NCBI GenBank assembly: GCA_030390025.1
Contig: CM059432.1
Span: forward strand, 47,494,001 to 47,558,000
Direction: 5' to 3'
Origin: Squalus acanthias
Lineage: Eukaryota
Length of the DNA: 64,000 bases
How positions within the stretch are numbered: position 1 is the first letter of the stretch; each line of letters opens with the position of its first letter. A program made the position numbers and the translations under genes. Below are positions 1 through 64,000 of the stretch, piece by piece. A model generated the notes under the pieces. It saw only the letters and a program-made list of their open reading frames with translations. It was not told the origin of the DNA and ran no database searches.

Positions 1-159
1 CAACTCCATCCCGCAGCATGCTACCCGCCACCACCTCAGCACAACCCCAGCCCGGCATGAGGTTGAAAAGGCCTCACTTTTTAATTGTGTGCTTGTGTAT
101 GATGATGCTTTATGTGATTTTAGTTTATTATTCAAATTTGCTCTCTTTTGCATTTCCAG

Positions 160-247
160 TGGAAGAAATTATAGACCAGGCTGACTATCTTTATGGCACT
201 GGAGAGGTGGCTAAGCTTTATCACCTTCTTATTGAACACAAGAGCAG
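160..247 (+). CDS. RMDN1: RMDN1 (regulator of microtubule dynamics 1 / FAM82B) internal coding exon, 88 nt
   Basis: ttccag|...AGCAG|gtaata; encodes (V)EEIIDQADYLYGTGEVAKLYHLLIEHKS, similar to vertebrate RMDN1. Upstream exons lie outside the window. Confidence 0.92.
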
Positions 248-1037
248 GTAATATAATACCCAAATTATACTGGAAATATTTAGAAGTGTTGTCAATTCTG
301 TAGATTGTCTGGTGCACTCGTTATTGGCACTTGTGCAATGTTTTGATGCAGTGAGAGCTTGGAATGTCTGAATTCTCCAAAAGCATCAATGGGAGTTGAG
401 GGGTCGCTGACTGTACATTCAGGCAGGAGCAAATGAAGTGTGCTTTTACCGTGTTTTTAGTAGCCCAAGGATGTTCAGCATGAATGAAACTTTAGTGATC
501 AATTGCGTGCATTGACCTCAAACCAAGTTAAATACATACATTTGAGTTAATTAGTGAGGGAGGGAGTATTTTGTATTGCCTTCTTTGGTGCAGAAGAGTG
601 AATGCTTTTGAAGCATTAATTGAAGAAGAAATTTTTTCACGATTGGAGTGGATGACTCTTGGCACAGACAGGTACCAAGTAAAATTCACACTGGCCTGAA
701 GCTTTCAGAAGGGAGTGGGATCAATCCATGATTCTGCAGGGATATGTGTATGGTGAGGAAAAATGAAAAATGATCAGGTTCTGAAATGGGACCTGGCTAG
801 ACTAAATTGCTTGTTCAAATTCATACGTTCTTATTTTCTTAAGCCTAGTGTTAACTGTGCCTTTATTGTGGCTTTCATATACTATCGGAAGCTGTTTGCA
901 CATAATTATTCAAATAGTGCAGCATTTATTTTTCAGTTACAAAAAAAACAGTTAACATTTCAAACTGACAGTCTTTGTAAATGCCTGCTCAAGTTTGATT
1001 TGTAATGTGTTCGCATAGATGCAGCTCACCCTTGGTA

Positions 1038-2611
1038 TACATAAGAAATAGCAGCAGGAGTAGGCCATTTGGCCCCTCGAGCCTGCTCTGCCATTCAGTA
1101 ACATCATGGCTGATCTTCTACCTCATCTCCACTTTCCTGCACTATCCCCATATCCCTTGATTCCCTTAATATTCAAAAATCTATCGATCTCTATCTTGAA
1201 TATACTCAACGACTGAGCCTCCACAGCCCTCTGGGGTAGATTCACCATGCTCTGAGTGAAGAAATTTCTCCTCATCTCAGTCCTAAATGGCCGGCCCCTT
1301 ATTCTGAGACTTAGACCCCTGATTCTAGACTCCCCAGCCAGGGGAAACATCCTCCCTGCATCTACCCTGTAAGAATTTTGTATGTTTCAATGAGATCACC
1401 TCTCATTTTTCTGAACTTTAGAGAATATAGGCCTAGTCTACTCAATCTCTCCTCCATAGGACAATCCCCCCATCCCAGGAACCAGTCTGGTGAACTTTTG
1501 TTGCACTCCCTCTATGGCAAGTATATCCTTCCTTGGATAAGGAGACCAAAACTGTACACAATACTCCAGGTGTGGTCTCATCAGGGCCTTATATAATTGT
1601 AGTAAGACGTTTTACTCTTATACTCAAATCCTCTTGTAATAAAGGCCAACATACCATTTGCTTTCCTAATTGCTTGCTGTACCTGCATGTTAACTTTGTG
1701 ATTCGTGTACAAGGACACCCAGGTCCCTCTGAACACCAACATTTCCCAATCTCTCACCATTTAAAAAATACTCTGCTTTTCTATATTACCTACCAAAGTG
1801 GATAACTTCACATGTATCCACATTATATTCCATTTGCCATGTACTTGCCCACTCACTTAGCCTGTCTATATCCCCTTGAAGCCTCCTTGCATCCTCCTCA
1901 CAACTTACATTCCCACCCAGCTTTGTATCATCAGCAAACTTGGATATATTACATTTGGTCCCCTCATCCAAATCATTGATGTAGATTGTGAATAGCTGAG
2001 ACCCAAGCACTGATCCTTACGGTACCCCATTAGTTACAGCCTGCCAACCCGAAAATGACCCGTTTATTCCTACTCTCTGTGTTCTGTCCGTTAACCAATC
2101 CTCAATCCATGCTAGTATATTACCGCCAATCCCATGAGCCCTAATTTTGTTTAATAACGTCTTGTGTGGCACCTTATCGAATGCCTTCTGAAAATCCAAA
2201 TACACCACATCCACTGGTTCTCCCTTATCTATTCTGTTAGTTACAACCTCTAAAAACTCCAACAGATTTGTCAAACGTGATTTCCCTTTCATAAATCCGT
2301 GTTGACTCTGCCCAATCCTATTATTATTTTCTAAGTGCCCTGTTACCACTTCCTTAATATTAGATTCTAGTATTTTCCCTACTACTGATGTCGGGCTAAC
2401 TGGTCTGTAGTTCCCTGTTTTCTCTCTTCTTCCTTTCTTAAATAGTGGGGTTACATTTGCTACCTTCCAATCTGCAGGAACTTCCAGAATCCATGGAATT
2501 TTGGAAAATAACAACCAATGCATCCACTATCTCTATAGCCACATCTTTCAAAACCCTAGGATGTAGGCCATCAGGTCGAGGGGATTTATCGGCTTTCAGT
2601 CCCATTAATTT
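1038..2611 (-). mobile_element. CR1/HER1-type LINE, 5'-truncated, frameshifted RT fragment with 3' tail
   Basis: RT motifs in broken ORFs ([27 protein letters not shown]); CR1 3' tail near 1040. Confidence 0.9.
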
Positions 2612-3395
2612 GGTGTAGGTGTAGTCGTATCTCCTCTGAGTTGTGCTGAACTGTGGAAGTAATTTGAAAGGTTTCATATTGGGGGAAAAAAAAATTCACT
2701 AAATTTCCAGGGAGGATGCAATTGTTCTAAACAAGTTGTATTATACAGTTTAGTGTACAAAGTAATCACTTAGTGATGTGAAAGATAAAGGTGATTTAAC
2801 AGTAGCTGCTTTTAATTGGTAAATGTAAGAATGTTCAAATAATTTATAGAATAAGCCACCATTGACATCATTGTAAAAGGTATGATATTGTCTTCTCTTT
2901 CATTTAAGATGATTTTTTTTTCCAATGAAGTTCGCTGTTTTTAATGCACGAGTTTTAAAGACGGCACAGATTTGCTGCAGACAACTCATGACGAATTCAT
3001 GGCAGCTTTTTATTAACTTGCAAAAAGAATAAACGGATACATTAAAACAGTTCAGTGCACTAATGCGTTATCATGCAGGGATAGGTTTTGGGTTTCTGCT
3101 GCAAGTTCTTGATCATGGTCACACCATGGTAGGGGATCAGGATGCCAGGCAGTGGCTAATTGTTTCTTCAGATAAAAAGAGTACAAATTGCGGACCATCT
3201 CAACCCAAGCCCATGTAGTCGCCAAGTATCACATTAGCATTGGCCTTCGAATGACTGATTGATTGGTTTGCCCACTTAGTCAGAAAATAGTGCTTGACCT
3301 AAAGAAATAGGAAAAATATGATTGGAAGAAAGAAGTTTATTTGAATGCAAAATTGCCGTTTCCAATAGACAAGTTGCACGCTGTGTTTCATCTAG

Positions 3396-3555
3396 TACAA
3401 ATGGTGAGCTTCTGTGGCGCCTTGCTCGTGCATCACGTGACTTGGCTCAACTGGAAAGCACCTCCACGGAAAAGAAGAAGCAGCTGACGTATGAAGCTTT
3501 GGAGTTTGCTGCGAAGGCACTGGAGAAAAACGAATTGAGCTTTGCCGCTCATAAG
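3396..3555 (+). CDS. RMDN1: RMDN1 coding exon, 160 nt
   Basis: tctag|...CATAAG|gtaatg; encodes STNGELLWRLARASRDLAQL...ALEKNELSFAAHK; phase matches previous exon. Confidence 0.95.
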
Positions 3556-3636
3556 GTAATGCATAGCATTTTGTCATGTTTTTTCAATTTTCTGCCATAT
3601 TTTGTGATCTTAATGGTTTTTTTAAATCTTGTACAG

Positions 3637-3726
3637 TGGTATGCTATATGCATCAGTGATGTTGGAGACTACGAGGGCATCAAGGCTAAAATTGCAAATG
3701 CTTATGTCATTAAAGAACATTTTCAG
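3637..3726 (+). CDS. RMDN1: RMDN1 coding exon, 90 nt
   Basis: gtacag|...TTTCAG|gtaagt; encodes WYAICISDVGDYEGIKAKIANAYVIKEHFQ. Confidence 0.95.
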
Positions 3727-3930
3727 GTAAAGTAGCAGGCAATAAATATGACATTTCCCAGTTGTACAATATCACTGCATTTATTTTTCGTGTTTTTTGT
3801 GTGAAAAGTAGTCCTGCTTCTATTAATGGTGAGATTGAGAAGCCTAATTTAGAGTATTTGGGAGAGGGGTTATAAATAAGTATAGTGAAGAAGCAAAGTA
3901 GTTTAAAATAGTAAGCACAAGATGTACCTT

Positions 3931-6369
3931 ATAGAAACATAGAAAATAGGTACAGGAGTAGACCATTCGGTCCTTCGAGCCTGCACCGCCATTCAATGCG
4001 TTCATGGCTGAACATGCTACCTCAGTACCCCATTCCTGCTTTCTCGCCATACCCCTTGATCCCCTTAGTTGTGAGTGTTATATCTAACTCCCTTTTGAAT
4101 ATATTTAGCGAACTGGCCTCAACAACCTTCTGTGGAAGAGAATTCCATAGATTCACCACTCTCTGGGTGAAGAAGTTCCTCCTCAGCTCAGTCCTAAATG
4201 GCTTCCCCTTAATCCTTAGACTGTGACCCCTGGTTCTAGTTTTCCCTACCATTGGGAACATTCTGCCCGCATCTAATTTGTCTAAACCAGTCAGGATTTT
4301 AAATGTCTCTATAAGATCCCCCCTCATTCTTCTGAACTCCAGAGGATACAAGTTCAGTTGACCCAATCTTTCTTGATATGTCAGTCCGGCCATCCCAGGA
4401 ATCAATCTAGTGAACCTTCGCTGCACTCCCTCAATAGCAAGAATGTCCTTCCTTAAGTTAGGAGACCAAAACTGCGCACAATACTCCAGGTGTGGCCTCA
4501 CCAAGGCCCTGTACAACTGTAGCATCACCTCCCTACTCCTGTACTCAAATCCCCTTGCTATGAAGGCCATCATTCCGTTTGCTTTCTTGACTGCCTGCTG
4601 CACTTGCATTCCCACCTTCAGTGACTGATGTACCATGACGCCCAGGTCTCGTTGCACGTCCCCTTTCCCTAATCTGCCACCATTCAGGTAATAGTCCGCC
4701 TCTCTATTTTTACCACCAAAGTGGATAACCTCACATTTATCCACATTGTACTTCATCTGCCATACATTTGCCCATTCACCCAACCTGTCCAAGTCACTCT
4801 GTAGCCTCCTAGCATCCTCCTCATTGTTCACACTGCCTCCCAATTTAGTGTCATCCGCAAATTTGGAGATATTACATTTAATCCCTTCGTCCAAATCATT
4901 AATATATAATGTAAACAGCTGGGGTCCCAGCACCGAACCCTGCGGTACCCCGCTGGTCACTGCCTGCCATTCTGAAAAGTACCCATTTACTCCTACTCTT
5001 TGTTTCCTGTGTGCCAACCAGTTCTCAATCCACGTCAACACATTACCCCCAATCCCATGTGCTTTAACTTTGCTCACCAATCTCTTGTGTGGGACCTTGT
5101 CGAAGGCCTTCTGAAAGTCCAAATACACCACATCTACTGGTTCCCCCCTGTCCACCCTATTGGAAACATCCTCAAAAAATTCCAGAAGATTTGTCAAGCA
5201 TGATTTCCCTTTCACAAATCCATGCTGACTTGGACCTATCATGTCGCCACTTTCCAAATGGTCTGTTATGACATCTTTAATAATTGCTTCCATCATTTTA
5301 CCCACGACCGATGTCAGGCTGACCGGTCTATAATTCCCTGCTTTCTCCCTCCCTCCTTTTTTAAAAAGAGGGGTTACATTGGCCACCCTCCACTCCATCG
5401 GAACTGATCCAGAGTCTAAGGAATGTTGGAAAATGATCGTCAATGCATCCACTATTTCCAAGGCCACCTCCTTAAGTACTCTGGGATGCAGACCATCAGG
5501 CCCCAGGGATTTTTCAGCCTGCAGTCCCATCAATTTCCCCAATACCTTTTCCCGACTAATAAGGATTTCCCTCAGCTCCTCCCTCTTACCAGATCCTCTG
5601 ACCCCTTTTATTTCCGGCAGGTTGTGTGTGTCCTCCACAGTAAACACCGAACCAAAGTACTTGTTCAATTGATCTGCCATTTCCTTGTTCCCCATTACGA
5701 CTTCCCCTGTTTCCGACTGCAGGGGACCTACGTTTGTTTTTACTAACCTCTTTTTACATATTTATAGAAGCTTTTGCAGTCCATTTTAATGTTCTCTGCA
5801 AGCTTCCTTTCATATTTTATTTTCCCTGCCCTAATCAAACCCTTCGTCCTCCTCTGCTGAGTTTTGAAGTTCTCCCAGTCCCCGGGTTTGCTGCTACTTC
5901 TGGCCAATTTGTATGCAACTTCCTTGGTTTTAATACTATCCCTGATTTCCCTTGTTCGCCATGGTTGAGCCACCTTCCCTTTTTTATTTTTACGCCAGAC
6001 CGGGATGTACAATTGTTGTAGTTCATCCATGCGATCTCTAAATGTCTGCCATTGCCCTTCCACTGATAGCCCCTTAAATATCGCTTGCCAATTTAACCTC
6101 GCCAATTCACGCCTCATACCCTCAAAGTTGCCCTTATTTAAGTTCTGGACCATGGTCTCTGACTTAACTGTTTCCTTCTCCATCCTAATGTAGAACTCCA
6201 CCATACTATGGTCACTCTTCCCCAGGGGGCCTCGTACCACAAGATTGCTGATTAGTCCCTCCTCATTACACAACACCCAGTCCAGGATGGCCTCCCCTCG
6301 AGTTGGTTCCTCAACATATTGGTTTAGGAAACCATCCCTTAAACACTCCAGGAAATCCTCCTCCACCGT
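3931..6369 (-). mobile_element. young CR1/HER1 LINE, 5'-truncated inside APE; 557-aa RT ORF preceded by one frameshift near 5745
   Basis: ORF 4022-5695 has complete RT motifs (GVPQGSVLGP, FADD); ORF 5743-6366 has the APE C-terminus (ILDWVL, KSDH); TGTTTCTA-type tail at ~3932. Confidence 0.95.
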
Positions 6370-8410
6370 ATTATGGCAGGTAGGATCAAGGTTAAAAGGA
6401 ATAATAAAGGAAATTAAAAAAAAAAATAGAAAAAGGTTATTGAGTGATATGAATGGGTCAGGATTGTAGTGTTTATATGAAAATACATAAAACAGTAGAA
6501 GTAGGGAAATATAGGCACTAAGCGTATTGTTGACGGAAACATGACTTCAGCTCCGTCCCAGCCCTACCGCAACTGAATATTTCTAGATACAAAGTTTTCA
6601 ACAGAGCTAGCGGAGGAAAGAAGGGCTTGTTAATTAAGGACTGTATAACGGGTGTAGAAAGGAAAGGTTTTATCAATGGTGCTCAGATGGGAGTCTGTCA
6701 GTGAATTGAGTTAAAGAATAATAGATGCTGGTCAATCTTCCATGGACTTTGCATACAGCCAGTCTGTGTAGTTTTCAGGTGAATTGGGTTAGAGAGTAGG
6801 GGATAATTGGACCTTAATCTTTCCTTAATTAGTACATTGCTTGTCCAACAAGGAAGGATGCATACCTAGCCCTGGAAAATGAAATAGGACAGGTAAGAAA
6901 CCTGCAAGGAGAACATGTGTGAAATAATAACCATAACCTGACTAGACTCATCTTGAAAATGGATAAAGAAAAATAGGTGTTGGACTGTAAATTAGATCAT
7001 TCCAGTGCGATAAAAGGGAACTAGCCCAGATTAATTCATTGGAAAAAATAGCAAATCCAACAATGGATATATTTAAGTATCAAAATGGATACGGTACAGG
7101 TTCATTGTATTCTAACTAGGAGTAAATGAAGTGCGACAAAGGCAGGGGTTCGATGGATAAATTAGAGCAAAAATGAGTTTTAGAAAAGAGACGTATATTC
7201 ATTGTGGGGGTGAATAATATAGAATAAATATGAGAAATATAAATAGTTTAGAAGGATAGAAAAAAGGAGATTAGGAAGACTTAAGAAGGAGTATGAAAAA
7301 GATTAGTGGTCAATATAAAGAGAAATAGAAAAGGCTTTTATAAATATAAGTAAATGGGCAGTCAAAAAGAGGGCATCTTTTTAAACAAGAGTGAGGGAAT
7401 AGCAGTGATAAGTATTTCACTTCAGTTTTTGTCTGGTCATTGTCACATTGCTGTTTGTGGGAGCTTGCTGTGCACAAATTGGCTGCTATGTTTCCTACAT
7501 TGCAACGGTGACTACACTTCAAAAGTACTTCATTGGCTGTAAAGCGCTTTGGGACGTCCTGAGGTCGTGAAAGGTGCTATAAATGCAAGTCTTTCTTTCT
7601 TAAATGTAGAAGTCACCAGGCCTTGATGGTATTGAGGGAAATTGTTATGAAGTATGACTAATATTCCTTCATTCTCAAGAAAATACCATATTTTTTCAAA
7701 AATCCTTGGAGATGGGATTTGTGCAAAAAGACTGGAGGGTGACAAATGTTACACCTGTATTCAGGAAAGGGATAATTCAGGAAATAAGTTGTGGGTAATC
7801 TTCTAAAGTCTATAATACGAAATGAAATTTGTCAAGTATGATCTTTCTGAAATCCATGTTGGCTGCTTCGAATTATTTTCTCCTCATCTTGATATTTAAC
7901 TAAAGATTCCAAATTTTCCCCATCACAGCTGTTAAACTAACTGGCCTGTAATTGTCCAGGTTAGTGTTCTCTTCATTTTTGAAAATGGGTATTACATTGG
8001 CCACTCTCCAGTTCCCCCTTCCTCAATAGAACCCTAAAATACAATTTCTCAGGCTCCCTCTATATCTTCTCCCATTTTCCTTAGGATCCTTGAATGGTCT
8101 GAGTACTCTGTTCTCTTTTAGCTTAACTAATGTCTCCCAATACTGTACTTCCTTTTTATTTATCATAATATCTCTCGTCTCATTTTTAACCAATTCAGGA
8201 TTCATCGCCTTCCCCAAATCCTTCTATTTTGTAAGCACTGAAGTAAAGTATTTGTTAAGTAACCTCACCAATTTCTCTTCGTCCTCTACTAATTTGCTAT
8301 CCTCTCTTTGTGGGGGCGGTTGGTCTAGTCTCACATTTAACAATTCTGGTTGAACGTTTTTGTAGTTATTGCCCAGATTGCAATTTTTCCTTTTATATTT
8401 GCTTTTTGTT
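6370..8410. mobile_element. highly decayed old CR1 fragments (+ strand to ~7830, - strand ~7830-8410)
   Basis: Residual similarity to CR1 APE, linker and RT sequence seen in younger copies; no long ORFs. Confidence 0.5.
7430..7598 (+). mobile_element. 3' half of a DeuSINE (SacSINE1-like)
   Basis: Near-identical to 18655-18810 (aaattggctgct...ttcaaaagtact...ataaatgcaagtct). Confidence 0.75.
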
Positions 8411-9664
8411 TTATAAATTAGAGTGAGAAATTGCTCATAGTAAACGGGACGCAAAATGTATTAATCTGTTGCTGAAGGGAAGCTGGTATTAAGCTGCCCC
8501 AAAGAGTATAAATTCTAATTACTGTAATTAAACACAGCCCGAAGTCAGTTAGAGTTCAATTACTGTTTGATGAGAGAAGTTTGCAGACCGGAAGGTGCGT
8601 GTAAATGTCTGGCTCCAGGTCAGCATGAAATAATTACCTTTCTTTCTCTTTTATATACTTTTGAAATGTCAGAAGTCTAATGGATGCTTTTAAATAGATG
8701 ACTTAAATGTCCTGCTCATACACCAGATAAATATCAAATGCAACTGGTCCAAGTGTATTATCTGTTTATGGAATTGGTATAAAATTAATCTGTCGGGGCG
8801 ATTTCCTCCTTGCGTTAGTTGTAACAATATTGTAAATGGTTTCTGTATAAACCCAATTTACAATTGCGGAGTAGTCCATGTTAGAGTTGGATCTGCTCCT
8901 CATTCCAGTTAGACACCACAGAAAAGATCAATAATACTACAATTGGACAGTCTATAAATGCAGCCCTCTCTTGATAAATTAATCTCGGGACCGAACAAAA
9001 AAAATACACTTTATGCAAATGTAAGTGCACTGCCTCAGTCTTTACACAGTCAGTCAGGAGAGTATATTGACATCTTCAGCCAGATTATCGAATTCCTCAG
9101 CCTCACCTGAATGTTTTTCCTGGGTGGCTTTTACATGGGGTGTGTAAGTGGACCTGTTGCTGAGACTGGAGTGGTAGTTAAGAGCCCCCAGGTCAAATGG
9201 TTGTGCCATGTAGCTGTGAGTCTTGGGGATGGGATGAGGGCAGAGGTAGCACAATCTCTCCTTCTGCACTGGCAGAAAAGCCTTCACCTACTCCATGAGC
9301 GGAGAGCTGGCTGGCAGTTAGTGAACTCTGCTTTGTCATTCACTCCCCATTCATTCTCCAAGGGAACTCTCCCTGCTGACATCAAAATCACACACCAAAA
9401 TGTTAAATGTGCACTCTAGCTGTACATCATGGGCAGCAAACTTGAGCTAGAAACTTTGGGTGTCTTTGCAGCCATACAAAAATAGTATTGCAACCAAAAA
9501 ACCGCTGTGAAAAAGTATGTTGAATTGAGAGGTATCTGTATATTAAAAATAAAGGCCTTTCTGAAATTCAGCCATACAGATGGAAAAACTTGTATAAACT
9601 GAGGAATTAAGAAAATTTATAAGATGATGGAGAAATTATTTGAAAAACTTTTCTTCTCTTTCAG

Positions 9665-9720
9665 AAAGCCATTGAGCTTAATCCCAAAGATGCAACATCA
9701 ATTCATTTAATGGGATTGTG
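9665..9720 (+). CDS. RMDN1: RMDN1 coding exon, 56 nt
   Basis: tttcag|AAAGCC...TTGTG|gtagga; encodes KAIELNPKDATSIHLMGL(W). Confidence 0.95.
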
Positions 9721-10341
9721 GTAGGAACTTTATCATGTGTGGTAAATCATTCGTTCTACTTATTGAGAGTTTGTGTCTGTTATTCTAACTAGCCCAGTAA
9801 TACCAAGACAGTGATGACTAGTGGAATTATACGTTCCAGGTGATACAATTTGTGTAAAAATAAAAAAGTAATTAATAAAATTCATCATTGGAATTTGGAC
9901 TATCTGACCTTTTTGCTCTTTAAAAAAAAAAACATTTTGTTGTACTATTCTGTTTAAGAAAATATGACTAAATATTTCACTTCCTCTGCTTTATTCGCAG
10001 TTACCTTTATTACACTATCCAGTTAGAGATTAATAGATAAGCCTGCTGAAAACAAATGGATACCTATTCCACTAAGAGCAATCTGTGCAGCGTTCTGCAA
10101 TTTGTGTGTGTTGGGTGAGGAGTTGAGGGGAGTAGTCAAAACTGCTAATACTGGCCCTGTGAATGGTGCAGACGGCTGATCCTACATCACAGTTGTTACA
10201 TTTATTGACTTAACGCTGAATAACCAGCAAAGTGAAGATTGTCTGTCGCCCATTAGTCAGATGGTGTTAAATTCCCAATCATAACCTGTTTGGATGAAGA
10301 TGCAGCTGAGTGTTTAATTCATTCACATTTTTTTTCTCTAG

Positions 10342-10429
10342 GTGTTTCACATTTGCAGAAATGCCCTGGGTCCAACAGAAAATAGCTGCTATGTTCTTTA
10401 CCACACCGCCAAGCTCCACTTATGAAGAG
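10342..10429 (+). CDS. RMDN1: RMDN1 coding exon, 88 nt
   Basis: ctctag|...GAAGAG|gtaatg; encodes CFTFAEMPWVQQKIAAMFFTTPPSSTYEE. Confidence 0.95.
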
Positions 10430-11424
10430 GTAATGTAAACCCAATAACTCAGTGTTGTATTTTGTAGATCAATGTGAAATTGCAACAAAAAAAAAATGTT
10501 TTGTAATGGTCTTTTACAACTTGCTGTCTTTTGATTAGTTTCTATTTCCTTCCCATGTTTGGTCTTCACAGGCCACAAGTGCAGCTGTGAGCTGTTCCCT
10601 GACTTAAGCTGCTCCAAAAACGGCATTAAGAGACGCACAAGTGAGCTGGTGACTTCCTTCAGTGTTCTTTCTTCACAATGACATAGCTGAGATCAGAATT
10701 TCAGAAAAGGGAAGGCATTGTGGACATGATCTCCCCATCCCTTCCCTCTGTGTCGCTCTGCATTGTGCTGCTTCTTGTCATGGCCTCTACTGAGGCCAAT
10801 ATTTACATTCACCCAAGGAAAACATCATTCAGATAGCACTCCTTTTCAGGAGTCTTATACCCCTTAAACCATTTGAATTAAGTTGTCCCCTTTCAATTCC
10901 ATACCATCCACTACTGTATAAAAGATCTGCCCACAGTTCGGTCCTCAGTTCCTTTATCCTCTGGTGTCAGCAGCAGTGTTATAACTGCAGTTCTCCCAGT
11001 AGGAAAAGATCTTAAAGCTTTGTCATCTTGTTATCCGTCAACTTCAACATAGCCTATGCTATTCTGTAACTTTAAATTTCTTACAAACGCGTGTGGTTAG
11101 TTTTGTCATCTTCAATCATTGAGCTTTAGCTTTTTGTGTTTTAGGTATTCAAAGTAATAACCTTATCCGAATTGTTTGCTTAGAATTGTCTCCAACTTCA
11201 ATTTTATGCAATTTTTTCCACCACCTTGCTTTCCTGAGATCAAACACAGATTTTACTATCGGGAATGATGGAACAGGCTGGGGCTCTTTGCTCCTGGAAA
11301 AAAGAAGACTGAGGGGTGACCTAATAAGAGGTCTTTAAAATTATGAAGGGGTTTGATAGGGTAGACGTAGAGAAGATGTTTCCACTTGTGAAGGAATCCA
11401 ATACTAGGGGCCATAAATATAAGA

Positions 11425-14400
11425 TCATAGAACGATACAGCACAAAAGGAGGCCATTTGGCCCATCGTGCTTGTGCCGGCTCTTTGGTAGGCCTGTAATT
11501 TTTTTCCCTTCAAGTATTTATCCAGTTCCCTTTTGAAAGTTACTATTGAATCTGCTTCCATCACCCTTTTAGATTCAAGATCACAACAACTTGCAGTGTA
11601 AAGAAATGTTTCCTCATGTCGCCTCTGGTTCTTTTGCCAGTGACCTTAAATCTGTGTCCTCTGATTACTGACCTTTCTGCCACTGGAAACAGTTCTCCTT
11701 ATTTACTCGATCAAAACCGTTCATGATTTTGAACACTGCTACCAAATTTCCTCTTGACCTTCTCTGCTCAAAGGAAAACTACCCTAGCTTCTCCAGTCTC
11801 CGTATAACTGAAGTCCCTTATCCCTGGTACCATTTTAGTAAATCTCTTCTGCACCCTTTCTATGGTCTTGACATCCTTCCTAAAGTGTGGTGCCCAGAAT
11901 TGAACACAATACTCCAGCTGAGGCCTAACCAGTGTTTTATAAATGTTTAGCAGAACCTCCTTGCTTTCATACTCTCTGCCTCTATTAATAAAGCCAAGGA
12001 TCCCATATGCTTTTTTAACAGTCTTATCAACATGTCCTGCCTCCTTCAAAGATTTGTGTACCTACACCCCCAGGTCTCTCACTTCCTCCACCCCCTTTAA
12101 AATTGTACCATTTAGTTTATACTGCCTCTGCTCATTCTCCCTACCAAAATGTATCGCTTCACTTCTCTGCATTAAATTTCATCTGCCATGTGTCTACCCA
12201 TATCACCAGTCTGTCTATGTCCTGAAGTCTGTTACTATCCTCCTCCATTGTTTACTACATTTCCGAGTTTTGTGTCATCTGCAAACTTTGAAATTATGAC
12301 CTGTATACCCAAGTCCAGGTCATTAATATATATTAAAGAGCAGTTGTTCTAATACCGAACCCTGGTGAACACCACTGTATACTTCTCTCCAGTCTGAAAA
12401 ACAACCGTTCACTGCTACTCTCTGATTTCTGTCCCTCAGCCAATTTTGTATTCACACTGCCACTGTCCCTTTAAATCCATGGGCTTAAATTTTGCTAACA
12501 AGAATAAAACCGGAAGGACCACTTGGCATCGGCACCGGCTACGGACACGACAATGGCACACCCAGCCCAGTCGACCCTGCAAAGTCCTCCTCACCAACAT
12601 CTGGGGACTTGTGCCAAAATTGGGAGAGCTGTCCCACAGTCTAGTCAAGCAACAGCCTGACATAGTCATACTCACAAAATCATACCTTTCAGCCAATGTC
12701 CCAAACTCCTCCATCACCATCCCAGGGTATGTCCTGTCCCACCGACAGGACAGACCCACCAGGGGTGGCAGCACAGTGGTATACAGTCGGAAGGGGTGGC
12801 CCTGGGAGTCCTCAATATTGACTCCGGACCCCATGAAGTCTCATGGCTTCAGGTCAAGCATAGGCAAGGAAACCTCCTGCTGATTACCACCAACCGATCT
12901 CCCTCGGCTGATGAATCAGTACTACTTCATGTTGAACACCACTTGGAAGACGCACTGAGAGTAGCAAGGGCACAAAATGTACTCTGGGTGGGGGACTTCA
13001 ATGTCCATCACCAAGAGTGGCTCGGTAGCACCACTACTGACCGAGGTGGCCGAGTCCAGAAGGACTTGCCTGCCAGTCTGGGCCTGCGACAGGTGGTGAG
13101 AGAACCAACACAAGGGGAAAAACCTACTTGACCTCGTCCTCACCAATCTACCTGTCGCAGATGCATCTGTCCATGACAGCATTGGTAGCAGTGACCACCG
13201 CACACTGAGGACACCCTCCATCGTGTTGTGTGGTACTACCGCTGTGCTAAATGGGATAGATTCAGAACAGATCCAACAGCTCAAAACTGGACATCCATGA
13301 GGCGCTGTGGGCCATCAGCAGCAGCAGAATTGTATTCCACCACAATCTGTAACCTCATGGCCCGGCATATCCCTCACTCTACCATTACTACATTGTCTCT
13401 CAAAATTTCCCAACCACCGACGTTAAAATGACTAGCCTGTAATTGCCTGGTTTATCCCCTTCTCCTTTTGTAAACAGGAATGTAACATTTGCAATCCTCC
13501 TGTCCTCTGGCACCACCCCCGTATCTAAGGAGGATTGTAAGTTTGTGGCCAGAGCCTCTGCAGTTTCAACCCTTACTTCCCTCAGTAACCTAGGATGCAT
13601 CCCATCTGGACCGGGTGACTTTTCTACTTTGAGGACTGTCAACCTTTTAAGTACCTCCTCTTCACCTATTTTTATCCTATCAAATATCGCTACTACCTCC
13701 TCCTTTACTGCTACATTGGCAGCATCCTCTTCTCTAGTGAAGACAGATGCAAAGTACTCATTTAATTACCTCAGCAATGCCCTCTGCCTGCACAAGAATA
13801 GCTCCTTTTTCAGTTCCTAATCAGCCCACCCTTCCTTTGACTACCCCTTTACTATTTTTAAGTTTATAAAAGACTCTAGGGTTCCCTTTTATGTTGGCCG
13901 CTAATCTATCCTTGTACTCTCTCTTTGTCCCTCTTATTCCCTTTTTTAAGATCCCCTCTGTACTTTCTATATTGAGTTTCATGCTCTACTGTATTATGTA
14001 CCTTACATTTGTCATAAGCCTCCTTTTTCTGACTCATTTTAATATCTATATCTTTTGTCATCCAGGGAGTTCTAGCTTTGGATGCCCTTCTTTCCCCCTC
14101 ATGGAAATATGCCTATTCTCTACCCGAACCATCTCCTCTTTGAAGGCCTTGCATTCTTCAATTATTGTTTTGCCTACCAATTTTGATTCCAATCCACCTG
14201 GGCCAGATCCCTTTTCAACACACTGAAGTTAGCCCTCTTCCAGTTAAGTATTTTTATACTATATTGTTCCTTGTCCTTTTCTATAACTTTTCTAAACCTG
14301 ATGATATTATGATCACTGTTTCCCCAAAATGTTCCCCCACTGAAACATAGGAACAGGAGTAGGCCATTTAGCCCCTTGACTCTGTTCTGCCATTCAATTA

Positions 14401-15150
14401 GATCATGGTTGATCTGTGACCTCACTGCATATACCTGCCTTTGCCCCATATCCCTTAATACCTTTTGGTTAACAAAAATCTATCAATCTCAGATTTAAAT
14501 TTTAGACCATGCCCCCTTGTCCTAGACTCCCCAACCAACAGAAATATTTTTTCTCTCTCTACCCTATCAGTTCCCCTTAATATCTTGAAAATTTTGATCA
14601 AATCACCCCTAAACCTTCTAAATTCCAGGGAATACAACCTTAGTTTGTGTTATCGCTCCTCGTAATTTAACCCTCCAGGTCCCGGTACCATTGTGGTAAA
14701 TCTACGCTCCAGTCCCTCCAAGGCCAATATGTCCTTCCTAAAGTGTGCCCAGAACTGCTCGCAGAACTCCAGCTGTGGTCAAACCAGGGCTTTGTATAGC
14801 TGTAGCACAACTTCTACCCCTTGTATTCTAGTCCTCTAGATATAAAGGCCAGCATTCCATTAGCATTTTTGATTATTTTCTGTACCTGTCCATGACATTT
14901 TAATGGTCTATGTACATAGACCCCTAAGTCTCCACTTGCCCCATTTCATTCACCAGAACTAGATTCAGCCCTGCTTCCTTCCTCGTTGGGCTCGAAACAC
15001 ACTGATCAAGAACATTGTCTTGTACACATTTCAGGAATTCTTCACCCTCTTTGCCCTTTACACTGATGCTGTTCGAGTCTATATTAGGATAACTGACGTC
15101 CCCCATTATCACTACTCTGTATGTCATGCATCATTCCGTAATTTGCCTGC
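11425..15150 (-). mobile_element. decayed CR1 LINE interrupted by a + strand LINE (12499-13390) and by the 3' end of another CR1 (~14342-14920)
   Basis: RT and APE fragments in order on the - strand ([34 protein letters not shown]); second CR1 tail at ~14343. Confidence 0.85.
12499..13390 (+). mobile_element. second non-LTR retrotransposon family, APE-containing 5' part
   Basis: APE motifs NIWGL, ILT(E/K)SYL, WVGDFN, SDH; near-identical to 15168-16086. Confidence 0.85.
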
Positions 15151-15152
15151 AT

Positions 15153-17226
15153 ACGAAAAACAATAATAAGAATAAAACCGGACGGACTACCCGGCATCGA
15201 CCTCGGCTAGGGAAACGACAACGTCACACCCAGCCCAGTCAACCCTGTAAAGTCCTCCTCACCAACATCTGGGGACTTGTGCCAAAATTGGGAGAGCTGT
15301 CCCACAGACTAGTCAAGCAACAGCCTGACATAGTCATACTCACAGAATCATACCTTTCAGCCAATGTCCCAAACTCCTCCATCACCATCCCTGGGTATGT
15401 CCTGTCCCACCGACAGGACAGACCCACCAGGGGTGGCGGCACAGTGGTATACAGTTGGGAAGGAGTGGCGCTGAGAGTCCTCAACATTGATTCCAGACCC
15501 CATGAAGTCTTATGGCTTCAGGTCAAGCATGGGCAAGGAAACCTCCTGCTGATTACCACCTGCCGCCCTCCCTCAGCTGATGAATCAGTACTCCGCCATG
15601 TTGAACACCACTTGGAAGAAGCACTGAGAGTAGCAAGGGCACAGAATGTACTCTGGGTGGGGACTTCAATGTCCATCACCAAGAGTGGCTCGGTAGCACC
15701 ACTATTGACCGAGCTGGCCGAGTCCTGAAGGACATAGCCGCCAGTCTGGGCCTGCTACATTTGGTCAGAGAACCAACACGAGGGAAAAACCTACTTGACC
15801 TCGTCCTCACCAATCTACCTGTTGCAGATGCATCTGTCCATGACAGCATTGGTAGCAGTGACCACCGCACAGTCATTGTGGAGACGAAGTCCCGTCTTCA
15901 CACTGAGGACACCCTCCATCATGTTGTGTGGCACTACCACCGTACTAAATGGGATAGATTCAGAACAGATCTAGCAGCTCCATACTGGGCATCCATGAGG
16001 TGCTGTGGGCCATCAGCAGCAGCAGAATTGTATTCCATCATAATCTGTAACCTCATGGCCCGGCATATCCCTCACTCTACCATTACCGTCAAGCCAGGGG
16101 AGCAACCCTGGTTCAATAAGGAGTGTAGAAGAGCATGCCAGGAGCAGCACCAGGCATAAATGAGGTGCGAACCTGGGGAAGCTGCAACACAGGACTACAT
16201 GCATGCTAAAAAGCAGAAGCAGCATGCTGTGGACGGGGCTAAGCGATCCCACAATCAACGGATCAGATCAAAGCTCTGCAGTCCTGCCACATCCAGTCGT
16301 GAATGGTGGTGGACCATTAAACAACTATCGGGGCGGGGAGACTCCATGAATATCCCCATCCTCAATGATGGTGGAGCACAGTACATGAGTGCAAAAGACA
16401 AGGCTGAAGCATTTGCAACCATCTTCAGCCAGAAGTGCTGAGTGGATGATCCGTATTGGCCTCCTCCTGAGGTCCCCACCATCACAGAAGCCAGTCTTCA
16501 GCCAATTCAATTCACTCCATTTGATATCAAGAAACGGCTGAGCGCACTGGATACAGCAAAGGCTATGAGCCCCGACAACATCCCGGCTGTCGTGCTGAAG
16601 ACTTGTGCTCCAGAACTAGCCGCACCTCTAGCCAAGCTGTTCCAGTACAGCTACAACACTGGCATCTATCCGACAATGTGGAAAACTGCCCAGGTATGTC
16701 CTGTCCACAAAAAGCAGGACAAATCCAATCCGGCCAATTACCGCCCCATCAGTCTACTCTCAATCATCAGCAAAGTGATGGAAGGTGTTGTCGACAGTGC
16801 TATCAAGCGGCACCCGCTTGATTGGCACCCCATCCACCACCGGTGTACCGTGGCTGCGGTGTGTACCATATACAAGATGCACTGCAGCAACTCACCAAGG
16901 CTTCTTCGACAGCACCTCGTAAACCCGTGATCTCTACCACCTAGAAGGACAAGGGCAGCAGGCTCATGGGAACACCACCACCTCCAACTTCCCCTCCAAG
17001 TCACACACCATCCTGACTTGGAAGTATATCGCCGATCCTTCATCGTCGCTGGGTCAAAATCCTGGAACTCCCTCCCTAACAGCACTTGGGCGTACCTTCA
17101 CCACATGGACTGCAGCGGTCAAGGAAGGCGGCTCACCACCACCTTCTCGAGGACAATTAGGGATGGGCAATAAATGCTGGCCTTGCCAGCGACGCCCACA
17201 TCCCATGAACGAATATAAAAAAAAAA
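15153..17226 (+). mobile_element. second non-LTR retrotransposon family (CR1/L2-group), RT core deleted, poly(A) tail
   Basis: APE, linker and RT N-terminus (NYRPISLLSIISKVME) jump at ~16813 to the ORF2 C-terminus; ends aataaatgctggcc...gaatat(A)n. Confidence 0.85.
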
Positions 17227-17843
17227 TTCAACCTATAGGTATTTCATTGAGGTAATGTCAAAAGAGTTACCATAAACTTCACCTGTAAAGTGACTAAGGT
17301 CTTACCGTAGATTTATCTTCTAAAGATACTCATTGGCATATTGGTCATCAAGGCAGGCTGGTTATGCCTTTCCCATTTTTTAGTAAACTGATGATGAAAT
17401 CCTCAAGTATGTAGGGAATAAAGGAGTTCAGAGAATGTAAATTAATGCCCTTTAGTATGGATGTTCTCATTCTTTCAGCTAGTTTATTTGTATATCTTGC
17501 TCCTGTCCTCTTTCTTCACTGTTTCTAGTTTGGAGTTTTTGTATGTTAATTTTTAGTAAATTTTTCACTTTTTATCAAACCATAACCTACACCATAGAAC
17601 AGACTCTTTTGAAAAGAACTGTGGGTGAATCTTAGAGATTTCAAGGATTTTTTTAATATCCCCAGTTGTAACATGGCCCTAATTAAAGGTCAACCTACAT
17701 TCAAAGAATAAAAGTAATCATAGGAAAAACAGTCATGCTTCAGGTGGGATTAGAGTTAATGGGCACAATATAGTAAATGGAGTAGTGGCGTGCTAAAGCA
17801 AAAATGTTTGTATTCATGCTACAAAATGTCAGCACTTGATGAA

Positions 17844-17991
17844 CAATGTTCCCTGTAATTTCTTGGGGGGCCCCGCGGTCCCTTTAACTGGTTGTACGGC
17901 CCATTCAAAATCCCATGCATGCACGGTTTTTCTATTTAAAAGCCGGCTGCGCAGGACCCCTGGAGTGCTGCACAGCTTAAAGGGAACATTG
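17844..17991. mobile_element. hAT-like MITE
   Basis: TIRs CAATGTTCCCT / AGGGAACATTG; imperfect 8-bp TSD ttgatgaa / ttgataag. Confidence 0.8.
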
Positions 17992-18115
17992 TTGATAAGT
18001 AGTGTATGGCTAAAAAATGGGCAACTGTTGCACTTAGGAATGGAAGGTATCAGTGGGTTCATCAACACATCTTTCCTGACCCATTCTACGCTTAGGCAGG
18101 TAGCTGAATCACTTG

Positions 18116-18815
18116 TGTCAGCCGTGGCTCAGTTGGTAACACTCTTGCCTCGGAGTCAGAAGGTTGTGGGTTCAAGTCCCACTCCAGAGATGTGAGCACA
18201 AAATCTAGGCTGGCACTCTAGTGCAGTACTGAGGGAGTGCTGCACTGTTGGATGAGATGTTAAACCGAGGCCCCATCAGGTGGATGTAAAAGACCCCATG
18301 GCACTAGAATCATAGAATCATAGAAATATATGGCACAGAAGGAGGCCATTCAGCCGATCTTTTCTGCACCGGTCGAAAAAGAGTTATCCAGCCTAATCCC
18401 ACTTTCCAGCTCTTGGTCCATAGCCTTGCAGGTTACGGCACTTCAGGTGCATATCCAAGTACTTTTTAAATGCGATGAGGGTTTCTGCCTCTACCAACCT
18501 TTCAGGCAGTGTGTTCCAGACCCCCACTGCCCTCTGGGTGAAAAAAATTCTCCTCAACTCCCCTTTAATCTGTTTTGAAGACAAGCAGGGGAGTTCTCCT
18601 CGGTGGCCTGGTCAATATTTATCCCTCAGCCAACATCACTTAAAAAAAAAAAAATTATCTGGTCATCATTATAATCCTGCTGTGTGTAAATTGGCTGCTG
18701 TGTTTCCTACATTACAACAGTGACTACACTTCAAAAGTACTTATTTGGCTATGAAGTGCTTTGGGATGTCTTGAGGTTGTGGAAAGGTGCTACATAAATG
18801 CAAGTCTGTCTTTTT
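18116..18815 (+). mobile_element. tRNA-derived DeuSINE (SacSINE1-like) with a CR1 3' fragment (-, ~18306-18571) inserted
   Basis: A box TGGCTCAGTTGG, B box GGTTCAAGTCC, Deu-type core (gtactgagggagtgctgcactg...ttaaaccgaggcccc), L2-like tail. Confidence 0.85.
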
Positions 18816-18963
18816 CATGTTTAACATTGTTTCTAAAGAGCAGCTAAGCTGTCTCTGTTGTTTCAATACCCCCATCAGAAATACTGAGTGCATTATTAAC
18901 TTTTCATACCCTGTACTTTAATATTACAGTAGATACTAGAATTTCAAAACATTTTTGTTTCAG

Positions 18964-18994
18964 GCTCTCCAATACTTTAACAAAGCTGAGGAAG
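18964..18994 (+). CDS. RMDN1: RMDN1 short coding exon, 31 nt
   Basis: tttcag|GCTCTC...GAAG|gtaaga; encodes ALQYFNKAEE, bridging phases 0 and 1 of the flanking exons. Confidence 0.92.
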
Positions 18995-18999
18995 GTAAG

Positions 19000-19143
19000 A
19001 GATTAATAAATGTATTCCATTCAATTACATGAAGTTGTATCTTGTCAAAATATTAAATACTGCACATTAGATTAATAAATGTATTTCAGTTAATTTACAA
19101 AATTACATGAAATTATATGTTGGAATATTAAATACTGTACATT
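19000..19143. repeat. imperfect ~70-bp tandem duplication next to the 31-nt exon donor
   Basis: agattaataaatgtatt...aattacatgaa...aatattaaatactg.acatt occurs twice. Confidence 0.8.
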
Positions 19144-20234
19144 ATTTCATAGGAATTATACTCATTACTTTTTCAGTACGTACATGCTGGGATTTATGTT
19201 TTAGGCCAAGTAAAAGTATGTTAAGAATGAGTAGAACTAGACAAGGGAGGCTTTATATTTTCATGTTCTTTTCCACACATCAATAGATTTTTGCATAGTA
19301 CGATGTATATAGCATTTGAGTCTCTTTAGGAATTTAGTTGCGGAATATAATTTGACAAACTAAATATCCTCAATCAACAATGTTCAGAAAAAATGTGAGA
19401 ATTGCTTCAAGTATTGGCCTTACAAATCTCATTAAAAACCTCATTAAAAACAACACAAGACTAAAGATAGAGTCAAATCTTCCCGTTGGTGCAGTTATTA
19501 TTGTTCCTGCTAGACAAAAAATATGCACTTGACTATTTGTTTAGCGAATCATTATTTAGTGATTAGGTTTTATCAGAATGAGAAACAATTCCTTGTACCG
19601 TAGCTGAAAGTGAGTCACATTTCTGCATCACTTTTTGTAGTTCCAAGTGACTGTTACAATGAACAGATGTAAATGTTGCATTACTTACAGTGAAGCAAGT
19701 TTCCAAACTAATTTTCCAGTAAATGCACAATTTATTCAACACAATGTTTATTGCAGTACTATTTGGTACGGATCATTATGCAAATTGTCTGTCTTAAATA
19801 GTTGGAAAGGATGAGTACTTTTTAAGTATGACTCAAATGACTAGCATTGGCAGAATCTTTCACATTATCTTGTATAAAGCCTTCTGGCCATTTGTGAGTG
19901 ACCCTGGACAGTGAATGTTGGCAGGCAGTCAGGGGCAGCTGAGCCTGATCTTGTCCACAAGTGGAATTTCCAGCAGGTGGTCACTGGGTGGAGATCAGGA
20001 GCAAGAACCCTGATTGTTTTTTAAAATTTTATTTCCTTCCCCCAAACCAAGACACTCGGGGATAAATTGCTCCCACCTCCCTCATTAAGATCACTTAACT
20101 AAACGTGGAACATTCTTGATTTTATAACTTTCTCATATATGGTTTGCTTGTGCAGTGAAGCATATGAGCAAAGAGCCACAAATCCCTCTTTGATGTGTAG
20201 CACATGGAAGTTTAGTGTGTCTTTTATTTTGCAG

Positions 20235-20368
20235 CTGATCCAAATTTCTACAGTAAAAACTTACTAATGATGGGTAAATCTTTCATGAAATTAAAAAATC
20301 AGAAGATGGCCCTATTGTGGCTGACCAAAGCAAGAGACTACCCAGCACGTAATGAAGAAGACAAGCAG
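20235..20368 (+). CDS. RMDN1: RMDN1 coding exon, 134 nt
   Basis: ttgcag|...AAGCAG|gtacaa; encodes DPNFYSKNLLMMGKSFMKLKNQKMALLWLTKARDYPARNEEDKQ. Confidence 0.95.
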
Positions 20369-20541
20369 GTACAATTGTCCTGTTTCATTCAAGCAACTTC
20401 ATGTTTGCTGTAGTATAAATTTTACTTCATTTCCTGATAGTTTTAAAACATTATGCTTTATATTTCTTGACTAATCTTGATTTTTTTTGTTTTTGTTAGT
20501 GACAATAGGCAGTATTAATTCAGCTACAGTAAGCACCTGCC

Positions 20542-22990
20542 TATAGAATCATAGAACGGTTACAGCGCGGAAGAAGGCCTTTCGGCCCGTCGAGCCTGTG
20601 CCGGCTCTCTGCAAGAGCACCTCAGCTAGTCCCACTCGCCTGCCCTTTCCCCGTAGCCTTGCAAGGTTTTTTCTTTCAAGTACTTATCCAACTCCCTTTT
20701 GAAAGCCTCCACCACCCTTTCAGGCAGTGCATTCCAGATCCTAACCACTCGCTGCGTAAAAAAGTTTTTTCTTATGTCGCCTTTGGTTCTTTTGCCAATC
20801 ACAGTAAATCTGTGTCCTCTGGTTCTCGACCCCTCTGCCAATGGGAACAGTTTCTCTATCTACTCTGTCCAGACCCCTCATGATTTTGAACACCTCTATC
20901 AAATCTCCTCTCAATCTTCTCTGCTCTAAGGAGAACACCCCCAATTTCGTATCCATGCAGCCACTGTCCCTTTATTCCATGGGCTTGTCACTTTGTCGAA
21001 CGCCTTTTGGAAATCCATGTACACCACGTCAACCGAATTGCCCTCATCAACCCTCTCTGTTACCTCATCAAAAAACTCAATCAAGTTGGTTAAACACGAT
21101 TTTCCTTTAACAAATCCATGCTGGCTTTCCTTAATTAATCCACACTTGTCCAAGTGACTTTTAATTTTGCCCCTGATTATTGTTTCTAAAAGCCTATGGA
21201 AGACTTTTGGATTACCCTTTATGTTAGCTGCCATTCTATTCTCATCCCCTCTCTTTGCTCCTCTTTTTTCACTTCTCCTCTGAACTTTCTATATTTAGCC
21301 TGATTCTCAGATGTATTCTTGACCTGACATATGTCATACGCACTCTTTATCTGCTTCATCTTACTCTCTATCTCTTTCGTCATCCAGGGAGTTCTGACTT
21401 TAGTTGCCCTACCTTTTCCCCTCGTGGGAATGTACCTTGACTGTAGCCAAACTATTTACTCTTTAAAGGCAGCCCATTGTTCCACTAAAGTTTTGCCTGC
21501 CAATTTTTGATTCCAATTTACCCAGCCAGATCCGTTCTCATCCCACTGAAATTGGCCTTCCTCCAATTAAGTATTTTTACTCTAGATTGCTCCCTGTCCT
21601 TTTCCATAGCTAATCTAAACCTTATGATACTATGATCACTGTTCCCTAAATGTTCACCTACTGACACTTGCTCCACTTGACCCACCTCATTCCCCAGAAC
21701 CAGATCCAGTAATGCCTCCTTCCTCATTGGGCCGGAAATGTACTGATCAAGAAAGTTCTCCTGAACACACTTCAGAAATTCTTCCCTCTCCCTGGCCTTT
21801 ACACTACTACTATCCCAGTCTTTATTTGGATAGTTGAAGTCCCCCATTATCACTACTCTATAGTTCTTGCATCTCTCTGTAATTTCTCTGTAAATCTGCT
21901 CCTCCATATTTTTCCCACTAGTTGGTGGCCTATAGAATACACCTAGTAGTGTAATGGCACCTCTATTATTTCTTAACTCTAGCCATATAGATTCTGTCCT
22001 TGACCCCTCCAGGACATCCTCTCTCTCCAGCACTGTAACATTCTCCTTAACCAATACTGCCACCCCATCTCCTATCTTTCCTGAACACCCTATATCCAGG
22101 AATATTTAAAACCCAAACCTGCCCTTTTTTGAGCCAGGTCTCCGTCAATGCCACGACATCATATTCCCATGTGGCTATTTGCGCCTGCAGCTCACCAACC
22201 TTGTTTACTATGCTTCGTGCGTTCACATACATACACTGTAAACCTATCTTAGACCAGCCTGTGTTCTCTCTTAGTCTGACCCCGCCTAATACCTTACTAT
22301 TTCTTACTCTAGTGCTATCCGTCTCTCCCAATCCTTTGTGCCCATTGTTTCTCCTTTCTAATGCTACATCCTGGTGCTCATCCCCCTGCCAACTTAGTTT
22401 AAACCCTCCCCAACAGTGCTAGCAAACCTCCCCGCGAGGATATTCTTACCGGCACTGTTGAGGTGCAACCCGTCCGGCCTGTACAGGTCCTACGTCCCCC
22501 AGAACCGGCCCCAATGCCCCAAGAATCTGAAGCCCTCCATCCTGCACCATCTCTCCAGCCACTCATTCATCTGTTCTATCCTCCTATTCCTGTACTCACT
22601 CGCACGTGGCACCGGGAGTAATCCGAAGATTACTACCTTTTGAGATCCCACTTTTTAATCTCTTTCCTAGCTCCCTAAAATCTGCCTGCAGGACCTCATC
22701 CCTCTTTCTACCTATGTCGTTGATACCGATATGGACCATGACCTCTGGCTGTTCACCCTCCCCCCTCAGAATGTTCTGCAGCCGCTCAGTGACATCCTTA
22801 ATCCTGGCACCAGGGAGGCAACATACCGCCCTGGAATCATGTCTGCGGCCGCAGAAACACCTGTCTGCTCCCTAACTATCGAATCCCCATACCACTATTG
22901 CTTTCCCTATCTTCCTCCTCCCCGCCCCCCCCGTACAGCTGAGCCACCCGTGGTGCCGTGGACTTGGCTCTGGCTGTACCCCCCAGAGAA
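20542..22990 (-). mobile_element. CR1 LINE with multiple internal deletions; retains ORF1 esterase region, ORF1/ORF2 junction, APE and 3' tail
   Basis: ORF1 ends ...TVGEGLN* at 22394; APE motifs VNARS, LTETW, YRPP, MGDFN, SDH; TGATTCTA-type tail at ~20545. Confidence 0.9.
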
Positions 22991-23082
22991 ACCATTAACT
23001 AACTTTACAGTTACTTAAGACTAAGATGTATCTAATTCAAGTTATTAATATAATATAATAAGTTACTAATTTAATATAGCAG

Positions 23083-25172
23083 TTTTCCCCAGTCTATACA
23101 GTCTTTCCTCATAGCTAAAATTCCCCAGCCCAGGCAACATCCTCGTAAATCTCCTCTGTACCCTCTCTAGTGCAATCACATCCTTCCTGTAATGTGGTGA
23201 CCAGAACTGCACGCAGTATTCTAGCTGCGGCCTAACTAGTGTTTTATACAGTTCAAGCATAACCTCCCTGCCCTTATATTCTATGCTTCGGCTAATAAAG
23301 GCAAGTATCCCGTATGCCTTCTTAACCACCTTATCTACCTGTCCTGCTACCTTCATGGATCTGTGGACATGCACTCCAAGGTCCCTCTGATCCTCTGCAC
23401 TTCAGTGTCCTACCATTTACTGTGTATTCCCTTGTCTTGTTAGCCCTTCCCAGATGCATTACCTCACACTTCTCCAGTCCATTGATATCTTCCTGCAGTC
23501 TACAGCTTTCTTCTTCATTATCAACCACACGGCCAAATTTTGCATCATCTGCAAACTTCTTAATCATACTTCCTACATTAAAGTCTAAATCATTGATATA
23601 TGTGGTCTAACCAGAGTTTTGTATAGCTGCAGCATAATTTCTACCCCCTTGTATTCTAGTCCTCAAGATATAAAGGCCAGCATTCCATTAGTCTTTTTGA
23701 TTATTTTCTGTACCTGTTCATGAGATTTTAATGATCTATGTACCTGGACCCCCAAGTCTCTTTGGACCTCCACTGTTTTTAGCTTTTCACCATTTAGAAA
23801 GTACTCTGTTCTATCCTTTTTAGGTCCAAAGTGGATGACCTCATATTTGCCTGCATTGAAATCCATTTGCCACAGTTTTGCCCATTCACTTAATCTGTTT
23901 TATCCCTTTGTAATTTTATGCTTTCATCGACACTGCCTACAATTCCACCTATCTTTGTGTCATCGTCAAATTTGGATATATGACTTTCTATGCCATCATC
24001 TAAGTTGTTAATAAATACTGTGAATAGTTGAGGCCCCAACACAGATTCCTGCGGGACACCACTAGTCACCTCCTGCCAGTTTGAGTACCTACCCATTATC
24101 CCTACTGCCTATCTCCTGCTGCTCAGACAATTTCCTAACCAGGTCAATAATTTGCCCTCAATTCCATGGGCTTCTACCTTAGTTAACAGTCTCTTATGTG
24201 GGACTTTATCAAATACCTTCTGGAAGTCCATATAAACATCAATAGACATTCCCCTGTTCACTACTTTAGTCACCTCTTCAAAAAATTCAATCAGGTTTGA
24301 CAGGCATGACCTCCCTTTCACAAAACCAGGCTGGCTCTTTCTGAGCAACTGAAAATTTCAAGGTGTTCAGTCACCCTATCCTTAATTATAGACTCTAGCA
24401 ATTTCCCGACAACAGATGTTAGGCTAACTGGTCTATAATTCCCTGGTTTTTCCCGTCACCATTTTTAAATAGCAGAGTGACATGTGCAATTTTCCAATCT
24501 AAAGGAACGGTTCCTGAAGTGAGAGAACTTTAGAAAATTATAGTTAGGGCATCAGCAATGTACTCACCTACTTCCTTTAAAACCGTGGGATGGAAACCAT
24601 TTGGTCCTGGGGATTTGTCACTCTTTAGTGCCATTATTTTCTTCATTACTGTTATTTTACTTACATTAATTTTATTGAGTCCCTGACTTAGTTTCCTTGG
24701 GATTTCTGGTATGCTTTCCTATTCCTCTACTGTAAATACTGACGCAAAGTAATTATTCGACATGTCCGCCATTTCCTTATTAACCCCTTTCAGTTTTTAA
24801 GGGGCCAACATTGCTGCTGCCTCCCCTCTTTTTTTATAATATAATTGTTAAAAGCCTTTTGTTTTGATTTTGATATCCCTTGCAAGTTTCTTTTCATACG
24901 CCCTTTTTATAGCTCTATCTGTTTTGTGATCTTTTGCTGTTCTTTGTATCTTTCCGATTCGCCAGGATCTGTGCTATTTTTTTCCATTTTTGTATCTTTT
25001 TCTTTGTTATATGCTGTCCTTAACCTCTTTAGTCATCCATGGCTGTTTCTTTTGGCAAGTAGAGCTCTTGCCCCTCGGGTATAAACTGGTTCTGTATCAC
25101 ATTAAATTCTTTTTTCGACATCGCGTCGTTTTACCCATTAACAGATTTGCTCGGTTTACTGTAGACAGTCTC
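23083..25172 (-). mobile_element. two abutting decayed CR1 RT fragments (junction ~23602)
   Basis: RT motifs KFADD/KFDDD, VPQESVLGP, DFQKVFD, LEYCVQFWSPH. Confidence 0.85.
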
Positions 25173-25949
25173 TGTGTTGCACTGTATTTACCAAGATTTC
25201 TATGTAAACATGAATAGCTGACCCTCTGAATTTCAGAATCCAGCATCACAGTTGCATCTACTTCCTTATTTAGCAACTATGTTCAATGAAAAAATTGAAG
25301 CAAGCCCCATGTTTTCTTTCTCGATACCTCATCGCCCAGAAATTTGTGATGTTGGCAATCTTGAGGTTGTAGCTTGCCTGTAGAGGGAAAACACTAGTGC
25401 CAGCAGTAGAGAGGGTTAAACCCTGCCACTAATTGTACTGGGACCTGGAAAATGGTGCTGGGAGTTAAGCCTAGCAATCAACAGTATGGTGGGGAAAATT
25501 GGTAAGAAATGTGCAAAAATGGCAGCATCTACATCCAAATAATCTACTGCATGGATAAAAATGATAACTAAATATCTATGCATCCACCTAAACAAGCAGA
25601 ACATTTCAATGTACTTTTGGAACAGAATAGAAACATAGAAGATAGGAGTAGGCATGGCTGCTTCAAGCAGGCCTGGCCGCAGGCTTTCCTAACTCGCCCA
25701 TTTTATATGGGTGCAGGGGGCACCAGTGGAAGAGCTCATCAAACAATGTAAATTTTACCATGTGACCTGATTAACATAACCCTTCACAAGGAGACTGATG
25801 CTGGCTCAGAACAGCCTGTCACTTTTTTTCTGCCATAAATTTCAGCACACAGCAACCTGTGCACACACTTGTGACTGAATTCCCGACCTGTGCTCGCCCA
25901 TGGCGAAGCCCCATGCTACCAATGGAGCTTTTGCAAGTTCAGGGCTTGT

Positions 25950-27576
25950 AATTTCCCAATCTCTCACCATTTAAAAAATACTCTGCTTTTCTATTTTTCC
26001 TACCAAAGTGGATAACTTCACATTTCTCCAAACTATATTCCATTTGCCATGTTCTTGCCCACTCACATAGTTTGTCTATATCCCTTTGAAGCCTCTTTGC
26101 ATCCTCCTCACAACTTAACATTCCCACCCAGCTTTGTATCATCAGCAAACTTGGATTTATTACATTTGGTCCCCTCATCCAAATCATTGATATAGATTGT
26201 GAATAGCTGAGACCCAAGCACTGACCCCACTAGTTACAGCCTGCCAACCTGAAAATGACCCGTTTATTCCTACTCTCAGTTTTCTATCCATTAACCAATC
26301 CTCAATCCATGCTCGTATATTACCCCCAATCCCATGAGCCCTAATTTTGTTTAATAACCTCTTGTGTGGCACCTTATCAAATGCCTTCTGAAAATCCAAA
26401 TACACCACATCCACTGGTTCCCCCTTATCTATTCTGCTAGTTACAAACTCAAAAAACTCCAATAGATTTGTCAAACACAATTTCCATTTCATAAATCAGT
26501 GTTGACTCTACCCAATCCTATTTTTCAAGTGCCCTGTTACCATGTCCTTAGTAATAGATTCTAGCATTTTCCCTACTACTGATGTCAGGCCAACTGGTCT
26601 GTAGTTCCCCATTTTCTCTCCCTCCTTTCTTAAATAGTGGGGTTACATTTGCCACCTTCCAATCTGCAGGAACCGTTCTAGAATCTGTGGAATTTTGGGA
26701 AATGACAACCAATGCATCCACTATCTCTATAGCCACCACTTTCAAAATCCTAGGATGTAGGCGATCAGGTCCAGGGGATTTATCGGCTTTCAGTCCTATT
26801 AATTTCTCCAGTAATTTTTTTTTTACTAATTTCTTTCAGTTCCTCATTCTCGCTAGACCCTTAGTTCTCCACTATTTCCGGGACGCTTATTGCGTCCTCT
26901 TCCGTGAAGACAGACACAAAGTATTTGTTTAATTTCTCTGCCACTTCCTATTCCCCATCATAACTTCTCCTGCCTCAGCCTGTAAATCTTTTTACATACC
27001 TATAGAAGCTTTTAATCTGTTTTTTTGTCTCTTGCTAGTTTACTCTCATTCTATTTTCCCCTTTCTTTATCAATGTCTTGGTCCTCCTTTGCTGAATTCT
27101 AAAATCCTCAGGCTTACTATTTTTGGCAACGTTGTAAGCCTCTTCCTTTGATCTAATACTATCTTTAACTTGTCTTGTTAGCCACGGTTGGACCACTTTT
27201 CCTGTGGGGTTTTTGTGCCTTAAAGGAATGTATATTTGTAGTAAATTATGTATTAATTCTTTAAATGCTAGCCATTGCTTGTCTACCATCATACCTTTTA
27301 ATGTAGTTTCCCAATCTACCTTGGCCAACTCGCCCCTCATACCTACGTAGTTTGCTTTTAGATTTAAGACCCTAGTTTCGGATTTAACTAAATCACTTTC
27401 AAACTCAATATAAAATTCTACATATTATGGTCACTCTTCCCTAAAGGCCCCTTTACTACAAGGTTATTAATTAACCCTTTCTTGTTGCACAATATTGGAT
27501 CTAAAATAGCCTGTTCCTCAACATACTGATCTGGAAAACTATTTTGCATACATTCCATGAATTCGTCCTCCACACT
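25950..27576 (-). mobile_element. decayed CR1 LINE, same subfamily as 1038-2611
   Basis: Long near-identity with 1740-2610; RT motifs and linker. Confidence 0.9.
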
Positions 27577-28052
27577 ATTACTGCAAGTCTACGCAAGAAG
27601 GTACTTGGATAATGTACCCTGAGGTCAGTAGTTGCCAATGAAGTGCAACTAGCTGAGTTTCTGTCTCCCATGGAGAGAGAAGAAAAACAATTGCCATTCT
27701 TGGCAGCAGCATCTCCACCATAGGATAAAGAATCATAGGTATGAGCAACAACTTGTATTTATAGAGCACCTTTAATGTAGTAAAACATCCCAAGATGCTT
27801 CACAGGAGTGTTATCAAACACAAATTTGACACTGAGCAACATCAGGAGAAATTGGGGCAGATGACCAACATGTTGGTCAAAGAGGTAGGTTTTAAGGAGC
27901 ATCTCAAAGGAGGAAAGACAGAGGTTTAGGGAGGGAATTCCAGAGCGTAGGGCCTTGGCAGCTGAAGGCACGGCCGCCAGTGGTGGAACAATTAAAATCA
28001 GGATGCGCAAGTGGCCAGAACTGGAAGAGCGCAGATATGAGTTGTAGGGCTG

Positions 28053-28225
28053 GAGGAGAGGGGAGGGAGGGAGAGAGGGAGGGGGAGGGGGAGAGGGAGA
28101 GGGGGAGGGAGGGGGAGAGGGGGAGGGAGGGAGAGGGGGGGAGGGAGGGGGAGAGGGAGAGGGGGGGAGGGAGGGGGAGAGGGAGAGAGAGGGGAGGGAG
28201 GGAGAGAGAGGGGAGGGGAGGGAGG
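28053..28225. repeat. pure polypurine GA/GGGA low-complexity tract
   Basis: About 170 nt of only G and A on the + strand, inside the L2 copy. Confidence 0.95.
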
Positions 28226-28306
28226 CCATGGAGGGATGAGAATTTTAAAAGTGAGGCATTGCTTAACTGGGAGACAATGTAGGTTAGCGAGCACAGGGGT
28301 GATGGG

Positions 28307-28333
28307 CAATGTCTTAACTTAAAGGGAACATTA
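28307..28333. mobile_element. 27-bp remnant of the hAT-like MITE with perfect 8-bp TSD
   Basis: GTGATGGG[caatgtcttaacttaaagggaacatta]GTGATGGG; ends match the TIRs at 17844/17991. Confidence 0.8.
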
Positions 28334-29063
28334 GTGATGGGTGAACAGGACTTGGTGCGAGTTAGGACACGGGCAGCAAAGTTTTGGATGACCTCAAGTT
28401 TACGGAGGGTAGAAAATGGGAGGCCAGCGAGGAGTGCGTTGGAATAGTCACGTCTAGAGGTAACAAAGGCATGGATGAGGGTTTCAGCAGCAGATGAGCT
28501 GAGGCAGAGTCGGGCGAGGTTAGAGGTGGAAATAGGCGGTCATCGTGATGGCGCGAATATGTGGTTGGAAGCTCATCTCGGGGTCAAATATGACACCAAG
28601 GTTGCGAACAGTCTGGTTCAGCCTCAAGACAGTTGCCAGGGAGAGGGATGGAGTTTGTGGTGGAGACCGAAGACAATGGCTTTGGTCTTCCCAATATTTA
28701 GTTGGGAGGAAATTTCTGCTCATCTAGTTAAGTGCAGTCCTACCTAGGTGGAGTGGCGTTGGAGGAGCACGGTGTGGTCAACCATGTCAAAGGCTGCAGC
28801 CAGGTCGAGGATGAGGAGGGATAGTTTACCATTATCACAGTCACATAGGATGTCATTTGTAGCCAGATTTTAAACCATGTGAAGGATGACAACAGCCTGT
28901 AATGCATCTTTAATCCAAACAAATAATTTTACTAGCGGGTGGGGTATATTATGTAAACTGCCCCACATGCTGGCTTGAGATGGTGGTTTTTGGGTAATAT
29001 GTTTTATCTGGGAAAAGATCCAACCTGTAGTTCTAGCATTTAGTTTTAATCTGGTACTTTGTA

Positions 29064-29416
29064 CAGGAAACTCTATTAACCGGCACCGACAGGACTGGCG
29101 TGGTGCCGGTTAATCAAAAAGTCTGGATAACGGAGAGTTATATCTCCCAACGTACGAGAGCCCCGTACACATTAACATGCGCGAGCTCAGTCTCCCCGGG
29201 GACCGCCAGCTGACCATCTGTCGTGTCCGCTGCCTACCCGGGCTGCACATTCCCCTCCCAATCTACACGCTCCGATACAAGGCAAACGCCTCGGGGTTTT
29301 TTTTAAAGTTAATTTTAAACGAGAGATGAAGGAAACCCCCGGTTACCTACTCAAGAATTTTGCCGGTTAAGAGAGATTTCTGAATATTTGGGTGCCGGTT
29401 AATAAAGAGTTTCCTG
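29064..29416. mobile_element. Tc1/mariner (pogo/Tigger-like) MITE
   Basis: TIRs CAGGAAACTCT(TT)ATTAACCGGCACC at both ends, TA TSD, internal repeats of tgccggttaa. Confidence 0.85.
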
Positions 29417-30065
29417 TACTTGCATACTCCCCTGGCCAGAACTCATTTTAAGCTTTTTCCTGCGACAGCAGCACTTGAGTGCAACCCCTATGTTTTAGAA
29501 CCCTGAAGTGAATGATTAGAACAGTGCTCTACCCATACTTTGTATTCTAGCTGTTTATCTTACATATATACTTCAAAATAAAGTTCTTGCATCTTAGTGC
29601 TATGAAATCTGTCCTGTTTATATTCCAGGCAGATTTTACAGCACTAGTTGTTTAAAATGCCCTGTTTCATAATTACTTTCTGGCTGCTGGATCTTCCCTG
29701 ATGTCTGAAGAACTGTACAGGCCAGAAGACTGCGTTTTCCGCTTCCGTGGCTAGAAAATATGGCGGCCTGCAGAGGTAGCAATGAAAGCCTCCTCTGGTG
29801 TCCGAGGCAGGTGTATACATTGGAAGTGGTGAATGTTTCACAGAACCAGCAGCCTGCTGATTTTCTGAGTGCATCTCTTTATGGTAGAGTAATTAGTCAA
29901 CCCAATTTTGTGAAGTTCTTCTTGGTGTGCTCTACTGAAACCATTAGGAAGCTTATCTTTAATTTATGTCAGATGTCCTAACACACTCAAAGTGGTGCAT
30001 AACCATAAGACAGTTTTTTGTAGCAATTGTGGAAAATCAATCTTATCTTTTTCTCCTATTTGTAG

Positions 30066-30116
30066 GTTCAAAAAGAAGCTACTGAATTACTGAAGTTGAT
30101 TAGTGGACGGGGTTGA
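30066..30116 (+). CDS. RMDN1: RMDN1 last coding exon, ends at stop codon
   Basis: ttgtag|GTTCAA...GGTTGA; encodes VQKEATELLKLISGRG*, comparable to the RMDN1 C-terminus. Confidence 0.9.
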   Translation, partial: VQKEATELLKLISGRG

Positions 30117-30238
30117 GCACTGGTTCAAACCAATCTAGTGCATTAAAACAGCTGTCTGCCAGTGAATTTTGTGTTACAGGGTTAATTTTGAAAAATAAGT
30201 TAATTGATTTCTCAGATCATCAATCAATTAGAAGGATT

Positions 30239-30244
30239 TTTATT
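30239..30244 (-). terminator. candidate distal WWP1 polyadenylation signal AATAAA
   Basis: tttatt on the + strand at the far end of a TE-free AT-rich stretch continuous with the WWP1 stop. Alternatives: 31235-31240 (AATAAA) and 31035-31040 (ATTAAA). Confidence 0.45.
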
Positions 30245-30292
30245 AAATGTTGATACATGATGAAATTGTACAGGCCCGACACAGCATTAACA

Positions 30293-30298
30293 AATAAA
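30293..30298 (+). terminator. candidate RMDN1 polyadenylation signal AATAAA
   Basis: First AATAAA after the stop codon, followed by GT/T-rich sequence (tgtgtatattttcatgtattttgtgtg). Confidence 0.55.
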
Positions 30299-32243
30299 CA
30301 AATGTGTATATTTTCATGTATTTTGTGTGCTATTGCATTTGTAAAACACAAGTTGTGCAGTAGATAACTCAACGAGCAAAAAAAGGCAGTGAATTAGAAT
30401 TGCAGAGCTATTCAGCTCTAGCTCGTTGCCTCAATTGAAAAATGTTGCTAGGCCCAATACAATTGGAAACCTGACACTGCCAAAAAAAAATCACATCACC
30501 TATTGACTTGTGTGCAGAGATGCACTTTCAGGTTTCCAAAAAGAACAATTCTGCTAAAAGATATATCCCAAAACATCACAAAATGAATCACCAGCAAACC
30601 CATTGACTGTTTGTCAATCCATTTTATCTTTATCAGTGGTTTTTAATTCTTCAGTACATTGTGTGGTCTGGAACCACTCTTGCGCAACAGCTTGACAGAA
30701 AGGCTTTCATATAGGGAAAAAACCTTACAATAAAGAGATAAATATACATCAAAAAGAAAAATCAGGAACAGAGATGGCTACGTCTGCTTATTAAGTGATT
30801 TTTCTATCTGTAATTACCAGCCAAGTTTAAAGGGGGAATTTATCTTAAGCACCTGACAGAAGAAAAGTTTCAGTGGTAATCCTGATCTACCACAGCAGCT
30901 ACCACCTATTTGGGTAACGATACCAACTGACCATTTCTGCATACAACAATTTTCTGTGACTATAATTTAAAAAAAATTGCAATGGGAAAAACTGACCAAA
31001 CTCAACATTTACAAAACTTTTACAAATTAAAAACTTTAATGGAATTTACAATGTTTAAATTTAAAGCATTACAAATGTTACATTTCAAATGTCCATATCT
31101 CCCCATTCACTGCAAGGAAGCACGGTGTGTTAGAAGTTGCAGTTCCATATAATTCACAATTATTTTTAAATAGATTGTTACATGTAATTAAGTAAATGCC
31201 TTCAATACTGGTGAAACTATTTTAAAATCAATTTTTTATTACATGTTTTTGAAACTTCTGCAGTTAAGAAAAAATAAATCACTTGATATTTCTAGGAAGA
31301 GGAAGGCCTATATTAGAAATTATATTTCAAAGCCAGAAAAAGAAATCAAACCTATGCATAGAATGTAATTTACACAAAAGCCATTAAGAAAAACAGCATA
31401 TATAACATTGCAATGGGAAACTAATTACACAACATTCCTTACAATGTGCAAAACTTATATATTTGATTTATATTTTTTTAAATTCCTGATTGATAAATGT
31501 AACTCTTCTAAAAGGCTGAACATAAAAGCAGCACAGAGGTAATATTTTGCATAATTACACTGTGAAAATTGTCCACATTAGCTTCTTGGATATAAAATTA
31601 CATTATTGTGGGGTACTTTCAATTTGCTATACATGAGACATACATAAACAGCAATAACCCAAGGAAGTAAAATAAAACCTCATGTCAGCATTTACACATT
31701 CTATGATCTCAACAAGCCAGCAGCATTAATTCTAGATATTTGACAGTGTTTGGCATAAGCCTTAAATAGTTCAGTGACAGCCATGCAAGAAATAACTGTG
31801 GCAGATTTGTTACATCAGTGGAAACTGATCCACAGGGCATGTGTTTTCTTCTGGAAGATGCAATTTACACTAAGGGGGCCTAACAGCACACCTACCAGAT
31901 CTCCAAATAAGCTCTATAAAACTAGAGCCATTCATATTCCAGCTGTTTTTTTTTTAAAAAAAAGCATTCTATGTTTCAGAAAGCAGCCAAACTGTTTTCT
32001 CCCAAGACACTCATTTTAAGGGAAAACGCAGGTATGTAAAATACTATGTATGGTTCAAGACATAATTTGCATAATGATTCTGGAAGAAAAGCAGGTCAGT
32101 TCTATAGAATTCCAGAAGTAAATTACTTCTCTAGGCAAATAGCTTATATACAACGGTAGACATCTATGAAACTGTAGATGGCTGGACATGAAACAAGAGT
32201 ACATTGTGACATCATCTGTTAGTATCAAGAATACGTGCTGCAT

Positions 32244-32429
<186 letters not shown>

Positions 32430-33239
32430 TTACCACAGAATCTGCTGCAGAATTCCTATTCTTTCTGTCAGTACTGGATGGCCCAGTACAGTTCTGTATC
32501 TCATTGTATCAGTTGAATGCGAAATATAAACTGAGGTCAATGAAAAACTTCTTTCTCCTGGCTAAAGCAGTTCCCAATCAGAGAAGCTACAAAGATGTGA
32601 AAAATAGAAATCGTGCTAGTGGAGGGAGGCTTAGCTCTCCTGAGGTTGGGGCTAAAGCATAGAGTTAGTGCAGAACAGAAAGAGGTTTACCTTTGCTGTG
32701 CTATATCCGACCTGAGTGTGTTTGACACAGAATAGCAAAATATAAACTGTATTCCACACCTTCCCTCCCCAGCACGGATATCACCCTCCTCAACAAGCAA
32801 CATAAATCTGGTTTTATAACTTATTAATGATAGCTGTGGCAGTAAATGTTATCTTGTCCAAGTGTGACTAGGCTATTGGCACTATGGGCAAGATAATTAA
32901 TTCTATAATCATTCCTTTCTGGTTTTGACACAAATATTGAACTGGTTACATGATAATATCAATCTTTTGTTTTGGCATTTGAATGCTAAAACACTGTCCT
33001 TGGGAGCCAGTTTTCAATAACCGCTCATTTTTTACAATGTGGGTCTCATCTCCAAAATGAACAGTGGGACCTGGGAGGCAGGTTAAAAGAAATATACTGA
33101 ATAGTTAGAATATGCCATAAGCTAGAAGTTAGGTAAAAGTAAAGCTAAAATATTAAAAAATAATTAGAATGGGGCAGAAAGGTGTTGAAAAATGTTTTAA
33201 ATGAAAGCTACCTCTGACATTTGAGTATATTTAATACTA

Positions 33240-33630
33240 TGACAGCTTGTATTTATGGAGCACCTTTAACGTAGAAAATGTCCCATGGCACTTTACAGAG
33301 GGGGAGTAAAAATATAGTTAAAAGAACGAAGGCAAGCCACGGTGTTAGGGGAGGTGAAAGATGTTTTGAGAAGGTTTTTAAAGGTGGAGAGAGAAATGGA
33401 GAGGGAGGGAACTCCACAGCGAGAAACTAAGACAGCTGAAGGCTCTGTCACCAATTGTGGAGTGACGGAAGGGGGAATGCCAGAGTACTCTGGAAGATTG
33501 CAGAGAGGGAGGGGCAAGGTCATGGAAGAATTTAAAGAAAAATATTTTAAATTCAATCCTTAGGGGACAGGGAGCCAATGTAGGTCAGTGAGGATGGTAG
33601 TGATGGACTTGGTGTGGAATGGGAGTGATG
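33240..33630 (-). mobile_element. old L2-type LINE 3' fragment
   Basis: Similar to 27745-28300 (tail and ...LRIEFKIF...). Confidence 0.65.
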
Positions 33631-33635
33631 GAAGG

Positions 33636-35153
33636 CGTACTTTCAAAAGGCGTTTGATAAAGTAGGCTTGTTAGCAAAATTGAAGCCCATGGGATAAAAT
33701 GGACAGTAGTAGCATGGATACAAAATTGAGTAAGGGATAGAAAACAGAGTGTTGTGGTGAATGGCTGTTTTTCAGACTGGAGGGAGGTATACATTGGTGT
33801 TCCCCAGGGTTCAGTACTAGGACCACTGCTGTTTTTGATATACATTAATGACTTGGATTTGGGGGTACAGGGCACAATTTCAAAATTTGCAGATAACACA
33901 AAGCTTGGAAGTGTCGTTAACAGTGAGGAAAATAGGAATAGACTTCAAGAGGATGTAGACAGGCTGGTGGAATGGGCGGACACATGGCAGATGAAATTCA
34001 ACACAGAAAAGTGTGAGGTGATACATATTGGTAGGAAGAATGAGGAGAGACAATACAAGCTAAATGGTACAATTATAAAGGGGGGGGGTTGCAAGAACAG
34101 AGAGACCTGGGGATGTTTGTGCACAAATCTTTGAAGGAGGCAGGACAGGTTAACAAAGCAGTGAATAAAGCATATAGGATCCTGGGCTTTATAAATAGAG
34201 GCATGGAGTAGAAAAGCCAGGAAGTTATGCTAAACCTACATAAAACATCAGTTTGGCCCCAGCTGAGTAGTGTGTCCAATTCTGGGTACCACACTTTAGG
34301 AAGAATGTGAAGGCTTTGGAGAGGGTACAGAAGAGATTTACTGGAATGGTTCCAGCGATGAGGGATTACAGTTATGTGGATAGACTGGAGAAGCTAGGTT
34401 GTTCTCCTTAAAGCAGAGAAGGCTAAAAGGAGATTTGATAGAGGTGTTTAAAATCATGATGGATTTAGATAGAGTAAATACAGAGAAACGGTTTTCAATG
34501 GCCGAAGGCTCAATAGCCAGAGGGCACATATTTAAGGTGATTGGCAAAAGAACCAGAGGCGACATGAGGAAAAACATTTTTACGCAACGAGTGGTTAGAA
34601 TTTGGAATACACTGCCTGATAGGGTGGTGGATTAAGTAGTAGCTTTCAAAAGGGAGTTGGATAAATACTTGAAAGAGAAAAATTGCAGGGATATGAGCAA
34701 TGTTCCCTCTAATTTTTTTCCCCCTGCACGGGCCTTTTAAATTTGCTGCAGCGGCCTCGTATGCGCAGTATCTCTTCCAGTGGCAGAGCTGGTGAGTGGC
34801 TGCGTGGGACCTCGCGATTGAACATAAGAATTAGGAGCAGTAGGCCACACGGCCTCTCAAGCCTGCTCTGCCATTCAATAAGATTATAGCTGATCTTCGA
34901 CCTCAACTCCACTTTCCCGCCCGATCTCCATATCCCTTGATTGCCTGAGTCCAAAAATCTATCTCAGCCTTGAATTTACTCAACGATTCAGCATCCACAG
35001 CCCTTTGGGATTGGTGGGCGGCTGCGCACCTTAGGGGGAACATTGGATATTGGGAAAGAGCGGGGAAGTGGGACTAACTGGACTGCTCTTCGAAAGAGTC
35101 GGCACAGACTCAATAGGCTGAAAGGCCTCCTTCTGTGCTGTACTATTCTATGA
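33636..35153 (+). mobile_element. CR1 LINE 3' part, interrupted by a hAT MITE
   Basis: RT motifs GVPQGSVLGP, ISKFADNTKL; CR1 tail at ~35110-35153. Confidence 0.9.
34698..35045. mobile_element. hAT-like MITE carrying a nested CR1 3' fragment (-, ~34821-35010)
   Basis: TIRs CAATGTTCCC / GGGAACATTG; TSD gatatgag / gatattgg. Confidence 0.8.
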
Positions 35154-35957
35154 TGGACTCGGTACGGATTGGGATGTGGGCTGGTAAGTTTTGAATAAAG
35201 TGGAGTTAATAGAAATTGAAAAATCAAGCCTAGAGGTGATTTAATAAAAAGGTTTCAGCACGTGGGGGTGAAGCAGGGAGCAACTTATGTTGCAGAGGTA
35301 GAAGCAAATAGTCTTTAAGGATCGGATATGAAGCTTGAACAGGATGCCACGGTTTCATCCTGGTTCAGCCTCAGCAAGTGGATAGGCGGAGGGAAGAGAG
35401 GAGAGGAGGAGCTAGTGGCAAGGCTGTTAATAATGGCTTCAGTCTGCCCTTTACACAGTTGGAAGAAATTTTAAATCATCCACAACTTGATTTCAGAAAG
35501 CACATAAGGGTTCAAAGGATATGGTGGAAAGGTAGAGTTGGGTGTCATTGGCTGGCTGACCCTTTACCTGCAGATTATGTCACCGAGGGATAGCAGGTAG
35601 ATAAGGCGCCATGAGGACTTTGGGAGAGTCTGGAGGTGCTGGTGCGGGGGAGGGGGGTGGGGGGAGAAGAGAGGAGAGGAGAAGAAAAGTTAGAGGATGG
35701 GCGATAATTAGAGAGAATATATTGGTTTTGGTCAGACTTACTGTAACGTGGTTGACAGATTGCAGTTCCCAATCTGGGACACGGAAACTAAGGTTAAAAA
35801 AATGTTAATTCCAGGGTAATTGGCGTTTCCCTGCACCAACAGGCAGTCTAAGGATTTAATACTTTATGAAGACATCACATCAAAGAACAGTACAGATTTA
35901 AAACTATGGATGTTCCTCCCACAAATAAAGATTATTAATGTTCCGATCATTACTCAC

Positions 35958-36030
35958 CAAGTATGACTTCTGGGCAGCCATGTTTCTTTACCAACCTTTT
36001 CAATGCAAAACTTTTGAGGACCATTACTCC
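35958..36030 (-). CDS. WWP1: WWP1 HECT exon, 73 nt
   Basis: aaacag|...ACTTG|gtgagt; encodes GSNGPQKFCIEKVGKETWLPRSHT(C). The catalytic Cys codon is split TG|T across the last intron. Confidence 0.96.
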
Positions 36031-36421
36031 CTGTTTGAAACAATCAATAATCATCACTGGCTAATCAATCAGACTGCTTCATCAAGACAGATTTCATGTT
36101 GCCATGCAAGGTTAACCATTTTCAGAGAGTAACATAAGTAAGTATCTTAGTTCAGTTTGTACATATTAAGTAGAGTGCCCAAATATTTCACCAGTGCAGC
36201 GCTTCCACCTAGGTTATTTTGCCAAGTGGTTCGGCAAAAACAGCAGACACTTCCTTTATTAAATAATAATTTTTCTATTAATTATTTTATTAATTCCCGA
36301 GATGTGGTGTTGCTGGTGAGCCTGGGATTAATTGCCCATCCCTAAGTGCTCTTGAGAAGGTGGTGGTGGGACAACTGAATAGCTTTCTAAGCTACTTAAG
36401 AGGACAATTAAGAGTCAACCA

Positions 36422-36471
36422 CGGTGCACACCAGGTGCTTCAACCTCGGTGCACACCAGGTGCTTCAACCT
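36422..36471. repeat. perfect 25-bp tandem duplication
   Basis: (cggtgcacaccaggtgcttcaacct)x2. Confidence 0.95.
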
Positions 36472-37363
36472 CATGCCTGCCAGGAACACAAGCCTCACCA
36501 GCCACTGTACTGATCTACCCAGGGCTTTAACTCCCCACCGGCCCAAGTCCTGAGCTTCACTGGCCCAAGCTTCTCACAGTTTATGTTTGTTAATCTCTTG
36601 AATGCTTTAAAAATGAATTCTTACCCTCCCCACTTTTCTTCCCCAACCGCCTCACTTTACCATGCTGCTCACCCCACCCAGTCCCAACGTTTCCCTCCCC
36701 ATCTTCACTTCGTCCCTACCCCGCATCCATGGTCTTATCTTCACTAGTTTGCCAGAATGGAGTCAGAGGCTGGCAGCACCATTTGCCTTGACCATACAAA
36801 ACTATTTGCATCCAAATGTCAGGTTCATTAGTGGGAGGCACAGACTGAAGAGAAGGAAAACTGGGGAACAAATTAACCTTGGTCATACTGATACACCTTC
36901 TAATGGCTGGTTATAGAGCAGCAAAAGGTATAGGAACTGGACACACAGGCAACTTAATTAGGTGGAGATCATGTGTAGTCCCTAAAACATGAGAGAAAAT
37001 AGCAAATGGAAATTAAATAATAAATAAACATTCTCATAGGGTAGCAGAGGAGCATAACGATGTGCCCGGATATCAGAGTGCCCCACAATTAAAGCATCTG
37101 ATCTTAGTCATGGCATCAATTAGCCTGTATGCTACAGAGAAGAAAATTTAATGTTTAAAACTGCAATTTTAACATAAAATCCATAATGTACATAGCCCTT
37201 ATGCTATTGTGTAAATGGTAATCGCAAGTTCAAAGTTTTCATATAAAAAGGTGAAAGCATTTGTAATGATGTTCTAAGTCAAGTATTAAATTGTTTTAAC
37301 TTGAATGCACATCTGCATTATTTGTCTGTACCTACCTAATTCAGAGGTTTGGAAACTAGTTTA

Positions 37364-37549
<186 letters not shown>

Positions 37550-39645
37550 TCACTTGTGAGACAGTATGATTCAAACCTATAAAATCCTTTTTGGATGTTT
37601 CAGATATAGTAGAATCTCAATATTCATAATAATGGAGGGGTTAATCCCCAACCCCCAATAAACTGCAGAATGAAATTGGAAATCAGATTGGGGTAAACAC
37701 AAAATTGAAAGTTCAGTCCCAGGACACAAATTAGTGAAAGCTTTGTATTAGTTGAATATGAGTACTCTTAAGAGATCGAATTATATTTTTATCTGGGCTT
37801 TTAAATAGTTTACTGTATTTGCAAAAGTTATTTAAGTAAAATTGTGCAGCATGTTTGTTTAAAAGCTTTCACAGTAGGTGAGCTTACTGACTCCTGTTGG
37901 TATCCCAACCAGTACTCAACAGACTCTCTCGTTTCACCACAAATCTTTCAAAAAATGTTTTTGAAGATAATTAGATTTGCAGATAATTGAAGTGGAATTA
38001 TTGACTCAAAGATTTCTCAGAACATTTCAAGTAACGAACGGTTTTTCAAATCTATATTAAAAAAATTGAGTCCATCCATCTTTCACTGAAGCCCCATTTT
38101 TGGGATCAGTTCGGCCCATGGAAATTATGTGGCGATTAACATCACACGATTAATATAGACCAACAAGCTGGCACAACCCGACTGGGAAGAGGGGAGTTAT
38201 ACTTATCCACCTCCGCAGTGGGTCAATCGTGCCAACTTTTTCCACTCTGTAATTTCTATTCCAGTCCACGGGCTGGTTCCACTCCAAGATCCAATCCCCA
38301 GCTCACAATCTGGGACCACTCAAAGCTCCACTCCGAGGAGGCAGAGAAAGAGGTGGGGGTGGGATAGGTGGAGGGTGAACTAAGAAAAAAAGATGCCCTT
38401 GAGTGGGAGAATTGAGGAGCATGTATTTTTTAATTACTCCTTAAAATAACGGTGTCTGTTGGTCAGAAAGAAAGGACTAAGTGTGGTCACAACAGCAACT
38501 GGCTACAGGGCTAGATGTGGGGTCCCATGGGTCCAGGTTGGAGACTTCATGCAACATTGAGGCTTGTGACTAGTCTGGCCAGGCCTCAACATGTTGCTCA
38601 CAGGATGGTGAAAGCAAGTAGCTGCAGTTATCATGGGTGCTAGGCAGCTGGTCTCCCAAAAGAAAATGCTTCCAGGATGACCATGTGGGGCCTGATTTAA
38701 ATCAGCAAAGCATGAGAGAAAAGGACCCTATGATTGGGTGGGCAGGGGAGAATGATGATGTTTGGAGTGGGCGGGGAGATGGAGACAGATAGACAGATCC
38801 ACTTACAAGAATACACTCAGATATTTTACTTTTTTCCTCCTTTATCAGAATCACCATATTTTTCAGTGAGAAAACTATGGGGTCATGGGACACAGCTAGG
38901 CAGAGGGGTTAGGTGCATGGGTCAGAGGTGGAAGGAGGCTACAGCCCAAATCTGGAAACAGATGAGTGAGACCTTGGAGCTGAGCAGCATGGTCCGGAGA
39001 CAATGTGACCTGAGCGGAAGGGGTGGGGGAGGAGTATGGTCACAAGAACAGCAGAAGATGTTTCAGCCTGACCACTGGACGCTACGTTTTATCTGCAAAT
39101 AACACTATGGGACATCACCAGAACAGGTCGTACATATAAAAAGGATAATGTGAAATATTGATTTGTGCCAGACATCAGATTTCCAGGAACAGGAAAGGAG
39201 GAGCTACATAGTACACAGAAAACAAAGACTATATGTATGGTTGTAAAAGCTTATAAATGCTCTTATGTAGACAAGTACCTGGGTCAGATGACAAGTACCT
39301 GTACTCATGATTCCTAAAGAAGATGGGGACTGAAAGCTTTGACTGGGATCTTTTGTTAGTTCACTAAATTTAGGAGACATTCCTGAGGATTGAAATATGA
39401 ATATAACTTCATTATTTAAAAAAGGGACAAGAGGCACACCTGGAAATTATAGACCAGCGAGTTTAATCTGTTACACGTAAGTCTTTGAAATTATTTTGAG
39501 ACCCCAAGTCGGTGAACATTTGGAAAAGCACAACTTGTTAAAGGACAGTCCGCATGGATTTTGGAAAGGATGATCATGTTTAATTAACCTGTTATAGTTT
39601 TTCAAAGATACAACTGAGATAATGGATAGGGGAAATGCTGCTATT

Positions 39646-40354
39646 GGACCTGAAGTTGCGGTCGGAGGCTTCCCGCGGGAAATGCCTCCGAACCGCAATA
39701 AAAGTACGAAACTACTGATGGTCCCCTACCTACGAAGAGTCGCGCTCCTGGGCCTGCAGGTGTACGCCTGCGTAAAGGCCCACGTATCCCAGGGGTGCAG
39801 GCAGTTCGCAAGCGTCCCTGGGATCATGTGAGCCGGCCCAACCATTATGCTTATAGGGATTCCATTTACGTACGGAATCCCCATAAGCTTAATAGGAATC
39901 ACCCAAAAAACACAAATTTCACACAACTTAAATCAAAATAAATTACATGGTCAAAATTAATTAAAATACAATGTAATGAAACATTTAAAACAAAAATGTA
40001 ATTAAAAAATAAATAAATTTAAACATTTTTAAAGGGTCCAAAATAACCTGAACTAATTTTAAAGGTTTTTAAGTTTAAATGATTTAAATAAATGTTATTT
40101 TATTATTTCTTTAAACCCATATGCTGGTAAAAGGCCCTACGCCTGCTTTTACCAGTCATAAGAGTTTTGTGGGCAAATAGCCCAACTCTACGCCAACGAA
40201 TGTCCATTTTCCGGGGATTCTTATTTTAGGTCAAGCTGAAATTTGACAGATCGTAAGTTCCGGGTTTTTGCGCATGTGCATGGAAACCCGGAACTTGTAG
40301 GGCCCTTACGGCCGCGTGTGTGTACACGGTGACAGGCCCCGGAAAATCTGGGCC
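39646..40354. mobile_element. PIF/Harbinger-like MITE inserted in an old + strand CR1
   Basis: Ends GGACCTGAAGTTGCGG / CCGGAAAATCTGGGCC; 3-bp TSD ATT; CR1 RT sequence resumes across it. Confidence 0.75.
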
Positions 40355-41535
40355 ATTATATACTTGGATTTTCAGAAAGCTTTTGACAAAGATACTTACT
40401 GGTGATTAATGGATAAGGTAGTCAGAGAATAGATGAAGTATGGTGCTGGATAAAAAACATGGCTTAAAAACAAGAAAGACAAAATGGTACTTTTTAGGTT
40501 GGAAAGAAGTTGTCAGTGGAGTATCCCAAAAATTAACCTTGGGGCTTAGAGGATAATGGGCCTCTAAGTCACATTACTGAATTCTGGGAAAACCCAGCTA
40601 ATACTGGAATTGTGAGAAGCCAAGATCCTTGAGAACCCAGGAGAAAGAGAGACTAGTAACATATGTTTGAAATGGCCTGGAAACATTTAGGCTTTTCACC
40701 AGTCCATGATCACTCTGAAGGCAGATGGATGACTCAGAGGCATTTGGAAACTGGGCCAAGAAATAAACAAATAGAGCTCTTAAGGAGTCACGATCAGGGG
40801 GTTTATGTCCCTCGAGTTGTAGCTGATTGATAAAAAGGTCAGAGGTGTCCACAGACCAGGAAGTCCTAGCTCTCGTCAAAACTAGTGGAAATCTACTCAT
40901 CGTAATTCGTATATATGCTTAGCAAATTTGACTGATTCATTAGAAGCAAGTCACATGACACAGTTAACCCTGTTTAACTGGACATGGAGATTTGATCTGA
41001 AGGGGGTTTATTTCAGTAAGATTAAAGATATGAAGAGCCATACTTTCTGTCTCCTCAAGCAATCCAGGAGTCAGAAGTCAACAGTCAAGCAGGCATACCA
41101 GAGGAAAGGTAGAAGGACGAGATCACAGGAAGGTAAAAGGAAAGATCACAACCAGAAGGTTTTACGAAATGCCAGAAGTTAGACAACTACTTAACAAAAA
41201 ACCTCGAGCAATTCAGAGTTAAAATTGTACGGTTAAGAGAGGTTCCGTGTTTAACCGACAGAAGTAAATCTTGTAAAGTATATTCCCACAGTATTTAATC
41301 TCATGCCTCTGAGAACAGTGTGGTGTACTTGCAAGTCAACTAAGGCAAGAAAACAAATGCCAACTTCTCAGACATCAAATTTGAACTGTAGATTTAACCT
41401 TGCTAAGCAGCATAGCAACCTACATACAAATTAAACTTTGCTATACTGTCATCAACAGAACCCAGCTACAGCTGAGTTAATGAAATATGCTGAATATCTA
41501 AATGCCTGTAATGAGTTATGCCCTGTTAATTTGTA

Positions 41536-44500
41536 ACATAGATACATAGATACATAGAACAGTACAGCACAGTACAGGCCCTTCGGCCCTCGATGTTGTG
41601 CCGAGCATTGTCCGAGACCAAGATCAAGCTATCACACTCCCTATCACTCTGGTGTGCTCCATGTGCTTATCCAATAACCGCTTGAAAGTTCCTAAAGTGT
41701 CCGACTCCACTATCACAGCAGGCAGTCCATTCCACACCCCAACCACTCTCTGAGTAAAGAATCTACCTCGGACATCCCTTCTATATCTCCCCCCATGCAC
41801 CTTATAGTTATGCCCCCTTGTAACAGCTGCCTCTACCCGAGGAAGTAGTCTCTGAACATCCACTCTATCTATCCCCCTCATCATCTTATAAACCTCTATT
41901 AAGTCGCCTCTCATCCTCCTCCGCTCTAAAGAGAAAAGCCCCAACTCCCTCAATCTTTCCTCATAAGACCTCCCCCCCAAACCAGGCAGCATCCTGGTAA
42001 ATCTCCTTTGCACTCTTTCCAATGCTTCCACGTCCTTCCTATAGTGAGGTGACCAGAACTGCACACAATATTCCAAATGTGGTCTCACCAAGGTCCTGTA
42101 CAGTTGCAGCATAACCTCACGGTTCTTAAACTCAAACCCTCTGTTAATAAACGCCAACACACCATAGGCCTTCTTTACTGCTCTATCCACTTGAGTGGCA
42201 GCCTTCAGAGATCTGTGGATATGAACCCCCAGATCCCTCTGCTCCTCCACGTTCCTCAGAACCCTGCCGTTGACCCTGTAATCCTTATTCAAATTTGCCC
42301 TACCAAAATGAATCACCTCGCACTTATCAGGGTTAAATTCCATCTGCCATTTTTCGGCCCAGCTCTGCATCCTATCAATGTCTCTTTGCAGCCTACAACT
42401 GCCCTCCACCTCATCCACTACTCCACCAATCTTGGTGTCATCAGCAAATTTACTGATCCACCCTTCAGTCCCCTCCTCCAAGTCATTGATAAAAATCACA
42501 AACAGCAGAGGACCCAGCACCGACCCCTGTGGCACACCGCTGGTAACTGGTCTCCAGTCCGAAAATGTTCCATCCACCACCACCCTCTGCCTTCTATGAG
42601 ATAGCCAGTTACTTATCCAATCGGCCAAATTTCCCTCTATCCCACAACTCCTTACTTTCTTCATGAGACGACCATGGGGAACCTTATCAAACGTCTTACT
42701 AAAATCCATGTATACGACATCAACTGCTCTACCTTCATCTACACACTTAGTTACCTCCTCAAAGAATTCAATCAAATTTGTTAGGCAAGACTTACCCTTC
42801 ACGAATCCGTGTTGACTATCCCTGATTAAGTTGCCCCTTTCCAAATGGTCATAAATCCTATCCCTCAGGACCTTTTCCATTATCTTACCAACCACCAAAG
42901 TAAGACTAACCGGCCTATAATTACCAGGGTCATTCCTATTTCCTTTCTTGAAGAGAGGAACAACATTCGCCACTCTCCAGTCCTCTGGCACCATCCCCGT
43001 GGACAGTGAGGACCCAAAGATCAAAGCCAGAGGCTCTGCAATCTCCTCCCTTGCCTCCCAAAGAATCCTAGGATATATCCCATCTGGCCCAGGGGACTTA
43101 TCGACCCTCAGGTTCTTCAAAATTGCTAAAACATCTTCCCTCAGAACATCTACCACCTCCAGCCTATCCACCTTTATCACACTCTCATCCTCAAGAACAT
43201 GGCCCCTCTCCTCGGTGAACACTGACGAAAAGTATTCATTCATCACCTCTCCTATCTCTTCTGACTCCATGCACAAGTTCCCACTACTGTCCTTGACCGG
43301 CCCTACCCTCACCCTGGTCATTCTTTTATTTCTCACATAAGAGTAAAAAGCCTTGGGGTTTTTCTTGATCCGACCCGCCAAGGACTTCTCATGCCCCCTC
43401 CTAGCTCTCCTAAGCTCTTTTTTTAGCTCATTCCTTGCTACCTTGTACCCCTCAATCGACCCAACTGAACCTTGTTTTCTCATCCTTACATACGCTTCCT
43501 TTTTCCTCTTGACTAGACATTCAACCTCTTTTGTAAACCATGGTTCTCTCACTCGGCCATTTCCTCCCTGCCTGACAGGGACATACCTATCAAGGACACG
43601 CAGTAATTGCTCCATGAAAAAGCTCCACTTCTCGTTTGTGCCTTTCCCTGATAGTTTCTGTTCCCATCTTATACTCCCTAATTCTTGCCTAATCGCATCA
43701 TAATTACCCCTCCCTCAATTATAAACCCTGCCCTGCCGTATGGCCCTATCCCTCTCCATTGCAATAGTGAAAGTTACCGAATTGTGGTCACTATCTCCAA
43801 AGTGCTCTCCCACATACAAATCAAACACTTGGCCCGGTTCATTACCCAGTACCAAATCCAACGTGGCCCCAGCTCTTGTCGGCCTATCCACATATTGTGT
43901 CAGGAAACCCTCCTGCACACACTGTGCAAAAACTATCCCATCCGAACTGTTTGACCTATAAAGGTTCCAATCAATATTTGGAAAGTTGAAGTCACCCATG
44001 ACAACTACTCTGTGACCTCCACACCTATTCATAATCTGCTTTGCAATTTCTTCCTCCACATCTTTATTACTATTTGGGGGCCTGTAGAAAACTCCTAACA
44101 ACGTGACCGCTCCTTTCCTATTTCTAACTTCAGCCCATATTACCTCAGACGGCAGATCCCCCTCGAACTGCCTTTCTGCCGCTGTTAAACTATCCTTGAT
44201 TAACAATGCTACTCCTCCACCTTTCTTACCAACTTCCCTACTCTTACTGAAACATCTATACCCCGGAATTTCCAACAACCATTCCTGTCCCTGTTCTAAC
44301 CATGTCTCCGTAATGGCCACCACATCGTAGTCCCAAGTACCAATCCACGCTCCAAGTTCTCCTACCTTATTCCGGATGCTCCTTGCATTGAAGTAGACAC
44401 ACTTCAAGCCATCTTCCTGTCTGCCGGTACATTCCTGCGACCTTGATACCCTCCTCAGTACCTCCCTACACTCACCACTGGCTCCTGGACTACAGCCCTT

Positions 44501-44921
44501 TTTCCCATCCCCCTGACAAATTAGTTTAAACCCCCCCGAAGAGCCGTAGCAAATTTCCCTCCCAGGATATTGGTGCCCCTCTGGTTCAGGTGCAAACCGT
44601 CCTGTTTGTACAGGTCCCACCTTCCCCAGAATGTGCTCCAATTATCCACATAACTGAAACCCTCCCCCCTACACCATCCCTGCAGCCACGTGTTTATCTG
44701 CACTCTCTCCCTGTTCCTCAACTCGCTAGCACGTGGCACCGGCAACAAACCAGAAATTACAACATGGTTTGTACTGGCTCTCAGCTTCCAACCTAGCTCC
44801 CTAAATTCCTGTTTTAAATCCCCGTCCCTTCTCCTACCTATGTCGTTGGTACCGATGTGTACCACGACTTGTGATTGTTCCCCTTCCCCTTTGAGGATTC
44901 TGAAAACACGGTCCGAGACGT
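41536..44921 (-). mobile_element. near-intact CR1/HER1 LINE: ORF1 SGNH-esterase C-terminus plus full ORF2 (APE+RT) with one nonsense codon
   Basis: ORF1 VHIGTND...DGLHL...GGLN* (stop 44521-44523); ORFs 43715-44641 and 41624-43615 share one frame, split only by TGA at 43715-43717; TGTATCTA-type tail. Confidence 0.96.
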
Positions 44922-44994
44922 GTACCCAAGTGTTGATTGTAACCTCAACAATTAACCTGATAAAAATTAGTTGTGTTAACTTAGATAAGATAAA

Positions 44995-45160
44995 AAAAAT
45001 GCAAATACTGGAAATCTGAAATAAAATAGAAAATGCTGGAAATACACTGCCAGCAAGTCAACATCTCTAAAGAGAAAAGACAGGTTATGACGTTTCGGGT
45101 GTGTACACTTCTTTCAAACACAACCTGTCTTTTTGCTCTACAGCTGCTAACCTGCTGTGT
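44995..45160. mobile_element. short inverted-repeat element resembling Penelope-derived repeats of cartilaginous fish
   Basis: gagaaaagacaggtt...aacctgtctttttgctc palindrome; ctggaaatctgaaataaaa..gaaaatgctggaaatac head recognised from memory of shark repeats. Confidence 0.5.
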
Positions 45161-45799
45161 TAAGTTAGATGTCTGATTAAAATAGTTCTTCCAGCTGTGT
45201 CTGGCTTCGTCTTGGAGGACTCTGGCAAGGATTTAACTTATTTCACTCAGGTTGTACTGAAATTCTCTATTGCTTGGCTTGAAGTGTAGCTATTAAATTA
45301 CTCTAGACTGGGTACGTAAGGTGGTTAAGAGGTAAGCTAAATGGAGAATCTTCTAAACCTTAGACATATGTGGTAAAAATTTGGTCTAGTCTGTATGTGG
45401 GAGGGATGAAAAGGAAAAAAAAAACTGGTCTGTTACCCTTAACGTATTAAGACTGAATATCAGAACTTCCAAGAGTATTTTCCTGAAATATGGGATACAT
45501 TCTACCATCTACACCATTATCTTCTGAATCCTTACTGTTTTATATATACATATACATCAAGTATATTGATTTGGATAAGCAAAATCTCCAAGTTTCCAGA
45601 CGATACAAAAATAGGAGGCAGAGCAAATGACGAGGGACAACATAACCAGACTCATCAGGATTTAGATCTTTTAGGTAGCTGGGCCAATTGATGGCGAAGG
45701 AAAGTTAAGGAAATTGTACTTGTTCTGTTTGAAGAAAGACTTTCAGGTGATTTAAATAAAGCTTTTAATACCATCATGGGAATTCACAACAGCGATCCA

Positions 45800-47260
45800 A
45801 GGTATCTTAAAGGAGGAGAGGAGATAGAGGAATTTAGGGAGGGAATTTCAGAGAGTGGCTGGAAGAGACTGAAGGTACAGTTACTAATGGTGGGGTGAGG
45901 GATGGGGGAATGCACAAGAGGCTGAAGTCGGAGGAATGGAGAGTTCTAGGGGTGGGTAAGACTGGAAGATGTTAAGATGATGGGGGAGTTATGTCATAAA
46001 AAAATTTAAAGACAAGAGGGAAATTTTCAATTTGAGGCATTGGGGTAACCAGGAATCGATGTAGGCAGTGAACACAAGGGAAGTGGGGGGGAAGAGATGG
46101 GCAAGCAGGACTTTATGCCGAATAGAATATTGGCAGTAAAGCTTTGGATGAGCTGATGTTTATGATGGGTGGAAAATGGGAGGCCAGTAAGGAGACCATT
46201 GGAGTGACCAAGCCTGGAGGTGATGAAGTCACATATGAGAGTTTCAATGGTGAATGGGCTAAGGTAAAGTCACAAGCAGGTGGTGTTTGTTATGGAGAGT
46301 ATATGGGGTTGAACAGGATGCCATGGTTGAAAACAGTCTGGTTCAGTTTGAGACAGTGGCAAATGAGCAGAGTCTGTGTTGGGGGCCAAAGACAATTACT
46401 TTGGTCTTCCCAATGTTTAACTGGAGGAAGTTGAGATTCATCCAAGACTGGATGTTGGACAAGCAATATGATAGCACAGATGTCTTCTGGGCATGACACT
46501 TTTGCAGAGACTACAGAAGAGATTTACTAGAATGGTTCCAGGGATGAGGAATTACAGTTATGTGGATAGAGTGGAGAATCTGGGGTTGTTCTCCTTAGAG
46601 CAAAGAAGGCTAGGAGGAGATTTGATAGAAGTGTTTAAAATCATGAAGGGTTTAGTTAGAGTAAATAAAGAGAAACTGTTTCCAATGGCTGAAGAGTTGA
46701 TATTCAGAGGGCACAGATTTAAGGTGATTGGCAAAAGAACCAGAGGCAACATGAGGAAAAACCTTTTTATGCAACAAGTGGTTAGGATTTGGAATGCACT
46801 GTCTAAAAGGGTGGTGGATACAGATTCAATAGTAGCCTTCAAAAGGGAATTAGATAAATACTTGAAGGAGAAAAAATTGCAGGACCACGGGGAAAGAGCG
46901 GGGGGTGGGACTAACTGGATTGCTCTTTGAAAGAACCGGCACCAACTCTATGATTCAATGCAGTGAAGGAACCCAGAGGGGTGGTGGAGGGATAGTTCAG
47001 TGTTATGAGCATACATATGGAAGCTGACCCCACATTTGCAGATGATGGCATTGAGGGGCAGCATGTAGATGAGGAAGAGAATCATTGAGACACTCTGGAA
47101 GTGACAGTATGGGGGTGGTTAGAGAGGCAGTTTCTACAGAAGCTCTAGCTATAATCACACAGGTAAGTGTGGAACCATCCATGGGTACTCCCATGCAGCT
47201 GAATAAAGGAAGAGAGGCATTGAAGGTGAATGGTGTGGTTGATCATGTCAAAGGCTGTAG
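45800..47260. mobile_element. old L2 fragments (-) with a CR1 3' fragment (+, ~46500-46955) inserted
   Basis: Similarity to 27890-28860; CR1 ORF2 C-terminus ORF 46493-46930. Confidence 0.7.
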
Positions 47261-47751
47261 AGTCACACAACCTTTAAACTTTCAGTGGTGTACACTAGTC
47301 AGTTTCTTAGTAAATTAAATACTTTTTGATATGAGAAAACTTTTAAAATGTGCCTACTAGTGCCTGTACGCCTAAGAAAATGTGCACAATGTGAAGAGCC
47401 TTCCCGAACCAGCGCAATCTCGCAATTTTGACCAGGGGTGTGGCCTGATTCGGGCGAATTGAATCTTGAACCAGCGTAAAAGATCACAGAAAACACGATT
47501 GTAAGTGGTTTTGGGTGTAACTCACCTACATTTTAAATTCCCCAATCTTTTGAGCTGGTTCGGCCGATACTGGCCAGATTACACTGGAATCTGGGCGCAA
47601 AACTAGCGGCAACTTCCCCCACCAGGTGTGTTTACTGTTTAGAATTCCTAAGAGTAATATATACATGAGAGATGCCTTATAGCAACTCAAAAATTCAGAG
47701 CCATAAATATTTGAGGAGGGTAACGCAGCAGCATTGTGTACAGAACATTAA

Positions 47752-48240
47752 CGGCAATAACAACAACAACTTGCATTTCTATAGCACCTTTAACATAGTA
47801 CAACAACCCCAGGAGCTTCACAGGAGCGTTATCAAACAAAGTTTGACACCGAGCCACATAAGGACAGATGACTAAAAGCTTGGTCAAAGAGGTAGGTTTT
47901 AAGGAGTGACTTAAAGGAGGAGAGAGAGGTAGAGATGTTTAGGGAGGGAATTCCAGAGCTTAGGGCCTAGGCAGCTGAAAGCGCGGCCCCCAATGGTGGA
48001 GCGATTAAAATCGGAGTTGCGCAAGAGGCCAGAATTGGAGGAGCGCAGAGATCGCAAGGATTGTAGGGCTGGAGGAGATTACAGAAATAGGAAGGGGCGA
48101 GGCTATGGAGGGATTTGAAAACAAGGATGAGAATTTTAAAACTGAGGACCAGGAGCCAATGTAGGTCAGCGAGCACGGGGGTGATGGGTGAACTTGGTGC
48201 GAATTAGGATACGGGCAGCAGAGTTATGTAGGGTGGAAGA
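47752..48240 (-). mobile_element. L2-type LINE 3' end
   Basis: (TTG)n tail; collinear with 27745-28410. Confidence 0.85.
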
Positions 48241-48309
48241 TGCAATATATTAATAATGTCCTTTTGTGATAAGAAAATCAGTCTATTTGCTCCAGATCCT
48301 CATTTATGC

Positions 48310-50012
48310 CCTCATCTCTGGGAATAGCAAAGTTGGAGAAGGAAGCCAATTAAATAGGTTATTTGACATGATAAAACCTTGTGGAATTTGTGGGATGTTG
48401 CTATAGTGGAGCAAGAATTGGCTGCATGCCTGTAGGCCGCAGGCCGCTGGCACAGGGATTGGTGTTGGGCCTTTTCTCTTTATCTGTCTCTATTAATGAC
48501 CTAGATGAAGGTGGGCAGGACCAACGCTAAGCACACTTACACCTTAAAAGGAACAGAGCAGAAGCCTATGACAAAATAAAAGGATCTTGGTATCATAGTT
48601 CATAACTCTCTAAAGGTTCACGACCAATGCAGAAATGCTAATGCAAATAGGGTGCTAGGCTACATTCATCGGATTGTCCATTACAAAACAAAGCATGCCA
48701 TTTTGTTCTTGCACAAAACCTCGATTAGGCCATATTTATAATACTATGTACAGTTCTGGTGCTCTCACATGGTGGGTGATATTGAGGCTTTGAAAAAGAT
48801 TTAGAGGAGGGCCACAGGAATGATTTGAAGTTTTAAACACCTTACCTTCCCAGGTACGCTTAAGGAGCTGGGTTTATATACTTGAGAGAATCATAGACTC
48901 TCTGGCAATTTGATTGAGGTCTATAAAATAATGAAGGGACTAGATGTGTGCACGCTGAAAAATTATTTCAATTAGATAGGTTGGGGAGTACCAGGGGTCA
49001 CACTTAAAAATTACACAAGAGAACCCAATAGGTTTGATGTTAGGCAGTTCTACTTCTCCCAGCGAATAGTAGATCTGTGGAACTGGCTGTCGGCTTGTGC
49101 AGTGGATGCTGATACACTATGGGCCAAAAATTGGATCGCGCCCCCTTTGGGGCGCTAACTTCGCCAGGGCGTTACTTTTAGCGCCCTGAAAAAGTTATTA
49201 CCCCCGTGCCCGAAATTCAATGGTAGTGCCCCCAAGGAGGCGGGGTGCAACTGGAAGCGCTCCCCCTCCCTCTTGGGGCGCTCCCAGGGAATATCGCGGC
49301 GCTACGTGCAACGGTACGCCTTCCTCCCCTTATTAAAGGGGAGGGTCCTTGCGCAGTGCGACCCGGGGCCCAGCTGGACCACCAGGGATCAGGGTGCCTG
49401 CAAAAGAGCCCGATCATGGCCGGCACCCTGCAAAGGAGGGGAGAGACAGCTGAGGGGGCAGGTGCTGGCCAGCAGCCAGCAAAAAAAATGGCCGCACGGC
49501 ACCTCCCCTTTAAATATCACCGCCCCGGCCGCACGTACGCCCCCCTGACCCTGTCGGACATAGCGTCCGGCGGTACGTCAGGGGGTGCAACCGAAGTTTG
49601 CGGCCTGGGCGCGAGCGGGGCGCTGCGATGACGTCATCGCCAGAGACACAGCGCCTTTTAGGGCGCTAACGGGAGGCGCAAAGCAAACTAATTTTGCCCC
49701 CTATGTACTTCCACAGCGCTGGACTAGAAATTGCATCATGCAAGGGGTAGGAACCAACTAATATGTCATGATCAATGTAGTCGCTTGGAACTGATTCATT
49801 CGCCTAGAAGGATCAGAGAGGAATTATCCAGATTTTCTTTTACTAATTGGCCATGGGTTTTGATGTGATTTAACGCCTCTCCCAGGAGACTACATGGTAC
49901 CTAGGGGGTAGGGAGTCTCTTGACCTGATGCACAAGGCATCACAACTGTATGGGACAAGCTAGATGGACCAACTGTTTTCTCCCTGTCCAACGTTTTTGT
50001 ATGTTCCTATGT
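48310..50012 (+). mobile_element. old CR1-group LINE 3' part, interrupted by a Harbinger MITE
   Basis: Decayed RT and C-terminal motifs; tail tagatggacc...tgtatgttcctatgtt. Confidence 0.65.
49121..49701. mobile_element. GC/CpG-rich PIF/Harbinger-like MITE
   Basis: TIR GGGCCAAAAATT / AATTTTGCCCCC; perfect TSD TAT; subterminal gggcgctaac repeats. Confidence 0.8.
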
Positions 50013-50628
50013 TAAATTCTGTTAACAGTGAAACTATTTGATTACGAAAAATGTCACTGGTGGCAGTTCTTGATCCACAGTCTAAGTTCCACTGGTTCAG
50101 AAGAGGATGGACTAGACACAGAATCTGCACTGCAGTCTTTCTATATTGGAATAGCACACATTGGTACAAAGTAGAACTGGCTTTAAATCCAATCAGACAT
50201 AAAATACTCTTTTGTAAATGTGACGAATTACTTAAAAAAGTAGTATAATCATCAACAACTCAAATGTATTTCAAAGTAGTAATATGCTGCAAATCATTTG
50301 TCTCTCCCAAGAGTAAAACTGTTGAAAACCTTCAATTTAAATGTACATATTCCTTTCTCAGATTTTTCTCTCTTCACTTGCTCTCTCCTCTTCTGGCAGA
50401 CAGTAAAGTGGGCACCTTATTCCCAGATACCTATACATGAGAGGATCAAGAGCCACCTAGTGGTGACTTCCAAAGTGATTTTTCTTTCTATCCGATAGGG
50501 AGACCCCCAAGCCTCCACCTGGCAATGCAGTTGCGATCAAGGAATCAGTGGAGTTGGGGGGTGGGGGGGACTGAACCAGTGTTCTATTACTGCATAGTGC
50601 TGTGTGTGGTATATTATTCAAAATCATT

Positions 50629-51400
50629 GGCCCAGAACTTGCAGTTCTGATGACGGCAAACTGGCAGCATTCGCCGTTGAAACTGACAGCAACTGCAGGA
50701 TTTAGCGCATGTGCAGCCGAACGTGGAAATCCAGAAGTTGCGATCAGTCATTCACTGCTCCTCCACAGGCTGCGCTGTGGACCTAGACCCCCCCCCGCCA
50801 CCCACCCCGCCACCCACCCCGCCCCCCCCAACAAGAGCCGGCAATCAGTGAAATCACTGATCTGATGAAAACTTGCCCTTTTCCGAACAAATAACGCTGT
50901 TAGAAACCCCATAAAAGTTAGATCCATTCAAATGAGGTGTAACTGGATTTTTAATGGTGATCTAAATAATAACTACTGATAAACAACCGTTTTGGCCCTG
51001 AAAAACTAATTTTATATTGGTGGAATGTCAAATTTCTCCATCAAGTTAAAAATTATTCAATTTTAAAATTAATTAAAAAAACGGTTTTTTTTAAAGTTTG
51101 TTCATGATATTTCAGCTTCTACCTTAACCCAATGTGTATGTCCCAATCTTTATTTTTTAAAAGTGCTTTCTATTTCCTGGTTCCCTGTCTGAGAATTCTG
51201 CAATGTGATTGGCTGCTTAGACAGCTTGTTGACATCACAGCAGCTCCTGCAATGGGATGCCCACAAAACTACGCTGATTTCAACTGCACGTCGGAAAAGC
51301 CAAACTTCTTGCCACAGAGATCATGAGATCTTTGTGGGAAGCTGACATCGGGGCCAGCGGTGAACACCTTTGCTTCGCTGCTGACCGCAAATTGCGGGCC
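50629..51400. mobile_element. PIF/Harbinger-like MITE
   Basis: TIR GGCCCAGAACTTGC / GCAAATTGCGGGCC; perfect TSD ATT. Confidence 0.8.
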
Positions 51401-51738
51401 ATTGTTGGGTGGCTATGGCAGCATACGGCCAATCTAATTTATCCTACTATCTCAGTCACAATGAATCCTAATCCCTCTACAATATGGTCCCACGGAAATG
51501 CACATCAGACTGTCAGAAGAGGGAGACCGACATACAGTTAGTAATATTCCAAGATGTTGGATCTGACTGAGCTCCAGCAACTAATACAACAAATCACTGT
51601 TTTTGTGTGATGATAGGGATTTTAAAGCTCTCCAGTTAGAAATTTAGATCATACTTCAAAAGCCCTACTAATGACAGAAAAATGAAAATCTGTATATTAG
51701 TGATTTCATCACCAAGGTAATATGACATGCCATCCTCA

Positions 51739-52014
<276 letters not shown>

Positions 52015-52274
52015 TTAATTTTTTTAGAACTAAGATTAAACAGCAAAACTTTAGGGTAACGAAGGACTGTAAACCCATTGGCAAATTAGCTATGATCGTC
52101 AGAGGGAGTCACGCCGATGATTACTCACATGAATTCCCAATCTCAACTGGCCCAGTAGAGTGTGTTGCTAACAAAGGTGCGGTGCTTCCCCATAGGGAAG
52201 GAAAGCAGAGGGGGAAAAACTGGTAATAAAGTCAGCTTACGTCCTTCACTCCCACTTATATATCAAAGAATCAT

Positions 52275-53182
52275 ATCAATATTTGCAGATGATACCAAAC
52301 TGGGGGGGTACAGCTAACACCAAGAATACAAGACAACATTAGAAAACTTGCAGACTGGGCAGTTAAGTGGCAAATGAACTTTAACATAGATAAATGGGAG
52401 GTAATGCTCTTTAGTAGGAAAAATAGAAACATCACCTGCGCCTTAGAAAATAAGAAACTGAATGGGGTAGAAGAGCAAAGGGATCTACATGAACAAATCA
52501 TTAAAAGCAGCATTGCAGGTCAGCAGAGCAATTAAAAATGCTAACAAAGCACTGGGATTTATTTCAAGGGGTATAGAATTCAAAAGTAGTGAAGATACGT
52601 TAAACTTGTATAGGGCAGTGATCAGGCTGCACTTAAGAGTACTGTGCACAGTTCAAATCTCCTTACTATAAAAAGGACATAGAAGTACTGGAGAAAGTGC
52701 AAAAGAGATTTACAAGGATGGTACCAGAACTGAGAGATTACAGCTATCAGGAAAAATTGAACAAATTGGGGCTTTTTTCTTTAGAAAAGAGAATACTTAG
52801 AGGTGACCTGATAGAGTTCTTTAAAATTATGAATGGGTTGGACAGGGTAGATGTAGAGAGAATGTTTCCATTTGTGGGAGAAACTAGGGGCCATAAACAT
52901 AAGATAGTTACTAATAAATCCAATAGGGAAATAAGGAGAAATTTCTTTACGCAGAGTGTGGTTAGAAGGTGGAACTCGCTACCATAGGAGGTGGTTGAAG
53001 CAAATAGCTTAGATACTTTCAAAAGGAAATTAGATGAGTACAAGAGAGAAAAGGGAACAGAAAGATCTGCTGGATGTCTGAGATGAGGCAGAAGGAATGG
53101 GAGGAGACGTGTGTGGAATATTAACACCAGCACAGACTAGTTGGGCAGAATAGCCTATTTCTGTGCTGTATATTCTATGTAA
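52275..53182 (+). mobile_element. decayed CR1 LINE 3' part
   Basis: FADDTKL region through ORF2 C-terminus and tail. Confidence 0.85.
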
Positions 53183-53468
53183 TTTCTTACATGTAAGGCA
53201 TGTTCTGCAAAGAGTAAAGAATCAGTAATAAACAATTTCCATACTTTTGGAATTCTAGAATTAAATATTTTCCAAAGACATTAAACTCTACCTGTGTAAT
53301 TTACACAACAGATCAGAGTTTCCTGGGTTACAACATCTTCTGCTGTTACACCTTTACCTTTAATATACAACACACCTTTTCACTCCATACGTAGGTAATA
53401 GATTAAACTTATGGACTTATGTGCTCAAATGCTATACCAGTACATGGCCTAGTCCTGATTAAAACGTC

Positions 53469-54557
53469 GGCCAGAATTTTCCCCTAAAAAAGCGGGTGGG
53501 TTTGGAGCGTGGGGGCAGTTAAATTGTTAAAAATGGGATTCCCGACTTGATCCCGCCTCCAACTCGCCCATAGAATCATAGAAAGTTACAGCACGGAAGG
53601 AGGCCATTTCGGCCCATCATGTCCGCGCCAACAAAGAGCGATCCAGCCTAATCCCACTTCCCAGCTCTTGGTCCGTAGCCCTGCAGGTTAGAGCATCCCA
53701 AGTGCACATCCAAGTACTTTTTAAACTGTGGTTAGGGTTCCTGCCTCTACCATCCTTTCAGGCAGTGAGTTCCAGACCCCCACAACCCTCTGGGTGAAGA
53801 AATTTCCCCTCAAATCCCCTCTAAACCTTCCACCAATTACTTTAAATCTGTGCCCCCTGGTTTTTGACCTCTCTGCTAAGTGGGTCAAAAACCAGGGGGC
53901 ACAGATTTAAAGTTCGGCATCCGGTTTAAACGGAGACGGACGACCAACCCGCTCCCAGAGGGCGGTACGTCAATTTAAATATTATAATGAGGCTGGAAGT
54001 CTCTTTTCTCACCTCCATTTTGTTTTTAACTGCATGTGGACGGGTTTCACACAATTCGTGAAACCCGGCAGTTAAACCAAGGCGGGGACTGCTGCATTCA
54101 GGAGATAAGTGGCTTTATACCTACCTCCTGGATCCAGGCTTCCTACCGAACATCCCCCCTCGCAATCGGAGACCCCACCACGAGGCCTCTAATCGCATTC
54201 CCAGGCCTCTGATCCCCACCATGAAGCCTTCTCCCCCCCCCCCCCCCACTCCACCGATGATACTGAGGCCGGCCACAAACCTCCGGTGGATGGCACTGAT
54301 CCTCTTTTCCCCCCCGCCAATCCCCGTGATCCCTGATGCCGATCCCCCGACCCCACTCCTGCGATCCCTGATGCCGCCACCCACCTCTCCCCCCCCGCCC
54401 CAACCCCTTACATCTGCAGGCCTACCCGCCCGCGGCCAGCCAGCCTCTCAATCTGGCCGGCTGCGAGTGGGAATCCAAGGCCTCACATGCAAATCAGGCC
54501 CAGCCTCCCGCCCGCCTCAGAGGCCCCCAACCCGCCACCTTGGAGAAAAGTCCGGCC
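53469..54557. mobile_element. PIF/Harbinger-like MITE with a nested CR1 3' fragment (-, ~53570-53880)
   Basis: TIR GGCCAGAATTTTCCCC / GGAGAAAAGTCCGGCC; TSD not preserved. Confidence 0.7.
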
Positions 54558-55787
54558 TTAATCTTTAATTCATTTCTATCTATTTTCCAACATTTAGATA
54601 ACCTGGTCACTTCTTAATTTTAGCTCCTAATAATGTAATATATTCTCTTCCCAATTTTATTTACTTTTCCTGTTTAGTTGTGTTTTTATATTTTGCAATT
54701 TAATAAACCTGCATCATGTAATAAATTTAGCTAGCAAATTTTATGTTAACCAGAAGGAGTCACATATATGATTCTGGGCTAGTGGGGGGAAAGACATGGA
54801 AGTGAGAGAAGTTGCTTTGATACAAAGATGGGAGTAAAAACAAAGTTTAAAAAAAAAGCAAATTCCAGCCAGTCTTGCACCCCTTCCATATGCCAATCAC
54901 AGAGAAGCACTGAAAAAAGTAGGCCACCTGCCAGTTATAAAAATACCAATGTTATATTTTGCTTACAATAGTGCATTCAACTTAATTGTTAGAATTTGTC
55001 TTCCAAACTTAAATTAAAGCCCATGGGAAATGGGACAGCGGCAACATGGATACAAAACTGGCTAAGGGACAGAGAGCAGAGAGTGATGTAAACAATTGTT
55101 TTCCAGATTGGAGGGAAGTATACAGTGGTGTTCCCCAGGGGTCAGTATTACGACCATTGCTCTTTCTCATCTATATTGACCTGGGCTTGGGTATAGGGGG
55201 CATAATTTCGAAGTCTGCAGATGACACGAAACTCAGAAATGTAGTTAACGATGAGGAGGATGGTAACAGATTTCAAGAGGACATAGACAGACTGGTAAAA
55301 TGGGCAGACACATGGCAGATTAAATTTAACGTAGAGAAGTGTGAAGTGATGCATTTTGATAGGAAGAATGAGGAGAGGCAATATAAACCAAATGGTACAA
55401 TTTTAAAGAGGGTGCAGGAACAGAGAGACCTAGGGCTGTATGTACACAAATCTTTGAAAAACCTGTTAAAAAAGCATATGGGATCCTTGGCTTTATTAAG
55501 AGGCTCAGGGCTGGATTTTGCCATTGTGGGCGGGCTGGGGTGTGTCAGGTGACATTCGTGTCAGGATCCCGACTCCGAAGTGAAGTGGGGAAAAAGTGCG
55601 ATTTTCCCCTAATTGGTCAATTGATTTCCAGCGTGTGGGAACCCCTGGCCCAATGAGTCTTTTCATCCAGAAAGTCGCCTCCGATGACGTCATCAATGCT
55701 GCTGGATTTAAGGCCGGAAAGCAGCCTTGCTTCTTCTAGAGACTGCAAACTTTATGGCCATTGTAGTAAGCACTTCATTGATCGACT

Positions 55788-57687
55788 ATGTTCACCAGTA
55801 GGCCAAAGTGTGCTCCACGCTTCGATGAGCCCTCCCTCCAAGCTCTGGTGGAGGGAGCAAGATCCAATAAGGAGGTGCTCTTCCCTTCCTCGGAGAAAAA
55901 AGCCACCCCAGCAGACTAAAGCTGTGTGGCTCCAAGTGGCCCAGGAGGTCAACTCCATCTCGATGAGCCGCAGAACCTGGCTGCAATGCAGGAAGAGGTT
56001 TCATGACCTTCTCCGCACAGGAAAAGTGAGTATGACTTTCCCATCACCCTCAATCTGATCCCCATCACCTCTCCTCACCAGCTCTCTGCTTTGCCAACCT
56101 CTTCCTCCATATCCCACTTGACACTTACATCCCTGCACCCTTACCCATTCCCTCTCTCTCTATGGTCACATTCACTTAACTATTCGACCATGCAGCCCTC
56201 ACACTCCCCATCACTGTGATGCAACGAGAACTTACAACACACAGGGAGGGTCCTTTGTCTCCTTCTAAGCATCTATGCTATGGATTCTCTACACTCACTC
56301 CTTCATTCTCACTCAAACTCCACTTGTGTCCCTCATTTCAGGAAAAGAGAGCCCACAATAAGAGGGAAAGAGTGAGGACAGGAGGAGGGCCACCCTCAGT
56401 AGCCCAGCTCACCGCTTGGGAGAGGCGGCCCTGGAAATCGCCGGGATCGAGGACGATTCCCAAGTGGGGGACGGACAGGCGGGCACATCACAGCAAGCTG
56501 GTGACAGAATAGTTTGGCATCTCTCTCATTGACATTGCATGAGTCACTGATAATGATTCTGAAGCTCTAACAGATTGACTTATAATCATCTGCACTTTCA
56601 ATGTGCATGTAACCTTGACCTCACATCTCTAACTCTTTCCCTACAGGTTCATCGAAAGCCCCCGTCCCCACTGTCCAGGAGGAACAGCCTTAGCCTCCAG
56701 ACTCCTCAGAGGAAGCTGCAACCTCTGAGGGCGCAGCGTCAGCAGAATTCAGTGCACCCAGCACCAGCACAGATACTCACACATTGGTGGGACCTTCGCG
56801 AGATAGAGTAGTGTTGTCACTTGGTGTATCACAGCTCACAAGTGAGCATCAGCAGATGGTGGAGACAGGGACAGCAGTGGAGAGTCCTTGTCGGAGGGCG
56901 CAGGACTCTGCCAGCTCGGCTCAGCTGCATGTCGACCCTGTGCCTCCGGGTCCATCCAGAAGGAGAGCGGTGCTGGAACTCCAGGAACAGGTGCAGGAGT
57001 CTCTGGCAGGTTTTGTCTCCAGGGTCGCTGCGAGTGTGGAGCCCATTGCGAACATGAGCAGAGCCTTTGTGAAGGCATTGGCGCATGAACGCATCACCGT
57101 GGAAAGGATGGCTACCTCCGTGGTAAGGCTGGCTACCGTAGAGGAGAGGATGGCTATGGCCATGGAGGAGCTTAGTCGCCAGGGTCTTGAAAACATGGTC
57201 ATTATTCAGAATAGAATGACATCTCTTGAGGAGCGATGGTCAGCTATTGAGCATACAAACCAGACCTTCATGGAAGTCCTCTGGAGTAGGACTTCCAGTG
57301 CAGAAACGGGTCCTCATGGCCCCCCTGCAGTGCAGCAAGGTTGGCTGTCAAGCCCCTTGCTAGCTCTGAAGTGGGGCTGACCCATGAGAGGGAGGTTGGT
57401 GGCAGACAACAAGTGGGGGCACCTCTCCAAGCGACCATGCCATTGCAAAGCCCTCGGTCAGAGCCCCACCAGAGTCCTCACCCAACTGAGATGGGCCTCT
57501 CAGCCCCTGCACAGCCGCAGGAGCAGCAGACTGATGCCGAGCCCTAACAGGTTCGCAACCCCGGAGGACGCCCACCAAAAGTGTCGAGACAGGAGCAGAA
57601 AGTGAGAAAGGGGCCAACACATCTGCTGAAGCCACAGGGGAAGCACCATGTAGGAGCACGCTTAAGAGGAAGATAAAGCACAAGTAG
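55788..57687 (+). pseudogene. Harbinger Myb/SANT-like DNA-binding protein gene (NAIF1/MSANTD-like), 3 exons, frameshifted
   Basis: Exons ~55788-56025, 56342-56500 and 56647-57687 with GT-AG sites; APRFDEPSLQALV...VLFP, W.QVAQEVNS...RTWLQCRKRFHDL, RTGGGPP, then a coiled-coil-like region. Confidence 0.8.
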
Positions 57688-58471
57688 TCACAAGGGTAGT
57701 CACTTGGGTGCTGTGATGTATTGTATTTGGACCAGCCATCCTTGTCATGGTATCATAAACAGATTTGATGGCAAACTGTTGAAGTTGTGGTCTGTGTCAT
57801 TTCGCAAATGGGATTTCCACATTGGGCGACCTGCAATTGTCAGTATGGTGGTCAGAGTAATAGGAATCCACAGATTCTTGTCCACTGTCGATGGTCTGGT
57901 AAGAAGGTGCGAGGCAAAAGTGTCTGGTTGTGCAGGCTAAGCAAATCTGGTCAACATGAGTGCGTCCCTTGCATCCCGGCCAGCAATGTGGTCGCACGCT
58001 GGCGCCTTCTGGCCTTTGCAGCTTCAGGTGGGTGAGCAGTAGCTTGGCGCTCCTGTTGTTGCTGCTCATGGGTCTGCTGCTGCCGCGGCTGGTCTTCGTC
58101 CGAATCTGATGTCCAGCAGGAAAGGAAATAAATGGTTCGCCATGCTTCTGGTATATGCCTCAGTTGAGGAAGCGCTCAGTCAAGGTGGGGAGAGGGGTTT
58201 CCCAGCAGGTCACACTGGAGATGGGTGTCAGGCTCCAAACTTCCACAACAATGAGTAGGCCTGCTAAAAGCTCCCCCAGACCGGAGACAACAAAGTTCTG
58301 CCACCTGCAAGTGATCATTGGTGAAAACTCCTTTTTAATGGTGGAGCTGCAGCTGTTAGTAAGCAATCCAATCCAATTGTGAGACCGCCAGGATTAACTG
58401 GCGTGTTCCAGAGGAGGCGTGTAGGATGGGGGAGATGTCTAAAAATCAGAACGGCCTCTCAAAATGGGATT

Positions 58472-58904
58472 ATAGAAACATAGAAACATAGAATCTAGGA
58501 GCAGGAGTAGGCCATTCGGCCCGTCGAGCCTGCTCCGCCATTCAATACGATCATGGCTGATCATCCAAATCCAGTACCCTGTCCCTGCTTTAATCCCCAC
58601 AGTACACATATCCCACCCTACCCCCGTAACCCCACGTATTTAATTCCCCCTAACATATCCCATCCTATCCCCATAACCCCACATATTTAATCCCCCCTAA
58701 CACTAAGGGTCAATTTATCATAGCCAAATCAACCTAACCCACACATTTTTGGACTGTGGGAGGAAACCGGAGCACCCGGAGGAAACCCACGCAGACACGG
58801 GGAGAATGTGCAAACTCCACACAGACAGTCACCCGAGGTCAGATTCGAACCCGGGTCTCTGGCGCTGTGAGGCACCAGTGCTAACCACTATGCCACCGTG
58901 TTGC
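58472..58904 (-). mobile_element. HE1-type V-SINE (tRNA head, V domain, CR1-derived tail)
   Basis: A box TGGCATAGTGG, B box GGTTCGAATC, V core GTGGGTTTCCTCCGGGTGCTCCGGTTTCCTCCCAC; tail like the CR1 at 3931. Confidence 0.9.
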
Positions 58905-59864
58905 AATTAAGTGGTGGTTAAGGGCCTTAAGGGCCTATCCTGCCTCTTGGAGGCGGGATGGAAACGGGGTCTGAAAACACGAATGTGGGAAAATTGCTCG
59001 GAAGCGGGATCGGGCCCGGCCACCATTTTTTGCGATTTTGACAACTCTCACGCCTCCAAACCCGCCTCCTCGGGCCTGGTAAAATCGAGCCCATAGAGTA
59101 CAAAAGCATGAATGTTCTGCTAAACCTTTATAAACCACTGGTTAGGACTCAGCTGGAGTAGTGTGTTCAATTCTGGGCACCGCACTTTAGGAAGGATGTC
59201 AATGCCTTCTGTGCAGAAGAGATTTACCAAATTGGTACCGGGGATGAGAGACTTCAGTTATGTGGAGAGACTGGAAAAGCTAGGGTTGTTCGCCTTAGAG
59301 CAGAGAAGGTTAAGAGGAGATTTGATAGCGTGTTCAAAATCATGAATGGTTTGGATAGAGTAAAATAGGAGAAACGGTTTCCAGTGGCAGAAGGGTCAGC
59401 AACCAGAGGACACAGAATTAAGGTGATTGGCAAAAGAACCAGAGGCGACATGAGGAAAAAAACGATGCAACGAGTTGTGATCTGGAATGCACTACCTGAA
59501 AGGGTGGTGGAAGCAGGTTCAATAGTAACTTTCAAAATGGAATTAGATAAATACTTGAATGGTAAAAATTTGCAGGGCTACGGGGAAAGACCAGAGGAGT
59601 TGGACTTATTGGATAGCTCTACCAAAGAGCTGGCAGAGGCACGATGGGTCAAATGGCCTCCTTCTGTGCTCTATCATACTACGATTCTAACGGTGCTTGA
59701 TTTAAAATATTTAAATTAACAAGCATAGATTGCATGATAAATTAAAGCAAGTAATCCACCCCTGTGTGTGTGAGAGTAGTGCTAGCTATTTGGAAAGTTC
59801 TATTAGTCTTCAATCAACTAAGTTATTTCTTATCGTTGTATTTTTTGGAGAAATTCAACAGTCA

Positions 59865-60053
<189 letters not shown>

Positions 60054-60971
60054 TTACTGTAAACTACAAAAAACAGCAAAACTGTATTTGCTGGATTGTA
60101 CAATTAAGGGATATGCCACTACTGTCAAATGAATAAGTATGTGAATTCTGATTGTATTAAATGCAGTAAGTGAATAGCAATATCTGGCAGAGATTGTGAA
60201 AAGAACAGGAAAGCCATAAAGGGGCTGGATGTAGTCAGATACATCTTTAACTTCTGCTCATTTCCCGTTGACACTAAATACCATCCTACATATTCACATG
60301 AGAAATTCAATCATTACTCTCAAGACAAGCAGATACAACGCTGATTAATTCTCAGCAATCTGAAAAATTCTAGATTTAATGATTTCAAATTTTGTATTTT
60401 TAACTTCACATTTCGATGAACAATATCATGAACAAATTATTTTTTCTAGCTACTGAGCTTGGTTGTATATGTGTGGTACTATGCTGCACATCTGAAGATA
60501 ATTAAATAATCTTACTGATTTTTCATGGCTTTGCACATGAGGGAATCATGTTAAGTGTAGTCTTCTGATGAAGCATGGTTAGAAAGCAAGGGATAAATGG
60601 ACCAACGTGATTCAGTTGCCATTTTAAAAATCATATATTCTGTCTTTATTTTATAGAATATTTCGATTTTATGATTATTTATAGTTAAATAGAAAAGCCT
60701 ATGGCAATTTGGGAAGCAGAGAAGTAGATTTGGTTAGACCATAAGAATTTCTGTGTAGTACAGGCTAAGGACCCAGGAGATGCAAAACTGAAGTGCTATA
60801 GGGCTGCTACTGGTGGAAGTGTGTAATACAATGTGACAAGTTTACGTGGGCAGTTTTATTCTCAACATAGAAGTAGGAATTTATAATGGGAAAAACTAAC
60901 AAGAGCTGCACACAGACATAAGATTTTTAACATGTTGTGATGGATGTATTCGGTGTTAAAAAAATATTTTA

Positions 60972-61127
<156 letters not shown>

Positions 61128-62384
61128 TTAGTAGCATTATGAAAAAAAATCACTGCACTTACTTGCCACTCAACAATTAACTACTATTATAAATTCAGCC
61201 CAGTAAGATTCTATTGTCGATCCTCCTCCAGTGCTTCAGTGGGTAAATGTCCTGAGCCATAAAGATCAGGAAAGTTGAGATTCAATCCTTAAATCGGTGC
61301 TGAGTTAGCTGATTTCAGTGGTGGTGGAGGTACAATTGGCCTCAAACAAGTAATTAACAGGCTTGTAATACAAGGAGTAGGTGTACCCAACATTCCTTGA
61401 CTTGTATTGGAGCGGGAAAAAAAAAGAGGTTCACGAAAGCACCAAGGTGAAAATACAAAATATATTTCTAGGGAGTGGAAGAGTCGGAGAGAATGCCCCA
61501 CCCCAAAATCTTCATTTTTGACACTTTTTTGGTGTATATGTTATAGATGAAACTAGTATGTGTTATAAAATAATTCTACCTAATTTATTCTTCTGTTTTA
61601 CTCGGTTACTGGGATGTAATGTGAATGGACACTGCATTTTTCATCTATAAAAAGGCATTTGCTGAATTTTATTAGAAACTATTTTGTAGTTCCCACTTGT
61701 ATTTTAAAATGTCTTCCTTCCAGTAGCTGCAAATAAATCTTTATTAGGAGAAAAAGTTTTAATTAATTTTATTGACCATGGGATCATACTAAACAGGGCT
61801 CCTGGAAGGAAATTTAGAATTGTGCATTATTGCTGATTCGAGTCTGTCACGGATACCTTCTTGGGTTCAGTGGCGTCAGTTGCTCTCATGAGCGGTCAGA
61901 GCGTTTTATTTCTAAATGGCAGTTGACTTACACTGCTCTATTATCTACTTTTACAAAAATGTAATCCAGGGGTGTAACAATACTACCCCCTTGTGACCTA
62001 ATCTGAATATTTGTGTCTTTCGCACATGCACTTCTTCAAACTCTTTGGGCGGATCAAACTAACAGCTGGGTGATACAAAGCCAGATACAAATTGAAAACT
62101 GCTTTATTTCACACTAAAGCAAACAAACAAAATAGCATTTATGATCAGATTCACTTAACTCAATCACTTTTGAATACCACTGATCATTGAGAGTAGGCTG
62201 ATTAGACGGTAACTGGCAAGCAGCCGATCACCACTCGTATAGCACTGGGAGATCACCAATTTTATTTTAATGAGGCCCAACCACAAAAATGGCTCAGACC
62301 TTCGGTGAACTTCATTGGACGGACGGTGATTTCACTCTGCTCACACCTGTCCGATGAAAGGGTCACTTGAAAAATGGAACCATT

Positions 62385-63350
62385 GCTCTTCTCAAAATAT
62401 ATATATGATCTGGACTTGGATACAGGGTGTACAAATCAAAATTTCCAGATGACACAAAATACGGAGCATGGTTAATAGTGAAGAAGACTAAGTAAATGTA
62501 GGAAAACATAGACTGGTTAGTAGATTGGGCAGATAGATAGATGAAGAATAATGCAGAGAAATGTGAGGTAATATATTGGGGGGGGGGAGCATAAAGAGGG
62601 GAAGAATATATGGTAAAACCTTAAAAGGAATAGAGGAGCAAAGAGATTCAGGGATTCAGATGCACAAACCTTAAAAGGGTAGTTTAAATTGATCAAGTTA
62701 TAAAACAAGCAGGGATCTTGGGTTTTGTAAGTAGGGATATAGAGTACAAAAGCAAAGAAGTAATGCTAAACCTATATAAATCATTTGTTAAGCTATCGTT
62801 AGAACATTGTTAAGCTATCGTTAGAACATTGTGTCAGGTTTTGGTCACCTTACTTTAAGAAGGATGTGAAGGTCATGAAGAAGATTCAGAAGAGATTCAC
62901 TAAGAAGATACCAGTGATGAGAGGCCTTAGCTATGAGGTACTTAAAGAAACTGGGAGTCATGTCACTAGAAGAATGAAAGTTAAGAGATTTCACAGTGGT
63001 ATTCAAAATTGAGAGGTTTTGACAAGATAAATCAGGAAAAATTATTTCATTGGTCAATGAGTTGGTAACTAGAGAGCATAAATTTAAGATAATCACTAAA
63101 AGAATCAAAAGGACAGGTTGCAACATTTTTTTTATGTAGAGGATTGTTAGATCATGGAATGCTCTACCAAAAGTGGTGAAGGTAAATCCATAATAGCTTC
63201 TAAGAGAGTGGAATATATGAAATAGAAAAAATTAAGAGAGTATAGGGAAAGGGCAGGAGAATAGGGCTAAGTGGATAACTCTTTCAGAGAGCAAAAGTGT
63301 GAGGGGGTGATTGGCCTCCTTCTATATTGTAAAATCCTATGATTCTATTC
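62385..63350 (+). mobile_element. old CR1 LINE 3' part containing a 22-bp tandem duplication at 62785-62828
   Basis: Decayed RT/C-terminal similarity and tail; (ttgttaagctatcgttagaaca)x2. Confidence 0.75.
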
Positions 63351-63759
63351 TGTATATATAAAATAATTAAATTGCATACATAACATGAACCTAGAATATT
63401 ACTTTAAAGTGAATTAAGATCAATAGAACTTATGGACATAAATTTATATTAGTAAATTGCAAATTTAAACAGATCTTAGGAAAAACTTAGTTACTCAAAA
63501 AAATTACACACATTTGGAATTATATACTAGGTAAAGTAATGGAATCAAAGACATCCAGGATGTTCAAGATGCAGTTGGATGCTCGGCTCGGTGAGTTGAA
63601 ACACTAGAGGAACATCTTCAATGGGCCAAATGGCTTTTTCTTGTCCTTTACTTTTTCTTGGATTTTAAACTTTATTTGGTTTATTTTTCTTGATTATGGA
63701 TTTGAACACTGTCAACGTAGATGTAGATATAATCCTGGAAATAATAAGGAATCTCAAAA

Positions 63760-64000
63760 CAGATTGGACTGCAGGTTCCGATCGCATTACCCAAGGGTAA
63801 TTAAAGAGAGGGAAGCTGTGCTCTGTGAGCCCCTTGATTATATATTTAGCAGATCACTAGGGTCAAGGATTGTTGCCATGGACTGGAGGGAGGCTCATGT
63901 TATCCCAATATTCAAAAAGTAAGAAGCGAGAAATTATAGGCCATTAGCTCGATTTACAGGCAAGTTGCTAGAAGGAATCATTAGAAATACTGTGTATGAC
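63760..64000 (+). mobile_element. old CR1 RT N-terminal fragment running off the window
   Basis: YPRVIKE...DWREAHVIPIFKK...NYRP. Confidence 0.7.

Follow-up and report, generated by a model that had tools for sequence, protein, structure and literature searches.

A slippery heptamer conserved at the end of CR1 ORF1 suggests expression of ORF2 by -1 ribosomal frameshifting

The ORF1 of CR1 retrotransposons from Squalus acanthias and of bird-type relatives ends in the slippery heptamer U_UUA_AAC directly before the stop codon, and ORF2 follows in the -1 frame. From the sequences compared here, programmed -1 ribosomal frameshifting is the likely route to ORF2, which would be made as an ORF1-ORF2 fusion, and the junction carries an RNA-level signal that is real and deeply conserved. 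An earlier note on this DNA had proposed such a fusion for CR1, and the proposal is supported by the heptamer being kept in 13/13 families with ORF2 in the -1 frame. The window, by which we mean the whole stretch of 64,000 nucleotides analysed, contains the following features.

41540..44921, minus strand: member of a young CR1 LINE subfamily, truncated at its 5' end, with 99.3-99.5% identity over about 3370 nt to the full-length copies L225 and L226
44521..44921, minus strand: 3' remnant of ORF1 with SGNH/GDSL esterase domain (PF13472, E 3e-12)
44524..44530, minus strand: slippery heptamer U_UUA_AAC, phased with the last ORF1 codons and identical in 13/13 families
44521..44523, minus strand: ORF1 stop codon TAA, directly 3' of the heptamer
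44504..44514, minus strand: G-rich motif AGGGGGAnGG, candidate stimulator, its G run beginning 10 nt past the heptamer
44408..44524, minus strand: -1 frame linker from the putative shift site to the endonuclease, without ATG in the window family
43784..44395, minus strand: APE-type endonuclease domain of ORF2 (PF03372, E 1.5e-22, residues 46-249 of the frame from 44530)
44030..44032, minus strand: earliest ATG in the ORF2 frame, about 120 codons into the endonuclease
43715..43717, minus strand: premature TGA in ORF2 of the window copy, other copies being open for 968 codons
42224..42943, minus strand: reverse transcriptase domain of ORF2 (PF00078, E 2.5e-35)
41540..41623, minus strand: short 3' UTR with terminal 8-nt tandem repeats
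22394..22403, minus strand: identical heptamer plus TAA closing ORF1 in another, more diverged CR1 family

On the minus strand the junction reads GGT TTA AAC TAA. The heptamer occupies 44530-44524 and the stop 44523-44521, and the X_XXY_YYZ phase on the ORF1 codons is as the earlier note had described it. The -1 frame, FKLICQGDG..., was likewise found to run without a stop into the endonuclease (LKCVYFNARS). Its first ATG, at 44032, is codon 167 from the heptamer and the Pfam match to the endonuclease begins at codon 46, which agrees with the claim that no in-frame ATG occurs until deep in this domain and that the apparent methionine at 44641 is a TTG. The open -1 frame of the window copy starts at this TTG, 37 codons 5' of the heptamer; as a start of ORF2 it was rejected as family-specific, most families closing the frame 1-5 codons upstream. 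An ATG at 44677 also lies in the ORF2 frame, but is shut by a TAG two codons on and is therefore incapable of starting ORF2. Since the window copy is 5'-truncated within the ORF1 esterase and carries a TGA in ORF2, the evidence rests on the family and not on this single copy. In full copies of the family, ORF1 is 308 aa long and has an N-terminal Cys motif, and ORF2 can be read from the heptamer for 968 codons without a stop. The Squalus acanthias genome (3.7 Gb) was searched with the 301-nt junction, giving 1394 first-look candidates of which 40 were scored; 28 of these 40 matches had the top score and all 40 were given as 100%, as fits a young family. The family's ORF1 has its nearest matches among proteins named from sharks and rays.

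In ORF2 the APE endonuclease (PF03372) and the reverse transcriptase (PF00078) share one frame, which stays open for 968-999 codons in 5 of the 20 long copies. ORF1 has an SGNH esterase (PF13472), and its nearest homologues are vertebrate CR1 ORF1 proteins, found in sharks, rays, frogs, turtles and birds. The probable placement of the element in the CR1 clade rests on this domain layout and on these ORF1 homologues. CR1 elements have a short 3' UTR ending in 8-nt tandem repeats, and a short 3' UTR with a terminal microsatellite was found here together with frequent 5' truncation. In many reptiles and sharks CR1 is the dominant repeat. In chicken too it is the main repeat, with 11.8% of the genome (PMC11835228), and its 3' end is described as 'hairpin plus microsatellite' (PMC8665684). 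The ORF1p of ZfL2-1, a CR1-clade element (PMC3905857), has the SGNH esterase at the ORF1 C-terminus as do the elements studied here, and the words 'frameshift' and 'slippery' do not occur in the available part of that paper.

The motif TTTAAAC occurs 31 times within the 64-kb window (15 on the plus and 16 on the minus strand), and a single match thus carries little weight. Both CR1 ORF1 ends in the window have the heptamer in phase right before the stop. Further junctions were anchored on the esterase, the last four ORF1 residues being left out of the queries. Among 60 arbitrarily placed 10-kb stretches, 12/12 junctions had the heptamer (9 exact, 3 displaced 1-3 nt by indels), and with the window included TTTAAAC followed by TAA or TAG was present in 14/14 junctions (11 exact, 3 displaced by indels); 8 of the 22 rows in the arbitrary-stretch count had been removed as mis-anchored duplicates from a truncated query. 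When the junction was predicted from the esterase alone in a wider set, 125/143 junctions were exact, 6 were displaced by small indels and 12 were otherwise mutated, as is expected of decaying copies. The heptamer was exact in 30/30 junctions of a later set. A set of 60 early loci is biased because the DNA queries used contained the heptamer, and the fair tests are the family-level counts and the arbitrary stretches. Metagenome loci (n = 31) were obtained with ORF1 peptide queries far from the junction, their ORF1 being 45-97% identical to bird-type proteins at the anchor, and 10 of the 11 loci reaching the junction had TTTAAAC TAG while the eleventh had a deletion; of the others, 3 end just before the junction and 17 are without the anchor. 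Exceptions to the heptamer included G_UUA_AAC in four copies with expanded G runs and C_UUA_AAC in one. By family, the ORF1 stop is TAA in 7/13, TAG in 6/13 and TGA in 0/13. The heptamer is present in every CR1 lineage with DNA examined, that is in shark-type and bird-type elements, frogs and turtles being represented by protein ends only, and since CR1 families share ancestry the counts are not independent.

Silent-site conservation was assessed in 13 families, each represented by one real copy from clusters at 80%, and 12 of these were compared pairwise and are 37-91% identical upstream; 4 of 16 clusters without an intact copy were left out of the codon table. Codon -3 is GCT, GGT, TGT, TCT, GAT or CAT, encoding six amino acids and always with a final T, codon -2 is TTA and codon -1 is AAC, each in 13/13 families, the backgrounds being 21% for a codon -3 ending in T, 14% for TTA and 36% for AAC. 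The third base is invariant in only 7/129 columns of the 12-family codon alignment, two of which are Trp codons and two scattered, and the remaining three are adjacent and are the heptamer codons. Seven other invariant residues with a choice of codons in the same alignment use 2-4 codons each. Silent bases are thus fixed at the heptamer and variable at control residues, which means that the constraint acts on nucleotides. Synonymous variation of the heptamer among subfamilies, which the earlier note had named as evidence against frameshifting, was not seen in the 13 families.

The -1 frame is shut within 5 codons upstream of the heptamer in 84/125 copies and closes just upstream in 10 of the 13 clusters listed, making a start of ORF2 further upstream impossible in most families; an upstream ATG within an open -1 frame was found in 4/125 copies. 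Downstream, the endonuclease was found in 121/125 copies and lies in the -1 frame in 103 of these 121. The modal linker lengths are 99, 123, 138, 141, 153, 162, 186, 195 and 267 nt, all multiples of three. Stops interrupt the -1 frame of the linker in 9/103 copies and the other two frames in 102/103 and 103/103, and 74/103 linkers are without Met while 29/103 have one. An open, in-frame linker mostly without Met indicates that translation of the linker sets in at or near the heptamer and needs no AUG. In contigs from a related organism the alignments break just past the G motif and resume at the endonuclease, the linkers being 3 nt longer. Stop readthrough was rejected because it cannot change the frame, and transcriptional slippage because the upstream G run is not conserved.

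It could be argued that the motif is kept for some other reason, such as a need for a C-terminal LN, shared ancestry, a TATA-like box or a weak poly(A) signal, and that ORF2 starts independently downstream. TTTAAA is similar to TATA and to variants of the poly(A) signal, G/U-rich sequence follows it here, and the linker Met of the minority of copies would offer a start. A protein constraint cannot, however, fix silent bases, and a promoter or poly(A) signal needs neither codon phase nor a linker open in one frame. In three families the first Met of ORF2 comes only at codon 167, 179 or 256, and downstream initiation would there cost half or all of the endonuclease; this explanation is considered very unlikely.

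A stronger rival, though still an unlikely one, is termination-reinitiation as in L1 and SART1, where ribosomes would restart in the -1 frame beside the stop at an AUG or another codon and the heptamer with the G run would be a signal holding the 40S subunit. Model LINEs use reinitiation, and the literature covered holds no statement of how CR1 ORF2 is translated. L1 and SART1 resemble CR1 in having a bicistronic LINE RNA in which ORF2 is tied to ORF1 translation and the stop and ORF2 start are close (PMC2881922, PMC10275272, PMC1965478). According to the available parts of these sources, ORF2 of both depends on translation of ORF1 (PMC2881922), SART1 uses UAAUG with a downstream RNA element (PMC10275272), and L1 ORF2 works without its AUG, any sense codon being tolerated in its place (PMC1965478), so that a missing AUG alone proves nothing. 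An in-frame linker is predicted by reinitiation too. An AUG in the ORF2 frame 0-2 nt past the stop occurs in 4/13 families: in three bird-type families it lies 2 nt past TAG, and one shark-type cluster has the SART1-like UAAUG in 4/7 copies. These AUGs keep reinitiation alive as the main rival, and frameshifting and reinitiation could coexist in some lineages. Yet the stop-adjacent AUG is present in only 9/125 copies and is absent from the window family, and no AUG or near-cognate start near the stop is common to the 13 families. The TURBS motif 1, UGGGA, is located 40-80 nt upstream of the stop; in this range it was found in 3/13 families, at differing places and not conserved. While L1 and SART1 give a free ORF2p from an AUG, most CR1 families lack an AUG ahead of the endonuclease and the heptamer is retained in all, and reinitiation leaves its exact X_XXY_YYZ form and phase unexplained.

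It is hardly credible that splicing joins an upstream AUG to ORF2, CUAA serving as branch point and the conserved AG that precedes the G run as acceptor. CTAA or CTAG followed by AG 9-10 nt later is found in 11/13 families, but the spacing and pyrimidine tract expected of splice signals are not there, the branch point being too close and the tract missing. In four runs (of guessed RNA status), contigs of the same element or a very close one read through the junction without a joint, and GT..AG was found in 0/12 joints listed from four runs of a relative, whose RNA status was likewise guessed. The sole GT-starting joint at the junction, in a relative, removes 57 nt without leaving the ORF1 frame. 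Altogether the contigs of eight runs gave no support for a splice at the junction, with RNA status guessed and rare forms dropped by contigs. Neither a conserved upstream AUG nor a splice, both of which the earlier note had listed as possible sources of an ORF2 start, was thus found.

Programmed -1 frameshifting remains the reading that most of these observations favour, and its hallmarks were compared with the junction. The in-phase X_XXY_YYZ heptamer, the -1 ORF open from the heptamer and the silent conservation are all present, as is a downstream ORF without independent start, the exception being the families with a stop-adjacent AUG. A canonical stem-loop or pseudoknot 5-9 nt downstream was not found in 12 families. 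The G-rich sequence past the stop had been suggested in the earlier note to act as stimulator, and this stands in part: the motif AGGGGGAnGG is at a fixed place with G at +11, +12, +14, +15 and +19 in 13/13 families, and it forms no conserved hairpin. Two of the five invariant Gs are third positions of the -1 frame. Linkers are G-rich overall, GGG making up 16/63 Gly codons, and part of the motif may therefore be composition, while the fixed spacing of the G run in both shark-type and bird-type elements argues for function. Folding of the 80 nt past the stop in 12 families gave z from -0.44 to +1.72 with no significant or shared fold, and no local complement of the G motif was found in the same number of families, pseudoknots not being modelled explicitly. 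No long-range partner of the G motif was common to families among 20 long copies, a comparison made without shuffle control. With quadruplex scoring on, a weak two-tier quadruplex was predicted in 5/12 families, all of them shark-type, and is therefore not general. Local RNA structure as stimulator is accordingly not supported by folding of these 12 families, and without a conserved hairpin the stimulator is not coronavirus-like.

In the mechanism we propose, most ribosomes would terminate at the stop and release ORF1p (about 308 aa). With UUA in the P site and AAC in the A site, ribosomes would stall, the stop next to the heptamer and the G motif contributing to the pause; in a minority, the tRNA-Leu and tRNA-Asn paired with UUA-AAC would shift back by one base, and CUA would then be read as Leu. 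Shifted ribosomes would continue through the linker into the endonuclease and the reverse transcriptase, giving in the window family a fusion of about 1270 aa (308 + 966), and the fraction slipping would set a fixed protein ratio in a gag-pol-like manner. The pause, as the least certain step, would probably come from the adjacent stop and the linear G run 10 nt downstream rather than from a pseudoknot, and the G run might act by binding a protein, by forming a two-tier quadruplex or by touching the mRNA entry channel. That ribosomes slip, how often they do so and what the G motif contributes are inferred from these sequence features. The transframe peptide with F-K expected by the earlier note does not follow from the standard model, in which tandem slippage predicts ...GGLN-LICQGDG or ...GGLK-LICQGDG. 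U_UUA_AAC and G_GGA_AAC are both named among the heptamers on which mammalian ribosomes shift most readily (PMC5009743).

The ends of ORF1 proteins carry a further trace of the junction. An xLN terminus is shared by proteins named from sharks, rays, frogs, turtles and birds, in 53/56 cases of one set and with further cases in a later set; a chimaera protein ends in LNY and one lizard protein in LK. Distant esterases were collected by HMM search of 50%-identity representatives, and among the best 150 of 9590 there were 89 with a locatable end, of which 50 were LN, 9 GN and 30 otherwise, making 39/89 non-LN. For covariation, relatives were added and the set was dereplicated to 117 esterase ends, with 59 LN and 13 GN. 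A residue unable to end in T (E, K, Q, M, W) was found at position -3 in 0/59 of the LN ends and at position -4 in 21/59. Among GN ends, residue -3 is Q or K and thus unable to end in T in 10/13, and in 13/13 it can end in G. The contrast between LN and GN at residue -3 has a Fisher p of 5e-10, which is overstated since the rows are related, and reinitiation leaves this covariation unexplained. A distant clade ending in (Q)GN would thus fit G_GGA_AAC in place of U_UUA_AAC, and this is suggestive only because it is known from proteins alone, which may not all be CR1. DNA of GN, frog or turtle type was sought in viral contigs, yielding one unrelated locus and then none, in prokaryote genomes, yielding one short contig without the junction, and in plasmids, yielding none; only LN-type families were found in the Squalus acanthias genome.

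If ORF2 is expressed as proposed, the CR1 ORF2 protein would be redefined as an ORF1-ORF2 fusion, tying the esterase covalently to ORF2p, and the ratio of ORF1 to ORF2 protein would be fixed as in retroviruses. This would explain how CR1 makes its copying enzyme and why ORF2s can be start-less yet intact, and would affect the annotation of 'intact' copies. It would also constitute a structure-free frameshift cassette of about 30 nt. A wider reading, which we put forward only tentatively, is that vertebrate CR1 from cartilaginous fish to birds makes its endonuclease-reverse transcriptase only fused to the esterase ORF1p, by way of a -1 frameshift with a new type of stimulator, and that distant relatives do so via G_GGA_AAC. 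The new stimulator would be the adjacent stop and an unstructured G run at a fixed distance, possibly protein-bound. On this wider reading few frameshift signals in vertebrate genomes would be as old and as abundant.

Most likely, then, the junction represents a programmed -1 frameshift with a non-canonical stimulator in a LINE clade for which no earlier description was found. The literature searched held nothing linking CR1 to frameshifting; the primary CR1 papers and Repbase notes were outside it and may hold an earlier suggestion. The primary papers are reportedly those of Burch 1993, Haas 1997, Kajikawa 1997, and Kapitonov and Jurka 2003. An arterivirus nsp2 frameshift is driven by nsp1beta and PCBP through a short linear C-rich motif about 10 nt downstream with no RNA structure. 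CR1 is similar in its linear motif about 10 nt past the shift site, and differs in this being G-rich whereas the C-rich motif has known binders; we know of no binder of the CR1 G motif. Coronavirus and arterivirus ORF1a/1b and retroviral gag-pol have U_UUA_AAC in the same phase and a start-less -1 ORF as in CR1 (PMC5009743), and all have a structural protein upstream and a polymerase downstream. Unlike the viral sites, CR1 has no conserved pseudoknot or stem-loop 5-9 nt downstream, its stop abuts the heptamer with a linear G run at 10 nt, and the host of the signal is a non-LTR retrotransposon and not a virus. CR1 is not mentioned in the available part of PMC5009743. A LINE precedent is given by the APE-type non-LTR elements TRE5-A and TRE3-A of Dictyostelium, in which a -1 frameshift is reported to be needed for ORF2 translation (PMC5911963) and the APE-RT layout of ORF2 is the same; they belong to another clade and kingdom, and no esterase ORF1 is described in the portion of that source available. 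For Paramecium LINEs, +1 frameshifting or reinitiation has been suggested (PMC5405496), and frameshifting is mentioned for HeT-A gag (PMC5009743), in the excerpts available of both.

The U_UUA_AAC heptamer at the end of CR1 ORF1 is replaced by G_UUA_AAC in four copies, L200, L204, L205 and L210, in which the run of G upstream of the site is also expanded, and the G_UUA_AAC form is either a mutation or a homopolymer assembly error. Some copies (in the L208 cluster and at L096:7121 on the + strand) carry a UAAUG stop-start overlap immediately 3′ of the heptamer, a feature that they have in common with SART1, a LINE with ORF2 translated by termination-reinitiation.

Among the esterase ORF1-like proteins, a distant clade has a C-terminal QGN or xGN (P0212, P0213, P0223, P0225, P0228, P0230, P0236, P0261, P0279 and relatives), and these protein ends are compatible with a putative G_GGA_AAC followed by the stop at the end of ORF1. 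In a small number of further proteins the C-terminus is GF or FF, for which G_GGU_UUU or U_UUU_UUU could be the heptamers. Two deposited CR1 ORF1 sequences, protein P0006 and locus L153, bear bacterial names (Pseudomonas, Providencia) and are likely vertebrate contamination.

Another LINE family is also represented in the window, by two decayed copies, and neither an esterase ORF1 nor a slippery junction was picked up adjoining them. These and the other features are:

12398-13314 and 15093-16930 (+): the decayed LINE copies, APE domain starting VLLTNIWGL

3322-3735 (+): probable host exons, presumably of a regulator-of-microtubule-dynamics (RMDN) protein-like gene

55657-57380 (+): Myb/SANT-like stretch in frames (…WLQCRKRFHDLLR…), then a helical region; the frames may be akin to the DNA-binding gene that Harbinger-type transposons carry
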